NCBI GenBank assembly: GCA_013166775.1
Contig: JABLTJ010000003.1
Span: forward strand, 149,950-213,949
Reading direction: 5' to 3'
DNA from: Promethearchaeati archaeon
GTDB taxonomy: Archaea; Asgardarchaeota; Heimdallarchaeia; Heimdallarchaeales; Heimdallarchaeaceae
Length of the DNA: 64,000 nucleotides
The position numbers and the translations under genes are program-made. Of this stretch, positions 1 to 64,000 are shown in pieces (position 1 is the first letter of the stretch; every line of letters starts with the position of its first letter). Under the pieces are notes generated by a model. The model did no database searches and had not been told where the DNA came from. It saw only the letters and a program-made list of their open reading frames with translations.

Positions 1-477
1 AACATGTATTCATATTACGGTCCGAAAACAGTCACCAACACGTATGGATGCGCAATTCTTTCAAAATTTCCTATATCAAATGCGGAATCATTTTTCATGT
101 TCAGTGATGAAGAACAAATAGGTTCATCACAAGTTCAGATTACTGTAGGTAGTTCTATCTTCAATGTATTTGTAAATCATCCTTCAGGGGACGAAGACAT
201 AACCACTGTTTATCAACAGCAAGAGATTTTGAGCAGGACAATAGGTCTTTCAAACATCATTTTTATGGGTGATTTCAATTTTAGACCTTATTCACAGGAA
301 TACAATCTGACTTTAGATGCAGGATTAGAAGATTCTTGGTCTCTAAAATGGGGAATACCTGCGGATGATAGAATAGATCACATCTTTCTTAGTACAGGAA
401 GAATAGTTCTTGGTGCACAGTATATTGAAGAAGGACAATCTGATCATCCCGCATATTGGATAGAAATGCAACTGTAG
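1..477 (+). CDS. Endonuclease/exonuclease/phosphatase (EEP) domain, C-terminal part; CWH43/PGAP2IP-like; probably 5'-truncated by the window edge
   Basis: YGPKT..TYGCAILSKFPI, IFMGDFN, RIDHIF and SDH motifs; the frame is open from position 1. Confidence 0.85.
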   Translation, partial: NMYSYYGPKTVTNTYGCAILSKFPISNAESFFMFSDEEQIGSSQVQITVGSSIFNVFVNHPSGDEDITTVYQQQEILSRTIGLSNIIFMGDFNFRPYSQEYNLTLDAGLEDSWSLKWGIPADDRIDHIFLSTGRIVLGAQYIEEGQSDHPAYWIEMQL

Positions 478-525
478 GTCTAATCACCTACTTTCTTCTT
501 ATTTTTTGTTAGCAAAATTTGTGCT

Positions 526-551
526 TAATCCTTTTAAGTGTCTAAGGATTA
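526..551. promoter_or_regulatory. Inverted repeat TAATCCTT-N10-AAGGATTA straddling a TATA-like TTTTAAGT upstream of a GNAT gene
   Basis: Perfect 8-bp arms read from the sequence, about 30 bp before the GTG start. Confidence 0.4.
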
Positions 552-581
552 TTTCTGCTGTAAATTTGAGGAAGAGATAAT

Positions 582-1082
582 GTGGATTTTATAATTCGAA
601 CTATGAAGAAGAACGACTCTTCAGATAAGGAGTTTTTTGACTATACGAATTTCGAATCTTATAAAACAACGTTAAAGGATTCAGAAAAATACTCAGAAGA
701 AGAGTTACATAAGAAATTTCAGCAATTTGAAGAAGATGATCCATTAGATATCAATGAATCAAAACACTCTGTTTTCATTTTGGAAACATATAATGGAATA
801 AAAGTAGGTTTAATTTGGATAACTAATCGAGAACCATTTTGGAGATTCAACGATCAACTTGCATGGATTTACAATTTACATACTATTCCTGAGTTCAGAA
901 AACAAGGATTAGCGAGGTTATTAATGATTAGAGCAGAAGAATGGGCAGTTGATCAAAATTTGAATTCAATTGCATTGCATGTGTTGAATGATAATACATT
1001 TGCAAGAAATTTGTATGAATCTTTGGGATATGAGTTAGTGGTAACTCACAATACAAGTTGTTTTTATGAGAAAAAAGTGTAA
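582..1082 (+). CDS. GNAT family N-acetyltransferase
   Basis: PEFRKQGLARLL acetyl-CoA motif A; N..ARNLYESLGY motif B; GAGGA RBS. Confidence 0.9.
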   Translation: MDFIIRTMKKNDSSDKEFFDYTNFESYKTTLKDSEKYSEEELHKKFQQFEEDDPLDINESKHSVFILETYNGIKVGLIWITNREPFWRFNDQLAWIYNLHTIPEFRKQGLARLLMIRAEEWAVDQNLNSIALHVLNDNTFARNLYESLGYELVVTHNTSCFYEKKV

Positions 1083-1153
1083 ATACATTGAAATGATTTA
1101 GTTTAATCAAAGCAATCAATAATTCTTTTAAATTCTATTTAACAATGTAACAT

Positions 1154-1933
1154 ATGTCGTTTGATCGTGATATAATTTTGAAACATAGAAGAGTCCTAAG
1201 AGCTTTTGATGAGGATATTGAGAAATTTCCAAAAGGATTCCAAACAGATCAAGAGAAAAAAATCCCCAATCCACCTCTGCAGAAACCTTACCCAAAAGAT
1301 GCGAAAATCTTAGATTTAGTAGAAATCGATGATATTAAATGTGGTAAAGAAATTCCATTATTCTTTACTTTGGAAATGAGAAGAAGTCATAGAACCTTTA
1401 CTGATACTCCTTTAACATTTGAAGAGTTTTCATTTCTTCTGTGGTCAACTCAAGGAGTACATGAAGTTACCAAACATCATGGTGCAGGAACAAAGAGGGT
1501 TGTACCAAGTGGTGGTGCTAGACATCCATATGAAACATATTTAATCGTCAAACATGTAAAAGGACTAAATCCGGGCTTATATAGATATCTTGCAACTGAG
1601 CACAAATTACTCCATCTAAAGAATATAGGTGAGAATGAGCAAGAATTAATTGAAGAAATAGCAAATCAAAAATTTATCCCAAAAGGAGCTGTGATTTTCG
1701 TGTGGGCTACAATTCCTTATAGAATGGAGTGGAGATACTCTATCATGTCTAATAAGGTGATTGCAATTGAAGCAGGACACATATGTCAGAATTTGTATTT
1801 AGCTTGTGAAGCATTGGGATTAGGAACATGTGCAATTGGAGCTTACAATCAAGAAATAGTTGATACTCTGTTTGATTTAGATGGAGAAGATGAATTTACA
1901 GTCTACTTAGCACCAGTAGGAAAACTGAACTAA
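1154..1933 (+). CDS. SagB/ThcOx-type nitroreductase-family dehydrogenase
   Basis: RRSHR, R.VPSGGARHPYE, EAGHICQNLYL and LGLGTCAIGAY motifs. Confidence 0.9.
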   Translation: MSFDRDIILKHRRVLRAFDEDIEKFPKGFQTDQEKKIPNPPLQKPYPKDAKILDLVEIDDIKCGKEIPLFFTLEMRRSHRTFTDTPLTFEEFSFLLWSTQGVHEVTKHHGAGTKRVVPSGGARHPYETYLIVKHVKGLNPGLYRYLATEHKLLHLKNIGENEQELIEEIANQKFIPKGAVIFVWATIPYRMEWRYSIMSNKVIAIEAGHICQNLYLACEALGLGTCAIGAYNQEIVDTLFDLDGEDEFTVYLAPVGKLN

Positions 1934-1947
1934 ACCTGAAATTTATT

Positions 1948-2532
1948 CTAGTTGTATGCTTCCTTGTTTTCTTCCCACCATTCTATCCAATCTTTTCTAA
2001 GTTTATCTCTATTGTTTTTTGAAACTCCACCAACAAAACTCCAGAAAGGATCATCAAAGATTCGACGCAAAAGAACAATTTGTCCAGTATGCCCCATAAA
2101 ATGCAAAGTGATTCGTTGCATCATGTGCTTCAAATTTTCATTATTGTCTGGGATTTTAATTCTGTGAAAATCTTCATCAGTTAGAATTTTGAGTTTTCCA
2201 AAGAATTCTTCAGAGATAGATAAATAAATATCGATCAAATCATTAAAAGAAAATGGAAATTGTTCTATTTCGTCTTTTGAAACTCCATAAGCGTGATACT
2301 TCCGTTGTTTATCTGTTAGCTTTCTTTCTTTACTAAACACTGAAAGATATAAATCCATATGAGATATACAATGACCAATTATCCAAGCAATATGATTAAC
2401 ATCATCATGAAATTGTTGAGTAACTATCTCGGATTTGATTCCTTTGAAAGATTGAAGAAAATTGATTTCAGCAATCTCAAATGTTTCAATTAACACTTCT
2501 TTTGAGCTCAATATTTTATTTGCTGCTACCAT
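1948..2532 (-). CDS. DinB family protein
   Basis: NHIAWIIGH and LHFMGHTGQI His motifs. Confidence 0.85.
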   Translation of the reverse strand: MVAANKILSSKEVLIETFEIAEINFLQSFKGIKSEIVTQQFHDDVNHIAWIIGHCISHMDLYLSVFSKERKLTDKQRKYHAYGVSKDEIEQFPFSFNDLIDIYLSISEEFFGKLKILTDEDFHRIKIPDNNENLKHMMQRITLHFMGHTGQIVLLRRIFDDPFWSFVGGVSKNNRDKLRKDWIEWWEENKEAYN

Positions 2533-2656
2533 AGTAAATCGACCTTAAGATTAAGCTGTTCAGGGAATTAAAAACATTATGCGATTCTGAAACAGTCTAT
2601 TACTACGTAACACTTATTTAATCTGATACTTTATCAATTAGTTAGAATAATGATAA

Positions 2657-3622
2657 GTGGTTTCAATGAATAAGAGAAATATTTGTATTATAAGCACCAG
2701 TATTCTATTTCTGCTAGTACTGGTTAACATTCCTGCATTAAATGCTGTAACCTATGAAAGAGGTTGGAAAGTTGGTACTGCAATGGAGTACTCTTGGGAA
2801 GGTATAGAACGGGATTCTGTTGAAGCAACTAATGACACGACTTATGTGATTTATGAATTCAAGATGCAAGCCCTGGTGAGAATAAATATTACAGAGATAG
2901 ATGAATTAAACAAAGAGGTTACAGAAGTCCAAACTGTAGTTGGAGGTTATTCAGGTGAATCTGTTAAGGATTTCGACGCAGATTATATAAGCAATGAGTT
3001 AGCTAGCAGTCTATTTGATTTCTACTATTACTGGGATTATAACTTCAATCGAGCAATATTAACATCTTTTAGTATTGGTTTGTATGGCTTTTTACCCAAC
3101 TTTCTGGAACCGGATTGGACAACATTCAATGAAAATTTCGTTACAATTATAGATGAAAATCAAACAATCGCAGCAATTGATACAGGTTATGAGATTCAAT
3201 ATATCTATCTAAGTGACTTTCTAGAAAAAGTCTCATTTCTCATAAATGGAAAAGAAAATCTTATTGAAGCTAAGAATTCTTTTACTTCAGATACTTCAAA
3301 ATGGATTTTTGTGTTCGAAGTATCAGAATATATCTTAGACCGTGATTACAATTATGATGAAGATATTTATGAGTATTTTGAATATGATAAGTATGAAGTG
3401 AAATTTGAACTGGAATATACTAAAGGTGGTATACTAACTGAAATGAGAATTAGTAGTTATTCTTCAATCACAAAGGATAATGTAAAACATATTTATGAAG
3501 AATATTATTCGTTTGTAGAAGGGGACAAAGGAACATCTTCGATAAGTTACAATTTGCTTTCAGCACTTGTTGTGTTAGTCTTACTACCTGTACTATTACA
3601 TTTCAAACGAAAAAAGAACTGA
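2657..3622 (+). CDS. Secreted acidic protein with C-terminal TM anchor and basic tail (choice-of-anchor type)
   Basis: N-terminal signal peptide; C-terminus TSSISYNLLSALVVLVLLPVLLHFKRKKN. Confidence 0.7.
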   Translation: MVSMNKRNICIISTSILFLLVLVNIPALNAVTYERGWKVGTAMEYSWEGIERDSVEATNDTTYVIYEFKMQALVRINITEIDELNKEVTEVQTVVGGYSGESVKDFDADYISNELASSLFDFYYYWDYNFNRAILTSFSIGLYGFLPNFLEPDWTTFNENFVTIIDENQTIAAIDTGYEIQYIYLSDFLEKVSFLINGKENLIEAKNSFTSDTSKWIFVFEVSEYILDRDYNYDEDIYEYFEYDKYEVKFELEYTKGGILTEMRISSYSSITKDNVKHIYEEYYSFVEGDKGTSSISYNLLSALVVLVLLPVLLHFKRKKN

Positions 3623-3641
3623 GATGATAGAATTTCCTCTT

Positions 3642-4811
3642 CTACTTCTCTTTTTCGAATTCTTCTTTTGCTTTTGCTAGAAGCTCTGGTTTTGTAAAAA
3701 CATCCAATGCAGTCATTGCAAGAGCTTTCGCAGCTACTACCATCCTATTCTGACCAAATTCAGATATTGATGCGGCTGTAAAATCCTTTGAATGACCATT
3801 GATTTCAGTTTCACTTATACCAATGTAAGGGTGAATTGTTGGAACTTCATGACTTACATTACCAATATCACTTGATCCTAAACCGCTTCCTGGAGGAATT
3901 GGTCGTATTGGAATCTCTAGCGTTTTTAGATTTTCAAGAAAAGCTTCACCAAGGGTTCGATTGACATTTCTTGATCTATATGAGTGCCCCATTCTTTCAA
4001 ATTTAAGTTTCGCACCTGTACTCAGAGCTGCACCTTTAGCACATTTTTCCACCTTGTTTACGAGTTCTTGACAATAATTATCATCCAAAGCTCTCACATA
4101 GAATGAAGCTGATGCATAATCTGGGACTATGTTTGGTTTAACTCCTCCATGACTTATAATCCCATGAATTCTTGCATCACTAGGGATATGTTGTCTAAGA
4201 GCACTTATAGAGTTGAAGGTTTGAATAACTGCATCCAATGCATTGATGCCTTTTTCTGGTTGAGAAGAAGCATGAGCTGATTTACCAAAAAATTCCATTT
4301 TAACCTCTACTATCGCAAGTCCACCTCTCCCAACCATATTGTAAATTGAAGAAGGATGAAACATCATCGCAGCGTCTACATTCTTAAAGAGACCTGCATT
4401 AATCATATAGATTTTTCCTCCTCCTCCTTCTTCAGCAGGTGTTCCCATAAAGATAAGTTTACCAGGAATCTCAGATTTTAGTGATCCGATAGCTAAACTC
4501 GCTCCAAGTGCAGCGGTAGCAATCAAATTATGACCACAAGCATGGCCTATTTCAGGGAGAGCGTCATATTCTGCTAGAATAGCTACAACAGGACCTTCAC
4601 TCTCTTTAGGATGTACAGCAAGAATAGCAGTATCCAAATCCGCAACACCTAATTCGACCTTAAATTCAGCTTTTTTGAGCTCATCAGCTAACAGTTTGGA
4701 TGCTTTAAACTCTTCGAAACCTAATTCAGGATTTTCATGTATCTCTTTACTGATTCTAAAAAGGTAATCTTTATTCTCATCTATAAAAGAACAAACTTTA
4801 TCTTTTGACAT
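3642..4811 (-). CDS. M20 family amidohydrolase (PM20D2/AbgB-like)
   Basis: HENPELGFEE, AEYDALP, GHACGHN, GTPAEE and GSSDIGNVS motifs. Confidence 0.92.
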   Translation of the reverse strand: MSKDKVCSFIDENKDYLFRISKEIHENPELGFEEFKASKLLADELKKAEFKVELGVADLDTAILAVHPKESEGPVVAILAEYDALPEIGHACGHNLIATAALGASLAIGSLKSEIPGKLIFMGTPAEEGGGGKIYMINAGLFKNVDAAMMFHPSSIYNMVGRGGLAIVEVKMEFFGKSAHASSQPEKGINALDAVIQTFNSISALRQHIPSDARIHGIISHGGVKPNIVPDYASASFYVRALDDNYCQELVNKVEKCAKGAALSTGAKLKFERMGHSYRSRNVNRTLGEAFLENLKTLEIPIRPIPPGSGLGSSDIGNVSHEVPTIHPYIGISETEINGHSKDFTAASISEFGQNRMVVAAKALAMTALDVFTKPELLAKAKEEFEKEK

Positions 4812-4937
4812 AAAATTTCACATCTACTGAAAAGAATAACATCCTATCTCTATAAAACAATTTCTAAGTCTATTAAGACGAAGTGCATGTTTTTTTCTTG
4901 GAAACATTAATAACTATTCAGCTTTTCTGAATCAATA

Positions 4938-6005
4938 ATGGGAAAACTCAGCTTAATCTCTAATGAAATTTATACAATTTTGATATTAGCTCTGGTTTTA
5001 GGTTTGGATTTTCCTTTAACATCTGCGAATTTATTTACTCTTGATTTTAATGAGACAAATGCCTACAATCATATTTCAACTCAATTAGATTTTGGTTTTA
5101 GGGTTCCAGGAACAGCTTCACATAATAATTGTGCTGATTGGATAGGTGGCCAAATAGGAATCTACACAGATGAGGTAATGATTCATGATTATTCGATTCA
5201 GATTGGAGAACAACCGAGTTATTTCTGCCAAGATATTTTGGGAAAACTAAATACTGAAAAAAACAAAATTGTTATACTTGGAGCACACTGGGATTCAAGA
5301 AATGTTGCTGAGAAAGACACTTACAATCAAAGTCAACCGATACCTGGTGCAAATGATGGTGGATCAGGAGTAGCAGTTCTAATCGAATTAGCTAGAGTTC
5401 TGTCTCTTTACAAAGATAATCTGGATTGTCAAATCTGGTTCCTCTTCATAGATGCAGAAGATCAAGGTTATTCCCGGGGGATGTATGGGTTAGAATACTG
5501 GGATTGGAGTGAAGGCTCAAGAGTATTTGTAGATGATATAGATGAATTCTATGATTCAAGCGCAGAAAACTTCGATAGTTTCATATTGCTTGATATGGTA
5601 GGTGGCTCAAATTTACAGTTTATTAGAGAAGCAAATTCGGATTCAAACTTGCATAATAGAATATTTAGGGAGGGTCAAAAGCTGGGATATAGTAGTGCAT
5701 TTCCTGAAAATCCAACTGTTATGTCAATTATAGACGACCATATTGCTTTCAAGGATTTCGGGATGCCTGTTATTGATTTGATAATCGATTTTGTAAATGG
5801 AGAGTGGGAATACCACCATACTCATTCCGATAATTTGGAAAACATAGATCCTGAGAGTTTGAAGATAACAGGTCAGACAGTAGAATCATATATGAAGAAT
5901 TTCTACACTGTAGGTTTTCCCGTCTGGGCGTATTTTGTTATCATCTTAGGTTCAATAATCCTTGTAATCATTCCTATAGTACTTCTTTTCAGAAAAAGAC
6001 GATAA
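4938..6005 (+). CDS. M28 family peptidase / glutaminyl cyclase-like, membrane anchored
   Basis: AHWDSR, GANDGGSGVA, DAED, DDH and HHT motifs; signal peptide and C-terminal TM helix. Confidence 0.88.
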   Translation: MGKLSLISNEIYTILILALVLGLDFPLTSANLFTLDFNETNAYNHISTQLDFGFRVPGTASHNNCADWIGGQIGIYTDEVMIHDYSIQIGEQPSYFCQDILGKLNTEKNKIVILGAHWDSRNVAEKDTYNQSQPIPGANDGGSGVAVLIELARVLSLYKDNLDCQIWFLFIDAEDQGYSRGMYGLEYWDWSEGSRVFVDDIDEFYDSSAENFDSFILLDMVGGSNLQFIREANSDSNLHNRIFREGQKLGYSSAFPENPTVMSIIDDHIAFKDFGMPVIDLIIDFVNGEWEYHHTHSDNLENIDPESLKITGQTVESYMKNFYTVGFPVWAYFVIILGSIILVIIPIVLLFRKRR

Positions 6006-6063
6006 AAACCTCTTAATTTTTCGTCCATTCAAAATAACTTTTAAACTCAATACAAATCTTTGA

Positions 6064-7890
6064 TTGATTAATTTGACAAAGGAAATTACAATAGAAAAAT
6101 TAGCTTCTATTCCAACCATTATGTTTGTAAAACCAAATAAAGATAAAGATGAATTTGGTTTCTACTGGAATAAAACAAAAAGACAAGAATTCTATACTCT
6201 TAAACCGGAAACATTGGAATACAAGCAGATAACTGACGGTCACCTTCCTAAAGCTATTAGAGCAGGTTATGTGTGGCTAAATGATAAAAAACACATTACC
6301 TATACAAAAGATAAAGATGGTGATGAACAACATAATTTGTATCTTTTTAACCTAGAAACTAAGGAAAGTGTTCAATTAACAGATACTCCAAAAGCTCAGG
6401 AAATTCCTATTACTGTAAGCCCTGAAGGAAATAACTTGCTCTTTCTTTCTACTCGACATGGTCAGTTGAATCATTTCATTTTGAACATTGATACAAAGGA
6501 AGTCAAGCAATTAACTGCTCATGAAAAACCTACTTGGGGAGATGCAGTATGGAGCAAAGATGATTGGATATATTATAATTACAACGATTCCTACAGCATT
6601 AAGAATTCAGATGTCTGGGCAATACGAAGTGATGGAAGTGACATTAAGAAACTCTTCAGCGTATCAAATCAATCAAATGATGAAGTTTTCTCTGTAAATA
6701 AAGATGGAACATTGTTAGCTGTATCTAGCGATTCTATTGGTATTGATCAAGCTGGTGTATTTAATACTAAAACTTTGGAAACAAAATGGTTTGGTAAAGG
6801 AAAGTATGAAGAAAGGGCAGTACAATTTTCACAAGATGGTAAGAAATTGCTTGTTAGCCGCAATCTTGAGGCAGAAGTTAAAACTATTATTTATGATATT
6901 GAGACAGGAATTGCCAAGGAAATTGATGCTGAAGGCTATACAAGTAATATAGGATTCTGTTTAAAGGACAAATACTTGCTTTACACAAGAACAAGTCCAA
7001 AAACTCCAATGATTTTCGTTAGATATGATTTAGAAAAGGACATAGAAGAAATAATTATTCCTCCTCAGACAGAATTCACTGAAGAAGATTTCTATGATGT
7101 AGAATATGTCAAATATCCAACTTTCGATGGACTAGAAATAGCTGCTTGTTTAGGGAAACCAAAACTTGAACCAGGTAAAAAATATCCAGCTCTAGTAAAC
7201 GTACATGGAGGTCCAACCAGTCAATATTACAGAAACTTCAACATCTTTACTCAGGTCTTTGCTCATAATGGTTTTGTAATTCTCCAACCAAATATCAGAG
7301 GTAGTACCGGTTATGGTAAGGAATTTATGGAGTTAAACCTAAAGGATTGGGGTGGAGGTGATGCTAAAGATATAATCTGGGGTAAAAAATATCTAGAGTC
7401 ACTTGATTATGTTGATCCTGAAAGAATTGGTGTTTTTGGCGGATCATATGGTGGATTCTCTACTTTTATACAATTGACAAAATATGCTGATGCAGGATGG
7501 AAAGCAGGTTCAGCTTGGATTGGTATTTCTCATCTCAAGAAGATGTTTGATAAATCACTACCCCATTTCAAATATCTCTTAATTCAACATCTGGGTACTT
7601 ATGATGAGAATAAAGAACTTTGGGAAGATCGTTCTGCATTGAATCATATTGAAAACATAAGTGCCCCTATCCAAATCATTCATGGAGTTCATGATCCAAG
7701 ATGCCCAATAGAAGAAAGCAGGCAATTCAGAGATAAACTCGTTGAAATGGATTGGAAAGAAGGAAAAGAAGGGGACAAAACTTACGAATACTTAGAATTC
7801 GAAGATGAAGGTCATGGTGCATTTTCTGACATCCCAATGAGAATCAGAACTACCAAACTCTTCATTGACTTCTTTCAGAGAAGGCTTTAA
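6064..7890 (+). CDS. S9 family (acylaminoacyl/prolyl oligo-) peptidase
   Basis: Propeller N-terminal domain; VHGGP, RGSTGYG, GGSYGG nucleophile, HGVHDPR and DEGHG motifs. Confidence 0.93.
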   Translation: MINLTKEITIEKLASIPTIMFVKPNKDKDEFGFYWNKTKRQEFYTLKPETLEYKQITDGHLPKAIRAGYVWLNDKKHITYTKDKDGDEQHNLYLFNLETKESVQLTDTPKAQEIPITVSPEGNNLLFLSTRHGQLNHFILNIDTKEVKQLTAHEKPTWGDAVWSKDDWIYYNYNDSYSIKNSDVWAIRSDGSDIKKLFSVSNQSNDEVFSVNKDGTLLAVSSDSIGIDQAGVFNTKTLETKWFGKGKYEERAVQFSQDGKKLLVSRNLEAEVKTIIYDIETGIAKEIDAEGYTSNIGFCLKDKYLLYTRTSPKTPMIFVRYDLEKDIEEIIIPPQTEFTEEDFYDVEYVKYPTFDGLEIAACLGKPKLEPGKKYPALVNVHGGPTSQYYRNFNIFTQVFAHNGFVILQPNIRGSTGYGKEFMELNLKDWGGGDAKDIIWGKKYLESLDYVDPERIGVFGGSYGGFSTFIQLTKYADAGWKAGSAWIGISHLKKMFDKSLPHFKYLLIQHLGTYDENKELWEDRSALNHIENISAPIQIIHGVHDPRCPIEESRQFRDKLVEMDWKEGKEGDKTYEYLEFEDEGHGAFSDIPMRIRTTKLFIDFFQRRL

Positions 7891-7908
7891 AGCCTGCTCC
7901 TTTTTATT

Positions 7909-9384
7909 CTATTTTTTCAAATATCTGTAAGCTATTAGTAGGTAAAGTTTAGTTATATCTCTAAAGGTTTTAATTTCAGCATATTCATTTGCAGTATGTG
8001 CATTTCTTCCACCTGGACCAAGAATGAATATATCTTTCATTCCTGCTTCTCTCATGTTCCCACCATCACTAAAACCTGTCATAAAACCAAATATTGGACT
8101 AGTCTCATAAAGTGCTGTAAAAGCATTCTGCATTAGTTTTCCAAATTCAGAGTTAGGATCTGAAGCTGAACCTTCACCAACAGTTAGAATTGATATTGTT
8201 ATATCGACTGGTTCATCTTTAAATTTCTGAATAGAATGTTGAAGGTTTGTGTATCCCTCTGGAATCTCAATACGATAGTTAAGTTTGGTACAATACTTTA
8301 CTATTGCATCAAAAACTTGTTGAGTAGACAAACCAGGCATTGCTCGAAAATCTACTTCTAATTCACAAGTATCAGGAATAACGTTAGTCTTTACTCCAGC
8401 TTTTATCTGATTGAAGCTGAAAGTTGTATTGTAGAGTATTTTTCCTCTCTTTGTCTTGTCCTTGTCAAGTGGGCTTTTCTCTCCTGTATATGCCACAATC
8501 TTTCTGTAATCAGCGAAACTTACCCTTGATAAAAGCATCTTGATTTGTTGCCATTTAGTAACTGGAGCTTTTCGTTTGGGAAATTTCAAATTGCGTTTTG
8601 CTTTGCTCATGAATCTTACTGCTTTGTTTAGAGCACTGCTTTTAATTTTAGGCCATGACCCGTGTCCAGCTACTCCGTGAAAGATAAATTTCATCCAATG
8701 AGGACCTTTTTCTCCCAAACTTATACCTGGACTAGTTAAAGGAACTCTTACTGTAGGTTCGGAAACAATAGTTGCATCTGCATTCACTACATCGAGATGA
8801 TTTTTTACCATAAAAGCTGAGCCATAAGCACCATGCGTCTCCTCATCTGGAGTAAACCACATTTGTAATTTACCTTTGATTTTTACTTCAGAATCTTTAA
8901 GCAGCTTCATTGCAATCATCTGACAAGCTATTCCTGCTTTCATATCTACAGATCCACGACCATACAGCTTACCTTCTTTAATTACTCCTCCTAAGGGGGG
9001 AGTATCTTCATCCCATTTGTCAGGATTGAAAGGGACAATATCTAGATGACCATTAAACTGGAGAGTTTTACCTGGATCTTCTCCTTCGTATGATGCAATT
9101 AAATTGTAATAGAACTCATTTTTCTTATTACTGAAGAAAGGAGCTTTAAAGAGTTCAGTTTTGAATCCCGCATTATCCATGTAATTTTTTGTAAAATCAA
9201 AAATCTTGTTTATGTTATGATACTGGAATTCAGAATAGTTGAGTGAATTTATTTTTACTAACTCTTGCAAGAGCTCAGCAATTTCTTCTTCTTTATCATC
9301 TACTAAAGCTAGTAATTTCTTCTCCTCTGCTGTTAGAGGTATCTTTGGAGTAATTTTCTTCTCGATTATGTTTATTGCTGTCAC
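7909..9384 (-). CDS. M20 ArgE/DapE family deacylase
   Basis: NGHLDIVP, YGRGSVDMKAG, PDEE, SEPT and AHTANE motifs. Confidence 0.9.
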   Translation of the reverse strand: MTAINIIEKKITPKIPLTAEEKKLLALVDDKEEEIAELLQELVKINSLNYSEFQYHNINKIFDFTKNYMDNAGFKTELFKAPFFSNKKNEFYYNLIASYEGEDPGKTLQFNGHLDIVPFNPDKWDEDTPPLGGVIKEGKLYGRGSVDMKAGIACQMIAMKLLKDSEVKIKGKLQMWFTPDEETHGAYGSAFMVKNHLDVVNADATIVSEPTVRVPLTSPGISLGEKGPHWMKFIFHGVAGHGSWPKIKSSALNKAVRFMSKAKRNLKFPKRKAPVTKWQQIKMLLSRVSFADYRKIVAYTGEKSPLDKDKTKRGKILYNTTFSFNQIKAGVKTNVIPDTCELEVDFRAMPGLSTQQVFDAIVKYCTKLNYRIEIPEGYTNLQHSIQKFKDEPVDITISILTVGEGSASDPNSEFGKLMQNAFTALYETSPIFGFMTGFSDGGNMREAGMKDIFILGPGGRNAHTANEYAEIKTFRDITKLYLLIAYRYLKK

Positions 9385-9450
9385 ATTGTGAAGCTAAAAA
9401 TGTTACTTATTTACTTTTCTCAATATCAGTGAGTTTTAAGCTCATTGTGT

Positions 9451-10624
9451 CTAAATAGAGCAATCACACTCTTTTGTAATTGAAAAAAGTAATTGAATAT
9501 GCAATAATTCAGCTTGTATTCCATTAGAAATCAATATTGCACCCTTACCAGTTGTTGGACTACTAATCATCATACATACTGCACCCAGTACATTTGTCCT
9601 AGGAAGGACAAAAAATATGCCGTTTTTATTTTCAAATAGAATCAAACCTAAGCCCTGCACAGTAAAACCAAACATTTTGATTGGATCTAAGCAAATTCTA
9701 ATGATATCATATGTTTGATTATTTTTTTTGATAAAATTTTCTCGTATTTCCCTTGATATGTTTTAATTAATTCCACAACAAACCTTGCTATACCAGAAGG
9801 AGTTGAAACTAATCCTCCATGACCAAAGACTCCTGAAATAAACCCTAAATCTGTTGCATTACCTTCGTTATCGTGATGAATATCATTCTCTTCCTTAATT
9901 CTTCAGATGGATGTTGGAAAAAACTATTTTACATCTCCAATGGAAGGAAAATCTCTTCTCTGATATAATCGGATAAGCTGTTTCCTGTAATATCTTGTAT
10001 TAATTTTTCAATTATTATATATGTTAAATTTGAGTACTGATGATTAGTTCCAGGTACAAAACAAACCTCAACGGGATCATTCAAAGTTGGTGATTCTCCT
10101 TTGAGAATTTGAATAAGAGTTGGATTTTTCCCTTTTTCACTAATGAACATTGAATCTGGTCTATTTATACCAGCTGTGTGAGTTAATAATTGTCTTAAGG
10201 TAATTTCTTTATCTTCAGTGAAGCTATTTTCTGGAATCTTCCAATCTTTAAGCTTAGTATTTACGTTTTCATCTAAATCAATCAATCCATTTGTAGCGAG
10301 TTGAAGAGCGGTAACTGCTATGATAGTTTTTGAAGTAGAACCTGCTTCAAATAAGGTATCAAATGAGATACTCTTATCTTCTCATGGATCTACAATTCCA
10401 TAGTTTTTTTCCCATTCTATCTTAGAATCGTTGATTAATGAAATACTCAAGCCTAGAACGTTATATGCTGCCAATAGATTTTGTAGGTTTGATTTTTCTT
10501 CCCAGTTAGGTGAAGGAATTCCTTCTTTAAAACTAGCTTGAGGAATAGATGATTCAATCCTTTTAATACGTTCTTGTATCTCATCTATTTGGTTTCCGTA
10601 AATATTTGTTTGATTTTTCTTCAT
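9451..10624 (-). pseudogene. Disrupted serine hydrolase (beta-lactamase-like/PBP family)
   Basis: In-frame TGA (10382-10384) lies just before FEAGSTSK (SxxK); LLTHTAG and YSN follow; in-frame TAA at 9929-9931; further frameshifts near 9875 and 9690. Confidence 0.85.
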
Positions 10625-10724
10625 TTGAATGCTTTCATTAATGATACTCTATGTTCAATTCTCATATGTAGATATTACTATATGCAAAATACAAAAGAGA
10701 ATTTGAGTTCATCTCTTCTTAAAA

Positions 10725-11846
10725 CTACTTCTTTTTTCCTACTTCTTTAAAACAATCTTGACAATAAATAGGTTTTCTAGCTTTTGGTTTGAAAGGAATC
10801 ATTATCTCCTTTTTACATGTTCTACAAGTTGTTGTATGCATTCTTTTGTTTGTTCTGTAAGGACCTTTTCTATCACCAAATCTTTCAACAACTTCATCAT
10901 TTTTGATTTGATTTTTCTCTCTTGCTGGTGTGGATTCGGTTTTTGGTTTTCTTGCTAGCTTGAATTCAGTTTTTGGTTTTTTACCTTGAAAACACTCTCT
11001 ACAGTATACTGGTTTGTCTCCTGTGGGTTTGAATGGAACCTGGGTTTCTTTCTTACATTTAGAGCATATAACTGTATGGAGTTGTTTAGATCTACCATCA
11101 GTTCTAGTTCTGCTTCTATCTTCATATCTTGATGATGATCTGTTTGAAGATCGATAATTTGGTTTAGTTCTAGATTGTCTATCTGAACTTCTTGAATCTT
11201 TATATCCATCTTGAGGTTTATGTTTCTGATAACACTCTCTACAATAGACTGGTTTAGCTCCTGTTGGTTTAAAAGGTACTTTAGTTTCTTTCTTACACTC
11301 ACTGCATGTTGTAGTATGTAATTCTCTTGTTCCTCTCTCTGAGTGTTTTCTGTTTCTGTCATCATATCTCCTAGATGACCTGTCAGAAGATCGATAATTT
11401 GGTTTATCTAAAGATCTACTGGCAGAACTTCTTAGTTGTTTGAAACTCTCTGGAGGTTTATGTTTCTGATAACATTCTCTACAGTAGACTGGTTTAACTC
11501 CCGTTGGTTTGAACGGTACTTTAGTTTCCTTCTTACACTCACTACATCTTGTAGTGTGGAGTTCTCTTGTTCCTCTATCCGAATGTCTTCTGTTTCCACC
11601 GTCATATCTGTTGGATGATCTGTCAGAAGATTTGTAATCTGTTTTACTCCTAGAACGACTAGAAGGACGTTTTCTTGATCTAACTACCCCTCTATCTCTA
11701 GAACGATTGTTTGGTTTAGCACCTGATTTAAATTTGGGTTTGTCTCTTGCTATAAAATTAGCTTTTGTCTTAGAACTTCCTCTGCTAGACATTTTTTTTG
11801 CTGATTTGAGATTTTGAGCGTTTCTTCCAGCTCTGTTATTTGACAT
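10725..11846 (-). CDS. Protein with four CxxC-x17-CxxC zinc-ribbon domains and Arg/Ser/Lys-rich linkers
   Basis: Four copies of C..C.....VPFKP....PVYC..C; low-complexity RS/RD-rich spacers. Confidence 0.9.
   Translation of the reverse strand: MSNNRAGRNAQNLKSAKKMSSRGSSKTKANFIARDKPKFKSGAKPNNRSRDRGVVRSRKRPSSRSRSKTDYKSSDRSSNRYDGGNRRHSDRGTRELHTTRCSECKKETKVPFKPTGVKPVYCRECYQKHKPPESFKQLRSSASRSLDKPNYRSSDRSSRRYDDRNRKHSERGTRELHTTTCSECKKETKVPFKPTGAKPVYCRECYQKHKPQDGYKDSRSSDRQSRTKPNYRSSNRSSSRYEDRSRTRTDGRSKQLHTVICSKCKKETQVPFKPTGDKPVYCRECFQGKKPKTEFKLARKPKTESTPAREKNQIKNDEVVERFGDRKGPYRTNKRMHTTTCRTCKKEIMIPFKPKARKPIYCQDCFKEVGKKK
10970..11690. repeat. Intragenic tandem repeat with about 240-bp (80-aa) period
   Basis: GAGGTTTATGTTTCTGATAACA occurs at 11213 and 11453; the NYRSSDRSS and ELHTT units recur. 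Confidence 0.85.
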
Positions 11847-11972
11847 GAGTATTCACTTTTGTTGCAGTATATTGTATAATAGTAAATTCGAAAGATCTGT
11901 TCCAGAATTGAAAAAAGAATTCCAATCAACCTTCACACTTTAATACATATTGTTAATCCGATACTGCACTAA
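11847..11972 (-). promoter_or_regulatory. Putative structured 5' leader of the zinc-ribbon gene
   Basis: TGCAGTAT (11863-11870) and ATACTGCA (11961-11968) can form a closing stem; TATA-like TTTAAAAG on the minus strand at 11998-11991. Confidence 0.45.
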
Positions 11973-12115
11973 GCTCAAACCTTTTGCTTACTTTTAAATC
12001 CGACGATTTAAGTTCGGAATCTGATAAGTTGATTTCATCTTGACTTTTTTAAGTTGCTATTTTAATCTCAAAGTAAAATTATATGAAGATAAGTTTAAAA
12101 CTATGACATCTTTTT

Positions 12116-13048
12116 TTGCCTATGAGTTTCAAGTTCAAAGATTACAAACATGAAGAAGATTTTACAAGAATAAGAGATTTTCTTATTCATTCTTATAAAA
12201 AAATTGGCAAACCTTCTAATTGGACTTTAGAGAGATGGAATTATGCTTTCTTCTTCATTCGTGATATGTTTGGAATAACCTTACAGGAATGGGAGAAATC
12301 TATCGGTATCTGGGAAGATGAGGGGGGTACAATAGTTTCTATAGTTAATGCTGAAGGATTAAACAGGGGAGAAGCTTTCTTCCAACTGAAACCAGAAGAT
12401 TATGATGTTTTGCTTTTGAAGGAAATGTTTACTTTTGCAGAAGAGAATCTAATTCTTGAGGATGATGACAAATACATCTTGAAACTACGAATTCGCGATA
12501 AAGATGTATCTATAGAGGAAATTGCGAAGGAGAGGGGATATTTCAAAAACGAGAAAGCATCGGAAACCACTTCTATAATCTCACTTGACAGAGATTTTTC
12601 TTATCCTGATCTCCCAGAAGGATATTCTATTAGAAGTATGGCGGATAAAAATGATGTAGAAAAACGAACCATTGTTTTTGCTAAAGCATTTGGAAATTAT
12701 GGTACAAAAGATGAGGTACAACCTAGTTCGTATCATGAACTTCAGAAAGCAATTGATTACAGAAAAGACCTAGATATATACATTGAATCTCCAGAAGGAG
12801 AATTTGTATCTTTTTGTTTAATTTGGTATGATGAGAAAAATAAAATTGGGATTTTGGAACCAGTAGGAACAGATCCTGACTATAGGCGAAAGGGTTTTGC
12901 TAAAGCAACTAACTATGAAGCAATTAAACGAGTAAAAGAGGAAGGAGCAGAAAAAGTCTATGTTGGTGATGGACAACAATTCTATATGTCAATAGGTTTC
13001 AAAAAGCAATCAGTCAGCAATATTTGGATTAAGGAGATAAAGAAGTAG
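12116..13048 (+). CDS. GNAT family N-acetyltransferase (two-domain)
   Basis: EPVGTDPDYRRKGFAKA and FYMSIGF motifs. Confidence 0.88.
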   Translation: MPMSFKFKDYKHEEDFTRIRDFLIHSYKKIGKPSNWTLERWNYAFFFIRDMFGITLQEWEKSIGIWEDEGGTIVSIVNAEGLNRGEAFFQLKPEDYDVLLLKEMFTFAEENLILEDDDKYILKLRIRDKDVSIEEIAKERGYFKNEKASETTSIISLDRDFSYPDLPEGYSIRSMADKNDVEKRTIVFAKAFGNYGTKDEVQPSSYHELQKAIDYRKDLDIYIESPEGEFVSFCLIWYDEKNKIGILEPVGTDPDYRRKGFAKATNYEAIKRVKEEGAEKVYVGDGQQFYMSIGFKKQSVSNIWIKEIKK

Positions 13049-13075
13049 AAGATAAAGGATTTCAATTTTTCATTT

Positions 13076-14698
13076 TCATTTATTGATTTTTCTCCTTTTT
13101 AGAATTCTAATGAAGACAAATGCACCAACAAACAGTGTTATTAAAGTAGCACCAAAAGAACCTATCCAGACCCATTGTCTTATTCCATGACCAGGTTCAA
13201 CGTCTAAAGTAAGATTCTCAACATAAACATTCATATTTAGTTCATCGGATGTAAGGTTATATCCTGCTCTAACTAGCTCGTCTTTTGATTTGTTTAACCA
13301 TATACCAAAAGCTTCTGTTAATCCTGTTGTGACAGAGCTGTCAGGATCTAATGAATATGAGTCAATATGACCAATCAGCTCAGATGTCTGAAGTAAAACA
13401 TTTTTAGCAGACCAGTAATCTAAAGCTACAGGATCAACACCTGCTATCAATATGTTAACTCTTGTTGCCATATTATAACTAGTTCCTGGTCCTACAGTAA
13501 CAGAAGATTCTGGATTCGCATTGACCCATATTGCATCAATTATGTTGAGTGTTGGAAGACCACACTCTACCATTAACGTACCCATTCCACCTGTAGCTAC
13601 TTTATCATGACCGTTTGCTAGAGCTTCTGTTTGAACCCCCATATAATTTTTCAGAGTAGCAGTTACTCCATAAATACTATGAGATTTCAAAACTGGTAAG
13701 TTGATTACCTTAAGATTATGTATGTATTCTGCATCATTCCAGATACCTTGTTTGAAACTTATTTTTGTACCATAATCAGTCTCGAATTTAGGATAAGAAA
13801 CATATATCTCTGTTTCTGGATCTTCATCATCATAAACAATATATCCATTTTCCATATCTCCTTCTGAATACTCTTGAACTTCATTTCCTCGAATGTTATC
13901 CCATAAAAATGTAGAAACATCATAAGTTAGAGCAAAACTATCAACAACTTCTTGAGCTGATTGTTCCTTATCTTCAGAATTGGTTTTGCCAAAGTTCATA
14001 CTCCCTCTCCCTTGACCATTGTCTGCAACTACTATTTCTCCATCAAAACCATCAGGATGATCAATGATAGCTTGAATGAGTTCTTTCAAGAAATCAGTAT
14101 TCGTTCCCCCACGCTGAGACCATTGACAATTTGTCTTCAATAAAACAACATCTGTTGCTGAAATCAATCCATCTGGTCCTTGATTTACTCCTGAAATTGT
14201 TGATTGATAAAATGAGAAATTTTGCGATCCCATCAGATTAATTAAATCAGTAACATGAGCCACTTCTGGACCATTTACAACAAATATCTCTGAAACAGTT
14301 TCTGATTCAGAAGCTCTAGGCAGTATTTCTAAAGTAACCTCCTGGGGTGAGAATGCAGAATTCAGTATTACTCCAGTTGAAACTGTTGATACGGTTAGCA
14401 TAATAATAATAGCTGCTTTGCCATATGAAAACCAAGTTTTTACTTTCAACCAAATAATGCTTAGTGAAAAAAGTGGGATGATTGCACCAATGCTTATTGA
14501 AACATTCTTTAGAGCATCTTGTTGACAAGGATAAATAATACGACGTGGTTTGGTTCCAGTACGGAAAATAAACCAAAGTAGATTGAGAAGACCGAAAATT
14601 AGTAGATTTTTCCGATATTTTTTCTTCTTTGAGAGGTTATCTTCAAGGTGAAGGTCAAAACTAGGGATTTTCATCGATAAAATGAGTTGTATAAACAT
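13076..14698 (-). CDS. DUF362 domain protein with N- and C-terminal TM helices (true start probably slightly downstream)
   Basis: DVVLLKTN, INLPVLKSH..YGVTATLKNYMG and DPVALD motifs; hydrophobic termini. Confidence 0.8.
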   Translation of the reverse strand: MFIQLILSMKIPSFDLHLEDNLSKKKKYRKNLLIFGLLNLLWFIFRTGTKPRRIIYPCQQDALKNVSISIGAIIPLFSLSIIWLKVKTWFSYGKAAIIIMLTVSTVSTGVILNSAFSPQEVTLEILPRASESETVSEIFVVNGPEVAHVTDLINLMGSQNFSFYQSTISGVNQGPDGLISATDVVLLKTNCQWSQRGGTNTDFLKELIQAIIDHPDGFDGEIVVADNGQGRGSMNFGKTNSEDKEQSAQEVVDSFALTYDVSTFLWDNIRGNEVQEYSEGDMENGYIVYDDEDPETEIYVSYPKFETDYGTKISFKQGIWNDAEYIHNLKVINLPVLKSHSIYGVTATLKNYMGVQTEALANGHDKVATGGMGTLMVECGLPTLNIIDAIWVNANPESSVTVGPGTSYNMATRVNILIAGVDPVALDYWSAKNVLLQTSELIGHIDSYSLDPDSSVTTGLTEAFGIWLNKSKDELVRAGYNLTSDELNMNVYVENLTLDVEPGHGIRQWVWIGSFGATLITLFVGAFVFIRILKRRKINK

Positions 14699-14731
14699 TT
14701 CTAAATGTTTTGCTGTGCAAATTTATGCACA
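14693..14731. promoter_or_regulatory. Two adjacent palindromes at the DUF362 promoter
   Basis: AAACATTT-CT-AAATGTTT (14693-14710) and TGTGCA-N6-TGCACA (14714-14731), next to TTTATACA on the minus strand. Confidence 0.45.
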
Positions 14732-14771
14732 ATCAAGGAAAAAAAAGAAAAGAATAGAATTGGAATGAATC

Positions 14772-15890
14772 TCAAAATGCTATTCTCTTATCTGGGAAAG
14801 TAACTTCATATTTATGCTTCTTAGTTTCATCATCTAATGAAAACAAGTACCAATCATTGTGAGTGGGTGGTCCAAAACAAACCTCGATTTCTTTTTCCAT
14901 AACATCGAAGATAACAGACCATAAAGTTCCAAAATTATCTGTATACCAGTGACAGGTTAATCCATCAGGAAATTCTTTAGATAAAATGTCTCTAAAATTA
15001 TTCTTAGTTAATTTTGGAGAATTGTTTTTGAAAGCTGTTTCTATTATCTTATACCTTTGTTTTGAATTAGGTAGGAGCCAAGGATTGTTGTATTTGTTGT
15101 TTTCCTCGTTTTCTTCGAGATTATAATGATTCGTTGAAATAATGTATTTTTTATCGGAATCATTATCGAATTTCCGCTTATTGAAAATACTGTCTAGACT
15201 TTCAAGATATGCTGCATTTCCTTTATTGTCTGTCAAGATGAAGTTATTTGTCCCTTCAATAGGAATGCTTTCAAGTCTGTCCAAAGCTTCACTAACATTC
15301 TTACAATTATCTAGTAAAACTCGAACTGCTAAAGCCCAGTTAACTCCTTTATTCTTTCTAGGAGCACCCCATGCACCTCCAGAAGAAGCAGTTACACAGA
15401 GACCTTCCTCATTCAATCCTTCGAAGCGACCAAAAATCATTCCTGCGAAGCCCAGGTGTTTGTATTTTCCTTTAGCTTTTGTGGTTCGAAGTTGTAAATC
15501 TTCTTCTAAATGATTCCATTCATAGCTTCTACCTGCAAATGTGTGACCATTCTCTGTGAAAGGAGGAAGTGCAACCATTTGACTGCAGTTATTCTGTATT
15601 GAAGTTGGGAAATCATAAATACATATTCTTTCCAAATCCACTCCAAGAACCTCAGCAAATCCCTGTGTTTCATCACTAAAACCTGGACAATGTTCATCAA
15701 AGAAATCATATACATCCTCGAAATTTGAAAATAACGACTTTTTCGCATCGAATTTTCCTGACGTATAAAATTTGGTCATGTGATCATATTTTTTAATAAT
15801 CTCACCTTGTTTTTTTCCTATTTCATAGTGAGTACCTACTAGATTGTGGTGCTCAAAGATAGTTTTGTTTATTGTGTATTTTTCATTCAT
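14772..15890 (-). CDS. C45 family autoproteolytic acyltransferase/hydrolase (Ntn fold)
   Basis: G.HYEIGKKQG; NN-CS nucleophile; GRSYEW, EGLNEEGL and TNHY motifs. Confidence 0.88.
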   Translation of the reverse strand: MNEKYTINKTIFEHHNLVGTHYEIGKKQGEIIKKYDHMTKFYTSGKFDAKKSLFSNFEDVYDFFDEHCPGFSDETQGFAEVLGVDLERICIYDFPTSIQNNCSQMVALPPFTENGHTFAGRSYEWNHLEEDLQLRTTKAKGKYKHLGFAGMIFGRFEGLNEEGLCVTASSGGAWGAPRKNKGVNWALAVRVLLDNCKNVSEALDRLESIPIEGTNNFILTDNKGNAAYLESLDSIFNKRKFDNDSDKKYIISTNHYNLEENEENNKYNNPWLLPNSKQRYKIIETAFKNNSPKLTKNNFRDILSKEFPDGLTCHWYTDNFGTLWSVIFDVMEKEIEVCFGPPTHNDWYLFSLDDETKKHKYEVTFPDKRIAF

Positions 15891-16250
15891 TTTTGAACCT
15901 CTCTTGATTCTAATAAAAACAGGAGTTTTGGACGTTTATATCGTTTGGTGTCCTATTTTTAATTTCATTCAGAGAGATTTAAATTGTTATTTAATACGCC
16001 TTACATTTTCTCGATTTTTCGTGTGAAAAAATTGTCACATTTATTTAATTTCATCTACAGAAATTTACATTGAATTTAAATATGCCTTACTTGAAAATAT
16101 AGGGCCCAGAGAGATTTCTATTTAAACGATTATTGAAAGTTTACGAATTTCTCTCACATTTTGAATACTATTTTTTCAGTTTCAAATGCAGAAATCAATG
16201 CATGTAAGATTTGTGATTTGTTTTTTAAAAAAAAAAGAAAATGGTTTTTG

Positions 16251-18293
16251 TTACTTGTTATTTTTCTTCTTTTTAGATACAAGGAAATGTGTTGTTAGGA
16301 TAAGTATCGGTAGGAATATGAAATAATGAATTGATCCAAACTCTGGAACAACTGGATTGACAGTTACAGTCACAGCATCTTGTGCAGTATTTCCTGCAAG
16401 ATCAGTAACTACTATCAAATAAACGTATGTTCCTTCAGCTAAACCATCAACAGTTATTTCTATTGGAGTATCAGAGTTCCACGTATCAGTATAGTCCTCT
16501 ACACTGTCTATATAGATGGTATAAGTTCCTGGATGCGTATCTGTAACATCCCAGCTTATGATATTACCTGTTTCTCCTATAATATAATCAAAATCTGCAA
16601 CATCGGACACATAGGGATTGCGAAAATCAATGGTTGTTTCTATAAGATTTACTTCCATTTGACCAGGTACTTTAAAGTAATACATGATATTTGAGCCTTG
16701 TTCACTATATATAACAGTTGTAGTATCCATATACTGTAATGTCCAGATATCTGTATAGCTCCAGGATTTACTTCCGTTAACCGCCAGAATTTCAAACCAT
16801 TCAGTCATCACTGTTTTATCTCCAACTTGGGGGTTAGGTAATAAGCCAATGAAGGGGAAGAAATGTTTTGATAGAAATTGAGTTGTTGAATCTACTGAAA
16901 CATAACCATTTAGCACATTAATCACAATATTATATTCTAGATGCATAGGAACAACATCATATATATGCATAATAACTGCAGTGTTCATTTCAAAAGGAGA
17001 AAGCCAATTAGTAAATGTACAGTTATAATCAATTTCTTGTGCCTCAGTTAAAATATCATATTTATAATTTAAAATGTCACCTTCCTTGAGATCAACCATA
17101 GGAATAACGTTAATAGAATTAATATCAACAGAATCAGAAGCAGTAGACATATCAAGCCAGTAAGCTTCTAATTCGATAGTATTTGTTCCATTTCCAAAAA
17201 CAGGGACAAAAAATTCTGATTGGAAAGGTGGACCACCATCTACAATAAATGTTGTTATAAGAACTGTATTGACATTTACTTCAATGTAATTTAAGTTAAG
17301 TATATCATTTGCATCGCAACTAACGAGAACCAATCCTCCTTCAATAGTTTCACTATCAGAAGGAGAGAGGATGTCAATTGCATGAACAATCGGATCTAGA
17401 TAGAGATCCAACTGTTCTGTGTCTCCATCAGTTACAATCGTTACAGTATCTTCTTCCGTTTCATAACCAGTCATTGAAGCTTCAACATAATATGTGTCAG
17501 CACCAAATCCTGAGAAAATGTAGTATCCATCGCTAGCTGTAAAATAGACATCTATTTGGTCATCATATTCGGTGAGTAAACGAACCCATGCTCCTTCTAT
17601 AGGATCTGAAGTACCAAAAGTATAGATATAACCTTCAATTTCACTGGTTCCAACAACATAACCAGGATTGAGATAGAGATCCAACTGTTCTGTATCTCCA
17701 TCAGTTACAATCGTAACATAATCACTGTTCGAAAAATACTCCAGCATAGATCCTTCAACATAATATGTACCAGCACCGAGCTCGATGAATGAGTAGAGAC
17801 CATCACTATCTGTAAGTCCTTCTGTTATAAAATAACCTACATCATTGGATAATTGAACTACTGCTCCTTCTATCGGATTTGAAGTGGCAAAATCATAGAT
17901 GTAAACATTAATGGAACCGGTTCCTGGTGTGTAAACTAGATCAAGGTAGAACTCGATAATTTCATCTCCATCATCAATAATTGAAACAGGTGCGGAATCA
18001 TAATAATAACCATCAGCGTAAACTTCAACATAGTAATCGCCATCACTTAGAGCGGTGAATTCGAAGAATCCATCAATATCAGTAATACCTTCAGAAATAT
18101 ACATCATGAAATCCTCATAGAGTATAACAGATGCTCCTTCTATAGGATCACTAGTAAGTGAATCATAGACATAGACTTCGATGGAAGCTGATTGAGCCTT
18201 CACTAATAAAGAAGGGGAAAACATTGTTGCCATTATTCCAAGTAACAAAATAGATAAAATAAATCCAAAAAGGAATTTTTTACTTTTATTCAT
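16251..18293 (-). CDS. Cell-surface protein with three carboxypeptidase-regulatory-like (Cna-B-type) repeats, Ig-like domains and a PEF-CTERM-like tail
   Basis: Three PIEGA.V.L...TD.DG.Y.F..L..G.YYVE repeats; VVPEFGS followed by a TM helix and KKKK. Confidence 0.85.
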   Translation of the reverse strand: MNKSKKFLFGFILSILLLGIMATMFSPSLLVKAQSASIEVYVYDSLTSDPIEGASVILYEDFMMYISEGITDIDGFFEFTALSDGDYYVEVYADGYYYDSAPVSIIDDGDEIIEFYLDLVYTPGTGSINVYIYDFATSNPIEGAVVQLSNDVGYFITEGLTDSDGLYSFIELGAGTYYVEGSMLEYFSNSDYVTIVTDGDTEQLDLYLNPGYVVGTSEIEGYIYTFGTSDPIEGAWVRLLTEYDDQIDVYFTASDGYYIFSGFGADTYYVEASMTGYETEEDTVTIVTDGDTEQLDLYLDPIVHAIDILSPSDSETIEGGLVLVSCDANDILNLNYIEVNVNTVLITTFIVDGGPPFQSEFFVPVFGNGTNTIELEAYWLDMSTASDSVDINSINVIPMVDLKEGDILNYKYDILTEAQEIDYNCTFTNWLSPFEMNTAVIMHIYDVVPMHLEYNIVINVLNGYVSVDSTTQFLSKHFFPFIGLLPNPQVGDKTVMTEWFEILAVNGSKSWSYTDIWTLQYMDTTTVIYSEQGSNIMYYFKVPGQMEVNLIETTIDFRNPYVSDVADFDYIIGETGNIISWDVTDTHPGTYTIYIDSVEDYTDTWNSDTPIEITVDGLAEGTYVYLIVVTDLAGNTAQDAVTVTVNPVVPEFGSIHYFIFLPILILTTHFLVSKKKKNNK
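17398..17714. repeat. 44-bp near-identical direct repeat within the surface protein (17398-17441 and 17671-17714)
   Basis: AGATAGAGATCCAACTGTTCTGT(G/A)TCTCCATCAGTTACAATCGT; one mismatch; 273-bp spacing. Confidence 0.9.
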
Positions 18294-18453
18294 TTCAATA
18301 ACATCATTGTTATTTTGATAAATTTACAAAAAAATTCATCGATAAACAGTTTATATGTTGTTGATAAAGGTTTCTCCTAATATTATATACTAACATACAC
18401 TTATTGTACGAATCTTTTATTTATATTAACTATTTGTAAATTAAATAGATTTT

Positions 18454-19662
18454 CTAAATTGAAGATAATACTTTAAGCATTTTTTTCTTTAAAATTTTAA
18501 TTTCTTCCTCTTTTATTGTTAATGGAGGTAGGAGTCTGATTAACTCTTTTTGAGTACTGTATCCAATAATAATTCCTTCTTGCAATAATTTGTTTTTAAT
18601 GGTGTAAATGATCTCTTCAGTAGTCATATTACTACTTGATTTAATTTGAATTGCAAAAATCATACCGAATGATCTTACCTCTTTTATGCAAGGATGAGTA
18701 AGCGATCGGAAGAAGGAATCGAGAAGATTGATTTTCGATTGGATATTCTCTAATATCTTTTCCTCTGCAAAAACATCAATAACTGAGTTCACTATTGCAG
18801 CACCAAGCGGATCTAATTGATGAGACTGAGCATAGTAGAGCTCTGAAGAGGAACATTTTGTTTCAAATTGAGACTGTGTGATGACTGCACTAACAGGATA
18901 CCCATTTCCTAATGCTTTTCCTAAGACTATCACATCAGGAGTAATTTCAAAGATTTCGTAGCCAAACTTTTTTCCTGTTCTACCAAATCCTGTGGTAACC
19001 TCATCAATAACTACAAGTCCTCCAACATTTTTTGTTTTCTCACAGATGTATTGAATAAAACTTGCACATGGTTTAAAAATACCTCCGCTAACCATAATTG
19101 GTTCTAGAACAAAACAAGCGATTTCATCTTTGTTTGTTTTGAAAATAAAGTCAATTGATTCTTTGTGTTTTTCTAAACAATCGCAATCAGTTTTATCACA
19201 TATAGGATATCTAATTTTCAGCTTAGATTGTTTAGAAGAAGTGAAAGAAGATTCTTTTGATTGACCATAAGCACCAAGATAGGAATCTTGTAGAGATAAA
19301 ACTTTTTCTCTCTTTGTTACTTTCTTAGCAAAACTAATACTAAATTCCATTGCTTCGCTTCCACTGTTTAAGAAAGTTATCTTATCGTAATCGTTTGGAA
19401 GGAAGTTAAGTAATCTCTCTGCAGCTTCAAGAGTTGCGGGAGTAAGAAACATCTTGTTTCGGTGCCAAATTTTATCTGCTTGATCTTTTATTGCTTCAAC
19501 TGTTTTAGGGTGATTATGACCTAAATTAACACACCACATTCCTGATTCGCAATCAAGATACTTTTTGCCATTTGTGTCCCAAACCCATGATCCTACAGCT
19601 TTATGTAACAATAATGATTCAAATTCATTTGTTTTTAGAATGTGAGATTGCATCTTAGACAA
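18454..19662 (-). CDS. Class III (ornithine/acetylornithine-type) PLP aminotransferase
   Basis: GKKYLD, NSGSEA, DEVTTGFGRTG and LGKALGNG motifs. Confidence 0.92.
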   Translation of the reverse strand: MSKMQSHILKTNEFESLLLHKAVGSWVWDTNGKKYLDCESGMWCVNLGHNHPKTVEAIKDQADKIWHRNKMFLTPATLEAAERLLNFLPNDYDKITFLNSGSEAMEFSISFAKKVTKREKVLSLQDSYLGAYGQSKESSFTSSKQSKLKIRYPICDKTDCDCLEKHKESIDFIFKTNKDEIACFVLEPIMVSGGIFKPCASFIQYICEKTKNVGGLVVIDEVTTGFGRTGKKFGYEIFEITPDVIVLGKALGNGYPVSAVITQSQFETKCSSSELYYAQSHQLDPLGAAIVNSVIDVFAEEKILENIQSKINLLDSFFRSLTHPCIKEVRSFGMIFAIQIKSSSNMTTEEIIYTIKNKLLQEGIIIGYSTQKELIRLLPPLTIKEEEIKILKKKMLKVLSSI

Positions 19663-20091
19663 ATATGTATCTATTAGAATTTTAATTAATTTATCTGAAT
19701 GTATATGCTCTCAAACTGTTATTATTACTCATATTAAATTTTGTTCTGAATTCAATCGTTTCTTAAGTTAGAGATTATATCAGTGAGACTTAGATTGTAT
19801 GTGCTCTGAAAAATTTCATAATTTTTAATCATATCACTTGATGAGATAACAATCTCACAAAAAGAGAAACGTATATAAATGCCAGTTGAGCTACTAGCTA
19901 AAATCTATGAAATAAAGAACTGAAAATAGAATAGATTGATACATTGGTATAAAATAGGGATGCAGTCTAAGGAAATTCAGAACAATAATTTGGTACATCT
20001 AGAATCAGAAGTTTAGTGTTTTTCTTGCATTCCTACTTTATATATCAATGTCTAATAAGTCATTAAGTAAGAAAAATCATGAGTAGATTAT

Positions 20092-21090
20092 ATGACTGAT
20101 ATATTGAGTTTTAAACAAAAGTTAATTGATAAGGATAATCCTCCAGAAAAAACTGAAGCTGCAATTTCCCTTCTTACAGATTTTCATAATTATCTGCAAG
20201 AGCGAGATAAAACTTTCCTAAAAATTACAGATGAAGATTTCTATGCATTTTCAAATCATTTAATCAAGAATGAAACAAATACGCGTTTCAACTATGAAAT
20301 AATAATAACATTTGGTCATTTTTTAAATAATAAAAATCTAGTAAGATTAGGAAGAGAAGTATTCGATGGAATAGAAGTTATAGAAAATTTATCAAAGAGA
20401 TTAACAGAAGAATATAGTAAAGATTTCAGAGATAAAATTTTTGGAAGAATGGATTTACCCCCTTTAGGACTAGATCCTAAGGCTAAACCAGATTATACAA
20501 AGAAATTGATTAGTAAGCTTGTAGAGGAGATCGGAGAAGTAGAGAGTGAAAAATTCCTAGCCAAAGGATTAAGAGATTCTTACTATGAGTGGAGGAAACC
20601 GGATCGTGAGAAATTCCTTAAAGCAAAAAATATTGATGAATTTCTTAAAGAAAAAAGAGAAAGGCAAATTGAAAACCTTGAGAAGCATAGAGACGAAGAA
20701 ACGCTTTATTTCACTCAAGAAATTAATGATGATGTTGTTGAATATGTCAAAAACGATCTACGAATAGAAACAGGTGTAAGAGAAGGGAATATTCTTACCA
20801 CAACTAAAATTCCTCATGAAACATTAAAATTCTTGAATGAAACAGATGAGAAGATGAAAGCATACTACTATTGTCATTGTCCTTGGGTCAAAGAAGCAAT
20901 AAAAGATGGAACTGTTGACCAAATCCCAGATGTTTTCTGCAACTGCAGTGGTGGATATTATAGAAGCTATTGGGAAATAGTTCTTGATCAACCTGTAGAA
21001 GTAAAAACTCTGAAAACTGTTATTAGAGGAGATCCTGTTTGCGAATTTGCTATTGAGCTTCCAGAAAACGTAGTAGAAAATTTGAACTAG
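20092..21090 (+). CDS. DUF6144-like protein with a C-terminal V4R-like Cys cluster
   Basis: YCHCPW...FCNCSGG...GDPVCEF. Confidence 0.65.
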   Translation: MTDILSFKQKLIDKDNPPEKTEAAISLLTDFHNYLQERDKTFLKITDEDFYAFSNHLIKNETNTRFNYEIIITFGHFLNNKNLVRLGREVFDGIEVIENLSKRLTEEYSKDFRDKIFGRMDLPPLGLDPKAKPDYTKKLISKLVEEIGEVESEKFLAKGLRDSYYEWRKPDREKFLKAKNIDEFLKEKRERQIENLEKHRDEETLYFTQEINDDVVEYVKNDLRIETGVREGNILTTTKIPHETLKFLNETDEKMKAYYYCHCPWVKEAIKDGTVDQIPDVFCNCSGGYYRSYWEIVLDQPVEVKTLKTVIRGDPVCEFAIELPENVVENLN

Positions 21091-21165
21091 CTAGATAGTA
21101 TTTGTCAGATTTTTACTCCCTTTTTCATTTTACATTCTGAAAAAATATCTTTAACAATATCAATT

Positions 21166-21666
21166 TTAAGAAACTTTTTTCATTATTTCTCTCGCAAACT
21201 CTTTAGCACGTTCTATCCTTTTTTCATCAGGTTGACCCTTTGATTTTGGACTTTCTTGTGCAAAATAACGTAGCGTTGGATTTTCTGATTTGTTCAATGA
21301 ATCTATTACCATTTGAGCTACTTCTCCTTGATAATTAGATAATCCCAAGAATTCTGCTGAATTATCTAAAGAATCACGACATTGTTCTAACCATGGAGTG
21401 AGATAATCACTAAACTCTGGAGATCCATGTGTGACAAATAAAGCGATTCTTTTGTTTGAAGAATTCTTTTCTAGAAATTCTTTTACATTATTAGAAGGTC
21501 CAAAATTTTCTATTGGAAATCCAAAGAAAATTATATCATAACCATTAAGATTTTCTAATTCATCCAGCTTCTTGATTTCTTTATCAGTCTTTATCTCTTC
21601 AAAAATCGCTTTAGCTATTTTTCCAGTGTTATTGGTTCGTGTCAAATATGCTACTAAAACTTTCAT
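21166..21666 (-). CDS. Flavodoxin family protein
   Basis: YLTRTNNTGKIAKAI FMN loop; YDIIFFGFP and ALFVTHG motifs. Confidence 0.88.
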   Translation of the reverse strand: MKVLVAYLTRTNNTGKIAKAIFEEIKTDKEIKKLDELENLNGYDIIFFGFPIENFGPSNNVKEFLEKNSSNKRIALFVTHGSPEFSDYLTPWLEQCRDSLDNSAEFLGLSNYQGEVAQMVIDSLNKSENPTLRYFAQESPKSKGQPDEKRIERAKEFAREIMKKVS

Positions 21667-21754
21667 TTATTCATGAATATTTTATTTATATAATAAATTT
21701 TTTCTTGTTAAGTAAATAGAAAAAACTTAGGAAAAAATCAAGTTTGGGAAGTAA

Positions 21755-22672
21755 TTAGCTTGTTTGAATTGCTTGTTTAAATTCCTTCAAAGTATGATTA
21801 TAATCTGCAATTCCTTTTTCAGTTTGATAAGATTTTATATTCAGTTTCAGTTCATCTACTGTTTTTACACCAAAAACTACTGTTTCAGCTCCTGAGTCTA
21901 ATCCATAATTAAAGCATTGAGCAGGTGTTGTAGGTTTATTCAGTGTTAATGTGAATCTATTCCCTCCGCAGAAATAAGCAGGATAATCAGTTTTCTTAGT
22001 TGTGAATGCCTTTCCTTTCAGAAGATTCTTTATTGCAATCACAGCTATACTTCTTTCTTTGCAGCATTGTATAAGCTTCTTTGTTGAATCCAGAATACCT
22101 GTAGCAAAATTTAAGGGTAACATTATGACATCGAGTTCATTCTCTTCTATGATCTTAATAAGTAAATCAGGTTTATGAGCGCTTAAACCAACTGCTTTAG
22201 CTTTTCCTTCCTTCTTGAGCTGAAAGGCATAATCGAGCAGACCATTTTTAACAACTTTCTCATAATCTTCTGAGTGAGTTACAAATTGAATCAATGCAAT
22301 ATCTGCATAATCAACATCTAGATTATCAAGCATTCCTTCATATGTTTGCTTTATTTTGTTTAATGAGCGTGTCTTTGAATGACCATTAGCTTTTTCGTTG
22401 TAAAAACTACCCAAATGTGTAGTGAAGGTGATTTTTTCTCTTTTATCTTTAATAAATTCTCTGAAAACATCAAAGAAATAAGGTAAATTGAAAACTAGAT
22501 CAAAGTGAGTTATACCAGACTTGTAAGCTTCATCTAAAATTAATTTGCTGTTTTCATCTCGTGTCAAATTAGTAGCTTTCCGCACTCCTCTAGCAAAGTG
22601 CTCAATGCCTAAACCCAATGTACTGAGATTTATTCCATTTGATTGATTTTTCTTATTTGAATCCTTACTCAT
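21755..22672 (-). CDS. Aldo/keto reductase family protein (divergent)
   Basis: LGLG, GITHFD, LDVDYAD, GKAKAVGLSAH and GVKTVDEL motifs. Confidence 0.8.
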   Translation of the reverse strand: MSKDSNKKNQSNGINLSTLGLGIEHFARGVRKATNLTRDENSKLILDEAYKSGITHFDLVFNLPYFFDVFREFIKDKREKITFTTHLGSFYNEKANGHSKTRSLNKIKQTYEGMLDNLDVDYADIALIQFVTHSEDYEKVVKNGLLDYAFQLKKEGKAKAVGLSAHKPDLLIKIIEENELDVIMLPLNFATGILDSTKKLIQCCKERSIAVIAIKNLLKGKAFTTKKTDYPAYFCGGNRFTLTLNKPTTPAQCFNYGLDSGAETVVFGVKTVDELKLNIKSYQTEKGIADYNHTLKEFKQAIQTS

Positions 22673-22717
22673 TATGAAAGTTTCTTAATAATTCAATATA
22701 AAAAGATGAACACAGCA

Positions 22718-22767
22718 TAAGGACTGAAATAACAGTTAAATAACCGTTTTAAGGACTGGATACACAG
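22718..22767. promoter_or_regulatory. Imperfect direct repeat TAAGGACTG(A/G)...ACAG with 32-bp period in a divergent intergenic region
   Basis: TAAGGACTGAAATAACAG (22718) and TAAGGACTGGATACACAG (22750). Confidence 0.4.
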
Positions 22768-22884
22768 AATCTTAATACTTCTATTTAATCTCTCCATCCT
22801 TTCTTAACAAAGGGAATCTACTCCTTCCTACTTTTTTTGGTTTTAAAGGACAACTTTTTTATCTTATAAATTCGAATTTTTCTT

Positions 22885-23277
22885 GTGATCAAAATGATTG
22901 AGGAAGAAAGTAGTTCTACTGATTTAGCACAAACAATTTTTAATGAAGTTATGGATGAAATTGAAGAAGAAATAATGGATGGTTTAGGAGAATTAATCAC
23001 TGAAGAAAAACTCAAAACCATAATAACAGAGATTCAAGAAGCTGTTAAAGAAAAAATATCTGAAATAATTCCTGAAGATGTTTCAGAAGATATTTCAGAA
23101 GTTCAGAAGTTCATTATTGGGGAAAAAATCGCTCGAGTTGTTACAAAGGATGCAAAAACAAAACTAGCCGATTTAGTCTCAGTAATTGTAGAGAAGACCT
23201 ACGAAGTATTGTATGAACTTCGAAATGAGATTATTGAGGAAGTCTTTGAAGAAACAGAGATAGAGGAAGAAGAGTAA
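22885..23277 (+). CDS. Highly acidic helical hypothetical protein
   Basis: About 39 of 130 residues are D/E; amphipathic helix pattern. Confidence 0.7.
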   Translation: MIKMIEEESSSTDLAQTIFNEVMDEIEEEIMDGLGELITEEKLKTIITEIQEAVKEKISEIIPEDVSEDISEVQKFIIGEKIARVVTKDAKTKLADLVSVIVEKTYEVLYELRNEIIEEVFEETEIEEEE

Positions 23278-23282
23278 TTTTT

Positions 23283-24110
23283 CTATTCCTTCCATTCTTT
23301 TGGAGCAACAACAGGTGGATGCACAAATCGGCGAATTATTGAAATTTCATCAATTTTATGTAAATCCTCTATAGGTAATTGAATATCTATTGCTCCAAAG
23401 TTATCTTTCAAATGGTTTAAACTTGTTGCTTTTGGAATTGGAAATGCACCCTTACTAATCACCCAAGCTAAACATACTTGAGCTGCACTTACCTCATTTC
23501 TTTTTGCTATTTCTTGTATTGCTGTATCTTTTAGCGCATGTCCTCTAGCTAATGGAGAATATGAAACTACTTGAATTCCTTTTTTACTATGATGTTCAAG
23601 TAATCGTTTTTGTTGAAGGTAAGGGTGGTGTTCAATTTGATTTACAAAGATTGGTTTGTCACAAACTTCCAGAGCTTCATCAATCATATTAGGAGTGAAA
23701 TTGGAGACACCTATCTGTCTAACTCTACCTTCATCAATCAACTTGCTAATTGCTCCCAAAGTTTTCTTGTGAGAATATCCCAAAAGAAAAGCAGGAAAAT
23801 GTACATATAAGATGTCAATAAAATCTAGTTTTAGTTTTTTGAGAGATACATCAGTTGATTTCAAAACTGATTTTGGTCTAAGCTTGAGAGGATGAAGTTT
23901 AGTAGCTACTGACACTTCATCTCTTTTGACAATCCCATTATCAAAAATCTCTTGCAGTCCTTCTCCCACATACTGTTCATTTCCATATCCTTGTGCGGTA
24001 TCAACATGTCTATACCCAAGTTTTATTCCTTCAATGGTAGAATATTTAGCTGCAGATTTTTTAAGCATCCAAGTTCCTAAACCAATTTTTGGTAGTATCA
24101 ATTCAGACAT
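23283..24110 (-). CDS. Aldo/keto reductase (2,5-DKG reductase-like)
   Basis: IGLGTW, GYRHVDTAQGYGNE, IGVSNF, YSPLARG and PIPKA motifs. Confidence 0.93.
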   Translation of the reverse strand: MSELILPKIGLGTWMLKKSAAKYSTIEGIKLGYRHVDTAQGYGNEQYVGEGLQEIFDNGIVKRDEVSVATKLHPLKLRPKSVLKSTDVSLKKLKLDFIDILYVHFPAFLLGYSHKKTLGAISKLIDEGRVRQIGVSNFTPNMIDEALEVCDKPIFVNQIEHHPYLQQKRLLEHHSKKGIQVVSYSPLARGHALKDTAIQEIAKRNEVSAAQVCLAWVISKGAFPIPKATSLNHLKDNFGAIDIQLPIEDLHKIDEISIIRRFVHPPVVAPKEWKE

Positions 24111-24198
24111 AATCTATTTTTTTTCTCTACATATAAAAAATCTTTGCAAAAAATAGCTTTTTATCATTTCTACCTAATATTTTAATAATAAATAGAAA

Positions 24199-25779
24199 AT
24201 GAAGATTATGGAATACCGAATGGTATTTGATGTTGGTTCCACTGCTGTAAAATGTGCTATAGCTGATGAGAATAATAATTTGGTTTCTATTGAATCTTTC
24301 ATTCCTAAAGCAATTAGTTTTGCTGACGGTTTTGGGAGAATTAGAGACTCAGTTACTTATTGGGAGAATATACTGAAACTTGCAGAGAATTCTATAAAGA
24401 GAGCAAATATTAATCCAAAAAATATACGATATCTTACTTCTACTGCAATTAGACCTAGTGTTGTATTCAGTGATGAAGATTTGAATGCTGTTTACATAGG
24501 TGCTAGTTTTGATATTATAGGTATGGAGTATGGCGATGAAATTGAAGAGAAATTCATGGAACTAAGTGAAGATACTTTATATCAAAGAACAGGGCATTTT
24601 CCAAATTTCTATATGGTGCCAGCAAGATTGGAATGGTTACGAAATAATCCAGAGATGTTGGATGGAAAGAGAATAGCTCATTATTTCCCAGTAGATAGCT
24701 GGATTCTAGCTAAATTAGGAGGAGAAATACACACAAACAAATCTAGTGCAATGGAATCAGGTTTCTTTGATGTAGAAAAGGAAATTTGGATGGAAGAATG
24801 GTTGTCAATCTTCGATTTGGAAGATGATTTTTTTCCTTACCATGTCCTATCTGGAGAAATAATTGGGCATGTATCTGAATTTGTTCAAGAAAGGTTAGGT
24901 CTCGATTCTGAAGCTGAAATTGTTGCAGGTTTACCTGATACTCAAGCTGCTCTGTTAGCTACAAACTCAATAACTCCAGGATGGATAGGTATTGTTCTCG
25001 GAACTACTACACCTGTGCAAGCTGTAGCAGATAAGTATCACGTAGATCCTGAAATACATACATGGTCATCTGGAATTTTTATCAAGAATTTGTGCAAAAA
25101 CTACATTGTAGAAGCAAGTTCAGGAATAACAGGGCAACTTATCAATTGGGCAGCACGTATGTTTGATTCTGAACAAAAGCAGGAATTCTCTGATCCTACA
25201 ATAGAACAATATGAAACACTTAGAGTACGATACAAGAAATTTGATGAAATTGAAGAAGCATCTTCAGAAGAAAATATTACCTCTCAAGCTGTATACGCAA
25301 GTTTAGGTCCCATGCCTTTAGCTACCACTCACACTGATAGAATGGCTGGTGAGTTTTATTTTCCAAGTCCAAGTGGAGTAGAAGAATCTTATCTTCATCA
25401 AAATCAGTTTATTGGTGCTGTTTTTGATAACATTACATTTGCAATTTCAAAAAATGTTGAATATGCAAAGAAGATTGCTAAATTAGATGAAGTTTCTTTA
25501 TCAATTTCAGGAGGAATATCAAGATTCTCATTGTTATGTCAGAGAACATCAGACCTATTAAACAAACCTTTGCATTATTTGAAAAGACCTGAATCTTCTA
25601 TCTACGGACTTCTGAAGCTATGTGATATAGCTAGTGGAAAAATCAGAAATATGGCTGATTTGAAAAAACAATCAGCAGAGAAGAATGAATTCCAAACAAT
25701 GGAACCTCGAATATCAATGACTAAAAAACTACAATTAAAATATGAAAGATGGTTGCAGATTGTGGACTTTAATCTATAA
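24199..25779 (+). CDS. FGGY family carbohydrate kinase
   Basis: DVGSTAVK, GLPDTQAA, LGTT and SGGISR motifs. Confidence 0.88.
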   Translation: MKIMEYRMVFDVGSTAVKCAIADENNNLVSIESFIPKAISFADGFGRIRDSVTYWENILKLAENSIKRANINPKNIRYLTSTAIRPSVVFSDEDLNAVYIGASFDIIGMEYGDEIEEKFMELSEDTLYQRTGHFPNFYMVPARLEWLRNNPEMLDGKRIAHYFPVDSWILAKLGGEIHTNKSSAMESGFFDVEKEIWMEEWLSIFDLEDDFFPYHVLSGEIIGHVSEFVQERLGLDSEAEIVAGLPDTQAALLATNSITPGWIGIVLGTTTPVQAVADKYHVDPEIHTWSSGIFIKNLCKNYIVEASSGITGQLINWAARMFDSEQKQEFSDPTIEQYETLRVRYKKFDEIEEASSEENITSQAVYASLGPMPLATTHTDRMAGEFYFPSPSGVEESYLHQNQFIGAVFDNITFAISKNVEYAKKIAKLDEVSLSISGGISRFSLLCQRTSDLLNKPLHYLKRPESSIYGLLKLCDIASGKIRNMADLKKQSAEKNEFQTMEPRISMTKKLQLKYERWLQIVDFNL

Positions 25780-27510
25780 TCAACCAAAATTCAAATCCTT
25801 CATAATGTCAAACATCTCTTTTTCTGCTTCCTCTGCTTCTTCAGGAATCGCATATACAGTTCCTAACAAAGCAGCTCTATATTGGATTTTAGCTGCCATT
25901 TCAACTTGCTGACATACAATCCACGCTTGTTCCAATGAAGCTCCACAACCTACATTACCGTGATTTGCTATGAAAACAGCTAAGTTTTCTCCAAGAGCGT
26001 CCACTGCATTGTTTGCTAAATCATCTGTTCCTGCCATTCCGAATTCAGCAACTTCACAACCACCAATAAAAGGAATAACTTCATCAACTATAGGGCCTAT
26101 AGGCATTCGTGCAATTGATAAAGCAGTTGAGTACGGAGCATGAGAATGAACTATTGCTTTGATATCTTCTCTTTCTCGATATATTGCTTGATGAAGTCTC
26201 CTCTCAGAAGTTGGATTTCTTGAACCAACTATTGTGTTTCCCTCTTCATCAATAAGAACAAGATCTTCTACCTGCATATCTTCATATTTAACTGTACTAG
26301 GAGTGACTAAGTATGCATCTTGACCATTAGGTAATTTGACTCGAGCGGAAGCATTACCTGCTGTTCCAATTATGAAACCTTTGTCTATCATTTCATTACA
26401 AATGTTAATTATTTGTTGTCCTTGTCTTGCATAATTTTGAAGAGAAATTTCGATATCTTCAAATTCATCTTTTTTAACTTGAGTTTCAACTGAAGCATTT
26501 CCCTTCAGCACTTCAGGATTTTTTACATTATCGGGAATTTGATTGTTGAGGATTTGTTTTATTCCGTTGACCATCAGCATTGAATGTTTGTGGTTAGTAT
26601 CGAATGTATCTCCTCCAATGTGAGGTGTAACAATGACATTATCGAGTTCCAGAAACTCGTTATCTTGATCAACTGGTTCTATTGAAAAAACATCCAAAGC
26701 TGCTCCAGCAATCTTCTTCTCTTTTAGTGCATCTAGAAGAGAATATTCATCCACGATTGATGCTCTAGCTGTGTTGATGAAAAGAGCATGTGGTTGAATA
26801 AGTTTAATTTGTTTTTCTCCTATCATGTCATCTGTTTCATCTGTAGGAGGACAATGCAGTGTAATTATGTCTGATCTAGATAATAAATCCTCTAGATCAA
26901 CTGATTCTCCATTAATTGCATCTAATCTGCTCTGATTTACATAAGGGTCATTGACTAAGAATTTGACTCTGAATGGCAGTAAAAGCTTTGCTACAGAAAA
27001 TCCAATTCTTCCTAATCCTATTATACCCACTGTTTTTCCTTGTAATTCAAAACCCTTGAACAAATTATAATATTTGATATAATCTTCAAACTCGTTAACT
27101 TCAAACTCATTTTCGGAATGAAGAATACGTTCAACTGAATGTAATTTTCGTGCAAGAGCTAATATTAACCCAATAGTCAACTCTGCAACTGATATGGTAT
27201 TTCTATCTGGAGCATAAAGCACCGGTATCCCTTTCTCTGTTGCAGTTTCTAAATCAATATTATTTGGATCTCCTCGAGTTGAACCAATGATTTTAAGGTC
27301 AACATTTTCGATAACAGTTTTTTTGACATTATCGCCCTCACAAATGAAGATTTCAGCATCTACCTCTTTTATTTTTCGAATAAGATCTTCATCCTTGAAA
27401 TATAGATTCTTTGTTGTTCTCCAACTTTCGTAAACTATTTCATCATTCAAAATAGCTTTTAGTTCTTCGAGAGCTTCTGAAGAGAATTCTGCTGTAATAA
27501 ACGCTTTCAT
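25780..27510 (-). CDS. Fusion of a D-2-hydroxyacid dehydrogenase (SerA2-like) and a class II aldolase (FucA-like)
   Basis: TRGDPNNID, GIIGLGRIG, INTAR, LDVF and TPHIGG; then GTAGNAS, PTSE..LH, VHSH and NHG. Confidence 0.9.
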   Translation of the reverse strand: MKAFITAEFSSEALEELKAILNDEIVYESWRTTKNLYFKDEDLIRKIKEVDAEIFICEGDNVKKTVIENVDLKIIGSTRGDPNNIDLETATEKGIPVLYAPDRNTISVAELTIGLILALARKLHSVERILHSENEFEVNEFEDYIKYYNLFKGFELQGKTVGIIGLGRIGFSVAKLLLPFRVKFLVNDPYVNQSRLDAINGESVDLEDLLSRSDIITLHCPPTDETDDMIGEKQIKLIQPHALFINTARASIVDEYSLLDALKEKKIAGAALDVFSIEPVDQDNEFLELDNVIVTPHIGGDTFDTNHKHSMLMVNGIKQILNNQIPDNVKNPEVLKGNASVETQVKKDEFEDIEISLQNYARQGQQIINICNEMIDKGFIIGTAGNASARVKLPNGQDAYLVTPSTVKYEDMQVEDLVLIDEEGNTIVGSRNPTSERRLHQAIYREREDIKAIVHSHAPYSTALSIARMPIGPIVDEVIPFIGGCEVAEFGMAGTDDLANNAVDALGENLAVFIANHGNVGCGASLEQAWIVCQQVEMAAKIQYRAALLGTVYAIPEEAEEAEKEMFDIMKDLNFG

Positions 27511-27523
27511 TTTCTACACCTCA

Positions 27524-28399
27524 TTAAAACATTAATTTTCTCAATTTCAACATGTTTTTCATTTCACCTTTAACTTCTAAACTACCACTTGAATATGCTT
27601 TGATAGGATTGATTTGTTTGGTCATCATCTTTACAAAAACTGTTGAATCCATATTTACCTGAACTGCTGCATTCTCATCAACACCTTCAGATAACTCCAG
27701 ACCTTCTTCTCCATTAATCTTAAACAAAAATGATTTTGAAATATCTGGAAATGTAATCATTAGTGTATTATGCCACTTTCTGAAAGCCTTTTTGACCTTT
27801 TCAGAGTTATACCGATCTACAATATTCTGAATCCCATCTGTATAACTGAAGTCAGAAGGAATTTGAGAAGGAGTAGATTTAGTAACAGTTTTAGCAACTT
27901 CAGGTACTGATTTTACTGGTTCTTCTTTCTTGAGTGAAGGTTTTTCAGTGACACGTCTATCCGAAACTGTCTCTTCAGTAGAGCGTATTTTTTCTGTTTT
28001 TGATTGTGTATGGGGACGAATAATTTGTAATTTGCTTTGAGATTCATAAGATGATTGATTTTTAGAGAAAGAACTTTCCAGTAGTTTGGGAAATATCTTA
28101 TTTACTCTTCTAGAAAAAGATAGACTTCCAATGAATCCAAACAACAAAAGAGTCAATCCTAAAACTGCAAATACAATCATGAAAACTAGGAATAAATTGA
28201 TTTCTAATGCATTCGTATTTTCAAAAAGACTGTATCTAGATAACAGATATGTTGCTAGCCCTAATAATCCAAAACCAGTAATCATAGATACTGTAAAAAT
28301 CTCTGTTAAGCCTTTAATTTTCACTTCTTTTCTCTGTTCTACCATACAACTGTCTTTATTTTGAAGTTTATAAGAATTATCGCGAAATTTTAAAATCAA
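27524..28399 (-). CDS. Membrane-anchored SCP2 sterol/lipid-binding domain protein (likely start MVEQ, about 28345)
   Basis: Two TM helices, a P/S/T/K-rich linker, and C-terminal INPIKAYSSGSLEVKGEMKNMLKL. Confidence 0.85.
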   Translation of the reverse strand: MILKFRDNSYKLQNKDSCMVEQRKEVKIKGLTEIFTVSMITGFGLLGLATYLLSRYSLFENTNALEINLFLVFMIVFAVLGLTLLLFGFIGSLSFSRRVNKIFPKLLESSFSKNQSSYESQSKLQIIRPHTQSKTEKIRSTEETVSDRRVTEKPSLKKEEPVKSVPEVAKTVTKSTPSQIPSDFSYTDGIQNIVDRYNSEKVKKAFRKWHNTLMITFPDISKSFLFKINGEEGLELSEGVDENAAVQVNMDSTVFVKMMTKQINPIKAYSSGSLEVKGEMKNMLKLRKLMF

Positions 28400-28540
28400 A
28401 GTGCTTAAAAGGGTAGAATTTTCACCCTAAGAAGCTGTACCATATTTTATAAGTGTGAATACATCAAAAAAGAAGAAGAATCTTTGGAAAGATTTGTTAA
28501 GTATTAATAGTGCAGCAATTAATGTAGAAGAGGAATAAAA

Positions 28541-28777
28541 ATGAAAAAAATTTTCAGATTCAAAGCTATATTTTTAATCATTGTATTTACAGGATTAATT
28601 ATCTCTTCTCTATTATTCTTGTTAGTAAGCAGTTTATTCTGAGCAGAAATCAAAACTCTAAAAAAAAGATTCTTACCTACATTGAGCTTAGATTCAGAAT
28701 CTGATAGAGTAATACTGGATGGTGGAATAAAAGACAGTTATATAGAAGATTCCTATCCTTTATTAGAAGATCCATAG
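28541..28777 (+). pseudogene. Remnant of a secreted protein: signal peptide plus NosD-like C-terminus
   Basis: GAGGA RBS, then MKKIFRFKAIFLIIVFTGLIISSLLFLL..*, then DGGIKDSYIEDSYPLLEDP* (compare IDGGASSTDPYPLSEIP in 57088-59271). Confidence 0.5.
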
Positions 28778-28841
28778 GAATACATGATTTCTCTAATTTA
28801 CTACTATATCTTGTTCTAGCTAATTGATCTATTTCTCACCG

Positions 28842-30350
28842 TTAGAATTTCTTTTTTTCTTGCTTACAGATAATTTGAGCAACAGTTCTCCCGCTCATAA
28901 AAGCGTTTGGTACTCCTCCACCAGGTACGGTCCAATGTCCTATCATAAAGAAATTTGCTAGATTTGGTAGTTCTTTTTTTATTGGTTTATTTTCAAAAAG
29001 ATTCTCATTTGCCCAACCTTGAGTAGAACCTTGCCAATTATTTGTATATCTATGGAAAGTAGCAGGAGTAGCAACATCAATCATATCAACATTTTCCTTA
29101 AGATTCTCGAAATGGTCATTCAACATATCAATAATTTGGGATGCGATTTCAGTTTTGATTTTCTTGTATTCTACTCTATTCTTAGCTCTTAACTCTCTCC
29201 AATATTCAAAATTTCTTGTTGAAAGTTCTACAATGAACAATGTTTTACCTACTGGTACTAAAGGAGTTTCAAAGTTGAATATTCTCAATTTAAGAAGATC
29301 AAACACATTTCCATCAGGAGTCTTAAATGGTTTTTCAAGATTTATGAAAAAAGTTTGTGATTCATCTTTATACTCTTTATTTACTCCAACTGAGATCAAG
29401 ATCATTGAAGGATTTAGATCAGCTTTGTTGTAAACCTTGCTTAGTTTTTCATACAGATATTGTCCATCTAACAATTCGAAGAGAGTTGAATACCCATCCA
29501 TTGCACTAATAACAATATCTGTGGAAATATATTCTCTATTTTCTAATGTGATTCCGGTTACTTTGTCTTTCTTATTTTTTTCATCATAAGTTGTGTTAAT
29601 CTTAGTAACTTTCGATTTATAGTGAATTTTTCCACCTAATTCTAGATATCTTCTTTCGAATTGTTTACTAAAGTTTAAGGAACCCCCTACTGGGAATCCT
29701 GAACGCTTCAAATCCATTTCTGTAAAAACAAGTATCTCAAAGAGAACAGGTGACAAGAAACTTCTCACAGCTTCCTTTATAAAAGGGTGCTTAAACATTT
29801 TCGAAAATTCTTCAGCAGTGATTTTTTGCCATTTCTGCATAATTTTCAAAGCTGGAAGTAATTTAACCATTTTTAAGTAATCAAATATATTATAAAATTC
29901 CATAGGTTTTCCAGCTATTATACTAAAAGCATCCATCTTCTGGAGTTTTCGTATATCTTTGATATAATCTTCAATAATAGGGGAGTCTTCAGGAGAGATT
30001 TCTTTCATATACTTCTCTAATTTCTCCAAATTGTAGTATTTGATGAATCTTTTCTTGTCTCTAGTAATAATGACAACTTCTTCTCCATCAAAAATTTCTA
30101 GATTCTTCATGTCTATTATTTCATCCCATAAATCGTACATAGGATGATCTGGGGAAGAACCTACTAAACCATGAATACTACCATCTATTGTGTAATCTTT
30201 CCTTTTCCAAGAAGTTACACATCCTCCAGGGAGATTGTGCAGTTCGTAAATTTCTGTTTCAAATCCATGCTTCTGTAGATAGCAACCTGCTGTTAAACCT
30301 GCAATTCCAGCTCCAATAATAATGATTTTTCTTTGTGTCACATAAATCAC
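28842..30350 (-). CDS. Phytoene desaturase-family FAD-dependent oxidoreductase
   Basis: IIGAGIAGL, PGG...W..KDY.IDG, ATPATF.RYT and GHWTVPGGGVP motifs. Confidence 0.9.
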   Translation of the reverse strand: MIYVTQRKIIIIGAGIAGLTAGCYLQKHGFETEIYELHNLPGGCVTSWKRKDYTIDGSIHGLVGSSPDHPMYDLWDEIIDMKNLEIFDGEEVVIITRDKKRFIKYYNLEKLEKYMKEISPEDSPIIEDYIKDIRKLQKMDAFSIIAGKPMEFYNIFDYLKMVKLLPALKIMQKWQKITAEEFSKMFKHPFIKEAVRSFLSPVLFEILVFTEMDLKRSGFPVGGSLNFSKQFERRYLELGGKIHYKSKVTKINTTYDEKNKKDKVTGITLENREYISTDIVISAMDGYSTLFELLDGQYLYEKLSKVYNKADLNPSMILISVGVNKEYKDESQTFFINLEKPFKTPDGNVFDLLKLRIFNFETPLVPVGKTLFIVELSTRNFEYWRELRAKNRVEYKKIKTEIASQIIDMLNDHFENLKENVDMIDVATPATFHRYTNNWQGSTQGWANENLFENKPIKKELPNLANFFMIGHWTVPGGGVPNAFMSGRTVAQIICKQEKKKF

Positions 30351-30940
30351 ATACTTTGAATTAAATTGTCGATTAATATTTCTAGAAATTCATCTCTTTG
30401 CTTTTTATCATAGAAATCATAACCTGTTGTTTTTTGAATAACATCTGATCTGATAAATGCAAGTTGAGCACTAGATAATAATGTGTGTGCGATAATCATG
30501 ATTTCCTCTTCTGGTTTATTATCTCCATAGATCTCTCTGAAAATCATCATGTATTTATCTATTGAACGTGATGTATTATCATCCACAGCAGGATTCAAAT
30601 AATCGTGAATCATGGATATTCTTCCAAAGAGAGGATTGGTATCTATTAAGTCTCCTGTCCCCTTTAACATTATTTTAAGCTTATCAATTGAGGGCATTTT
30701 CATTGTTTCATAAATCGCATCCCAACGATCAATAATCATGTTAGTATCATAACGAATAGCTTCGCTGATAAGTTTGTCTTTAGTTCTGAAATGATAATTG
30801 ATGATTCCTACTCCCTTGATACCAGCTTTTTGTACAATTTTACGAACTGAAACCTCATTTGTGTTTCCAGCTTCTCTCAATAATTCTAAAGTAGCATCTA
30901 TGATTTTCTTTTTAGTATTTTCACTGCTCTTGCTTTTCAT
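30347..30940 (-). CDS. TetR/AcrR family transcriptional regulator
   Basis: TKKKIIDAT...SVRKIVQKAG....INYHFRTKDKL; likely start MKSKS at 30940. Confidence 0.9.
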   Translation of the reverse strand: MKSKSSENTKKKIIDATLELLREAGNTNEVSVRKIVQKAGIKGVGIINYHFRTKDKLISEAIRYDTNMIIDRWDAIYETMKMPSIDKLKIMLKGTGDLIDTNPLFGRISMIHDYLNPAVDDNTSRSIDKYMMIFREIYGDNKPEEEIMIIAHTLLSSAQLAFIRSDVIQKTTGYDFYDKKQRDEFLEILIDNLIQSM

Positions 30941-31344
30941 ATTGAACACCGTTCTCGAACAGTTTTTCATCTTTAGGCCATCTGAATACTAGTAATGCTA
31001 TGATCACAATTCCACTAACCACAGGTCCTGCTACCCAAGAAATTGGTTCTGGTGCTAATCCATCCCATAAGAACAAGTATGCAATCAGAGAGATGAATGA
31101 GGCTACAACTGCAACAATTCTCCATTCTTTCCGTTTCAAAAAAATTATAATTCCTGCTGCAACAAATCCAATTATTGTTAGACTCCAAAGCATAAGACCA
31201 ATAATTGTAACAGCTGTTTTCCCTAAAGCGTCAGATAATATCCATGATTGTCTAGTCCATCCAACATAATCACTTACTAAATTCAAACATTATATGTATT
31301 AAACCATGAATTATAAGAAAGGCTGATAATAATTTTCTTTTCAT
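30921..31344 (-). pseudogene. Small membrane protein with a frameshift near codon 20 (paralog of 36733-37143)
   Basis: ATG 31344 gives MKRKLLSAFLIIHGLIHIMFEFSK*; the continuation YVGWTRQSWIL is in another frame; the paralog has IIHGL...GWSRKSWLL in one frame. Confidence 0.7.
30942..30969. promoter_or_regulatory. Second, degenerate double operator directly upstream of the tetR start
   Basis: TTGAACA-C-CGTTCTC and TCGAACA-G-TTTTTCA. Confidence 0.55.
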
Positions 31345-31359
31345 TTTTTTCACCAATTA

Positions 31360-31388
31360 TTGAACACTGTTTTGAACACTGTTCAAAA
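31360..31388. promoter_or_regulatory. TetR-type operator (perfect TTTTGAACA-C-TGTTCAAAA plus an overlapping weaker copy) just downstream of the TATA box
   Basis: Palindrome at 31370-31388; TTTATATA on the minus strand at 31399-31392. Confidence 0.8.
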
Positions 31389-31578
31389 ACATATATAAAC
31401 CTTTTGAAATGAAAGTTGAAAACAAAAAAAAGAGATAATTCTCCAAGCACTTAATCATCTGTTAGTTCTTTTAGATCCTCTATCTTTTGAAAAGAAATTG
31501 AAGGAGTGTTATAAATAAAAATATAACAGAGAGCTAATAATACTCTATCAAAGAAACTATTTTTTTTCCGATTTTGGT

Positions 31579-32487
31579 TTATTTAATCTGATAAGGTGAT
31601 TCTCTCATTTGTTTGGAGAGTTTTTTCAAAGTAAGAACTTGCTCAACATTCTTCTTCCCATAACTATCATAGAGTTCTGCAGTCGTAAATCCATTGTCAC
31701 TCGCTACTAAAATTTGATCAACAATTGAGAAACCTCCTAAAAGTTCTCCTTTGTTATCTATTCCTGGCATCACATCAGGATCTGCATATTTTTCCCTAAT
31801 GAATTTAGGAACCTCTAAATATTCTGCTATCAGTTCTAATTGGCTTCGATAAATGTGAATCAAAGGCATTACATCTGCACAATGATCAACTCCCCATTTA
31901 GAAAAAGTTCCTGTTAACCATTCTGTTTTGTTAGCAGCTCCCACAACCATGAGATTATTTATCTCTGCATATTGGTAGAGAATTACCATTCGCATTCTGT
32001 GTTTTGTTACCGCATAAGCGTTACCTTTAGCAATCCAAGATTTTGCTTCTGGTTGTAAACGACCTGCTAATAAATTCTCTTCCTCCTCTTCAGACAGAAT
32101 TTTAGATTTGCTTTTTCTTACAATAAAACAACGTAGTCTTCTGCTTGGAATGAATCCAATAGGTAAGAGTCTGTATCCCTTTGCAGCTTTTACTAATGCA
32201 GTAATTTTTTTAGTTTTCAATTTCACTCCTAAATGCTTAGCAAGTTCGTTTGCATGTTTTTTATGTATTGGTTTACTATCCTTTTCAGGAAGATTGAATA
32301 ACTGAACTCTTTCTGCACCTAAGCTCTTTACAGTAAGGGTAGCTGTTACAGCTGAATCCAAACCTCCACTTAATCCTACAACAGCACCATCCTTTCCAAG
32401 TTCTTTCATAGTAGTTCTGATGAGAGTCTCAATTTCCGTACAGATCGCTGGAATATTGATCTTGAGTTCTTGGAGTACTGAATTCAT
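31579..32487 (-). CDS. nadE: NH3-dependent NAD+ synthetase
   Basis: GLSGGLDSAV, R.RM, GAANKTE...G.FSKWG and ADVMPL motifs. Confidence 0.9.
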   Translation of the reverse strand: MNSVLQELKINIPAICTEIETLIRTTMKELGKDGAVVGLSGGLDSAVTATLTVKSLGAERVQLFNLPEKDSKPIHKKHANELAKHLGVKLKTKKITALVKAAKGYRLLPIGFIPSRRLRCFIVRKSKSKILSEEEEENLLAGRLQPEAKSWIAKGNAYAVTKHRMRMVILYQYAEINNLMVVGAANKTEWLTGTFSKWGVDHCADVMPLIHIYRSQLELIAEYLEVPKFIREKYADPDVMPGIDNKGELLGGFSIVDQILVASDNGFTTAELYDSYGKKNVEQVLTLKKLSKQMRESPYQIK

Positions 32488-32725
32488 TGTAGACTACCTA
32501 CTGTGATGAAAAATATATTTAGATAATTTAACGCTATACTAAGATAGGATATTTAAAAAATTTGAGTAAATTAGTTTACATATTTTTAGAATTTAGATTT
32601 TAAGATTAGAAAATTAAAAGATCTTGAGATGAATTTAAAATTCCAAAATTTCTAAGTATTGAATGAGTTCGATGAATTTTCGGAAAAAATTTTAAATCCA
32701 ATAACGAATTACTCTTGATACAGAT

Positions 32726-33385
32726 ATGAGTTTTGTTTTAATGAAAGTACTTGAGTCTGCTCCTCATAGATATGACAAAGGGATAAAGATTCTCACCTTG
32801 GGAAAGATTGACAAAGCATACGACAGATTAATTGAAAGTATAAAGAAAGATGACAATACTTTAGATATAGGTTGTGGAACTGGAATGTTATCTTTTAGAG
32901 CTGTTCTCAAAGGAGCGAAAGTTACCGGTATTGATATTAATCCAGAGATGCTTGAAATTGCAAAGAAAAGAGTTAATGAGCTTGAAGTAAAAGATAAAAT
33001 TGCGTTCCTTGAGATGGGAGTTGCAGAACTGGATCATTTTGAGAATGATTCTTTTGATGTAATAATGAGTGGTCTCTGCTTCTCAGAATTAAGTGATGAT
33101 GAAATTTCTTTCACATTAAATCAAGTCAATCGAATCTTACGTAACGAAGGAAAATTTCTACTAATTGATGAGATAAGAAGTAAATCAATAGTTAAGAGAA
33201 TCATTAACTGGTTTCTGAGGATACCTCTTGTTGTAATAACCTATATTCTTACTCAAACTACTTCAAGAGCCTTGAAAAATATTGAAAAACGAATAACAGA
33301 GTCTAATTTACTAATACAATCTCGTAGGTCTAATTTCCTAGATAATTTTGTAGAATTTATTATAATTAAGGGGGATAAGAAATGA
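32726..33385 (+). CDS. cpaM: Corrinoid-protein-associated class I SAM methyltransferase (CpaM-like)
   Basis: N-terminus MSFVLMKVLESAPHRYDKGI; LDIGCGTG; overlaps the HgcAB-like gene. Confidence 0.75.
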   Translation: MSFVLMKVLESAPHRYDKGIKILTLGKIDKAYDRLIESIKKDDNTLDIGCGTGMLSFRAVLKGAKVTGIDINPEMLEIAKKRVNELEVKDKIAFLEMGVAELDHFENDSFDVIMSGLCFSELSDDEISFTLNQVNRILRNEGKFLLIDEIRSKSIVKRIINWFLRIPLVVITYILTQTTSRALKNIEKRITESNLLIQSRRSNFLDNFVEFIIIKGDKK

Positions 33386-34524
33386 ATATTTCAAATTATA
33401 TTTATTATGGTTTTTTCACAATTATTGAGACACTTCTAAGAATGTTTCCCTTTCCAGCTAAAACAGGATATCAAAAAGTAGGAAAACCAAATGAAGACTC
33501 TCCTGTCTTGTTAACGTGTAATTTTCATCTAACAATCTTAAGACTCAAGAAAGCTACTAGAGGTTTGAACTACCATCTTTTAATTGCAAACAGTAAGGGA
33601 ATAAATGTTTGGTGTGCTGCTACAGGTGGTAGTTTAAACAATCACTCTGTGATTTCAGTCATAAAAACAAGTGGAATTGAGAACAAAGTAAATCATAGAA
33701 AAATAATTTTACCTCAATTAGCTGCTTCTGGAGTAGAATCAAAAGTGATACAACAAAATGTTGGATGGAAAATTCTTTGGGGACCAGTTAACGCTCAGGA
33801 TATTCCTGAGTTTTTTGAATCAAGCTTTGAAAAAACCAATGAAATGAAACAAGTGGAGTTTAGATTTGTTCAGAGAATTGAAATGGCAATCATGTGGATT
33901 TTTCTTGCCACTGCTGTTTTGATGCCTATTTGGGGACCTTTGTTTAAACTTGAAGCAGCATTCTTATTGGCACAGATTTGTTTTATCTATTTCTTAGTTC
34001 TAATTTCTTTCCCAATCTTTGAAAGAATCTTTCAGAAAGAAATTGAAAAGAAGAAAGCGTTTTTCACTATAGGGAATCTTGTTGTTCTTTTAATAAATTT
34101 AGTTTATGCTGCTATTGGTGTAGTTTTGTATGTTATAGTATATCAGAAGGATTATTCGTGGATTTTACTTAGGTGGAGTATAGTATCATTCCTACTAGTT
34201 CTATTGGTAAATATGGAACTTAAAGGATCATCTTCAACTTACAAAAGTGATTCTCATGCAGATAAGCTGTATGATATAGCAGTAGATTTGGAGAAATGCA
34301 AAGGAACTGGAATTTGTGTTGATGTTTGTCCTCGTAATTGTTATGTTTTGGATACTGAACAGAAGAAAATAACTATGCCGAGACAAAAATTCTGTGTTCA
34401 ATGTGGTGCCTGTATTGTCCAGTGTCCTTTTGATGCACTCTATTTTATGAATAGAAAAGGAGACATAATCCAGCCTGAAATAGTAAGAAAGTTCAAACTA
34501 AATTTAATGGGAAAAAGAACCTGA
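33382..34524 (+). CDS. HgcAB-like fusion protein: CdhD-type corrinoid domain, TM helices and ferredoxin
   Basis: G.P..DSPVLLTCNF, GINVWCAATGG, HRKIILPQLAA.GV and WGPV.A.DIP; CKGTGICVDVCP and CVQCGACIVQCP. Confidence 0.9.
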   Translation: MNISNYIYYGFFTIIETLLRMFPFPAKTGYQKVGKPNEDSPVLLTCNFHLTILRLKKATRGLNYHLLIANSKGINVWCAATGGSLNNHSVISVIKTSGIENKVNHRKIILPQLAASGVESKVIQQNVGWKILWGPVNAQDIPEFFESSFEKTNEMKQVEFRFVQRIEMAIMWIFLATAVLMPIWGPLFKLEAAFLLAQICFIYFLVLISFPIFERIFQKEIEKKKAFFTIGNLVVLLINLVYAAIGVVLYVIVYQKDYSWILLRWSIVSFLLVLLVNMELKGSSSTYKSDSHADKLYDIAVDLEKCKGTGICVDVCPRNCYVLDTEQKKITMPRQKFCVQCGACIVQCPFDALYFMNRKGDIIQPEIVRKFKLNLMGKRT

Positions 34525-34564
34525 GAAAACATTCACAAGAATTTAGCTAGCTTTATCAAAGCCT

Positions 34565-35713
34565 ATGTATAAAATTTCTCAATATTCTGTGATGGAAATG
34601 AGAAAAAATCAGAACAATATTCTTGTGTTTTTCATAATTAGTATCTTAATAATATCTTCTTCAATCCTTCTTATCTACATGAACAAAATTAATTTTCAAT
34701 CAAATGAAGAACCAATCGCAGATTCCAATTGTTCAATTTTTACAGTAAAAGATGAAACTTCAGTTTTCTTTGGAAATAATGAAGATGAAGGTGGAGATCG
34801 TAAGAGGACAGATATGTGGTTTGTTTGTGCTGCTGATAATCAATCTTATGGTTGTGTTTATGTAGGTTTTGCTGAGAACGAACCTGGAGGGGATGATGTT
34901 GATGGTATTGAAATTGGAGGTATGAATACAGAAGGACTCTGTTTTGATGGAAATGGTATCTTTCCAGGAGAAGATGTCAATTATAGAGAAGATTTAGGTT
35001 CTCATTATTATTATCTAACAAGTAGAGGGATAATTTTACGCGAATGTGCAACTGTTGAAGAAGTAATTGTTTGGTATCAAACCCACAATATGGGAGGAAC
35101 TTGGTGGGGACAAACACATTGGGCTGATAAAACTGGAGCTGCAGTTGTCGTGAGTCCTGCAGTGGATGGTAGCATAGCGTTCACTCGAATATCAGGAGAT
35201 TTTCTGATATCAACAAATTTCAACGTTGATCATCCTGGTGGAACCTATTATCCATGTCCTAGATTTAATTTTTTGACAACAAGATTAACTGACATAATAA
35301 CAACAGATAATGTCTCCATAGAGACTTGTGCAAACCTATTGGAAGCAGTTCATGTTCCTCAAACATTTGCATATGCAGGAACTGTTTACTCGAATGTTTA
35401 TGATTTAAAGAAACAAATGATTTACCTTTACGTTCAAGGTAATTATGACGATGTTGTAACTCTAAATCTTTCTGCTGAATTAGCTAAGGGTTATCATAGT
35501 TATATAATAGAAAACTTGGAAAGTTCTACTCCTGAGGAGCTATATAATGTCTCTAATCTCTGGCCAATAGAACCAAAGCTCAGTATTTCTTCTCTTGCTA
35601 TTCTTCTTACGCTAGTTGCTGTCCCAATTTTCATTTCTGCTGGATACTGGATTTTTGTAACAAGAAATATTCGTAAAGTAGATGATAAAAGAGGTAAGAA
35701 AGATGGTAATTGA
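34565..35713 (+). CDS. Membrane-tethered Ntn hydrolase (C45/choloylglycine hydrolase-like)
   Basis: SN-CSIF nucleophile; FGNNED, GGMNTEGL, STNF and TVYSNVYDL motifs; TM helices at both ends. Confidence 0.8.
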   Translation: MYKISQYSVMEMRKNQNNILVFFIISILIISSSILLIYMNKINFQSNEEPIADSNCSIFTVKDETSVFFGNNEDEGGDRKRTDMWFVCAADNQSYGCVYVGFAENEPGGDDVDGIEIGGMNTEGLCFDGNGIFPGEDVNYREDLGSHYYYLTSRGIILRECATVEEVIVWYQTHNMGGTWWGQTHWADKTGAAVVVSPAVDGSIAFTRISGDFLISTNFNVDHPGGTYYPCPRFNFLTTRLTDIITTDNVSIETCANLLEAVHVPQTFAYAGTVYSNVYDLKKQMIYLYVQGNYDDVVTLNLSAELAKGYHSYIIENLESSTPEELYNVSNLWPIEPKLSISSLAILLTLVAVPIFISAGYWIFVTRNIRKVDDKRGKKDGN

Positions 35714-36704
35714 GTTGCAAAAAACCTCATCAATTTTACTGGCTATCTTGATTCCAATTATAATTCTTGTACTAACAGTTATTATTAGTTATCTAGCTAA
35801 AAAAGAAAGTAATTCGAAAATAAATAGAGTTGCAAAATTCCTAACAGAACCTTTCCAATTTAAACCTTTATTGAAAGATTCTGACTTGTCAGAACTACCA
35901 GAAATTAAGACACGAAAGATTATTGGAAAGGAAATACTTTTCCGTTTAAATCTTGTATATTATATTATCGTGATCTTTCTCCTTTGCAGTTTCTTAGGAG
36001 AGCTCTATCAAGTTCTTGCTGATCGTACATTATTAATAATCTTCACAAATATTGTATCTGATTCAGCTCCTTCCAGCTCTATCTGGTCAACAATTGTAAT
36101 TGAATCACCTTTTAGTTCTGGTTTTAGAGGATTTCAACCATGGTATGGAATGTATCCCAATCCAATACTAGAATCTCAGTACTACCATCAAACATGGGAA
36201 TGGATTTTTTACACTAGTGGAGTGTATAACAATTTCTTTCCAAATATGCAATATCACTTCTTTGGAGAATCTGTGAATACATTGGTGTTTTCATTTTCAG
36301 GATTGCTTATGGTTTTCATGCTAATAATAGGAACAATATTTCTTCTCCCATTGCTTTGGAAAGAAATACGAAAATCCTTTCTAGCTTCGTTATTCTTTTT
36401 GGAAGCAGGAATGATAATCGGAACAAAAGGAGTTTTTTCAAGCTTCGCTCAAGCTTGGAAAATAGAGGTAAACGATCAATTATTGCAGTATGGTGCGATT
36501 GCTATATCAAGAGCTTCAATTGCTGCAGAATGGGTGATTCTAGGACTAATCCCTGTTATAATAGGATTCTTCTTCTTCTTCCTCTGGATAGGAAAAAGAA
36601 TCTGGAAAGTTCACTACTCACAAACAGAATCAATAAGTAAGAAGACATTTCTGATTGCTGTAAGTATAAACTATTTTGTAGCACTCATTGTTCTTCTTTT
36701 CTAA
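35682..36704 (+). CDS. Polytopic membrane protein of unknown function (start probably about 35703)
   Basis: About six hydrophobic helices; overlaps the upstream gene. Confidence 0.65.
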   Translation: MIKEVRKMVIELQKTSSILLAILIPIIILVLTVIISYLAKKESNSKINRVAKFLTEPFQFKPLLKDSDLSELPEIKTRKIIGKEILFRLNLVYYIIVIFLLCSFLGELYQVLADRTLLIIFTNIVSDSAPSSSIWSTIVIESPFSSGFRGFQPWYGMYPNPILESQYYHQTWEWIFYTSGVYNNFFPNMQYHFFGESVNTLVFSFSGLLMVFMLIIGTIFLLPLLWKEIRKSFLASLFFLEAGMIIGTKGVFSSFAQAWKIEVNDQLLQYGAIAISRASIAAEWVILGLIPVIIGFFFFFLWIGKRIWKVHYSQTESISKKTFLIAVSINYFVALIVLLF

Positions 36705-36732
36705 AACCTAAGCTCTAAAAAGACTTGAGATA

Positions 36733-37143
36733 TTATCCGAAGATGATAATATCTGAAGGCCATTTATCAATCAGTAGTGTAATTATGTTAACTATAGCAA
36801 TTATAGGACCCAAAATGAAGTATTTTGGTTTTGGTTTTAATTCATTCCAGAAGAATGCAAATGCAAAAAGTGAGATGAATGAAGTAATGATATCAATTAT
36901 TCTCCACGATTCATTCTTCGAGAGAATTACAATACCAGAGACAACAAAACCAACCATAACTAATATCCAGAGAACAATACCAACAATCTTTACTATTTTC
37001 TCATCAAGGAATCTATCTAGTAACCATGATTTTCTTGACCATCCAAAATATCCTTCTTCCTCAGGTAGTTTAATATAAATTAGAAACATAAAGAAAACCA
37101 ATCCATGAATTATGAGAAGAATTCCAAAAAGTATGTGCAACAT
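36733..37143 (-). CDS. Small 4-TM membrane protein
   Basis: IIHGL...SWLL motif; four hydrophobic segments. Confidence 0.75.
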   Translation of the reverse strand: MLHILFGILLIIHGLVFFMFLIYIKLPEEEGYFGWSRKSWLLDRFLDEKIVKIVGIVLWILVMVGFVVSGIVILSKNESWRIIDIITSFISLFAFAFFWNELKPKPKYFILGPIIAIVNIITLLIDKWPSDIIIFG

Positions 37144-37229
37144 ATGAGATTTTGGACTTAGTATCTATTTAAATTTTCTCCAATTTAATAAGAAACACAT
37201 TTATTACATTTTTCAGTTCTTTATTTAGG

Positions 37230-38318
37230 ATGAAAATTGAACAGCAAGAATCTATAGTTAGTTCTGTACAATCTGAAGTTGCTGATAAATCAGAAAAAGA
37301 TGAGATCAATTTTGAAGAGAATAAGAAACGTTTTCTGAGTATTGATTTATTTAGAGGTTTAGCAATTGTAGGAATGGTTTTTGTCAATATTCTTACTGAG
37401 TTTGATAATACTCCTAGCTGGTCTAAACACGCTGTAGATTATGGTTTAACTTATGTAGATTTAATCGCTCCTTTCTTTATTTTTGCAATATCTTTGACTT
37501 ATAAAATGTCCTTTGATAGTACATTGAAGAGAGAAGGTTATGTGAAAACATATACAAAATTTGTCACACGATATGGTGCCTTAGTGGGTTTTGGATTCAT
37601 AGGAACTCTCTCTATCTTCACAAATGAAGGAATAAAATTTTCTTGGGGGGTTTTGCAAGCTATAGGTTATGCTGGTATTTTTACACTATTCTTTATTCTT
37701 CTTCCAAGAATTGTCAGATTTGTAATTGGTATAGGAACATTAGTTGGATACCAATTTATCCTTAATATTTCAGTAGAAGTAGAAGGTGCAATGATGACTT
37801 TAGCAGATTTGAATTTACTAGATGAACACGGGGGAGTAATAGGTGGGATTGGTTATGCAGCCTTGATGTTAACAGGTACAGCTATCATAGATGATTTTAG
37901 AGAAAAAAGAAAACTTCCAATACTAGTTAGTGGAGTTGTTTTTTCAGCTATTGGAACAACAATTCATTATATCTGGAAGTTCAAAGGAGTTCCACTTTAT
38001 GGAGGATTGTCTAAGGAAAGAATGACAGTATCTTATGTGTTCCTTACATTGGGTTTAGGTGCAGTTTTGTTCTGGTTGATTTGGTATCTATTTGATAAAA
38101 AAGAAATTACCAAAGGTAAAAGCAAAATACTTCAGCCTTATGGGAGAAATTCACTTTTCTTGTACCTTCTTCATCCTCTTTTTATTCTGTTCGCAATTCT
38201 CTATCTACCAGAGAGCAGTCATGCAGCCTTGGTAATGTTTGTAGCTGCAGTAAATGTAGCAATTCTTTGGTTACTTGCATTTGTGTTGGATAGAAAAAAA
38301 ATATACATAGTAATCTAA
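37230..38318 (+). CDS. Heparan-alpha-glucosaminide N-acetyltransferase (HGSNAT/DUF5009)-like membrane acyltransferase
   Basis: RFLSIDLFRG...M.FVN, H....GLT..D...PFFIF, GVLQ.IG and GRNSL motifs. Confidence 0.85.
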   Translation: MKIEQQESIVSSVQSEVADKSEKDEINFEENKKRFLSIDLFRGLAIVGMVFVNILTEFDNTPSWSKHAVDYGLTYVDLIAPFFIFAISLTYKMSFDSTLKREGYVKTYTKFVTRYGALVGFGFIGTLSIFTNEGIKFSWGVLQAIGYAGIFTLFFILLPRIVRFVIGIGTLVGYQFILNISVEVEGAMMTLADLNLLDEHGGVIGGIGYAALMLTGTAIIDDFREKRKLPILVSGVVFSAIGTTIHYIWKFKGVPLYGGLSKERMTVSYVFLTLGLGAVLFWLIWYLFDKKEITKGKSKILQPYGRNSLFLYLLHPLFILFAILYLPESSHAALVMFVAAVNVAILWLLAFVLDRKKIYIVI

Positions 38319-39364
38319 AAGATATCCCTAAACCATTCTTTCAAATCTTTAGGAATTGGAATAATTTGCTTATCTGATTCAACTCTATCTTTGAATTCAG
38401 GAATCCATTCTTCTAGTTCTTGTAAAACTCTTTCAGATGCTGTTTTTTCTTTGTCTGTTTCCACTAATGTTGCATATATGTCAAATTCTCTCCATTTGAG
38501 GAAGTCTGGCAAATAATCTAACCACTTTCTATCAAGATTGTATTCCTCACAGTATCCTTTCCATAAGCTTGGAATGAAACGATTTGCAAATTCCCTTTTC
38601 TTTTCATCAGGAACATCCCATACTGCTTCATGAATACTTGCTGCTAAATCATACATAAAAAAGAAATAATAAGAATCATCAAAATCATATACAATAATTT
38701 TCCCATTATCTATGTTGAAATTATCTGCGTGAAAATCATATTGTATTAAACCAAATGCATTATTATCTCTAGGTAATTGACTAAGCTTATCTTTTAGTTC
38801 GTTGAATCTTTTGATTACAGTACTTTCAATAAAATCTAAACAATTGTCAATTTGAGCTTGAACACTCTCAAAAGCTGTTAATCTTTTAATATCTAGTCTT
38901 TTGGAATTATATTTTACTGCAGCTGAATGCATTTTTCCCAAAGTTCTCCCCATTTCTTCCCATAAGTCTTCATTCCATACTTCTGGATTCCGATAATCTA
39001 CTGCTATTCCAGGAGCTTTTTCGAATACCATGGCGTTAATGATTTTTTCTTTATATTTTATTAATTCCAGATAATTCTTTTTCTTTGATTTAATAGGAAT
39101 AGATACTTTCACTCCTGAAGAGTCTAAATATAGAATCCAGTCTAATTCAGCTTGAACTTGCTCTGAAGTATGACGTGTTCCTCCCCTTAATATATACTTC
39201 TTGTTATTTTTTTGATATTCAAAAACAAAATTATTATCCATTGCCCCAAGAAAATTCAAATCAGTTAAAACAATATCATAAAGACTACAGATCTTTTCAA
39301 GTAATTGAGTATTCATATCTTCTGGATTTCCAAATATCATTATCTTATTTTTGAGGACTTTCAC
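38315..39364 (-). CDS. APH/type II homoserine-kinase-like phosphotransferase
   Basis: AELDWI, G.TLGKMH, GLIQYDFHADNF and YDFDD motifs. Confidence 0.88.
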   Translation of the reverse strand: MKVLKNKIMIFGNPEDMNTQLLEKICSLYDIVLTDLNFLGAMDNNFVFEYQKNNKKYILRGGTRHTSEQVQAELDWILYLDSSGVKVSIPIKSKKKNYLELIKYKEKIINAMVFEKAPGIAVDYRNPEVWNEDLWEEMGRTLGKMHSAAVKYNSKRLDIKRLTAFESVQAQIDNCLDFIESTVIKRFNELKDKLSQLPRDNNAFGLIQYDFHADNFNIDNGKIIVYDFDDSYYFFFMYDLAASIHEAVWDVPDEKKREFANRFIPSLWKGYCEEYNLDRKWLDYLPDFLKWREFDIYATLVETDKEKTASERVLQELEEWIPEFKDRVESDKQIIPIPKDLKEWFRDIF

Positions 39365-39408
39365 AAATATTTAAATTAATCTAAAAAGAAGGAAACCGTG
39401 AAATAAAA

Positions 39409-40506
39409 GTGAATCCTCTAGAAGAAAAGCTGCAAGATTTCGTTAGAAATACAGTTGATAAGAACAAATACATCTTTAATTTTCTATTAACGCTTTCAAC
39501 AGGCAATAAAGAATTTAACTGGTCAGGAGCTGAAGGTGTTATTAGTAGAGAACAAAGAATTATTGCAACTCCAACAACTCCATTCTTTATTGCAAGTATA
39601 ACTAAGCTGTTTACAGCAACAACAATCATGAAATTATATGAAGAAAAGAAAATAAACCTAGAGGACAAAATTGTTGATTATTTGCCTGAAAGCTTAGTAA
39701 AAGGACTTCATATCTTCAAAGGTGTTGACTATACTGAAACAATTACAATAAGACATCTCTTGAGTCATACCTCAGGGATAGCTGATTATTTTCTTGAGAA
39801 ACCGAAAGATGGTAAAAGTTACTTCAAGATGGTTTTGGAGAATCCAGAAAAAGAAATAACTATCGATCAAACTATTACAATTGCAAGAGAGAAACTTCAA
39901 CCAAACTTTGTACCTGGAAACAGAGCCAAATATTCTGATACTAATTTCCAACTTTTAGGAAGAATAATTGAATCTGTTGAGAAAAAAGAACTCCATGATG
40001 TTTATCTTGACAAAATCTTTACTCCTCTAGAAATGAAAAACACTTGGCTATACAGGATGTCTGAACCAATTGAGAAATCAAAAGAACCAGTCGCTGAAAT
40101 TTACTACAACAATGATGTAATCTCTTCTAGTAAACCTTTTTACGCTGCTTGGGCAGATGGAGGATTAATCTCTACTACAAACGATAGTTTAGTTTTTTTG
40201 AGAGCTCTTTTCAATGGTGAAATATTAGATAAAGAAAAAACATTAACCCTAATGCATCATTGGAGAAGTATAGGTTTTCCATTGAAGTATGGACTGGGAA
40301 CAATGTATATTGAGTTTCCAGCTGTTATGACTATGTTTCGCAAACTTCCTGGTTTAACTGGTCATTTAGGTTCAACTGGAACTTTTCTTCTATATGCAGA
40401 AGATATTGATTTATACCTTGCAGGAGCTATTAATCAAGCTAATTCTCCTTCAAAAGCTGTGATGATAGTATTAGAATTACTAAGAAAAATAGGAAAAGAA
40501 TTCTAG
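39409..40506 (+). CDS. Serine hydrolase (beta-lactamase/D-Ala-D-Ala carboxypeptidase-like)
   Basis: FIASITK (SxxK), LLSHTSG, YSDTN, YGLG and GHLG motifs. Confidence 0.9.
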   Translation: MNPLEEKLQDFVRNTVDKNKYIFNFLLTLSTGNKEFNWSGAEGVISREQRIIATPTTPFFIASITKLFTATTIMKLYEEKKINLEDKIVDYLPESLVKGLHIFKGVDYTETITIRHLLSHTSGIADYFLEKPKDGKSYFKMVLENPEKEITIDQTITIAREKLQPNFVPGNRAKYSDTNFQLLGRIIESVEKKELHDVYLDKIFTPLEMKNTWLYRMSEPIEKSKEPVAEIYYNNDVISSSKPFYAAWADGGLISTTNDSLVFLRALFNGEILDKEKTLTLMHHWRSIGFPLKYGLGTMYIEFPAVMTMFRKLPGLTGHLGSTGTFLLYAEDIDLYLAGAINQANSPSKAVMIVLELLRKIGKEF

Positions 40507-40521
40507 AATGATTTCAATTAT

Positions 40522-41391
40522 TCAGATTTCTTTTACCTTTAAGAATAGCTCAGAACTATCCCAATTTTTATGGTGTCTTCTGAAAAATTTCTCCAATGCT
40601 TTAGTTCCAAAGAGCTTAACTTGAGATTCATAACATTCAAGAGCTAAGAATTTAAGTTTTTCATAACCTTTGATTGAATTTATTTTAAGTCCCCAATCAA
40701 TGTCTAAATATTTAGATGAGAGAAGTTTTTCAATTTTCTGACCAGAAATCATCGAATTAACAACAGAAGTGATCATAAACCATTTTATGCTTGATTTTTC
40801 AGGTTTCTTAGTTCCTAATGTCATGAGTTTGTTTCCTAGATAATGCTTCCTTCTTATTTTTGTGCTAGCCATTCCATAGAAATCTATATAGAACAGAAAA
40901 TTATCGAAGAGTGCATTATCTACCATAAACATCAAGGAAGCAAGAAAAACTTCAACATGATCAAAATGATTTCCTATTCCAAGAGGAGCATAAATACATG
41001 ACTTCGGATTTTCCTCAAAAATTCTTTCTAGTTCTTCTTGTATCTCTGCGATATTCAAAAACTGCTTAATTCCCTCTGATAGGTTGATCTTGAACACATC
41101 TGTGGGTTTCTTGATTAAAGGTGTTCTATAAGCTCTTTCTTCAATATCCATCCATTTATAATCTGCACTCAGTTTATCAAGTGCTTTTTTATCTTCTCTT
41201 TTTCTTTGGTCGTAAATAGCAAACTTATGGAAGTTTTTTGGAATTGATTCTAAATCAAGTTCCTTAGTATAGACGGTTATAATCAGTACTTCCTCTCTTT
41301 CATAAACTAGTTTAGCAATAGTTCCTCCACAACTGGCTACAGCATCATCTAAATGAGGAGAAAGAAAGATATGTTGCATAACCAAGTACAT
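40522..41391 (-). CDS. PIG-L family deacetylase
   Basis: SPHLDD, R..ED, GNHFDH and YESQ motifs. Confidence 0.88.
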   Translation of the reverse strand: MYLVMQHIFLSPHLDDAVASCGGTIAKLVYEREEVLIITVYTKELDLESIPKNFHKFAIYDQRKREDKKALDKLSADYKWMDIEERAYRTPLIKKPTDVFKINLSEGIKQFLNIAEIQEELERIFEENPKSCIYAPLGIGNHFDHVEVFLASLMFMVDNALFDNFLFYIDFYGMASTKIRRKHYLGNKLMTLGTKKPEKSSIKWFMITSVVNSMISGQKIEKLLSSKYLDIDWGLKINSIKGYEKLKFLALECYESQVKLFGTKALEKFFRRHHKNWDSSELFLKVKEI

Positions 41392-41623
41392 TTAACCTAA
41401 ATTATTAAGATTACTGCTCATTATCTTCAGAAAGCTAGTTTTTTCAATTTGAAAATCTTGAGATAGTTTAAAAAAGTCCAAAGTATATTCAACTAGATAG
41501 AAATGAGATTAAAGACTATCTTGAGATACATCGAAGTTTTGCTAATAGTAGGAACAATTCTTACTCCAATAATCTTCTATTTTACTCCTCTGAGTATATT
41601 TGATAGATTTGCATCGTTTGGTT

Positions 41624-41752
41624 TTAAAGAACTTCTATTTGATTAGTCAGTGGTCAACAGTTGGTGGAGGAGTACCTGTAGGAATCAGGTCAGGTAGAAA
41701 CATAACTCAGGTTATTTGTAAAAAGGACAAAAGAAAGTTCATTACTTCTTGA
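41624..41752 (+). pseudogene. C-terminal remnant of a phytoene-desaturase-family oxidoreductase
   Basis: LKNFYLISQWSTVGGGVPVGIRSGRNITQVICKKDKRKF matches LANFFMIGHWTVPGGGVPNAFMSGRTVAQIICKQEKKKF of 28842-30350. Confidence 0.8.
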
Positions 41753-41769
41753 ACTTCTACTGAAATCAT

Positions 41770-42408
41770 TCAGCAACATCTAGTTCCTTTATTCGTGGTT
41801 GTAGAACAACCACAAGTAGAAGTGGGTTCTTTTTCACTAATTTCTTGGTTAAGTTTCTCGATTTCCACAACAATTGAGTCTTCTTGCAAAGAGCTATATC
41901 TTGCAATTTCCTCTTTTAATGCAGGATTTAATTCCTCAGGAATTTTTCTATTTTGTTTAATCCTTAATCCTTTTACAATCATTGAATTAAAAGTGTCAAC
42001 ACAACAAATACCTTGAGGATTTTTGTATCTACAAGTATTTCCAAACCTTCCCTTGAGATAAAACATAATGTGTCTCATATCTCTTAATCCGGTCTCTATA
42101 ACTGTTCTAACGATGTCATCTTCTGTGATATTAGTACAATAGCAAGCATATATTGGATCAGCTCCTACTTTATACCAGAGTGGTTTTTTAAACTCCGACT
42201 TGTGAACAGTTTTCTGTACTTCATTGTTGTAATAACCAATCTCACATTGAGGGTTTTTGCACAAAAAGAAGTCAGCATCTGCAATTTTATCTTTAATTTT
42301 CTTATTTACTATTCGTCTAACTGTAAAATTCTTAACTAGCTGTCCTTCTGTTCCACATTGAGGACATTTCTGTTGTTCAATCATTTTATCACCTGTTAAT
42401 GAAATCAA
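41770..42408 (-). CDS. CopZ N-terminal-like Zn/[2Fe-2S] protein (Csac_0668-like) with a Cys-rich tail
   Basis: CPQCG, FLCKNPQC, CYC, C.YKNPQGICC; tail CGC...RCC. Confidence 0.8.
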   Translation of the reverse strand: MISLTGDKMIEQQKCPQCGTEGQLVKNFTVRRIVNKKIKDKIADADFFLCKNPQCEIGYYNNEVQKTVHKSEFKKPLWYKVGADPIYACYCTNITEDDIVRTVIETGLRDMRHIMFYLKGRFGNTCRYKNPQGICCVDTFNSMIVKGLRIKQNRKIPEELNPALKEEIARYSSLQEDSIVVEIEKLNQEISEKEPTSTCGCSTTTNKGTRCC

Positions 42409-43019
42409 TTTCGTATAAATACCATCAGAGCTATAACGAAGTAGTATACCTGAAAATAGCTAACCATGAATCTCTCTGCTAATCCCATATATGGCCCACC
42501 ACCAAACTTACCTGAAATTGCCATTAGGATAAGCACAACTGGTACTGAAACAATTGAAAACCATCCAAAACCAATCCAGCCTTCCAATGATTTCATTCGA
42601 AACCACAGAAAAATCATTGATATCATGATAAGAATGCCCGAAATAACAATGAGAATTAGATGCATTTTTCCGCGAAAAGTAACTAATTTTCCATCTTCAT
42701 CTAAAGGGAAAAATAGAGTTACTAGTAATCCAATGAAAGTACTTATCAGGAATAGAACTGGTCCAACTATTGAACCATCATTTTCAATCCCCCAAAGTAA
42801 ACTAAATGAAAATGCAAACGATAACGCACTACAAGAAATAAAGAATGAACTGAACAACAACCTATTAGGTGCTCTAACTGCAAAGAGAGAACTAACGTCG
42901 TCACGAATGTGATCATAATCCTCTACAATAAATCCTCCAATAATCCAAGCTAAGGTATAGATAATCGGGCTTAGCATTCCACAAATTGCTAAAATTTGAA
43001 GAACATTCATGATATTCAC
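42405..43019 (-). CDS. DUF998 membrane protein
   Basis: YDHIRDDVSSL, FPLD, H and GLAER motifs; TM helices. Confidence 0.85.
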   Translation of the reverse strand: MNIMNVLQILAICGMLSPIIYTLAWIIGGFIVEDYDHIRDDVSSLFAVRAPNRLLFSSFFISCSALSFAFSFSLLWGIENDGSIVGPVLFLISTFIGLLVTLFFPLDEDGKLVTFRGKMHLILIVISGILIMISMIFLWFRMKSLEGWIGFGWFSIVSVPVVLILMAISGKFGGGPYMGLAERFMVSYFQVYYFVIALMVFIRN

Positions 43020-43101
43020 ACGAAATTTTACAGAACATAAAAAGGTTATGTAAAAAGTAGTTTTGTTCTTAGAATAATAAAATAAGAAGAAGGAAGAGGA
43101 A

Positions 43102-43220
43102 TTACTTTTTCCTATTTATTAGAATACTTAGTACGAAGAAGATTACTTGTGCTCATAACAGAATCCCCATTAAAACAATTAGATCTTTGGAAATGAAAGA
43201 GAATTGGTTGGTGTCATTTC
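43102..43220 (-). pseudogene. Remnant C-terminal membrane anchor of a surface protein
   Basis: KDLIVLMGILL*AQVIFFVLSILINRKK*, similar to EILIIAGIILGLQV in 59369-61171. Confidence 0.45.
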
Positions 43221-43305
43221 ATTTTTTAAATAGAATTTTTTGTTTCAATAACTCTTAAATATTACTAATAACTACGTTATTTTTGCATAGTGGAAGGTTA
43301 TTGAT

Positions 43306-44763
43306 ATGGAAGGAAAAAAAGAAGCAAAGGAAAAAAAACTTACAACTTTAGCTGGAAGACGTATTGCAGATAATCAGAATTCTCTAACAGCTGGTGATAG
43401 AGGTCCTCTATTAGTAGAAGATTTTCAACTTTTTGAAAAGTTAGCTCATTTTAACCGAGAACGAATTCCAGAACGTATCGTTCATGCTAAAGGCGCAGGT
43501 GCTTATGGAACGTTTACAGTTAAAAGAGATATTACTCAATATACAAAAGCTAAAGTTTTTTCTGAAATAGATAAAAAGACTGAAGTTTTTCTCCGTTTTT
43601 CTACAGTTGCTGGAGAGAAAGGTTCTGCAGATACTGTTAGAGATGTCAGAGGTTTTGCTTTGAAGTTTTATACTGAAGACGGAAATTGGGATTTGGTAGG
43701 AAACAACACTCCTGTGTTTTTTGTACGTGATCCGTACAAATTTATGGATTTCATTCATTCTCAAAAACGAGAACCTCATACAAATCTTAGATCCGATGCA
43801 ATGCAATGGGATTTCTGGTCATTAAGCCCTGAATCGCTACATCAAGTAACAATTCTCTTTTCTGATAGAGGGATTCCGCAAGGATATGCACACATGAATG
43901 GATATGGAAGTCATACTTACAGTTTCATAAATGCAAAAGATGAAAGATTCTGGGTAAAATTCCATTTTAAAACGCAACAAGGAATTAAGAATTTTACTCA
44001 AGAAGAAGCAAATGAAATTGTAGGAACAAATCCTGATTGGGCAACACAAGACCTGTTTGAAAGAATTGAGAAAAAAGAATTTCCAAGGTGGACTGTATAT
44101 GTACAGATAATGCCTGAAGAGGAAGCAGAGAAATACAAATGGAATCCATTCGATTTAACAAAGGTATGGCCCCATGCAGATTACCCACTAACTGAGGTAG
44201 GAGTTCTTGAACTAAATCGAAATCCTAAAAATTATTATGCAGAAGTAGAACAAGCAGCATTTGCTCCAGCAAACATAGTTCCTGGTGTAGGATTTTCACC
44301 TGATAAAATGCTCCAAGGACGTATTTTTGCATATTCTGATGCGCATAGATATCGTTTAGGAATAAATTATGAGTCATTACCAGTAAACAAACCTAAAGTA
44401 GAAGTTCAGAGTTACCTCAGAGATGGTTTTATGAGACATGATGGGAATTTCGGGAATCAAGTCAATTACGAACCTAATAGTATGGGAGGTCCAAAAGAAG
44501 ATCCTAGGTATAAAGAACCACCTTTGAAGATTTCAGGAGATGCAGACAGATACGGACAACCAATTGTAGATACTGATTTTATTCAACCTGGTAATTTGTA
44601 TAGAATAATGCCTGCAGATGAACAGGAAAGACTCATCAAGAATATAGTTGGAAGTCTAAAGAAAGTTCCTGAATATATTCAAAAAAGACAGTTAGAACAT
44701 TTTCTCAGGGCAGATAAATCATATGGTGAAAGAGTAGCAAAAGGTCTAGGCATTAAAATTTGA
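43306..44763 (+). CDS. katA: Monofunctional heme catalase (small subunit)
   Basis: [30 protein letters not shown] and [14 protein letters not shown] (proximal Tyr). Confidence 0.97.
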
Positions 44764-44827
44764 GGAATAGAATAACTCCTCTTCTTTTATTTCTACAACT
44801 GAAAGACACTTTATCTCATAATTGTTT

Positions 44828-45172
44828 TTATTCTGTTAATTTTTCAAGATTTATAAGGGCATTAAGATAATCTTGTAGAGCATAGAAACGTTCTTCATAG
44901 CTCTTGTTTGGATCCATGAATGTTTCTCTACTCATCACATGAAATCCTCTTTCTGTTCGTTCAATTATTGTAGTATTCTTTGTTTTTATTAGTCTAATTC
45001 TAGGCATCTTTTGTATGTAAGTAATTAACTCTAACCATTTTTCAGCTGTAGAAGGATTAAATCCGATATCCTGTAAACGGGATTTTGGAAAAGGCTCATA
45101 TTCATATTCAATCTTTTGAAAAATTGCTTTAGCTCTTTCAATCAATGTTCTTCGATTCTTAGATTGACTCAT
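44828..45172 (-). CDS. Small hypothetical protein, possibly wHTH
   Basis: KSRLQDIGFNPSTAEKWLELI is helix-turn-helix-like and is followed by a beta hairpin. Confidence 0.6.
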   Translation of the reverse strand: MSQSKNRRTLIERAKAIFQKIEYEYEPFPKSRLQDIGFNPSTAEKWLELITYIQKMPRIRLIKTKNTTIIERTERGFHVMSRETFMDPNKSYEERFYALQDYLNALINLEKLTE

Positions 45173-45234
45173 AATACATTATTGTATTTTTATAATATAA
45201 AAATGTATTTAAATGAGATGTAATTTTTCAATAT

Positions 45235-47370
45235 ATGTCTAGGAAAGCAGCTAATGAATCAAACGTTAGAGTTGATGTTGAAAACCAAAAATGGGCCATA
45301 GTAGGTATTATAGGTGCATTTCTAGAGAGATATAACAAAGACAATGCAAAGGAATTAAGAGAAAAATTCTCAGAAAAATATGATGCATTAATTAATCAAC
45401 ACAAACACGACGATTTAACAAAATTGTCTCAATTTTACCGACTTATTTCAGAGTTTAGATTAGCACTTGAATCAATTCTAGAACCAGGTCCAATTTATGA
45501 AAACCTATGTGACAGAATGGTAGAAATGTTTGATATTACATTAGCTGGCATTCAAAGACAAATTGATAATAAAATCCGTCACCCTTCTGATGGTCCGATT
45601 CTTCCAGGTAGTGATAATAAAACCTCAATCAAATTCTTCTGTACAGTTTGTGAACAGTTCTTAGATATTCCTGAAGTGTTGAAGGAGCAGCTATTAATTT
45701 CTGATGAAAGAATAGAATTACCTGAACATCATGATAAAGAATTAGAGATAAGGATTGTAAGTACAGAGGAAGATACCTTAGAAATGAAGAGCAATAAATC
45801 AGTTTCAAAAATAAAATCTGCAAGAGAGCTAATGGGGTATTCCAGTACAGAAATTGAAGAGATTCAGCAAAATAAGGACAAACTAGCTAAGATATTTCCT
45901 GAAATTCTTTCTCAAGCAGATAATGATATTGGTGAATACTTGAATGTTTTAAGTGTTGGAATTGATGTTGGATCTTCTACATCACATCTTGTATTTTCAG
46001 GTTTAACTCTGAGAAGAGAAAGAAGTTTCTTCAATATGTCAAATCGCTTTTATCTGATCAATCGGAAAATAATCTATGAGGGTAATATTATCGACACTCC
46101 TCTAATTGACCGTTTTACTATAGATATTGATACAGTAGTAGAATTCTTTGAAGAGGAGTACAAGAAAGCAGATATTAATCCTGAGATGGTAGATACAGGA
46201 GCTGTTATAGTTACTGGAGAAACAGCGAAGAAACAAAATGCAGAAGAGATAGTGAGGAGATTATCCTCAGAGACAGGTAAATTTGTTAGTGCTGCAGCAG
46301 GACCAAATTTTGAGTCACTTCTCGGAGCTATGGGTAGTGGTATAGTAGACCTTTCTCTTAAGAACGAAAATACAATAATGAATGTAGATGTTGGTGGTGG
46401 GACCAGCAATCTAGCTATCGTATCTAAGGGTAGTGTTCTCAGTACTTCTTGCATCAATATCGGTGGGAGATTACTAGGTATAGATAAAAAATTCAAGATT
46501 TGGAGAATAGATGAGCCAACTGAATTTCTTATGAAGGAGTTGAATATGGATTATCATATTGACGATATCATTCCTGAGGAAGATGTCAGAACCATTGCAC
46601 ATGAATACGCAAAAGCTCTGGTTGAGGTGATGAGAGGACCAGCTAAAAGTAAAATAGCAAAGGAATTGATGATGACTAGTAATCTGGATTTTTCTATCCC
46701 AATTGACGAATTCTCGCTTTCAGGCGGAGTAGCGGAGATGTTTTACGGTGATGAGACTGAATATAATGATATAGGAAAGTATCTCGCAGAGGAAATTAAA
46801 TTTTTAATGGAAAAATATAATTTAACCTTACTAGAACCCGAAAATAAAATTAGGGCAACTGTTATTGGTGCTGGAGCATTTTCTCTTTCAGTTTCTGGTT
46901 CCACCTGTTATTTTGATAAAACTATCTTGTTCCCTCTTGAAAATCTTCCAGTTATTAATATAAATATACGAAAAGAAAATTATAGTCCGAAGAAGCTTAA
47001 GGAAGAAGTCATTAGAGCTTTCAAGAGATTTGACATGCAAGAGGGTAAAGATTTAGTAGCTTTATACTTTAAAGATCCAATCCATAGAAATAATTTTTAT
47101 CTGTCAGATTTCGCTAAAGCCATTGAAAAAGTTTTACCAAATTCAATTGCTAACAATAAAATGGTTATCTTGATTTTTGACCAAGATATGGGCGGATCTG
47201 TAGGTATTGCACTTCGCAGAGAAACATCATTACAGAACAACCTAATTTGTATGGATGAATTAGAGCTTGAGGAAGGCGATTGGATTGATATCGGAGCTCC
47301 GCTCTACTCAGGTCAAGCTTTCCCAGTAACTGTAAAGAGCTTGGTGTTTAACAAGAACAAGAATCACTAA
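45235..47370 (+). CDS. eutA: EutA-family ethanolamine ammonia-lyase reactivating factor (ASKHA ATPase) with an ~230-aa N-terminal extension
   Basis: SVGIDVGSSTSHLVFS, TGAVIVTGETAKK.NA, DVGGGTSN, RATVIGAG and PVTVKSLVF motifs. Confidence 0.88.
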   Translation: MSRKAANESNVRVDVENQKWAIVGIIGAFLERYNKDNAKELREKFSEKYDALINQHKHDDLTKLSQFYRLISEFRLALESILEPGPIYENLCDRMVEMFDITLAGIQRQIDNKIRHPSDGPILPGSDNKTSIKFFCTVCEQFLDIPEVLKEQLLISDERIELPEHHDKELEIRIVSTEEDTLEMKSNKSVSKIKSARELMGYSSTEIEEIQQNKDKLAKIFPEILSQADNDIGEYLNVLSVGIDVGSSTSHLVFSGLTLRRERSFFNMSNRFYLINRKIIYEGNIIDTPLIDRFTIDIDTVVEFFEEEYKKADINPEMVDTGAVIVTGETAKKQNAEEIVRRLSSETGKFVSAAAGPNFESLLGAMGSGIVDLSLKNENTIMNVDVGGGTSNLAIVSKGSVLSTSCINIGGRLLGIDKKFKIWRIDEPTEFLMKELNMDYHIDDIIPEEDVRTIAHEYAKALVEVMRGPAKSKIAKELMMTSNLDFSIPIDEFSLSGGVAEMFYGDETEYNDIGKYLAEEIKFLMEKYNLTLLEPENKIRATVIGAGAFSLSVSGSTCYFDKTILFPLENLPVININIRKENYSPKKLKEEVIRAFKRFDMQEGKDLVALYFKDPIHRNNFYLSDFAKAIEKVLPNSIANNKMVILIFDQDMGGSVGIALRRETSLQNNLICMDELELEEGDWIDIGAPLYSGQAFPVTVKSLVFNKNKNH

Positions 47371-47878
47371 GACTAGCGAAATTGATCCTTTTGGTCCATC
47401 AGGTGGTTGGGGAATTGTAGAAACCGTATGGAACTGCAGTAATCTGGCAATGGTTTTAATAGGGGCTTTACTTACCTTTTCATCGTTCTGGATTGTGAGT
47501 AAGGTAGCAGAAGTAATCAGCGCAGCTAGTGTAAGTTTCTTTAGTGCTTGTGCTAATTTCTTTGCTGTATTATTTAATCATATGAGTAGTGTTGCAATGA
47601 TAGGTAGTGCTTTCCTGGCATTTCTACCTGCTATAGTTAATTTTATCTTAACTAAACTGATTCCTAAAATAGCTTGGTACTTAGCAGCTGCAGCAATTGC
47701 TGATGTGACTGCTCAAGCTGCAGCGATAGCAGCAACAGCTGGAACTGCTCTTGCTATTAAAGTATTGCAAATTATTTCAGTAGTTACAACAGTTATATGG
47801 TGGATAGTAGGATCTATTTCGGACATTACTGATACTGACGATATATGCAATATGCCAACATGGTTATTTAGTGGATAA
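47371..47878 (+). CDS. Ala-rich hydrophobic protein, probably a 5'-truncated C-terminal fragment
   Basis: The frame is open upstream of ATG 47450 (TSEIDPFGPSGGWGIVETVW...) into the eutA end; long hydrophobic helices. Confidence 0.5.
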
Positions 47879-47927
47879 ATTATCCATTCAAAAACATTAA
47901 AATATTGAAAATGGAGATGGATTTGAA

Positions 47928-48773
47928 ATGAAAGGAATTAATTCATCTCCAAAGTTTTTTTCTCAAAATAAAGAAGATTTACAAATTTGGAATTTCTCCA
48001 GAGAAAAATCATTAAAGAGTTTAATACTGATATCACTTATTCTGTTTATTTTTGCAGTTTTTTTTCTATTATGGGGATTAGTAATTACTTCAAGATACAG
48101 AGTGTATTGGTACGATATTTTTAACCTCATCAGTTTTTTAATGATTATAATTGCAGGAGGATGGATTAGTTTTACATCAAGTGCGATAGCGTTTTTAATA
48201 AAACCAAGAAAACGAGAAAGACGATTTATTATGGGCATGAATTGGTTAGTAGCTATTATTGGAACAATTACTACAACAATAGCCTATGTTTTAATAATCC
48301 TTTTTGTTTGGATTCCTTCCTTATCTATTTCCGATCAATTGATTCCTTCCATAAAATATGGGTTACCAATTATCCTACCAGTAATAGTCTGGCCTTCTGT
48401 TTTTATCATTTGGTTCTCATATATTCTCTTAACAACATATACAAATATAAAAATTGATCAGAATATTAAGGAAATATTAATTTACGGACGTACTGCGAAA
48501 AGGGATAGATTCAGTTATATTTTTCCTCTTTCACCAGAATATCAGATAGCAATTATGAAATATAATGTAAAAAACTTGTCAAAAAAATACCGAAGATGGG
48601 GAATATTTCTAGAAACCGAAACTCAGCTAATAAGACTTTACTCTGGATATGAAAAAGGAGTTAAGCAATTTCTTGAAGAATTAGTAGCAATAACCGATTG
48701 GTTAACAGTTATAAAGATAGATGAAGAACCACCAAGTATATTAGAAATTTGCTCTTCTAAAGATCTTTTTTAG
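47928..48773 (+). CDS. Membrane protein (4 TM) with a soluble C-terminal domain
   Basis: Four hydrophobic segments; GGAG RBS upstream. Confidence 0.7.
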   Translation: MKGINSSPKFFSQNKEDLQIWNFSREKSLKSLILISLILFIFAVFFLLWGLVITSRYRVYWYDIFNLISFLMIIIAGGWISFTSSAIAFLIKPRKRERRFIMGMNWLVAIIGTITTTIAYVLIILFVWIPSLSISDQLIPSIKYGLPIILPVIVWPSVFIIWFSYILLTTYTNIKIDQNIKEILIYGRTAKRDRFSYIFPLSPEYQIAIMKYNVKNLSKKYRRWGIFLETETQLIRLYSGYEKGVKQFLEELVAITDWLTVIKIDEEPPSILEICSSKDLF

Positions 48774-48912
48774 ATAGTTAAAATATAAAATTGATTATCA
48801 AAAGTAAAAATATTTTGTTAAACAGGGATCCTAATCTAAATAACAAGAGATGCTCATTCTCAGCAGTTGCTTTTTATCATGATAAATTTCTAGATTTAAA
48901 ACCAACTATATA

Positions 48913-50307
48913 CTAGAAACCCAAAAGTATTAGAATGAATGAATAGGTCACACCCAACAAACCAAGAGCTAATGTTAAAGGTAGCATCTTTTTGACATAT
49001 TTAAGAAAGGATATAGGATAACCTTCCCTATTTAGTATCTCAAGTGACATTAGAATAGTAATTGATCCAAGAGGTGTCAATGCTCCTCCAATATTCCCAG
49101 AAAGAACAAAACCGATCCATAAACCGGTTAATAGTCCTGCTGGTAAAGTCATAAAGATATAAGAGAAAATAAGTGCCGCTGAAAAGCTATTCAAAAATCC
49201 TGCTATTGGTAATCCTACAACACCGATTATTAATGCAACAAGAATCAATCCTCTTGTTGTTATCTCTGTACCTAACACTTTTGTAAGTATAACATTTAGT
49301 GGTACTAAAGCTCCTGCAGCTGTTAGAACTCCCATTAAAATAAACAGAGCGATTGCGAAAATAATCATCTCCCATTCGACGCCTTCTCGAAGATAACGTT
49401 TCAAATTTTCTCTGAATAGAATAAGACCGAAAAATACTGTTATTAAAGCCATTAAAGCTACATCTAGAGGATTACTTGGAATACTTGTAAGTATAAATCC
49501 TATAAAAAGAAAACCAAGTAGAATTAATGATTTCCAGATGTTTTTTCTATCATCAATCCCTGACCAAGGATTAATTCTTCCTATTTGTTCTTTTTTCTCA
49601 ACAGTGACTTTAATCCGTAGTTGCTTCCTATAAACCACAAAGAAAAACGCTGAAGCAAGCGCAAAGAAAAGAATTGCAATAGGGAACATATACGCTGTAA
49701 ATATGATGAAGTTCATTCCTTCCCCTGTATATAAATTAAAGAAGATAATATTTGGTATCGAAGAAACAGGCGTAGGTAATCCCCCAATAATAGTATTTAT
49801 ACCTACGAATAATACATAAGGCTCTGGATTAAGTTCTAATTGTTTGCACGTAACAACTGTTAAAGACCCTATTAGAATGATAGCGCTTAAATTATCAAAG
49901 AACATACTTACAAAAAATGTTAGGCTTCCTATTGCTAACAATAATTTTTTTGGATCACCTCTAGTCAATTTAACAATATGTAGTGCTACAAAGTCAAAGA
50001 AACCCGCACCCTTGGTAATAGCTACTATTATACCTAGAGAAAATATAATTAGTATAGCTTCTATATTCACTGTTTTTGCTAAGGCCTCTATATATTGGTG
50101 AGGTACTTCTTCAAATGCCAAGTTTTCTTCAAAACCTTTCTCCCAGTCCATCAGTATTAGATATAATAATGAAGCTACTAATGCGCCAATAGCAGTTGTT
50201 TTTGTAGAATCAATCCCTCCCTTTGTTAGTAATATGATTGTAATTAGAACGACTATTACAATAAGTATTGTTCCTATCCACTGTAACTCTCCTAACAATC
50301 CTACCAA
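48913..50307 (-). CDS. ArsB/NhaD/SLC13-type anion permease
   Basis: S.FFDN, GG..TP....PN and GNIGGALTPLGS motifs; more than ten TM helices. Confidence 0.88.
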   Translation of the reverse strand: MVGLLGELQWIGTILIVIVVLITIILLTKGGIDSTKTTAIGALVASLLYLILMDWEKGFEENLAFEEVPHQYIEALAKTVNIEAILIIFSLGIIVAITKGAGFFDFVALHIVKLTRGDPKKLLLAIGSLTFFVSMFFDNLSAIILIGSLTVVTCKQLELNPEPYVLFVGINTIIGGLPTPVSSIPNIIFFNLYTGEGMNFIIFTAYMFPIAILFFALASAFFFVVYRKQLRIKVTVEKKEQIGRINPWSGIDDRKNIWKSLILLGFLFIGFILTSIPSNPLDVALMALITVFFGLILFRENLKRYLREGVEWEMIIFAIALFILMGVLTAAGALVPLNVILTKVLGTEITTRGLILVALIIGVVGLPIAGFLNSFSAALIFSYIFMTLPAGLLTGLWIGFVLSGNIGGALTPLGSITILMSLEILNREGYPISFLKYVKKMLPLTLALGLLGVTYSFILILLGF

Positions 50308-50326
50308 TTAAACTCTTCTCCATCCG

Positions 50327-51382
50327 TCACTTTTTCTTCCTTTTTTCTTCCTCTGGGATATCTTCTTTTCGATTTTCTTTAATAGGCGGTGTTATCTTCT
50401 TTTTTGCAATCAAAATTGGAAAAGTTATTTCTGGATCTTCTAAAAACTCAATGAAGAAACCTGCAAGACTTGAATGTTTCGTTGGCATGTAAATTATTAA
50501 GAATCCTAAATTTTCGCCACAAACTGCTAATAGATTTTTTATGTCATCTATTTTATCGGTTGTTGAAAGATTAAATTCTTTAAATTTTTCAACTTCCTTG
50601 AATAATTCAAAATTTGCTTGCACAAATCTATTTAGATCTTTTTTATTTCTGTTAACAAATTGCTCAAATTCATCATCAGTTTTTTCTTCGTGAAAACTGC
50701 GAGAAACGTTAACTAAACCCCTAATCTCTGTGTTCTTTAAACTAAATCTTAGAGCTTTTTCGCACATGTAACTTAGTTGCGTACTATTACCGAGAAAAAT
50801 ACAAATGTTCTTCCACAGCATTTTTAAATTTACTTTTTCACTTTCAACAACTAAAACAGGAATATCTTTTATATCTTCTAAAAGATAGTCAAATATCTCT
50901 CCTATTACTACCACTTTTGCTTCTGTTTTTTTTAGATTTTCATCTTTCTTCTTTTCTTTTTTCATACCTATGACTGAAGAAGGAATAATAATTAGATCAT
51001 AAGTTGTATTCTTAATAGTATTATCCAGAATTATTTTTAACGTTTCAGTATTTTCTACTACTGGACCTTTAATTTCAATAACTTCACTTCTTAGATGTTC
51101 ATAAGTGAAAGCTAAAGAATCTTCATAACTCTCTTTTGCTATTTCTTCTGCAATTACTGATTGTTCTGGATAAAAATGAATAATATCTATTTTAGTATTG
51201 AAATGTTTGTTTAACTCTCCTGCTATTAGTATTGCGGTTCTAGATCTAGCTGTACCATCAACGATGATTAAAGCATTCTCTATTGGAGGTTGCTCAAATC
51301 CAACAGAAGGTAAGAGTTCAGAAATTTTTTTGTAAGTTTCTTCTAAAATGATTTTATGTCCTTTTGGATCCCTGAGGCTCAT
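50327..51382 (-). CDS. Universal-stress-protein-like protein, co-transcribed with the permease
   Basis: ALIIVDGT.RSR.A, YDLIII and IPVLVV USP-type motifs. Confidence 0.65.
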   Translation of the reverse strand: MSLRDPKGHKIILEETYKKISELLPSVGFEQPPIENALIIVDGTARSRTAILIAGELNKHFNTKIDIIHFYPEQSVIAEEIAKESYEDSLAFTYEHLRSEVIEIKGPVVENTETLKIILDNTIKNTTYDLIIIPSSVIGMKKEKKKDENLKKTEAKVVVIGEIFDYLLEDIKDIPVLVVESEKVNLKMLWKNICIFLGNSTQLSYMCEKALRFSLKNTEIRGLVNVSRSFHEEKTDDEFEQFVNRNKKDLNRFVQANFELFKEVEKFKEFNLSTTDKIDDIKNLLAVCGENLGFLIIYMPTKHSSLAGFFIEFLEDPEITFPILIAKKKITPPIKENRKEDIPEEEKRKKK

Positions 51383-51386
51383 TACG

Positions 51387-51452
51387 CTTCACTAAAAAAC
51401 CTAACCTAAAAACGTTTACACTTCACTAAAAAACCTAACCTAAAAACGTTTA
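51387..51452. repeat. Perfect 32-bp tandem duplication (34-bp period) including the RBS region
   Basis: CTTCACTAAAAAACCTAACCTAAAAACGTTTA at 51387-51418 and 51421-51452. Confidence 0.95.
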
Positions 51453-51567
51453 GTTATAATATCACACATATTGTTCTTTAAATAGCTGTAGTCTTGAATT
51501 TTGAGAATTCCACTGATTTTCAAAAAACCTAATTTATAAAAAATGTAATCAATCTATTTTAATAAGA

Positions 51568-51654
51568 ATTAAGGGTGATATTAAATCAGGGAAGAAATTG
51601 AATATGGGGAAATCTTGTGTTCAATTTAGGAAATTGGAACAGTCACCCCTTGAT
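51568..51654 (+). ncRNA. Candidate structured small RNA (or MITE-like element)
   Basis: Outer stem 51568-51579 / 51642-51654; inner 15-bp hairpin 51595-51627 with G-U pairs; TTTATAAA at 51533-51540. Confidence 0.35.
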
Positions 51655-51779
51655 ATTATAAGGAAAATTGTAGCTCATACATCAGTAGATGAATTCATTA
51701 AAATCTACAAACATGCAAGAAAGACATATACAAAGAAAGGTAGATAGATTTTGTTTTAGAAAAAGAAAAAGGAGAAGAG

Positions 51780-53030
51780 TTAATTTACTTCTTCTTGTAT
51801 TTTCTCCAATGATTTTCCTTTTGGTTCATACTTATTTAAAAACAGAGTTAGAATTGGAACCAAAGCGATAATTCCTGCGACTATAAAGAGTATCCTATAG
51901 GTTGCTGCTGATTCTACAAAAAGTATCGCGGAGGCAATTAAAGGCCCCACAACATATCCCACTCGAGAAAGTGTTAATGACATACCAGTAGCTGTTCCTC
52001 GTATCTTTGTTGGAAACATTTCTGGAATATATACTAATAGAAAGCCTAGGAAACAAGCCATAAAGTAGTAAGTAAAAACCATAAACACTGGATGCCCATG
52101 TAACGCTAAACCTAGATAGGATAGTGTAGCTCCAACACTGCTGAAAACAAATGCGAAAATTCTCCCAAGTTTATCCATAATGATGCCAATGGACAATGCT
52201 CCTAGAATTGTAGCAAGTCCTGCAAAAATGAGTATTGTTTCAAACCTTTCTGGTGTGAAGAGAAGAACATTTTCATAAAACGAAGCGACTGTCCCAGTTG
52301 CCATTTTGAATGCTATGTTCCAACAAATATAGATTGTACCAGTCAAAACAACAAAGAACCAATCTTTTTTTGTGAAAAGTTTGATAGTTTCCTTAAATCT
52401 TACACGTTTTTCCTTGAGTTTGAATTCTTCGCGATGTTTGGTCCATCTCTTTGTTTCCTTCATAAAGAACCAAGCGATTATGAGAAGTAAACCAAAAGCA
52501 CCCATCAATCCATACATCCATTGCCAACCAATAGAATCTGCTATCGCTTCTCCTACAAAGGCATACAAAGGAATTAAACCGATTAAGAAAGCCATACTGC
52601 CATTGAAAGCTCGTTTTTTAGGAGGAGATTCTTCAGAGATTGGGATTGTCCACAAATTTACATTAGTCCCCAAAATTAAGAGCGCATAAAAGACCATAAA
52701 TACCCAAAATGAACTAGCTCCAACTATTCCTATTAACAGAGCACTTCCACCCATCAGAATTAGAAGGATCAATATTCCTATTCTTCTTCCCCAGAGATCA
52801 GCTAAACCTCCTATAATAAAGACTAGGAAAGCTACGATTCCAAAAATTCCTTGCCAGAGTAAGAAGTAGTCAAGAGTTATACCAAAATGTAAGTTTATCT
52901 TAGGGATGGCTGTGGTTTCGATTAAAGAGAGATAATTATCAACTAAAGCAATAAGACCCATGAAAGTAACTAAAAAATACATATATTTTTTAGAACGAGG
53001 TCTTGCTTCACTTAAATTTTCTGCTGACAT
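51780..53030 (-). CDS. MFS transporter
   Basis: GLADLWGRR, DKLGR and PEMFPTKIRGTATG motifs; 12 TM helices. Confidence 0.93.
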   Translation of the reverse strand: MSAENLSEARPRSKKYMYFLVTFMGLIALVDNYLSLIETTAIPKINLHFGITLDYFLLWQGIFGIVAFLVFIIGGLADLWGRRIGILILLILMGGSALLIGIVGASSFWVFMVFYALLILGTNVNLWTIPISEESPPKKRAFNGSMAFLIGLIPLYAFVGEAIADSIGWQWMYGLMGAFGLLLIIAWFFMKETKRWTKHREEFKLKEKRVRFKETIKLFTKKDWFFVVLTGTIYICWNIAFKMATGTVASFYENVLLFTPERFETILIFAGLATILGALSIGIIMDKLGRIFAFVFSSVGATLSYLGLALHGHPVFMVFTYYFMACFLGFLLVYIPEMFPTKIRGTATGMSLTLSRVGYVVGPLIASAILFVESAATYRILFIVAGIIALVPILTLFLNKYEPKGKSLEKIQEEVN

Positions 53031-53206
53031 AAAATTCTGTAAAGAAGCACTTGGTTAAAAAGCTAACTTGATTTTATCATGAAAGAACATTCTGATGTTA
53101 ATGATTTGCATATTCTAAGTTTTATAAATAATCAGAAATCTTTTTCAGATTTTTAAGAGTTTATTAGTATTTTCAATAAGAATCTTTGTTAACCAATCTT
53201 CTGAAG

Positions 53207-54268
53207 TCATTTCTGAACATGAAAGAAATAACGTTTCTCAAGCTGTTTATCTATTCTTTGAATCAAATCCTTACTTTGTACAATTCTTTGTTGGCATAGA
53301 TCATGATTTCCTTCTTTCTTGAAAATCTCTTCTAATTCTTGTGCTATCGCTAATTCACGAACCCACACATTCCGTCCAGTTTCTGTAAAATCAATTGTAG
53401 TAAATTGCAATCCGTTTTCTGCAAGCGCTAGACCAACTTTAGTATTTTCAGGTTTTATTTTTTCAATAGAATCATCTGATTTTCTCCCTTGAGCATAAAA
53501 AATCCCCATTTGTCCGTCTGGTTTAAGAATCTCTTTCATCTTCTTTATGACTTCAACGAAATCCTCTGCATAATATAAAGTATCAATTGAGATTATTGCA
53601 TCAAATTTCTCCTTAGGGAATTGCAACCTATTTAGATCTCCAACTTGAAAAACTAATTTTCCCAAATCTGTTCTAGTGTTTTTTTTAGCCCATTCTACTA
53701 CTTTAGCAGCATTATCTATCCCAATGAAAGAAACACCAGTTTTTTCAGCGATATATTCTGTAATCTTTCCTAAGCCACATCCTATATCCAAAACTAGCTG
53801 ATTGGGTTGTAAGTTCATAACTTCAAGCATTGTTTCTAGTTGTTCCATATCAAGAACATTATATTGACATAGATTCTTGCCAAAAACTTTTTCACAGAAA
53901 ATTGCATGCGCCATACTTTCAGCACTTCTTATTAAACCATCATTATAGAAATCAATTAACCATTGCTTCCTAACATCTTTGCTTATAGTTTTACCATTGT
54001 CTGTAAGACTGTACAAATTATTCTGTTGAATTATATGACCTTTTGATACTAAGGAATTTAAACTAGATTCGTAATTTTCCTCAAAATCTCTCAAACGTTT
54101 ATTTCCATATTTCATAATTCCCTCACTAGAAGGTTTAATTCTTAGTGATTCATTGATTATGTACTCATTAGTGTCTGTATCTAATTTGAAATCTTATAAA
54201 CTCCCAAGTATTCCTAGAATTGTTTCTTCTACAATATTACACTCACTATCAAAATCAGGCATATTCAT
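53207..54268 (-). pseudogene. Class I SAM methyltransferase with an N-terminal wHTH; in-frame TAA at codon 25 (ORF from 54115 is intact)
   Basis: GAGGT RBS and ATG 54268 are in frame with 54115; TAA at 54194-54196; VLDIGCGLG and FDAIISID motifs. Confidence 0.7.
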
Positions 54269-54464
54269 TTTTTTAACCTCTAAACACGAATATTGATCGA
54301 TATATATTTAGTAATGCTCAGACATTTTTGTTTTTTTCCTATATTTGTTGTTAATCAGAACTTGTTTCTATACCTAGTAATCGATGGAAAAAATGATATG
54401 TAAACTATGAAGAAAAAAATAACTAAAAAGAAAAAGAAAGGAAACCTAATAGAATCAGATAGGA

Positions 54465-56195
54465 TTAATCTCTCTTCTTTCTTCTTCTTAGGATTATGGT
54501 TAAAGTACATATACTAATAATACCAAAGAGAAATATACTTGTTACTAATGGAAATTCATTTACCTCTGGAAGAATTACTCCAATTGAAACAACATTAGAG
54601 AGTGAACTATTAATAATGTCACTAGAAGCTATAACTACATAATAGTAATAACCATTAGGTAAGTTAAGATCAACATAGGAATATGCTATTGTAGTTGCTA
54701 TGGGAGTCAAAACGTTAACAGAAGTAATAAACGTGTTTGATCGATAGATATGATAGCTATTTGCTTCTGGAACTGCATTCCAAGCCAAGTTAATGTCACC
54801 CGTTGTACTTGGATAAGGAGTAATTTCATTTAAAACAGGAGAAGGAAGAAAACCAAGTTTTTTATAGAACACATCAGTATCAGTACCACAATTATCAAAA
54901 TTGGATTTATCTGCCCAAGCTATACTAACATCGCCTATATCATTAGTTGCTATAGAATGATATAAATGATGACTTTCAGGACTTTCAGTCGAAATCAAAG
55001 TTGTGCTAGTCCATAGTTTAAGTGTAGAGTCCCATTTTTTATAAAATATATCTGAATCTGAATCTCCTGCACCATCATAATCGTCGATACTGTAAAAAGC
55101 AACATGGATATTATCTGCAGAATCAATAGCAAGTCTGGGATAAGCTGAAGAATCAAATTCATTATCAAGTATTATTGGACTATTCCAAGAGATGGTAGTG
55201 GCATTCCAAATTTTATAATAAATACCATAATCTTTACCAGAGCTATAGTAATCTTGTGTATATTCAAACCAAGCAAGGTGGATATTTCCCAAAGAATCAG
55301 CTACAAGACTCGGTTCATGGGAGAGATCAGTACTCCCAATTGAAAGCAATGAAATTGAACTCCAAGATTGATCAGTAATATTCCAAAACCTATGGAATAT
55401 ATCTAAAACTGATTCTCCACCATAATAATTATCTGTACTATCTGTCCAAGCTATATGAACGTTTCCTGATGAATCTATTGCCATAGAATGACCATAACCA
55501 CCAGAAGAATCTGTACTCCCTATCGAGATTACTGTTGTTGTATTCCAAGTTTGTGTGGTTGCATTCCAGAATTTATAAAAGATATCACGATCATATCCGC
55601 TTCCATCATAATTATTACTATCACTCCATGCAATATGAATATTATCTGCAGAATCAACTACTAGGAATGGATGAATTCCTCCATTACTTTCAGTTGTGAT
55701 TTCAGAGGTTTCATTCCATGTTTGTGAAGTTACATTCCAGTATTTATACCAGATATTAGAATTCTCACTCCATGCAAGATGGATATTATCTTTAGAATCT
55801 ACATCACAATGTAGCCCATATATCCCATCCCAACTTTCAGTGGTAACTAGCGACGTTTTCCAAGTTTTGGTGGTTTCATTCCAGAACTTTAAGAAAATAT
55901 CAGGATCTGATCCTGAACCGAGATAATCATCTGAGTAATCTAACCAGAAAACATAAGCGTTTCCAAATGAATCCAAGGTCACAGAAGGTTCATATGATCC
56001 ACCGTCACTTCCATTAGAGATTACTTCAGTTACAGTCCAAGTTTCTACAGAATCCAAAATCATGTTCTTAATTTGGATTCCTTTGTCTGATGCATTTGTG
56101 CTAAAAATCATTAATTTTGGTTGGCAAAAAATAGAAAAAACTAGTATGAATATAAAAAAAGAGTCTTTTAAAGAAAATTTCTTTGTTTTTATCAT
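54465..56195 (-). CDS. Secreted beta-propeller (BNR-like repeat) plus FN3 surface protein with a VNEF-TM tail
   Basis: Repeated D..GN.H.AW.D...DIFY..W units; LAWNAV...YHIYRS...YYYVV FN3; PEVNEFP-TM-RRRKK. Confidence 0.85.
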   Translation of the reverse strand: MIKTKKFSLKDSFFIFILVFSIFCQPKLMIFSTNASDKGIQIKNMILDSVETWTVTEVISNGSDGGSYEPSVTLDSFGNAYVFWLDYSDDYLGSGSDPDIFLKFWNETTKTWKTSLVTTESWDGIYGLHCDVDSKDNIHLAWSENSNIWYKYWNVTSQTWNETSEITTESNGGIHPFLVVDSADNIHIAWSDSNNYDGSGYDRDIFYKFWNATTQTWNTTTVISIGSTDSSGGYGHSMAIDSSGNVHIAWTDSTDNYYGGESVLDIFHRFWNITDQSWSSISLLSIGSTDLSHEPSLVADSLGNIHLAWFEYTQDYYSSGKDYGIYYKIWNATTISWNSPIILDNEFDSSAYPRLAIDSADNIHVAFYSIDDYDGAGDSDSDIFYKKWDSTLKLWTSTTLISTESPESHHLYHSIATNDIGDVSIAWADKSNFDNCGTDTDVFYKKLGFLPSPVLNEITPYPSTTGDINLAWNAVPEANSYHIYRSNTFITSVNVLTPIATTIAYSYVDLNLPNGYYYYVVIASSDIINSSLSNVVSIGVILPEVNEFPLVTSIFLFGIISICTLTIILRRRKKRD

Positions 56196-57087
56196 TTAAT
56201 TTTCACATCTATAATTTTAGTGTTAACTGAAATATATAGGCAAAACAACTGTATAAGAACATTCTCCTTCAATTTTCTAATGTGCATATGTATGTGTTGT
56301 ATTCAAACCTGATATATGTAAACAATAAGAGAAAAATATTTCTTTCAGGATTTAACATAGTAACCAATCTGTTTCTTATTAATTTTGTATCTATATATTA
56401 GAATCAATTCTGAAAACATGTTTGGAAACATACAAAACACTAATTCTATACTATGAGTTAGGCTTTGTAGAACAAAATTATTTCATCAAAACTATCAGAA
56501 AATTGTAGGTTAGAATTGCACGTATTCTTCACGTGCTCAAGAATATTGATATGGCTTTATCAGTTGCTTTTGATAGATTCAAGGTTAAGAAAAAAAAGAA
56601 ACAAAGAAGAAGGCTTAAGCTTATCTTAAAAGTCCCCTTCTCGTTTCTTCCAAACTCTATTAAATCTTCTTCTTAATCCTATGCTGGATTTTTTAGAATG
56701 AAGAAGAAACAAGACATTTTTTACAGGATTTATCCTTTGAAAAACTTTCTTCAAAACAAAAGATAAATTACAAGAAACTGAACTTGATGAATACTTAGAT
56801 ACTTTTCCAAGAAATCTAAGCGTTTTTATTGGAAAAGAGAAATGATTTAATTAGTTCAGAAATATGATTGAAGATAGTGGATCGTAAATAAGTTTTAATT
56901 TGAATCTCAGGTAGAAAAAATAAAAGAAGAGAGTATATTAATCTCTTATTGTTTTTTTCACATGCTTCTTTTCTTAATTTCACCTTAATCTGTAAATTCT
57001 TTGATATTATTTACACTTTCAAGCAAATAATGAGCTAAATTAATATAGCAGTTACTAAATTCTAACCAGCACGAAATTTCAAATAGG

Positions 57088-59271
57088 ATGAATAAAATGA
57101 GAAAAATGACATTTATTAAAAGAAAATTAGCTATTTTATTCTTAATTGTATTAGCATCATTATTGTTCTTGAATGGAGAAAGATACACCATAAATGTAAA
57201 AATGAGTGTTGAACCAAATGATAATCTAGTCACAATATCAAGCCTAACACCACATCCTTATATTTTAATTACTGATGATGGAGATTTCACTTCTTATAGT
57301 TTTTCAGGTGATGGAAGTGAGAGTACTCCATATTTAATTGAAAACTATAATATTACAACAGGAAGCTATGGAATTTACATAACTGGAACAACTAAACACT
57401 TCAAGATTCGAAATTGCTATATTGATTCAATTACACATGGTATATACATTAAAAGTGTCCAAGCAGGTACTGCAATAATCATTAACAATACCTGCGAATA
57501 CAACAGTGAATACGGAATCTTTCTAGAAGAAGCATCAGGAACAACTCTTGAAAACAATACCTGTAACAACAATAACTATGGTATTTACATGATGGGGACG
57601 TTTTATGTATATTCTACTAATATCCGATGTATCAATAATACATGTAACAGCAATACTAACAGGGGAATTCAATTAATCTATTGTAGTAATATCTTAATTA
57701 CTGAAAACGAATGTAAATACAATATTTATGGAATAAATACAGGTTCTTCTTCAGATTTAACTCTGATAAATAATACCTGTAACTTAAATGAACATGTTGG
57801 GATTGATGTCTGGGGTAGTAATAATAATGTTACTCTAATAAACAACAAGTGTACCGAAAATTGTACTCCAGGAAACTCTGGGGCAGGAATTCGATTGAGC
57901 ACATCAACTATCGGGATTCTTACCAATAATACATGTGATTACAACAACGATTGGGGAATCTTTATCTATGATTCTTCTGAGGTTACTCTGATAAATAACA
58001 CTTGTCGAAATAGTAATAGCCATGGAATTAATCTACAGGATTCTTTTGATGCTAATCTAATAAATAATACGTGTAATTACAACGATAAAAATGGCATAAA
58101 TGTTTTTAATTTTTATAATACATCTTTGCTTGATAATGAATGTAATTACAATCTTAATAATGGTATTTATGTAACTTCATCTCCAAATGCCACACTGACA
58201 AACAATGTATGTAAGGATAATATTAACGTAGGTCTATTTGTTTACACTTGTCACAATGCTTCTATAACAGAAAATGAATTAAAAAACAACAACATCCAAC
58301 TGGGAAATTCTAATAATGCTAGTCTAGAAGACAATTTTCTTTATAATTGTGGGCTAGTTATTTTAGGATTTAATCTAGATTCATTTTCTACCTGCAGTAT
58401 TGAAAACAATTGGGTAAATGGTAAATTATTGGGATTTTTCACACAAGTAATTACCAGTACAATTTCATCATCGATTTATGGACAATTAATTCTGATAGAT
58501 TGTTCAGATATAACAATCAGTGACCAAGTTTTGTTTAATACTTCTAGTAGTATCTCTCTCTATTCTAGTGATAATATCTTTATAACCAATAACGTCTGTG
58601 CAAACAACAGTGAAAATGGTATATTTGTATCTGACTCATACTACATAACAATAAGTGAGAATACTTGTAATAACAACACCAAGGATGGTATCTACGCTAA
58701 AAACTCTAAAGAGACATTTATACTCAATAACGAGTGCGGATACAATTCTAATGGAATTACATTATACAATTCTTCGAATGCAATTATCTTCAATAACACA
58801 TGTAATAATAACAAAAATTATGGGATATATCTAACCGGAGAAGATCTGAAATCTCTTGCTTTCAATGAGCTAAATATTAAATTGACTACTTCAGATCAAT
58901 GCCTCATAACGTATAATAGATTAATTGAAAATGATGGATATGGAATCTATCTTAAATTATCCAATAATAACTTAATTTGCTACAATTCCTTTATTGATAA
59001 CAACCTAGTTGGTACTAGTCAAGCATATGATAGTGGCAATGGAAATAATTGGTACAATACATCAACAGATGAAGGCAATTATTGGTCTGATTGGTCAGGT
59101 ACTGGTTCTTACAATATTGATGGTGGTGCAAGTTCAACTGATCCATATCCTCTCTCAGAAATACCTGTTATCCCCGTCATAGGAGAATATTCTAACCAAA
59201 ACCTATTACCATTAATAGCTCTTATTCCCCTAATCCTAATAGGAACAGCATTCCTGAAAAGAAGAAATTAA
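57088..59271 (+). CDS. Right-handed parallel beta-helix (NosD/CASH) surface protein
   Basis: GDGS..TPYLIENY; many NNTC..N..GI repeats; GNYWSDW and DPYPL; VIGEYS-TM tail. Confidence 0.92.
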   Translation: MNKMRKMTFIKRKLAILFLIVLASLLFLNGERYTINVKMSVEPNDNLVTISSLTPHPYILITDDGDFTSYSFSGDGSESTPYLIENYNITTGSYGIYITGTTKHFKIRNCYIDSITHGIYIKSVQAGTAIIINNTCEYNSEYGIFLEEASGTTLENNTCNNNNYGIYMMGTFYVYSTNIRCINNTCNSNTNRGIQLIYCSNILITENECKYNIYGINTGSSSDLTLINNTCNLNEHVGIDVWGSNNNVTLINNKCTENCTPGNSGAGIRLSTSTIGILTNNTCDYNNDWGIFIYDSSEVTLINNTCRNSNSHGINLQDSFDANLINNTCNYNDKNGINVFNFYNTSLLDNECNYNLNNGIYVTSSPNATLTNNVCKDNINVGLFVYTCHNASITENELKNNNIQLGNSNNASLEDNFLYNCGLVILGFNLDSFSTCSIENNWVNGKLLGFFTQVITSTISSSIYGQLILIDCSDITISDQVLFNTSSSISLYSSDNIFITNNVCANNSENGIFVSDSYYITISENTCNNNTKDGIYAKNSKETFILNNECGYNSNGITLYNSSNAIIFNNTCNNNKNYGIYLTGEDLKSLAFNELNIKLTTSDQCLITYNRLIENDGYGIYLKLSNNNLICYNSFIDNNLVGTSQAYDSGNGNNWYNTSTDEGNYWSDWSGTGSYNIDGGASSTDPYPLSEIPVIPVIGEYSNQNLLPLIALIPLILIGTAFLKRRN

Positions 59272-59272
59272 T

Positions 59273-59294
59273 GTGGGGAGTTTTCCCCGCTTTT
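59273..59294 (+). terminator. GC-rich hairpin plus T-tract
   Basis: GTGGGGA-GTTT-TCCCCGC-TTTT immediately after the stop codon. Confidence 0.6.
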
Positions 59295-59368
59295 CTATTG
59301 TTTTTAAAATGAGAATACAATATTGATTTATTTCTAGTATCTCTAAACAAAAAGGAAAAGTAGAAGAG

Positions 59369-61171
59369 TTATTTCTTCTTACTTTTTTTAGCTTTTTTCT
59401 TTGATTGAGCAGAGCTTTTCACTAGTGAGTAGGTGATGAATGAACCTAATACTTGCAAACCTAAAATTATACCTGCAATTATCAGTATTTCAGTTAAATT
59501 TAGGGAGGAAAATAATTTGTCAGTCCCATCTGTTATGGTAAAATCAACATATTCAATATTAGATAAAACACTCTTACCATATTCATTTCGGGCATTAACT
59601 GCATAATAATATGTCCCAGTTTCATTCAGTGTATCGACATAGATGTTATCCGAAGTAATAGCTAGTGGATTTAAGTCAATTACTGACCAAATATATGAGT
59701 CAGAGCGATAAATTGAGTAATCTTCAGCACTTAGGATGTCTTTCCAATTCAAGGAGATATTTGTCAAAGAAGTTGGATTAGGAATTATCTGTAATAGTTG
59801 TGGTGAAATTGGTACACCAGCAAATTTACGATAGAATAAATCATCATCAGTACCTGATTCCCCAAGATCATCTGTTTCTTTCCATATACAGTGAATAAAT
59901 CCAAAATTATCTGAAACTATTGAAGCATATTGGGAGAAATCAGAACTCTCTACTGACACAACATCTGATAAAGACCATTTATTTGTTGCTCTATCTTTAA
60001 ATTTAAAGAAAATATCCCAATCTGATCCCCCTTCACCACTTCCCAAATAATCTGTAAAATCATTCCATACAATGTAGACGGAACCTTCTCTGTCAAGGGA
60101 TAGTTTGGAACTAGCTGAATTTGACGTGCTCTCAGTTGAAACAAGCTCGATACTGTTCCAAGTAGCAGAGGAAGATTCTCTTAATCTGTAGTAAATGTCC
60201 GAATCAGTACTTGAATCATAATAAGGATGACCATCAGTCCAGGATATAATTACATCTCCATTTTGGTTTACCTTCATACTGGGATCAAGAGAAGCGCTTG
60301 TGCTTCCTTCTGAAACTAGTTCGGCATTGGTTAAACTTGAATTATAAACATTCCATTTACAGTAAAATAAATCTAAATCAGAACCAGCACCAAGAATATT
60401 CATATAATCCTCCCAAACTATATTTACATCACCAGCTATAGAATCAAAAGCAATCGAAGGATCAAAAGATGAAGCTGATGATTCAGTAGAGATTAAGACT
60501 GTATCAGACCATGTTGTAGATGTATTATTATAATATTTTAAGAAAATATCTTGATCCGTTCCAGCTCCGAGTATATTGGTTAAATCTGCCCATGAAAAAT
60601 ATACATTATCATTTCCGTCCAAACACATATCTGCTGCAACGTTGAAATTGCTTTCAGTTGTAACAACTGAAGTAGTTGTCCAAAATCCTCCAACATTTTT
60701 CTTCTTATAAAATATATCTCCATCTGTCCCTGCACCTGATATGTCTGTATAGTCCTCCCATGCAACATATATATTATCGTTTGAATCAATTGCAATTACA
60801 GGGTCATATGATGAGCTTGTACTTTCAGAGGAAACTAATTCTATTGGTGACCATGTTTCAAGAGAAGAATCGTAGTATCTATAAAACACATCTAAATCAA
60901 CAAGTGACCCAAGTAAATCGGTACTATCTGACCACACAACATGAATATTGTTTTCTGAATCAACAGCTAAGTTTACTAATTGTGAATCTAAGGTACTTGA
61001 ATCAGATATTACTTCAAATTCTGACCAGAACCACGAGGAATTAGCATCTGTTGTAAACAAAGAGAAGGATTCGATTGGACTAGCAACTGTAACGACACTG
61101 AATGGAGTAATTAGAAGAACAAAAACTAGAACAATAAAAATAAATCTGAATATTCTAAACTGCCTTTTCAA
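59369..61171 (-). CDS. Secreted beta-propeller plus FN3 surface protein (paralog of 54465-56195) with a TM anchor
   Basis: Same D..NNIHVVW.D...D.D.FY repeats; FN3 LNW...YSIYRS...YYYAV; C-terminal TM helix and Lys tail. Confidence 0.85.
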   Translation of the reverse strand: MKRQFRIFRFIFIVLVFVLLITPFSVVTVASPIESFSLFTTDANSSWFWSEFEVISDSSTLDSQLVNLAVDSENNIHVVWSDSTDLLGSLVDLDVFYRYYDSSLETWSPIELVSSESTSSSYDPVIAIDSNDNIYVAWEDYTDISGAGTDGDIFYKKKNVGGFWTTTSVVTTESNFNVAADMCLDGNDNVYFSWADLTNILGAGTDQDIFLKYYNNTSTTWSDTVLISTESSASSFDPSIAFDSIAGDVNIVWEDYMNILGAGSDLDLFYCKWNVYNSSLTNAELVSEGSTSASLDPSMKVNQNGDVIISWTDGHPYYDSSTDSDIYYRLRESSSATWNSIELVSTESTSNSASSKLSLDREGSVYIVWNDFTDYLGSGEGGSDWDIFFKFKDRATNKWSLSDVVSVESSDFSQYASIVSDNFGFIHCIWKETDDLGESGTDDDLFYRKFAGVPISPQLLQIIPNPTSLTNISLNWKDILSAEDYSIYRSDSYIWSVIDLNPLAITSDNIYVDTLNETGTYYYAVNARNEYGKSVLSNIEYVDFTITDGTDKLFSSLNLTEILIIAGIILGLQVLGSFITYSLVKSSAQSKKKAKKSKKK

Positions 61172-61256
61172 AAGATATCCACCAACTCTGTTTACTGAAC
61201 AGGATATCTAAAAGCTTTATCCTTCAGTCAATTCTCTTTTATCTACTTCATACTCA

Positions 61257-61394
61257 TTGATAACCTTAACACTCACAAACGAAATTAAGAATAGTAGTTT
61301 AATTGAGTTTGAATCCGGAGGACTTTTGCTTCATGGACAAGTAGATAAAGCTAAATCAGAAATTGCGAATTTTATTAAAGATTTTATTACGTGA
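61257..61394 (+). pseudogene. C-terminal remnant of an alpha/beta hydrolase
   Basis: NEIKNSSLIEFESGGLLLHGQ....SEIANFI*; the usual GGH catalytic His reads Leu. Confidence 0.5.
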
Positions 61395-61488
61395 TACTCA
61401 AATTAGGAAAGAACTACAACTGATAGAAGAATCCAAATTCTTAAAAAAAGTTAAAAAATACTAGAAGAAAAGGATTGGTAATTTCACA

Positions 61489-62151
61489 ATGACTGTAGTG
61501 ATTCAGATAGCAGGTATTCTTTTTCTGTTCATAATCATTCTTCTCTTTTCATGCGATTTTCTTGGTCATGGAGTAATCAGCGATCTAGATTCAGAAGCTA
61601 AACTAAGCAAAATTAATGAGAATCCAAAGAAATTCAGGATAAGTGTTATACTACTTATCATAGAAAATGTAACTATAATTGCACTTTCAATAATGTTGTT
61701 CATAGCATTTAGATCCTATAGCTTAGTATTAGGTATTCTGTGGGTTGTATTCAGAATAGCAGAAAGTTCTATACAACTCTATGATAAGAAAAACTACTGG
61801 GGACTACTTAATATCGCAAAAGAATATGCAGAAGTGAATAATGAGAGGAAGAAGGAATCAATAGATGCAGGACTAAATAGTCTGAAGAGAAAAATAAATA
61901 TCTTTACAATTTCACAGCTATTATTCTCTTTGGGAACATTGGCTTATTCACTAATGTTTGTGATCTATGAAGCTATACCTTTATACATTGGATGGTTCGG
62001 AATTGCTACTAGCATAGTATATGGGGCAGGACATACTGTAAAGCTAGTAAAACCTAAATTCGAAATACTTTGGAAAATTGGAGCTCTACTAGTTTTTATC
62101 TTTGAATTGGGTATAGGGATCTACCTCTTATTTTATCCTCTTTTTTCTTAA
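61489..62151 (+). CDS. DUF4386 membrane protein
   Basis: FRIAES, IP.YIGWFG and FELGIGIYL motifs; TM pattern. Confidence 0.8.
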   Translation: MTVVIQIAGILFLFIIILLFSCDFLGHGVISDLDSEAKLSKINENPKKFRISVILLIIENVTIIALSIMLFIAFRSYSLVLGILWVVFRIAESSIQLYDKKNYWGLLNIAKEYAEVNNERKKESIDAGLNSLKRKINIFTISQLLFSLGTLAYSLMFVIYEAIPLYIGWFGIATSIVYGAGHTVKLVKPKFEILWKIGALLVFIFELGIGIYLLFYPLFS

Positions 62152-62402
62152 TCTCTTTATGAATTCCTTACAAAATAATGAAATACAAATATTCTTCCAA
62201 GAAAGAGGTTTTAACCAACTATGGTTTATACACAATTCAGTAAATTGTTGCATTTGTTTATCATAAATCATCTCATTAATCTTAAGTTTGAATTAGGTCC
62301 ACTTCTTGGAGCTTTCAAACTCTTTGAATACATCTTCTTACTTCTATTTAGAAATATGTAATTGAGAGAAAAAGTTTTTTAAGTCTATGCTCAAGCAAAG
62401 GA

Positions 62403-62858
62403 TTGAGGATAAAAATTATGACAACTGTTCAAGAAAATGATTCTTCAAGATTTTCAAATATTATCGTTAATATATCCACTGTGGTTGGAGCAATCCTTAT
62501 AGTATTTTATATCTTAGTACTTTTAGCTGCTTATAATGTGTTAAGTCTACCTTTGATAACAGATAACTTCTCAGCTTTTGTTGGGTTATCAATTTTTGGA
62601 TTTGGTGCATGTATGGCAATTTTTGCAATAAGAGCAAATTTCCAGAAGGATTTTAAGTGGTTGAGTGTTTTTACCATTCTTGCTATAGTTCTAGGTACTT
62701 TAGGAGCTGCACTAATAATCTTAGTAATTCTAGCAGATCTTGGGATTATGGCAAGCATTCCTGGGATAACTATATATCCAAATGCATTCATCATACTATC
62801 AGCAATTGTTTTTGCAAAATGGATTTTAGGTACAGTACACCTATTTTTTAAAATCTAA
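62403..62858 (+). CDS. 4-TM membrane protein
   Basis: Four hydrophobic helices; likely start ATG 62418. Confidence 0.75.
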   Translation: MRIKIMTTVQENDSSRFSNIIVNISTVVGAILIVFYILVLLAAYNVLSLPLITDNFSAFVGLSIFGFGACMAIFAIRANFQKDFKWLSVFTILAIVLGTLGAALIILVILADLGIMASIPGITIYPNAFIILSAIVFAKWILGTVHLFFKI

Positions 62859-62903
62859 ATATCTAAATTAGAGATTATTCATTTGCAATTGGAGTTGTGA
62901 AAA

Positions 62904-63149
62904 GTGGAGCAAATTGATCTTAAAGCTGAATATGAAGAAATATTAGAGGCTTTAAAAAATAATAGGGGAGAAATGGACTATAAAACACTGACTGAGACCC
63001 TAGCTGATAAATTTGAAGGAATAAGACTAAGACTCAAAACTATGAAAGAAAAAGGGTTAGTTGATTTCGAGGGAGTAGTTCCTTCTTTCAATTCAATAAT
63101 CACTTTGGTCAAGGAGAAGGAAAGCGACATATCCAGAATTGATAAATAA
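62904..63149 (+). CDS. Small winged-helix protein, Costars (ABRACL/STARS)-like
   Basis: GGAG RBS and GTG start; ADKFE...LKTMKEKGLVDFEG...IITLV. Confidence 0.6.
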   Translation: MEQIDLKAEYEEILEALKNNRGEMDYKTLTETLADKFEGIRLRLKTMKEKGLVDFEGVVPSFNSIITLVKEKESDISRIDK

Positions 63150-63220
63150 ATGAGTAGAGATCCAAACCAAATCCTTCCCTATCTACTTTTCCAAATGTGA
63201 TATTAATATCATTTGCCTAA

Positions 63221-63661
63221 TTGCATCGACCTCGTTATTTTCATCAACGTTTTATGCTTCTTATTACCAGTGGTAGCTATCAAGGGATTAAACAAGCAAA
63301 GAAAGCCCATGCACCTACAGCCTCTGGAGGAAAGGTTATTAGCAAAATCGGTGTCATGAACTCTCCAGGTATGAATGAAAAGAAAATAAAGAAACAATCT
63401 CAGAAATTACAAAAAGAAGCATTAAAATTCGCAAAAAAAATGAATAAACCCTATATTTACAACCCCTCGTTTGGTGAACTAATTTGGTTTGCGGCATTTA
63501 AATCATTATCAAAAGAAGAAACTAAAGATAATATTGCAGATCATAAGTATTATTCTCAGAAAGAATACTTCGTCGATTTGGACCTCTCATTTGTTCAGAG
63601 GTCTCTAATAAAGATGTTCAAAGGTCTATTCGGCTTTCTTGTACGGATGGGAATGGTATAG
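63221..63661 (+). pseudogene. C-terminal half of a flavodoxin-like NADPH-dependent FMN reductase
   Basis: Begins at HRPRYF...MLLITSG; the N-terminal GSPR/Cys region is missing and stop codons lie upstream. Confidence 0.55.
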
Positions 63662-64000
63662 TCAAAGAAAAGAACCTCCCATAGGAGTAGCAAGTGCATC
63701 CCATAGTGTCTCTCTACCAACATAATTGTTGTTTACTATGATAGTATGTTTTACTTTCGAATTAATTGAAAATCAAACCTTGTCTGAAGGTCTACTTCTT
63801 GGTTCTTCCAAACTCTTTGAATATGTCTTCTTATCTAAATTCTAATTGTCTATAAGAAAGAAGAGGAAATAAGAAGGCATCTTCTTATCAAAGAGAAAAT
63901 CTGAATTTACATCATAATGAAAAGTCTAATTGATATTGTTATGTACTGCAATATAAATACAACTTCGTTTCAGAGGAAATCTTAGTAGTGGCTTTATCCT

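Follow-up and report, generated by a model that had tools for sequence, protein, structure and literature searches.

What does a SAM-dependent methyltransferase do when its gene runs directly into that of a membrane protein resembling HgcA and HgcB, the two proteins of mercury methylation, joined in a single chain? Such a gene pair is present in the window, the 64,000-nucleotide stretch of a Heimdall-group archaeal genome (contig JABLTJ010000003.1) that was analysed here; among the sequencing runs listed, the stretch was found in three DNA runs, all from one marine-sediment study, and in no RNA run. A first-pass annotation had read the pair as a coupled SAM-methyltransferase/corrinoid-FeS module distinct from mercury-methylating HgcAB, and this reading is borne out by the pairing of the genes across genomes, the HMM scores, the cap motif and the clade in which the protein falls. 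The locus is a typical representative of the catalogued module composed of CpaM (NF043040) and the HgcAB-like fusion protein (NF043039), and the partnership with a methyltransferase is already present in the NCBIfam name of CpaM, corrinoid protein-associated methyltransferase.

Both genes are intact open reading frames on the plus strand (Table 1), and their overlap, noted in the first-pass annotation, is read directly in the sequence: the TGA stop codon of cpaM (33383-33385) shares an ATGA with the ATG of the HgcAB-like gene starting at 33382, and a GGGGGA stretch is located 7-12 nt upstream of this start. The ATGA overlap is retained in close relatives (gap 0 in the locus comparison). Upstream of cpaM, a candidate TATA-like box would point to transcripts with a short leader or none at all. 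The other genes surrounding the pair in the window (nadE, TetR, amine-oxidase-like, C45-like and membrane ORFs) were not kept beside it among 109 loci, with the sole exception of one distant nadE match; no relative shares the local setting of nadE, C45-like gene and membrane ORFs, and a TetR-controlled layout thus does not apply to this copy.

Table 1. Features of the cpaM/HgcAB-like locus, in coordinates of the window.
Feature	Position	Strand	Basis
Candidate archaeal TATA-like box TTTTAAAT, ~30 nt 5' of the cpaM ATG	32690..32697	+	sequence alone
cpaM (219 aa), class I SAM methyltransferase associated with a corrinoid protein	32726..33385	+	NF043040, AF2, Foldseek
SAM-binding motif I, L46-D-I-G-C-G-T-G53 of CpaM	32861..32884	+	conservation, 66 orthologues
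Family-specific CpaM segment R165-x-P-L-x3-T-Y-x-L-T-Q177	33218..33256	+	conservation; low AF2 confidence
Translational-coupling junction: GGGGGA Shine-Dalgarno-like stretch and ATGA stop/start overlap (33382-33385)	33370..33385	+	sequence
HgcAB-like fusion protein (380 aa) with corrinoid, four-helix membrane and two-cluster ferredoxin domains	33382..34524	+	NF043039, AF2, Foldseek, tree
Corrinoid-binding domain, residues ~20-150, like the CFeSP large subunit C-terminal domain	33439..33831	+	PF03599, PDB matches
Cap helix N75-V-W-C78-A-A-T-G-G83	33604..33630	+	conservation
Membrane domain, predicted TM helices 162-187, 189-221, 230-254, 259-282	33865..34227	+	AF2 secondary structure
Conserved linker D279-L-x-G-S-T-P-x-x-K-S-x-x-H-x-D294, TM4 to ferredoxin domain	34216..34263	+	conservation
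Ferredoxin motif 1, C306-x5-C312-x3-C316-P-x2-C320, Thr309 at the place of the second Cys	34297..34341	+	sequence, conservation
Ferredoxin motif 2, complete CxxCxxCxxxCP, C338...P349	34393..34428	+	sequence, conservation
Conserved basic C-terminal tail R369-K-F-K-L-N-L-M-G-K-R379	34486..34518	+	conservation

The first-pass annotation had proposed to judge the coupling by whether the gene pair is conserved elsewhere, and it is kept almost without exception. CpaM was found upstream of the HgcAB-like gene and on the same strand in all 76 loci compared, spread over many bacterial and archaeal phyla, with a spacing within 300 nt in 73 of them and of 322-684 nt in the other three; among Asgard loci the same arrangement was found in 28 of 29. 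At genome level, the two genes occur in 88 versus 80 of 399 Asgard genomes, the mismatches being mostly at contig edges. As a control, a CpaM-like neighbour was present at none of 67 canonical hgcA loci. The two partners also occur naturally in single-ORF CpaM-HgcA-HgcB proteins of 582-657 aa, and CpaM-HgcA-like fusions without the ferredoxin domain exist as well. These data show that the pairing is nearly obligatory. Clustering of the ORFs at 80 loci revealed no third conserved gene beside the pair; the further ORF clusters that recurred there proved to be shadow ORFs lying over the pair itself, and 6 of the 80 loci have an ICMT-like ORF downstream of it. This self-contained unit of two genes is present in many anaerobes, both bacterial and archaeal: among 185,579 species-level genomes at least 428 carry it, as does roughly a fifth of the Asgard genomes sampled.

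CpaM of the window matched NF043040 with 267 bits (cut-off 180, E=1e-79), and its AF2 model (pLDDT 83.9) displays a Rossmann methyltransferase fold, for which Foldseek returned Coq5 (4obw, TM 0.76-0.79) as the closest structure. In the SAM-binding motif I, the glycines G49 and G51 never vary among 66 CpaM orthologues, at least 90% of which also keep D47, C50, T52 and G53. The likeness to the Coq5/UbiE C-methyltransferases extends over the whole chain of 4obw, N-terminal helices included, but at 18% identity, and CpaM is set apart from them by conserved segments not shared with them, at the N-terminus and at RxPL...TYxLTQ. In the latter, R165, P167, L168, T172, Y173 and Q177 are conserved among the same 66 orthologues, and residues 172-179 have a pLDDT below 50; the segment R165-Q177 may be a candidate docking or lid element. 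UbiE/MenG was the top match among the models other than CpaM, with 74 bits, and CpaM did not reach the cut-offs of this family (TIGR01934, 74 versus 158 bits; NF001244, 72 versus 216 bits), while its scores with the ArsM models were far under the cut-offs.

The HgcAB-like protein matched NF043039 over profile positions 2-350 with 416 bits (cut-off 285, E=1.6e-124). Its corrinoid-binding domain is recognized by PF03599 (residues 23-144), next to Fer4 matches for the ferredoxin part, and residues 31-146 match PDB entries 2h9a, 4c1n and 4djd. The AF2 model found the HgcAB model 9a0b and CFeSP in Foldseek, with the corrinoid domain superposing on 2ycl_A at an rmsd of 2.8 over 131 columns. The CFeSP large subunit of the Wood-Ljungdahl pathway (AcsC/CdhE) shares this fold (rmsd 2.8-3.3 over ~130 residues, 21-32% identity), but is soluble, has no Cys cap ligand and receives its methyl group from methyl-THF via MeTr; the fusion protein did not reach the cut-off of NF003195 (90 versus 306 bits). 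In the cap helix, V76, W77 and C78 are invariant and N75 is conserved in at least 90% of 94 homologues, Cys78 being presumed, by analogy with HgcA (PMC11588087), to be the lower axial Co ligand. Four transmembrane helices are predicted, and since their number is even, the corrinoid and ferredoxin domains would lie on the same side of the membrane. The linker between the fourth helix and the ferredoxin domain is composed of columns that are invariant or nearly so, with a pLDDT below 50 at residues 282-294, and the basic C-terminal tail conserves R369, K372, L373, N374, G377 and R379.

The cap NVWCAATGG, the first ferredoxin motif with three Cys and the missing Cys tail, which the first-pass annotation had pointed out, are all read in the sequence, but what it had called "non-canonical" is the consensus of NF043039 and not peculiar to this gene. 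The cap matches the family-typical NVWC[AGS][AS][TA]G[GD] and is the most frequent variant of the family (55 of 120). Motif 1 reads C306-KG-T309-GI-C312-VDV-C316-P, followed by CPRNC with Cys320; its second Cys is replaced by A, T, I or V across the HgcAB-like family, and 114 of the 116 proteins in the two-gene clade combine this loss with CPxxC. Motif 2 (C338-VQ-C-GA-C-IVQ-C348-P) is complete, and the Fe-S cysteines of the protein are invariant among homologues. The [3Fe-4S] cluster that had been proposed for the first site is plausible for three Cys, and 7Fe ferredoxins are among the weak PDB matches of the fusion protein, but the proposal overlooked Cys320, which is invariant, co-varies with the loss of the second Cys of motif 1 and may be a substitute ligand.

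The phylogenetic comparison with HgcA and HgcAB fusions that had been suggested in the first-pass annotation places the protein with the fused proteins: in an unrooted tree from a quick IQ-TREE search, built with no CFeSP outgroup, it lies inside the two-gene HgcAB-like clade (SH-aLRT 100), apart from canonical HgcA (99). The single-chain CpaM-HgcA-HgcB proteins and the CpaM-HgcA-like fusions, from Asgard archaea and Chloroflexi, form the sister clade of the window's protein (support 93). The single-chain forms have the same three functional parts in the same order as the window's pair, but with the methyltransferase covalently fused, with a complete CxxCxxCxxxCP in motif 1 and no extra Cys, and often with a second Cys in the cap (NVWCAACGG). 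Podar 2015, Gilmour 2018, Capo 2022 and Lin 2023 refer to the NF043039 protein as "fused HgcAB"; together with CpaM (NF043040), it has the architecture found here, including the cap variant, the three Cys with CPxxC, the basic tail and the upstream methyltransferase; no substantive difference separates it from the window's Heimdall-group copy. Close relatives with 87-88% identity are already deposited, with the NCBI name "HgcAB-like fusion protein" (87%). In the literature searched, the phrase "corrinoid protein-associated methyltransferase" was not found and the matches listed for "CpaM" were all unrelated; the mercury-methylation papers examined do not describe a methyltransferase gene paired with fused hgcAB.

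From homology with HgcAB and from the gene fusions, we give slightly better than even odds (a probability of roughly 0.55) to a standard CpaM + HgcAB-like module in which a methyl group would be passed from SAM by CpaM to the Co(I) of a Cys-ligated corrinoid, and from there to a membrane acceptor. The ferredoxin domain, probably with one three-Cys-ligated cluster and one [4Fe-4S] cluster, would reduce to Co(I) a cobamide seated beneath the Cys78 cap helix in the corrinoid domain at the N-terminus. CpaM, as a Coq5/UbiE-like class I methyltransferase, would dock on the corrinoid domain, to which it is covalently fused in some lineages, and place a SAM-derived methyl group on Co(I), yielding a Cys-ligated methyl-Co(III); the methyl group may then be handed over, at the four-helix membrane domain, to an acceptor that is probably not Hg(II). 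Loading of a corrinoid by SAM has a precedent in HgcAB itself, since with the purified enzyme SAM, and not methyl-THF, methylates Co(I), and the cobalt is ligated by a Cys sulfur, Co-S(Cys) (PMC11588087). Chemistry does not demand a second enzyme for this step, as canonical HgcA is able to react with SAM unaided (PMC11588087), so that CpaM could have another target. The closest fold of CpaM, Coq5, is that of a small-molecule C-methyltransferase and speaks against SAM loading. We know of no class I Rossmann methyltransferase that methylates the cobalt of a protein-bound corrinoid. A three-Cys cluster, probably [3Fe-4S], would be a weaker reductant than the Co(II)/Co(I) step requires. CobS was not found in the window's genome (88.7% complete), and the cobamide would thus come by import or salvage. 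It is possible, though doubtful, that the module represents a distinct class of SAM/cobamide methylases, independent of radical-SAM chemistry and ancestral or parallel to mercury methylation, in which a class I methyltransferase loads a Cys-ligated, membrane-anchored corrinoid and the methyl group is delivered with inverted polarity (as carbanion or radical) to an acceptor other than mercury in or at the membrane, for example a lipid, natural product or metal ion.

Given its kinship with HgcA and HgcB, the module could alternatively be a fused hgcAB that does methylate mercury. Canonical HgcA and HgcB (NF040863/NF040864; P. mercurii ND132) share with the window's protein the corrinoid domain, the Cys cap helix with its NVWC core, the membrane domain and the ferredoxin partner, and SAM is their likely methyl source (PMC11588087). 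We nevertheless consider a mercury methylase highly improbable. The protein does not reach the canonical HgcA cut-off (NF040863, 161 versus 275 bits), belongs to a separate clade, and its cap fails the high-stringency pattern N[VI]WC[AS][AGS]GK of Capo 2022. Canonical HgcA and HgcB are two polypeptides, the first cluster site of canonical HgcB is unlike the three Cys plus CPxxC found here, and no dedicated methyltransferase stands beside canonical hgcA at any of the 67 loci. No stand-alone HgcB carrying a Cys pair at its C-terminus is present: the ferredoxin is fused and has no Cys downstream of motif 2, and its basic tail lies where canonical HgcB has a Cys-rich one (with CC in 40 of 50). Canonical hgcA was not found in the window's own genome (88.7% complete). 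The statement in the first-pass annotation that the HgcAB fusions assayed so far had not been shown to methylate mercury agrees with the literature, as cultures of the fused HgcAB carriers P. furiosus and M. methylutens, the latter with a protein (P0088) 50% identical to that of the window, gave no methylmercury above controls, although Podar 2015 cautioned that negative whole-cell assays are not proof of enzymatic inability. The methyl acceptor of the module is probably not Hg(II), and because the family has no Cys tail like that of canonical HgcB, thiophilic metalloid acceptors gain no positive support.

The remaining alternatives concern the role of CpaM and of the cobamide. CpaM could serve for reductive activation only, rescuing Co(II) by reductive methylation together with the ferredoxin domain while another compound is the routine donor. 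Methionine synthase (MetH) offers the model, as its SAM-dependent reactivation traps reduced cobalt, and the same logic would help here if the three-Cys first cluster site of the two-gene clade holds a higher-potential [3Fe-4S] cluster that makes Co(II) reduction uphill. Co(II) has been discussed as an off-cycle state of HgcAB, but SAM is the catalytic donor in that system (PMC11588087), no other methyl-donor enzyme is conserved near the pair, and a permanent CpaM-corrinoid fusion in many lineages better fits a stoichiometric catalytic partner than an occasional repair; a purely activating role is therefore unlikely. Direct methylation of a small molecule or lipid by CpaM, in the manner of Coq5/UbiE, with the HgcAB-like protein catalysing another cobamide-dependent reaction of that substrate (a second methylation, reduction or dehalogenation), also has a low probability. 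It would agree with the best folds, which are Coq5 and small-molecule methyltransferases, with the UbiE/MenG match, with the ICMT-like ORF following some pairs, and with the dechlorination of CCl4 by HgcAB that a 2026 preprint reports. However, the UbiE/MenG and ArsM scores are all far under cut-offs, the pairing is absolute while the wider gene context is not conserved, and the conserved segments particular to CpaM show disorder when the protein is modelled alone, as would a surface for protein docking. To our knowledge, quinones are absent from many carriers (Pyrococcus, methanogens, Asgard archaea), which also counts against direct methylation. Very unlikely, finally, is a module that conditions cobamide by reducing and methylating imported cob(II/III)amide, so as to supply methylcobamide to other enzymes from a chaperone-like Cys-on site. 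The genome has no detectable CobS, yet encodes proteins with B12-binding domains, the HgcAB-like protein is located in the membrane, and B12 chaperones use Co-S ligation (PMC12501144). Against it, no transporter gene is linked to the loci, and the reading is purely inferential. Cobamide-synthesising organisms such as methanogens also carry the family, which again argues against this role.

For the module as a whole, the window's copy brings nothing new beyond one more Heimdall-group occurrence. The module is nevertheless widespread and, of all relatives of the methylmercury-forming enzyme, the closest one, and metagenomic surveys of hgcA must therefore exclude it. Its substrate, once found, would tell whether protein-bound cobalt is open to methylation by a Rossmann methyltransferase, and what HgcA-type chemistry evolved for.

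The cpaM and HgcAB-like genes lie on the same strand with the stop codon of the former and the start codon of the latter sharing an ATGA, and a GGGGGA sequence is located 7-12 nt before the second start; every sequence detail described in the first-pass annotation was confirmed. In profile searches, CpaM matched the model NF043040 (corrinoid protein-associated methyltransferase CpaM) over its full length with 267 bits (cut-off 180), and the second protein matched NF043039 (HgcAB-like fusion protein), also over its full length, with 416 bits (cut-off 285), while failing the models for canonical, mercury-methylating HgcA (161 bits versus a cut-off of 275) and for the corrinoid iron-sulfur protein CFeSP (90 bits versus 306). 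Fused HgcAB proteins have been described since 2015 and are known from Asgard archaea (PMC4646819; PMC10083202). Heimdallarchaeota MAG proteins with 87-88% identity are already deposited, some under the name 'HgcAB-like fusion protein', and the methyltransferase partnership of CpaM is recorded in NCBIfam; a literature search found no paper discussing this partnership of the HgcAB-like protein. The source genome, an Asgard MAG from marine sediment (88.7% complete), carries each of the two genes as a single copy, and no canonical hgcA was found in it. The pair is an ordinary member of the already known CpaM plus HgcAB-like family.

Features of the cpaM region (positions within the window)
Feature	Position	Strand	Remarks
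Flavin amine-oxidase/phytoene-desaturase-like gene	28842-30350	-	probable operon with TetR gene, 28842-30970
TetR-family regulator	30347-30970	-	overlaps start of amine-oxidase-like gene
Small membrane protein, paralog 1	30921-31286	-	
cpaM	32726-33385	+	219 aa; NF043040 match
HgcAB-like fusion gene	33382-34524	+	380 aa; NF043039 match
C45-like membrane-anchored protein	34565-35713	+	NF040521 (C45 autoproteolytic acyltransferase/hydrolase), 31 bits, below cut-off
Polytopic membrane ORF	35682-36704	+	340 aa; overlaps end of C45-like gene
Small membrane protein, paralog 2	36733-37143	-	

A 5.4-kb segment comprising nadE, cpaM, the HgcAB-like gene, the C45-like gene and the membrane ORF is flanked by the two small membrane proteins, paralogs that share 43% identity over 104 aa and have no confident Pfam assignment (a single weak MurJ match, below cut-off). 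No obvious terminator was seen in the 40-nt gap between the HgcAB-like and C45-like genes; neither the C45-like gene nor the 340-aa ORF is conserved beside the pair at other loci. The TetR and amine-oxidase-like genes probably form one operon, which displays no link to the cpaM pair in the window.

The first-pass annotation had regarded the two genes as one module, a view that a non-conserved pair would have contradicted; the pair is in fact strongly kept in other genomes. In 28 of 29 Asgard loci, CpaM is located immediately upstream in the same orientation, the exception being L029, whose genome is 72% complete. When 185,579 species genomes were scanned for the sequence pattern, at least 428 proved to encode a relative; 80 loci were returned, and CpaM was found upstream on the same strand in all 76 that had enough upstream sequence (73 within 300 nt, three at 322-684 nt). 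Represented among these loci are Heimdall-, Hydrotherm- and Methanofastidiosia-type archaea, Methanococcoides, Desulfobacterales, Dehalococcoidia, Anaerolineae, Aminicenantes, Calditrichota, Ignavibacteria, Marinimicrobia, Zixibacteria and others. As a control, 80 canonical hgcA loci were retrieved by their cap NVWCAAGK, and none of the 67 with upstream room had a CpaM-like neighbour. Among 399 sampled Asgard genomes, CpaM was present in 88 and an HgcAB-like protein above cut-off in 80, nearly all mismatches being contig edges or fused forms. No third conserved gene was found across the loci, and the genes that adjoin the pair in the window do not reappear next to it in any of 109 loci; cpaM and the HgcAB-like gene make up a self-contained two-gene unit. 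In six of the 80 loci an ORF for a small ICMT/PEMT-like membrane methyltransferase follows the HgcAB-like gene (e.g. L063, 4966-5535).

At least 14 Asgard species genomes encode single ORFs of 589-655 aa with the order CpaM-HgcA-HgcB, and the protein database holds many more, together with a large group of CpaM-HgcA-like proteins of ~500-600 aa that lack the ferredoxin domain (e.g. in Anaerolineae). Because these fusions are repeated and invariably in the same order, there is strong comparative evidence that CpaM and the corrinoid domain would function as a single machine. In a quick, unrooted maximum-likelihood tree of the corrinoid and membrane region, the window protein falls inside the clade with separate cpaM and fused HgcAB-like genes (SH-aLRT 100), whose sister is the single-chain fusions (support 93); most CpaM-linked clades form one group (97), separate from canonical HgcA (99).

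Single-chain proteins from L040, L042, L044, L045 and L126-L135 often have a second cap Cys (NVWCA[AS]CG[GK]) and, unlike the two-gene clade, often a full CxxCxxCxxxCP motif 1. Loci L139-L145 (Asgard genomes G373, G326, G157, G240, G140, G070 and G327) encode fusions of a CpaM-like methyltransferase with an HgcA-like protein (548-583 aa, cap NVWC[AG]ARG[ID]), followed by a separate HgcB-like ferredoxin of 109-117 aa with a Cys-rich tail (...CCG/CCC); both halves score below every NCBIfam cut-off, and six of the seven group weakly (71) with canonical HgcA in the tree, L144 forming a long branch of its own close to the CpaM-linked clades. Three unfused genes are found at L136-L138 (Asgard genomes G058, G066 and G071), encoding a 214-aa CpaM-like protein, an HgcA-like protein of 321-327 aa (cap NVWCSAAGG) and a 72-aa ferredoxin.

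The cap NVWCAATGG (residues 75-83), a three-Cys ferredoxin motif 1 (C306-x2-T-x2-C312-x3-C316-P) and the absence of a Cys tail, which the first-pass annotation had noted, calling the cap non-canonical, are all seen in the window sequence, motif 2 being complete (C338-x2-C-x2-C-x3-C348-P) and followed by no cysteine. Comparison with 120 homologues showed that these traits are the norm and no peculiarity of this copy: the cap consensus is NVWC[AGS][AS][TA]G[GD], the window form being commonest (55/120), 117/119 have A, T, I, V or M at the second Cys position of motif 1, and Cys after motif 2 is absent in 106/116. An invariant extra cysteine, Cys320 (C316-P-R-N-C320), had been overlooked. Across the superfamily, absence of the second Cys co-varies with presence of the CPxxC cysteine: this combination occurs in 114/116 members of the two-gene clade (window included), and the reverse holds for 56/56 single-chain fusions and related full-motif matches and for 50/50 canonical HgcB, of which 40 carry a CC tail. 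A three-Cys site followed by CPxxC resembles 7Fe ferredoxins, several of which appear among the weak PDB matches of the HgcAB-like protein, so a [3Fe-4S] cluster at the first site is plausible; alternatively, Cys320 could restore the fourth ligand. The linker GSTPxYKSxxHxD is conserved across the family and the basic C-terminal tail RKFKLNLMGKR is almost invariant. A few members of the two-gene clade (P0033 and P0043) carry an extra CCLxC tail past the GKR end, which recalls the HgcB Cys pair.

The AF2 model of CpaM (pLDDT 83.9) displays a class I Rossmann methyltransferase fold, with yeast Coq5 as best PDB fold match (TM 0.76-0.79, 18% identity). Its sole low-confidence parts are the two most CpaM-specific conserved segments, the N-terminal LMKxLESxPxRYDxG and RxPLxxxTYxLTQ (residues 165-177), as would fit elements that become ordered upon partner contact. 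In the HgcAB-like model (pLDDT 77), residues ~20-150 form a corrinoid domain, residues 162-282 contain four TM helices and residues 297-371 make up a ferredoxin domain; its top Foldseek match is the published computed HgcAB model 9a0b, and next comes the CFeSP large-subunit corrinoid domain (~130 residues superposed with an rmsd of 2.8-3.3). The even number of predicted helices would place the corrinoid and Fe-S domains on one membrane side.

Several functions can be considered for this module. A role as a true mercury methylase is the least likely, since the HgcAB-like protein fails the HMM, motif and clade tests and lacks the Cys tail usually found in canonical HgcB, and since neither P. furiosus (no methylmercury beyond controls) nor M. 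methylutens, which has a protein sharing 50% identity with that of the window, produced methylmercury. CpaM might instead be the direct methyltransferase of a small molecule, a role compatible with its Coq5-like fold, with the corrinoid protein carrying out a different step, for example dehalogenation; HgcAB is reported in a 2026 preprint to dechlorinate CCl4. CpaM could also serve reductive reactivation only, in the manner of methionine synthase, which would be attractive if the potential of the three-Cys cluster is high, or the module may condition cobamide for use by other enzymes.

Methyl transfer from SAM to cobalt by CpaM, to which we assign a probability of about one in two, is modelled on canonical HgcAB. 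The purified complex contains cobalamin and two [4Fe-4S] clusters, SAM, but not methyl-THF, methylates its Co(I), over 50-fold faster than it does free cob(I)alamin, and its methyl-Co(III) form shows Co-S(Cys) ligation (PMC11588087). In the most likely scheme, which we infer throughout by homology with HgcAB, the ferredoxin domain would bring the cobamide to Co(I), CpaM would deliver the SAM methyl group to Co(I), and an acceptor at the membrane domain would receive it from methyl-Co(III). The logic would be one of polarity inversion, in which SAM supplies CH3+ whereas a methylcobamide with Cys ligation can donate a carbanion or radical.
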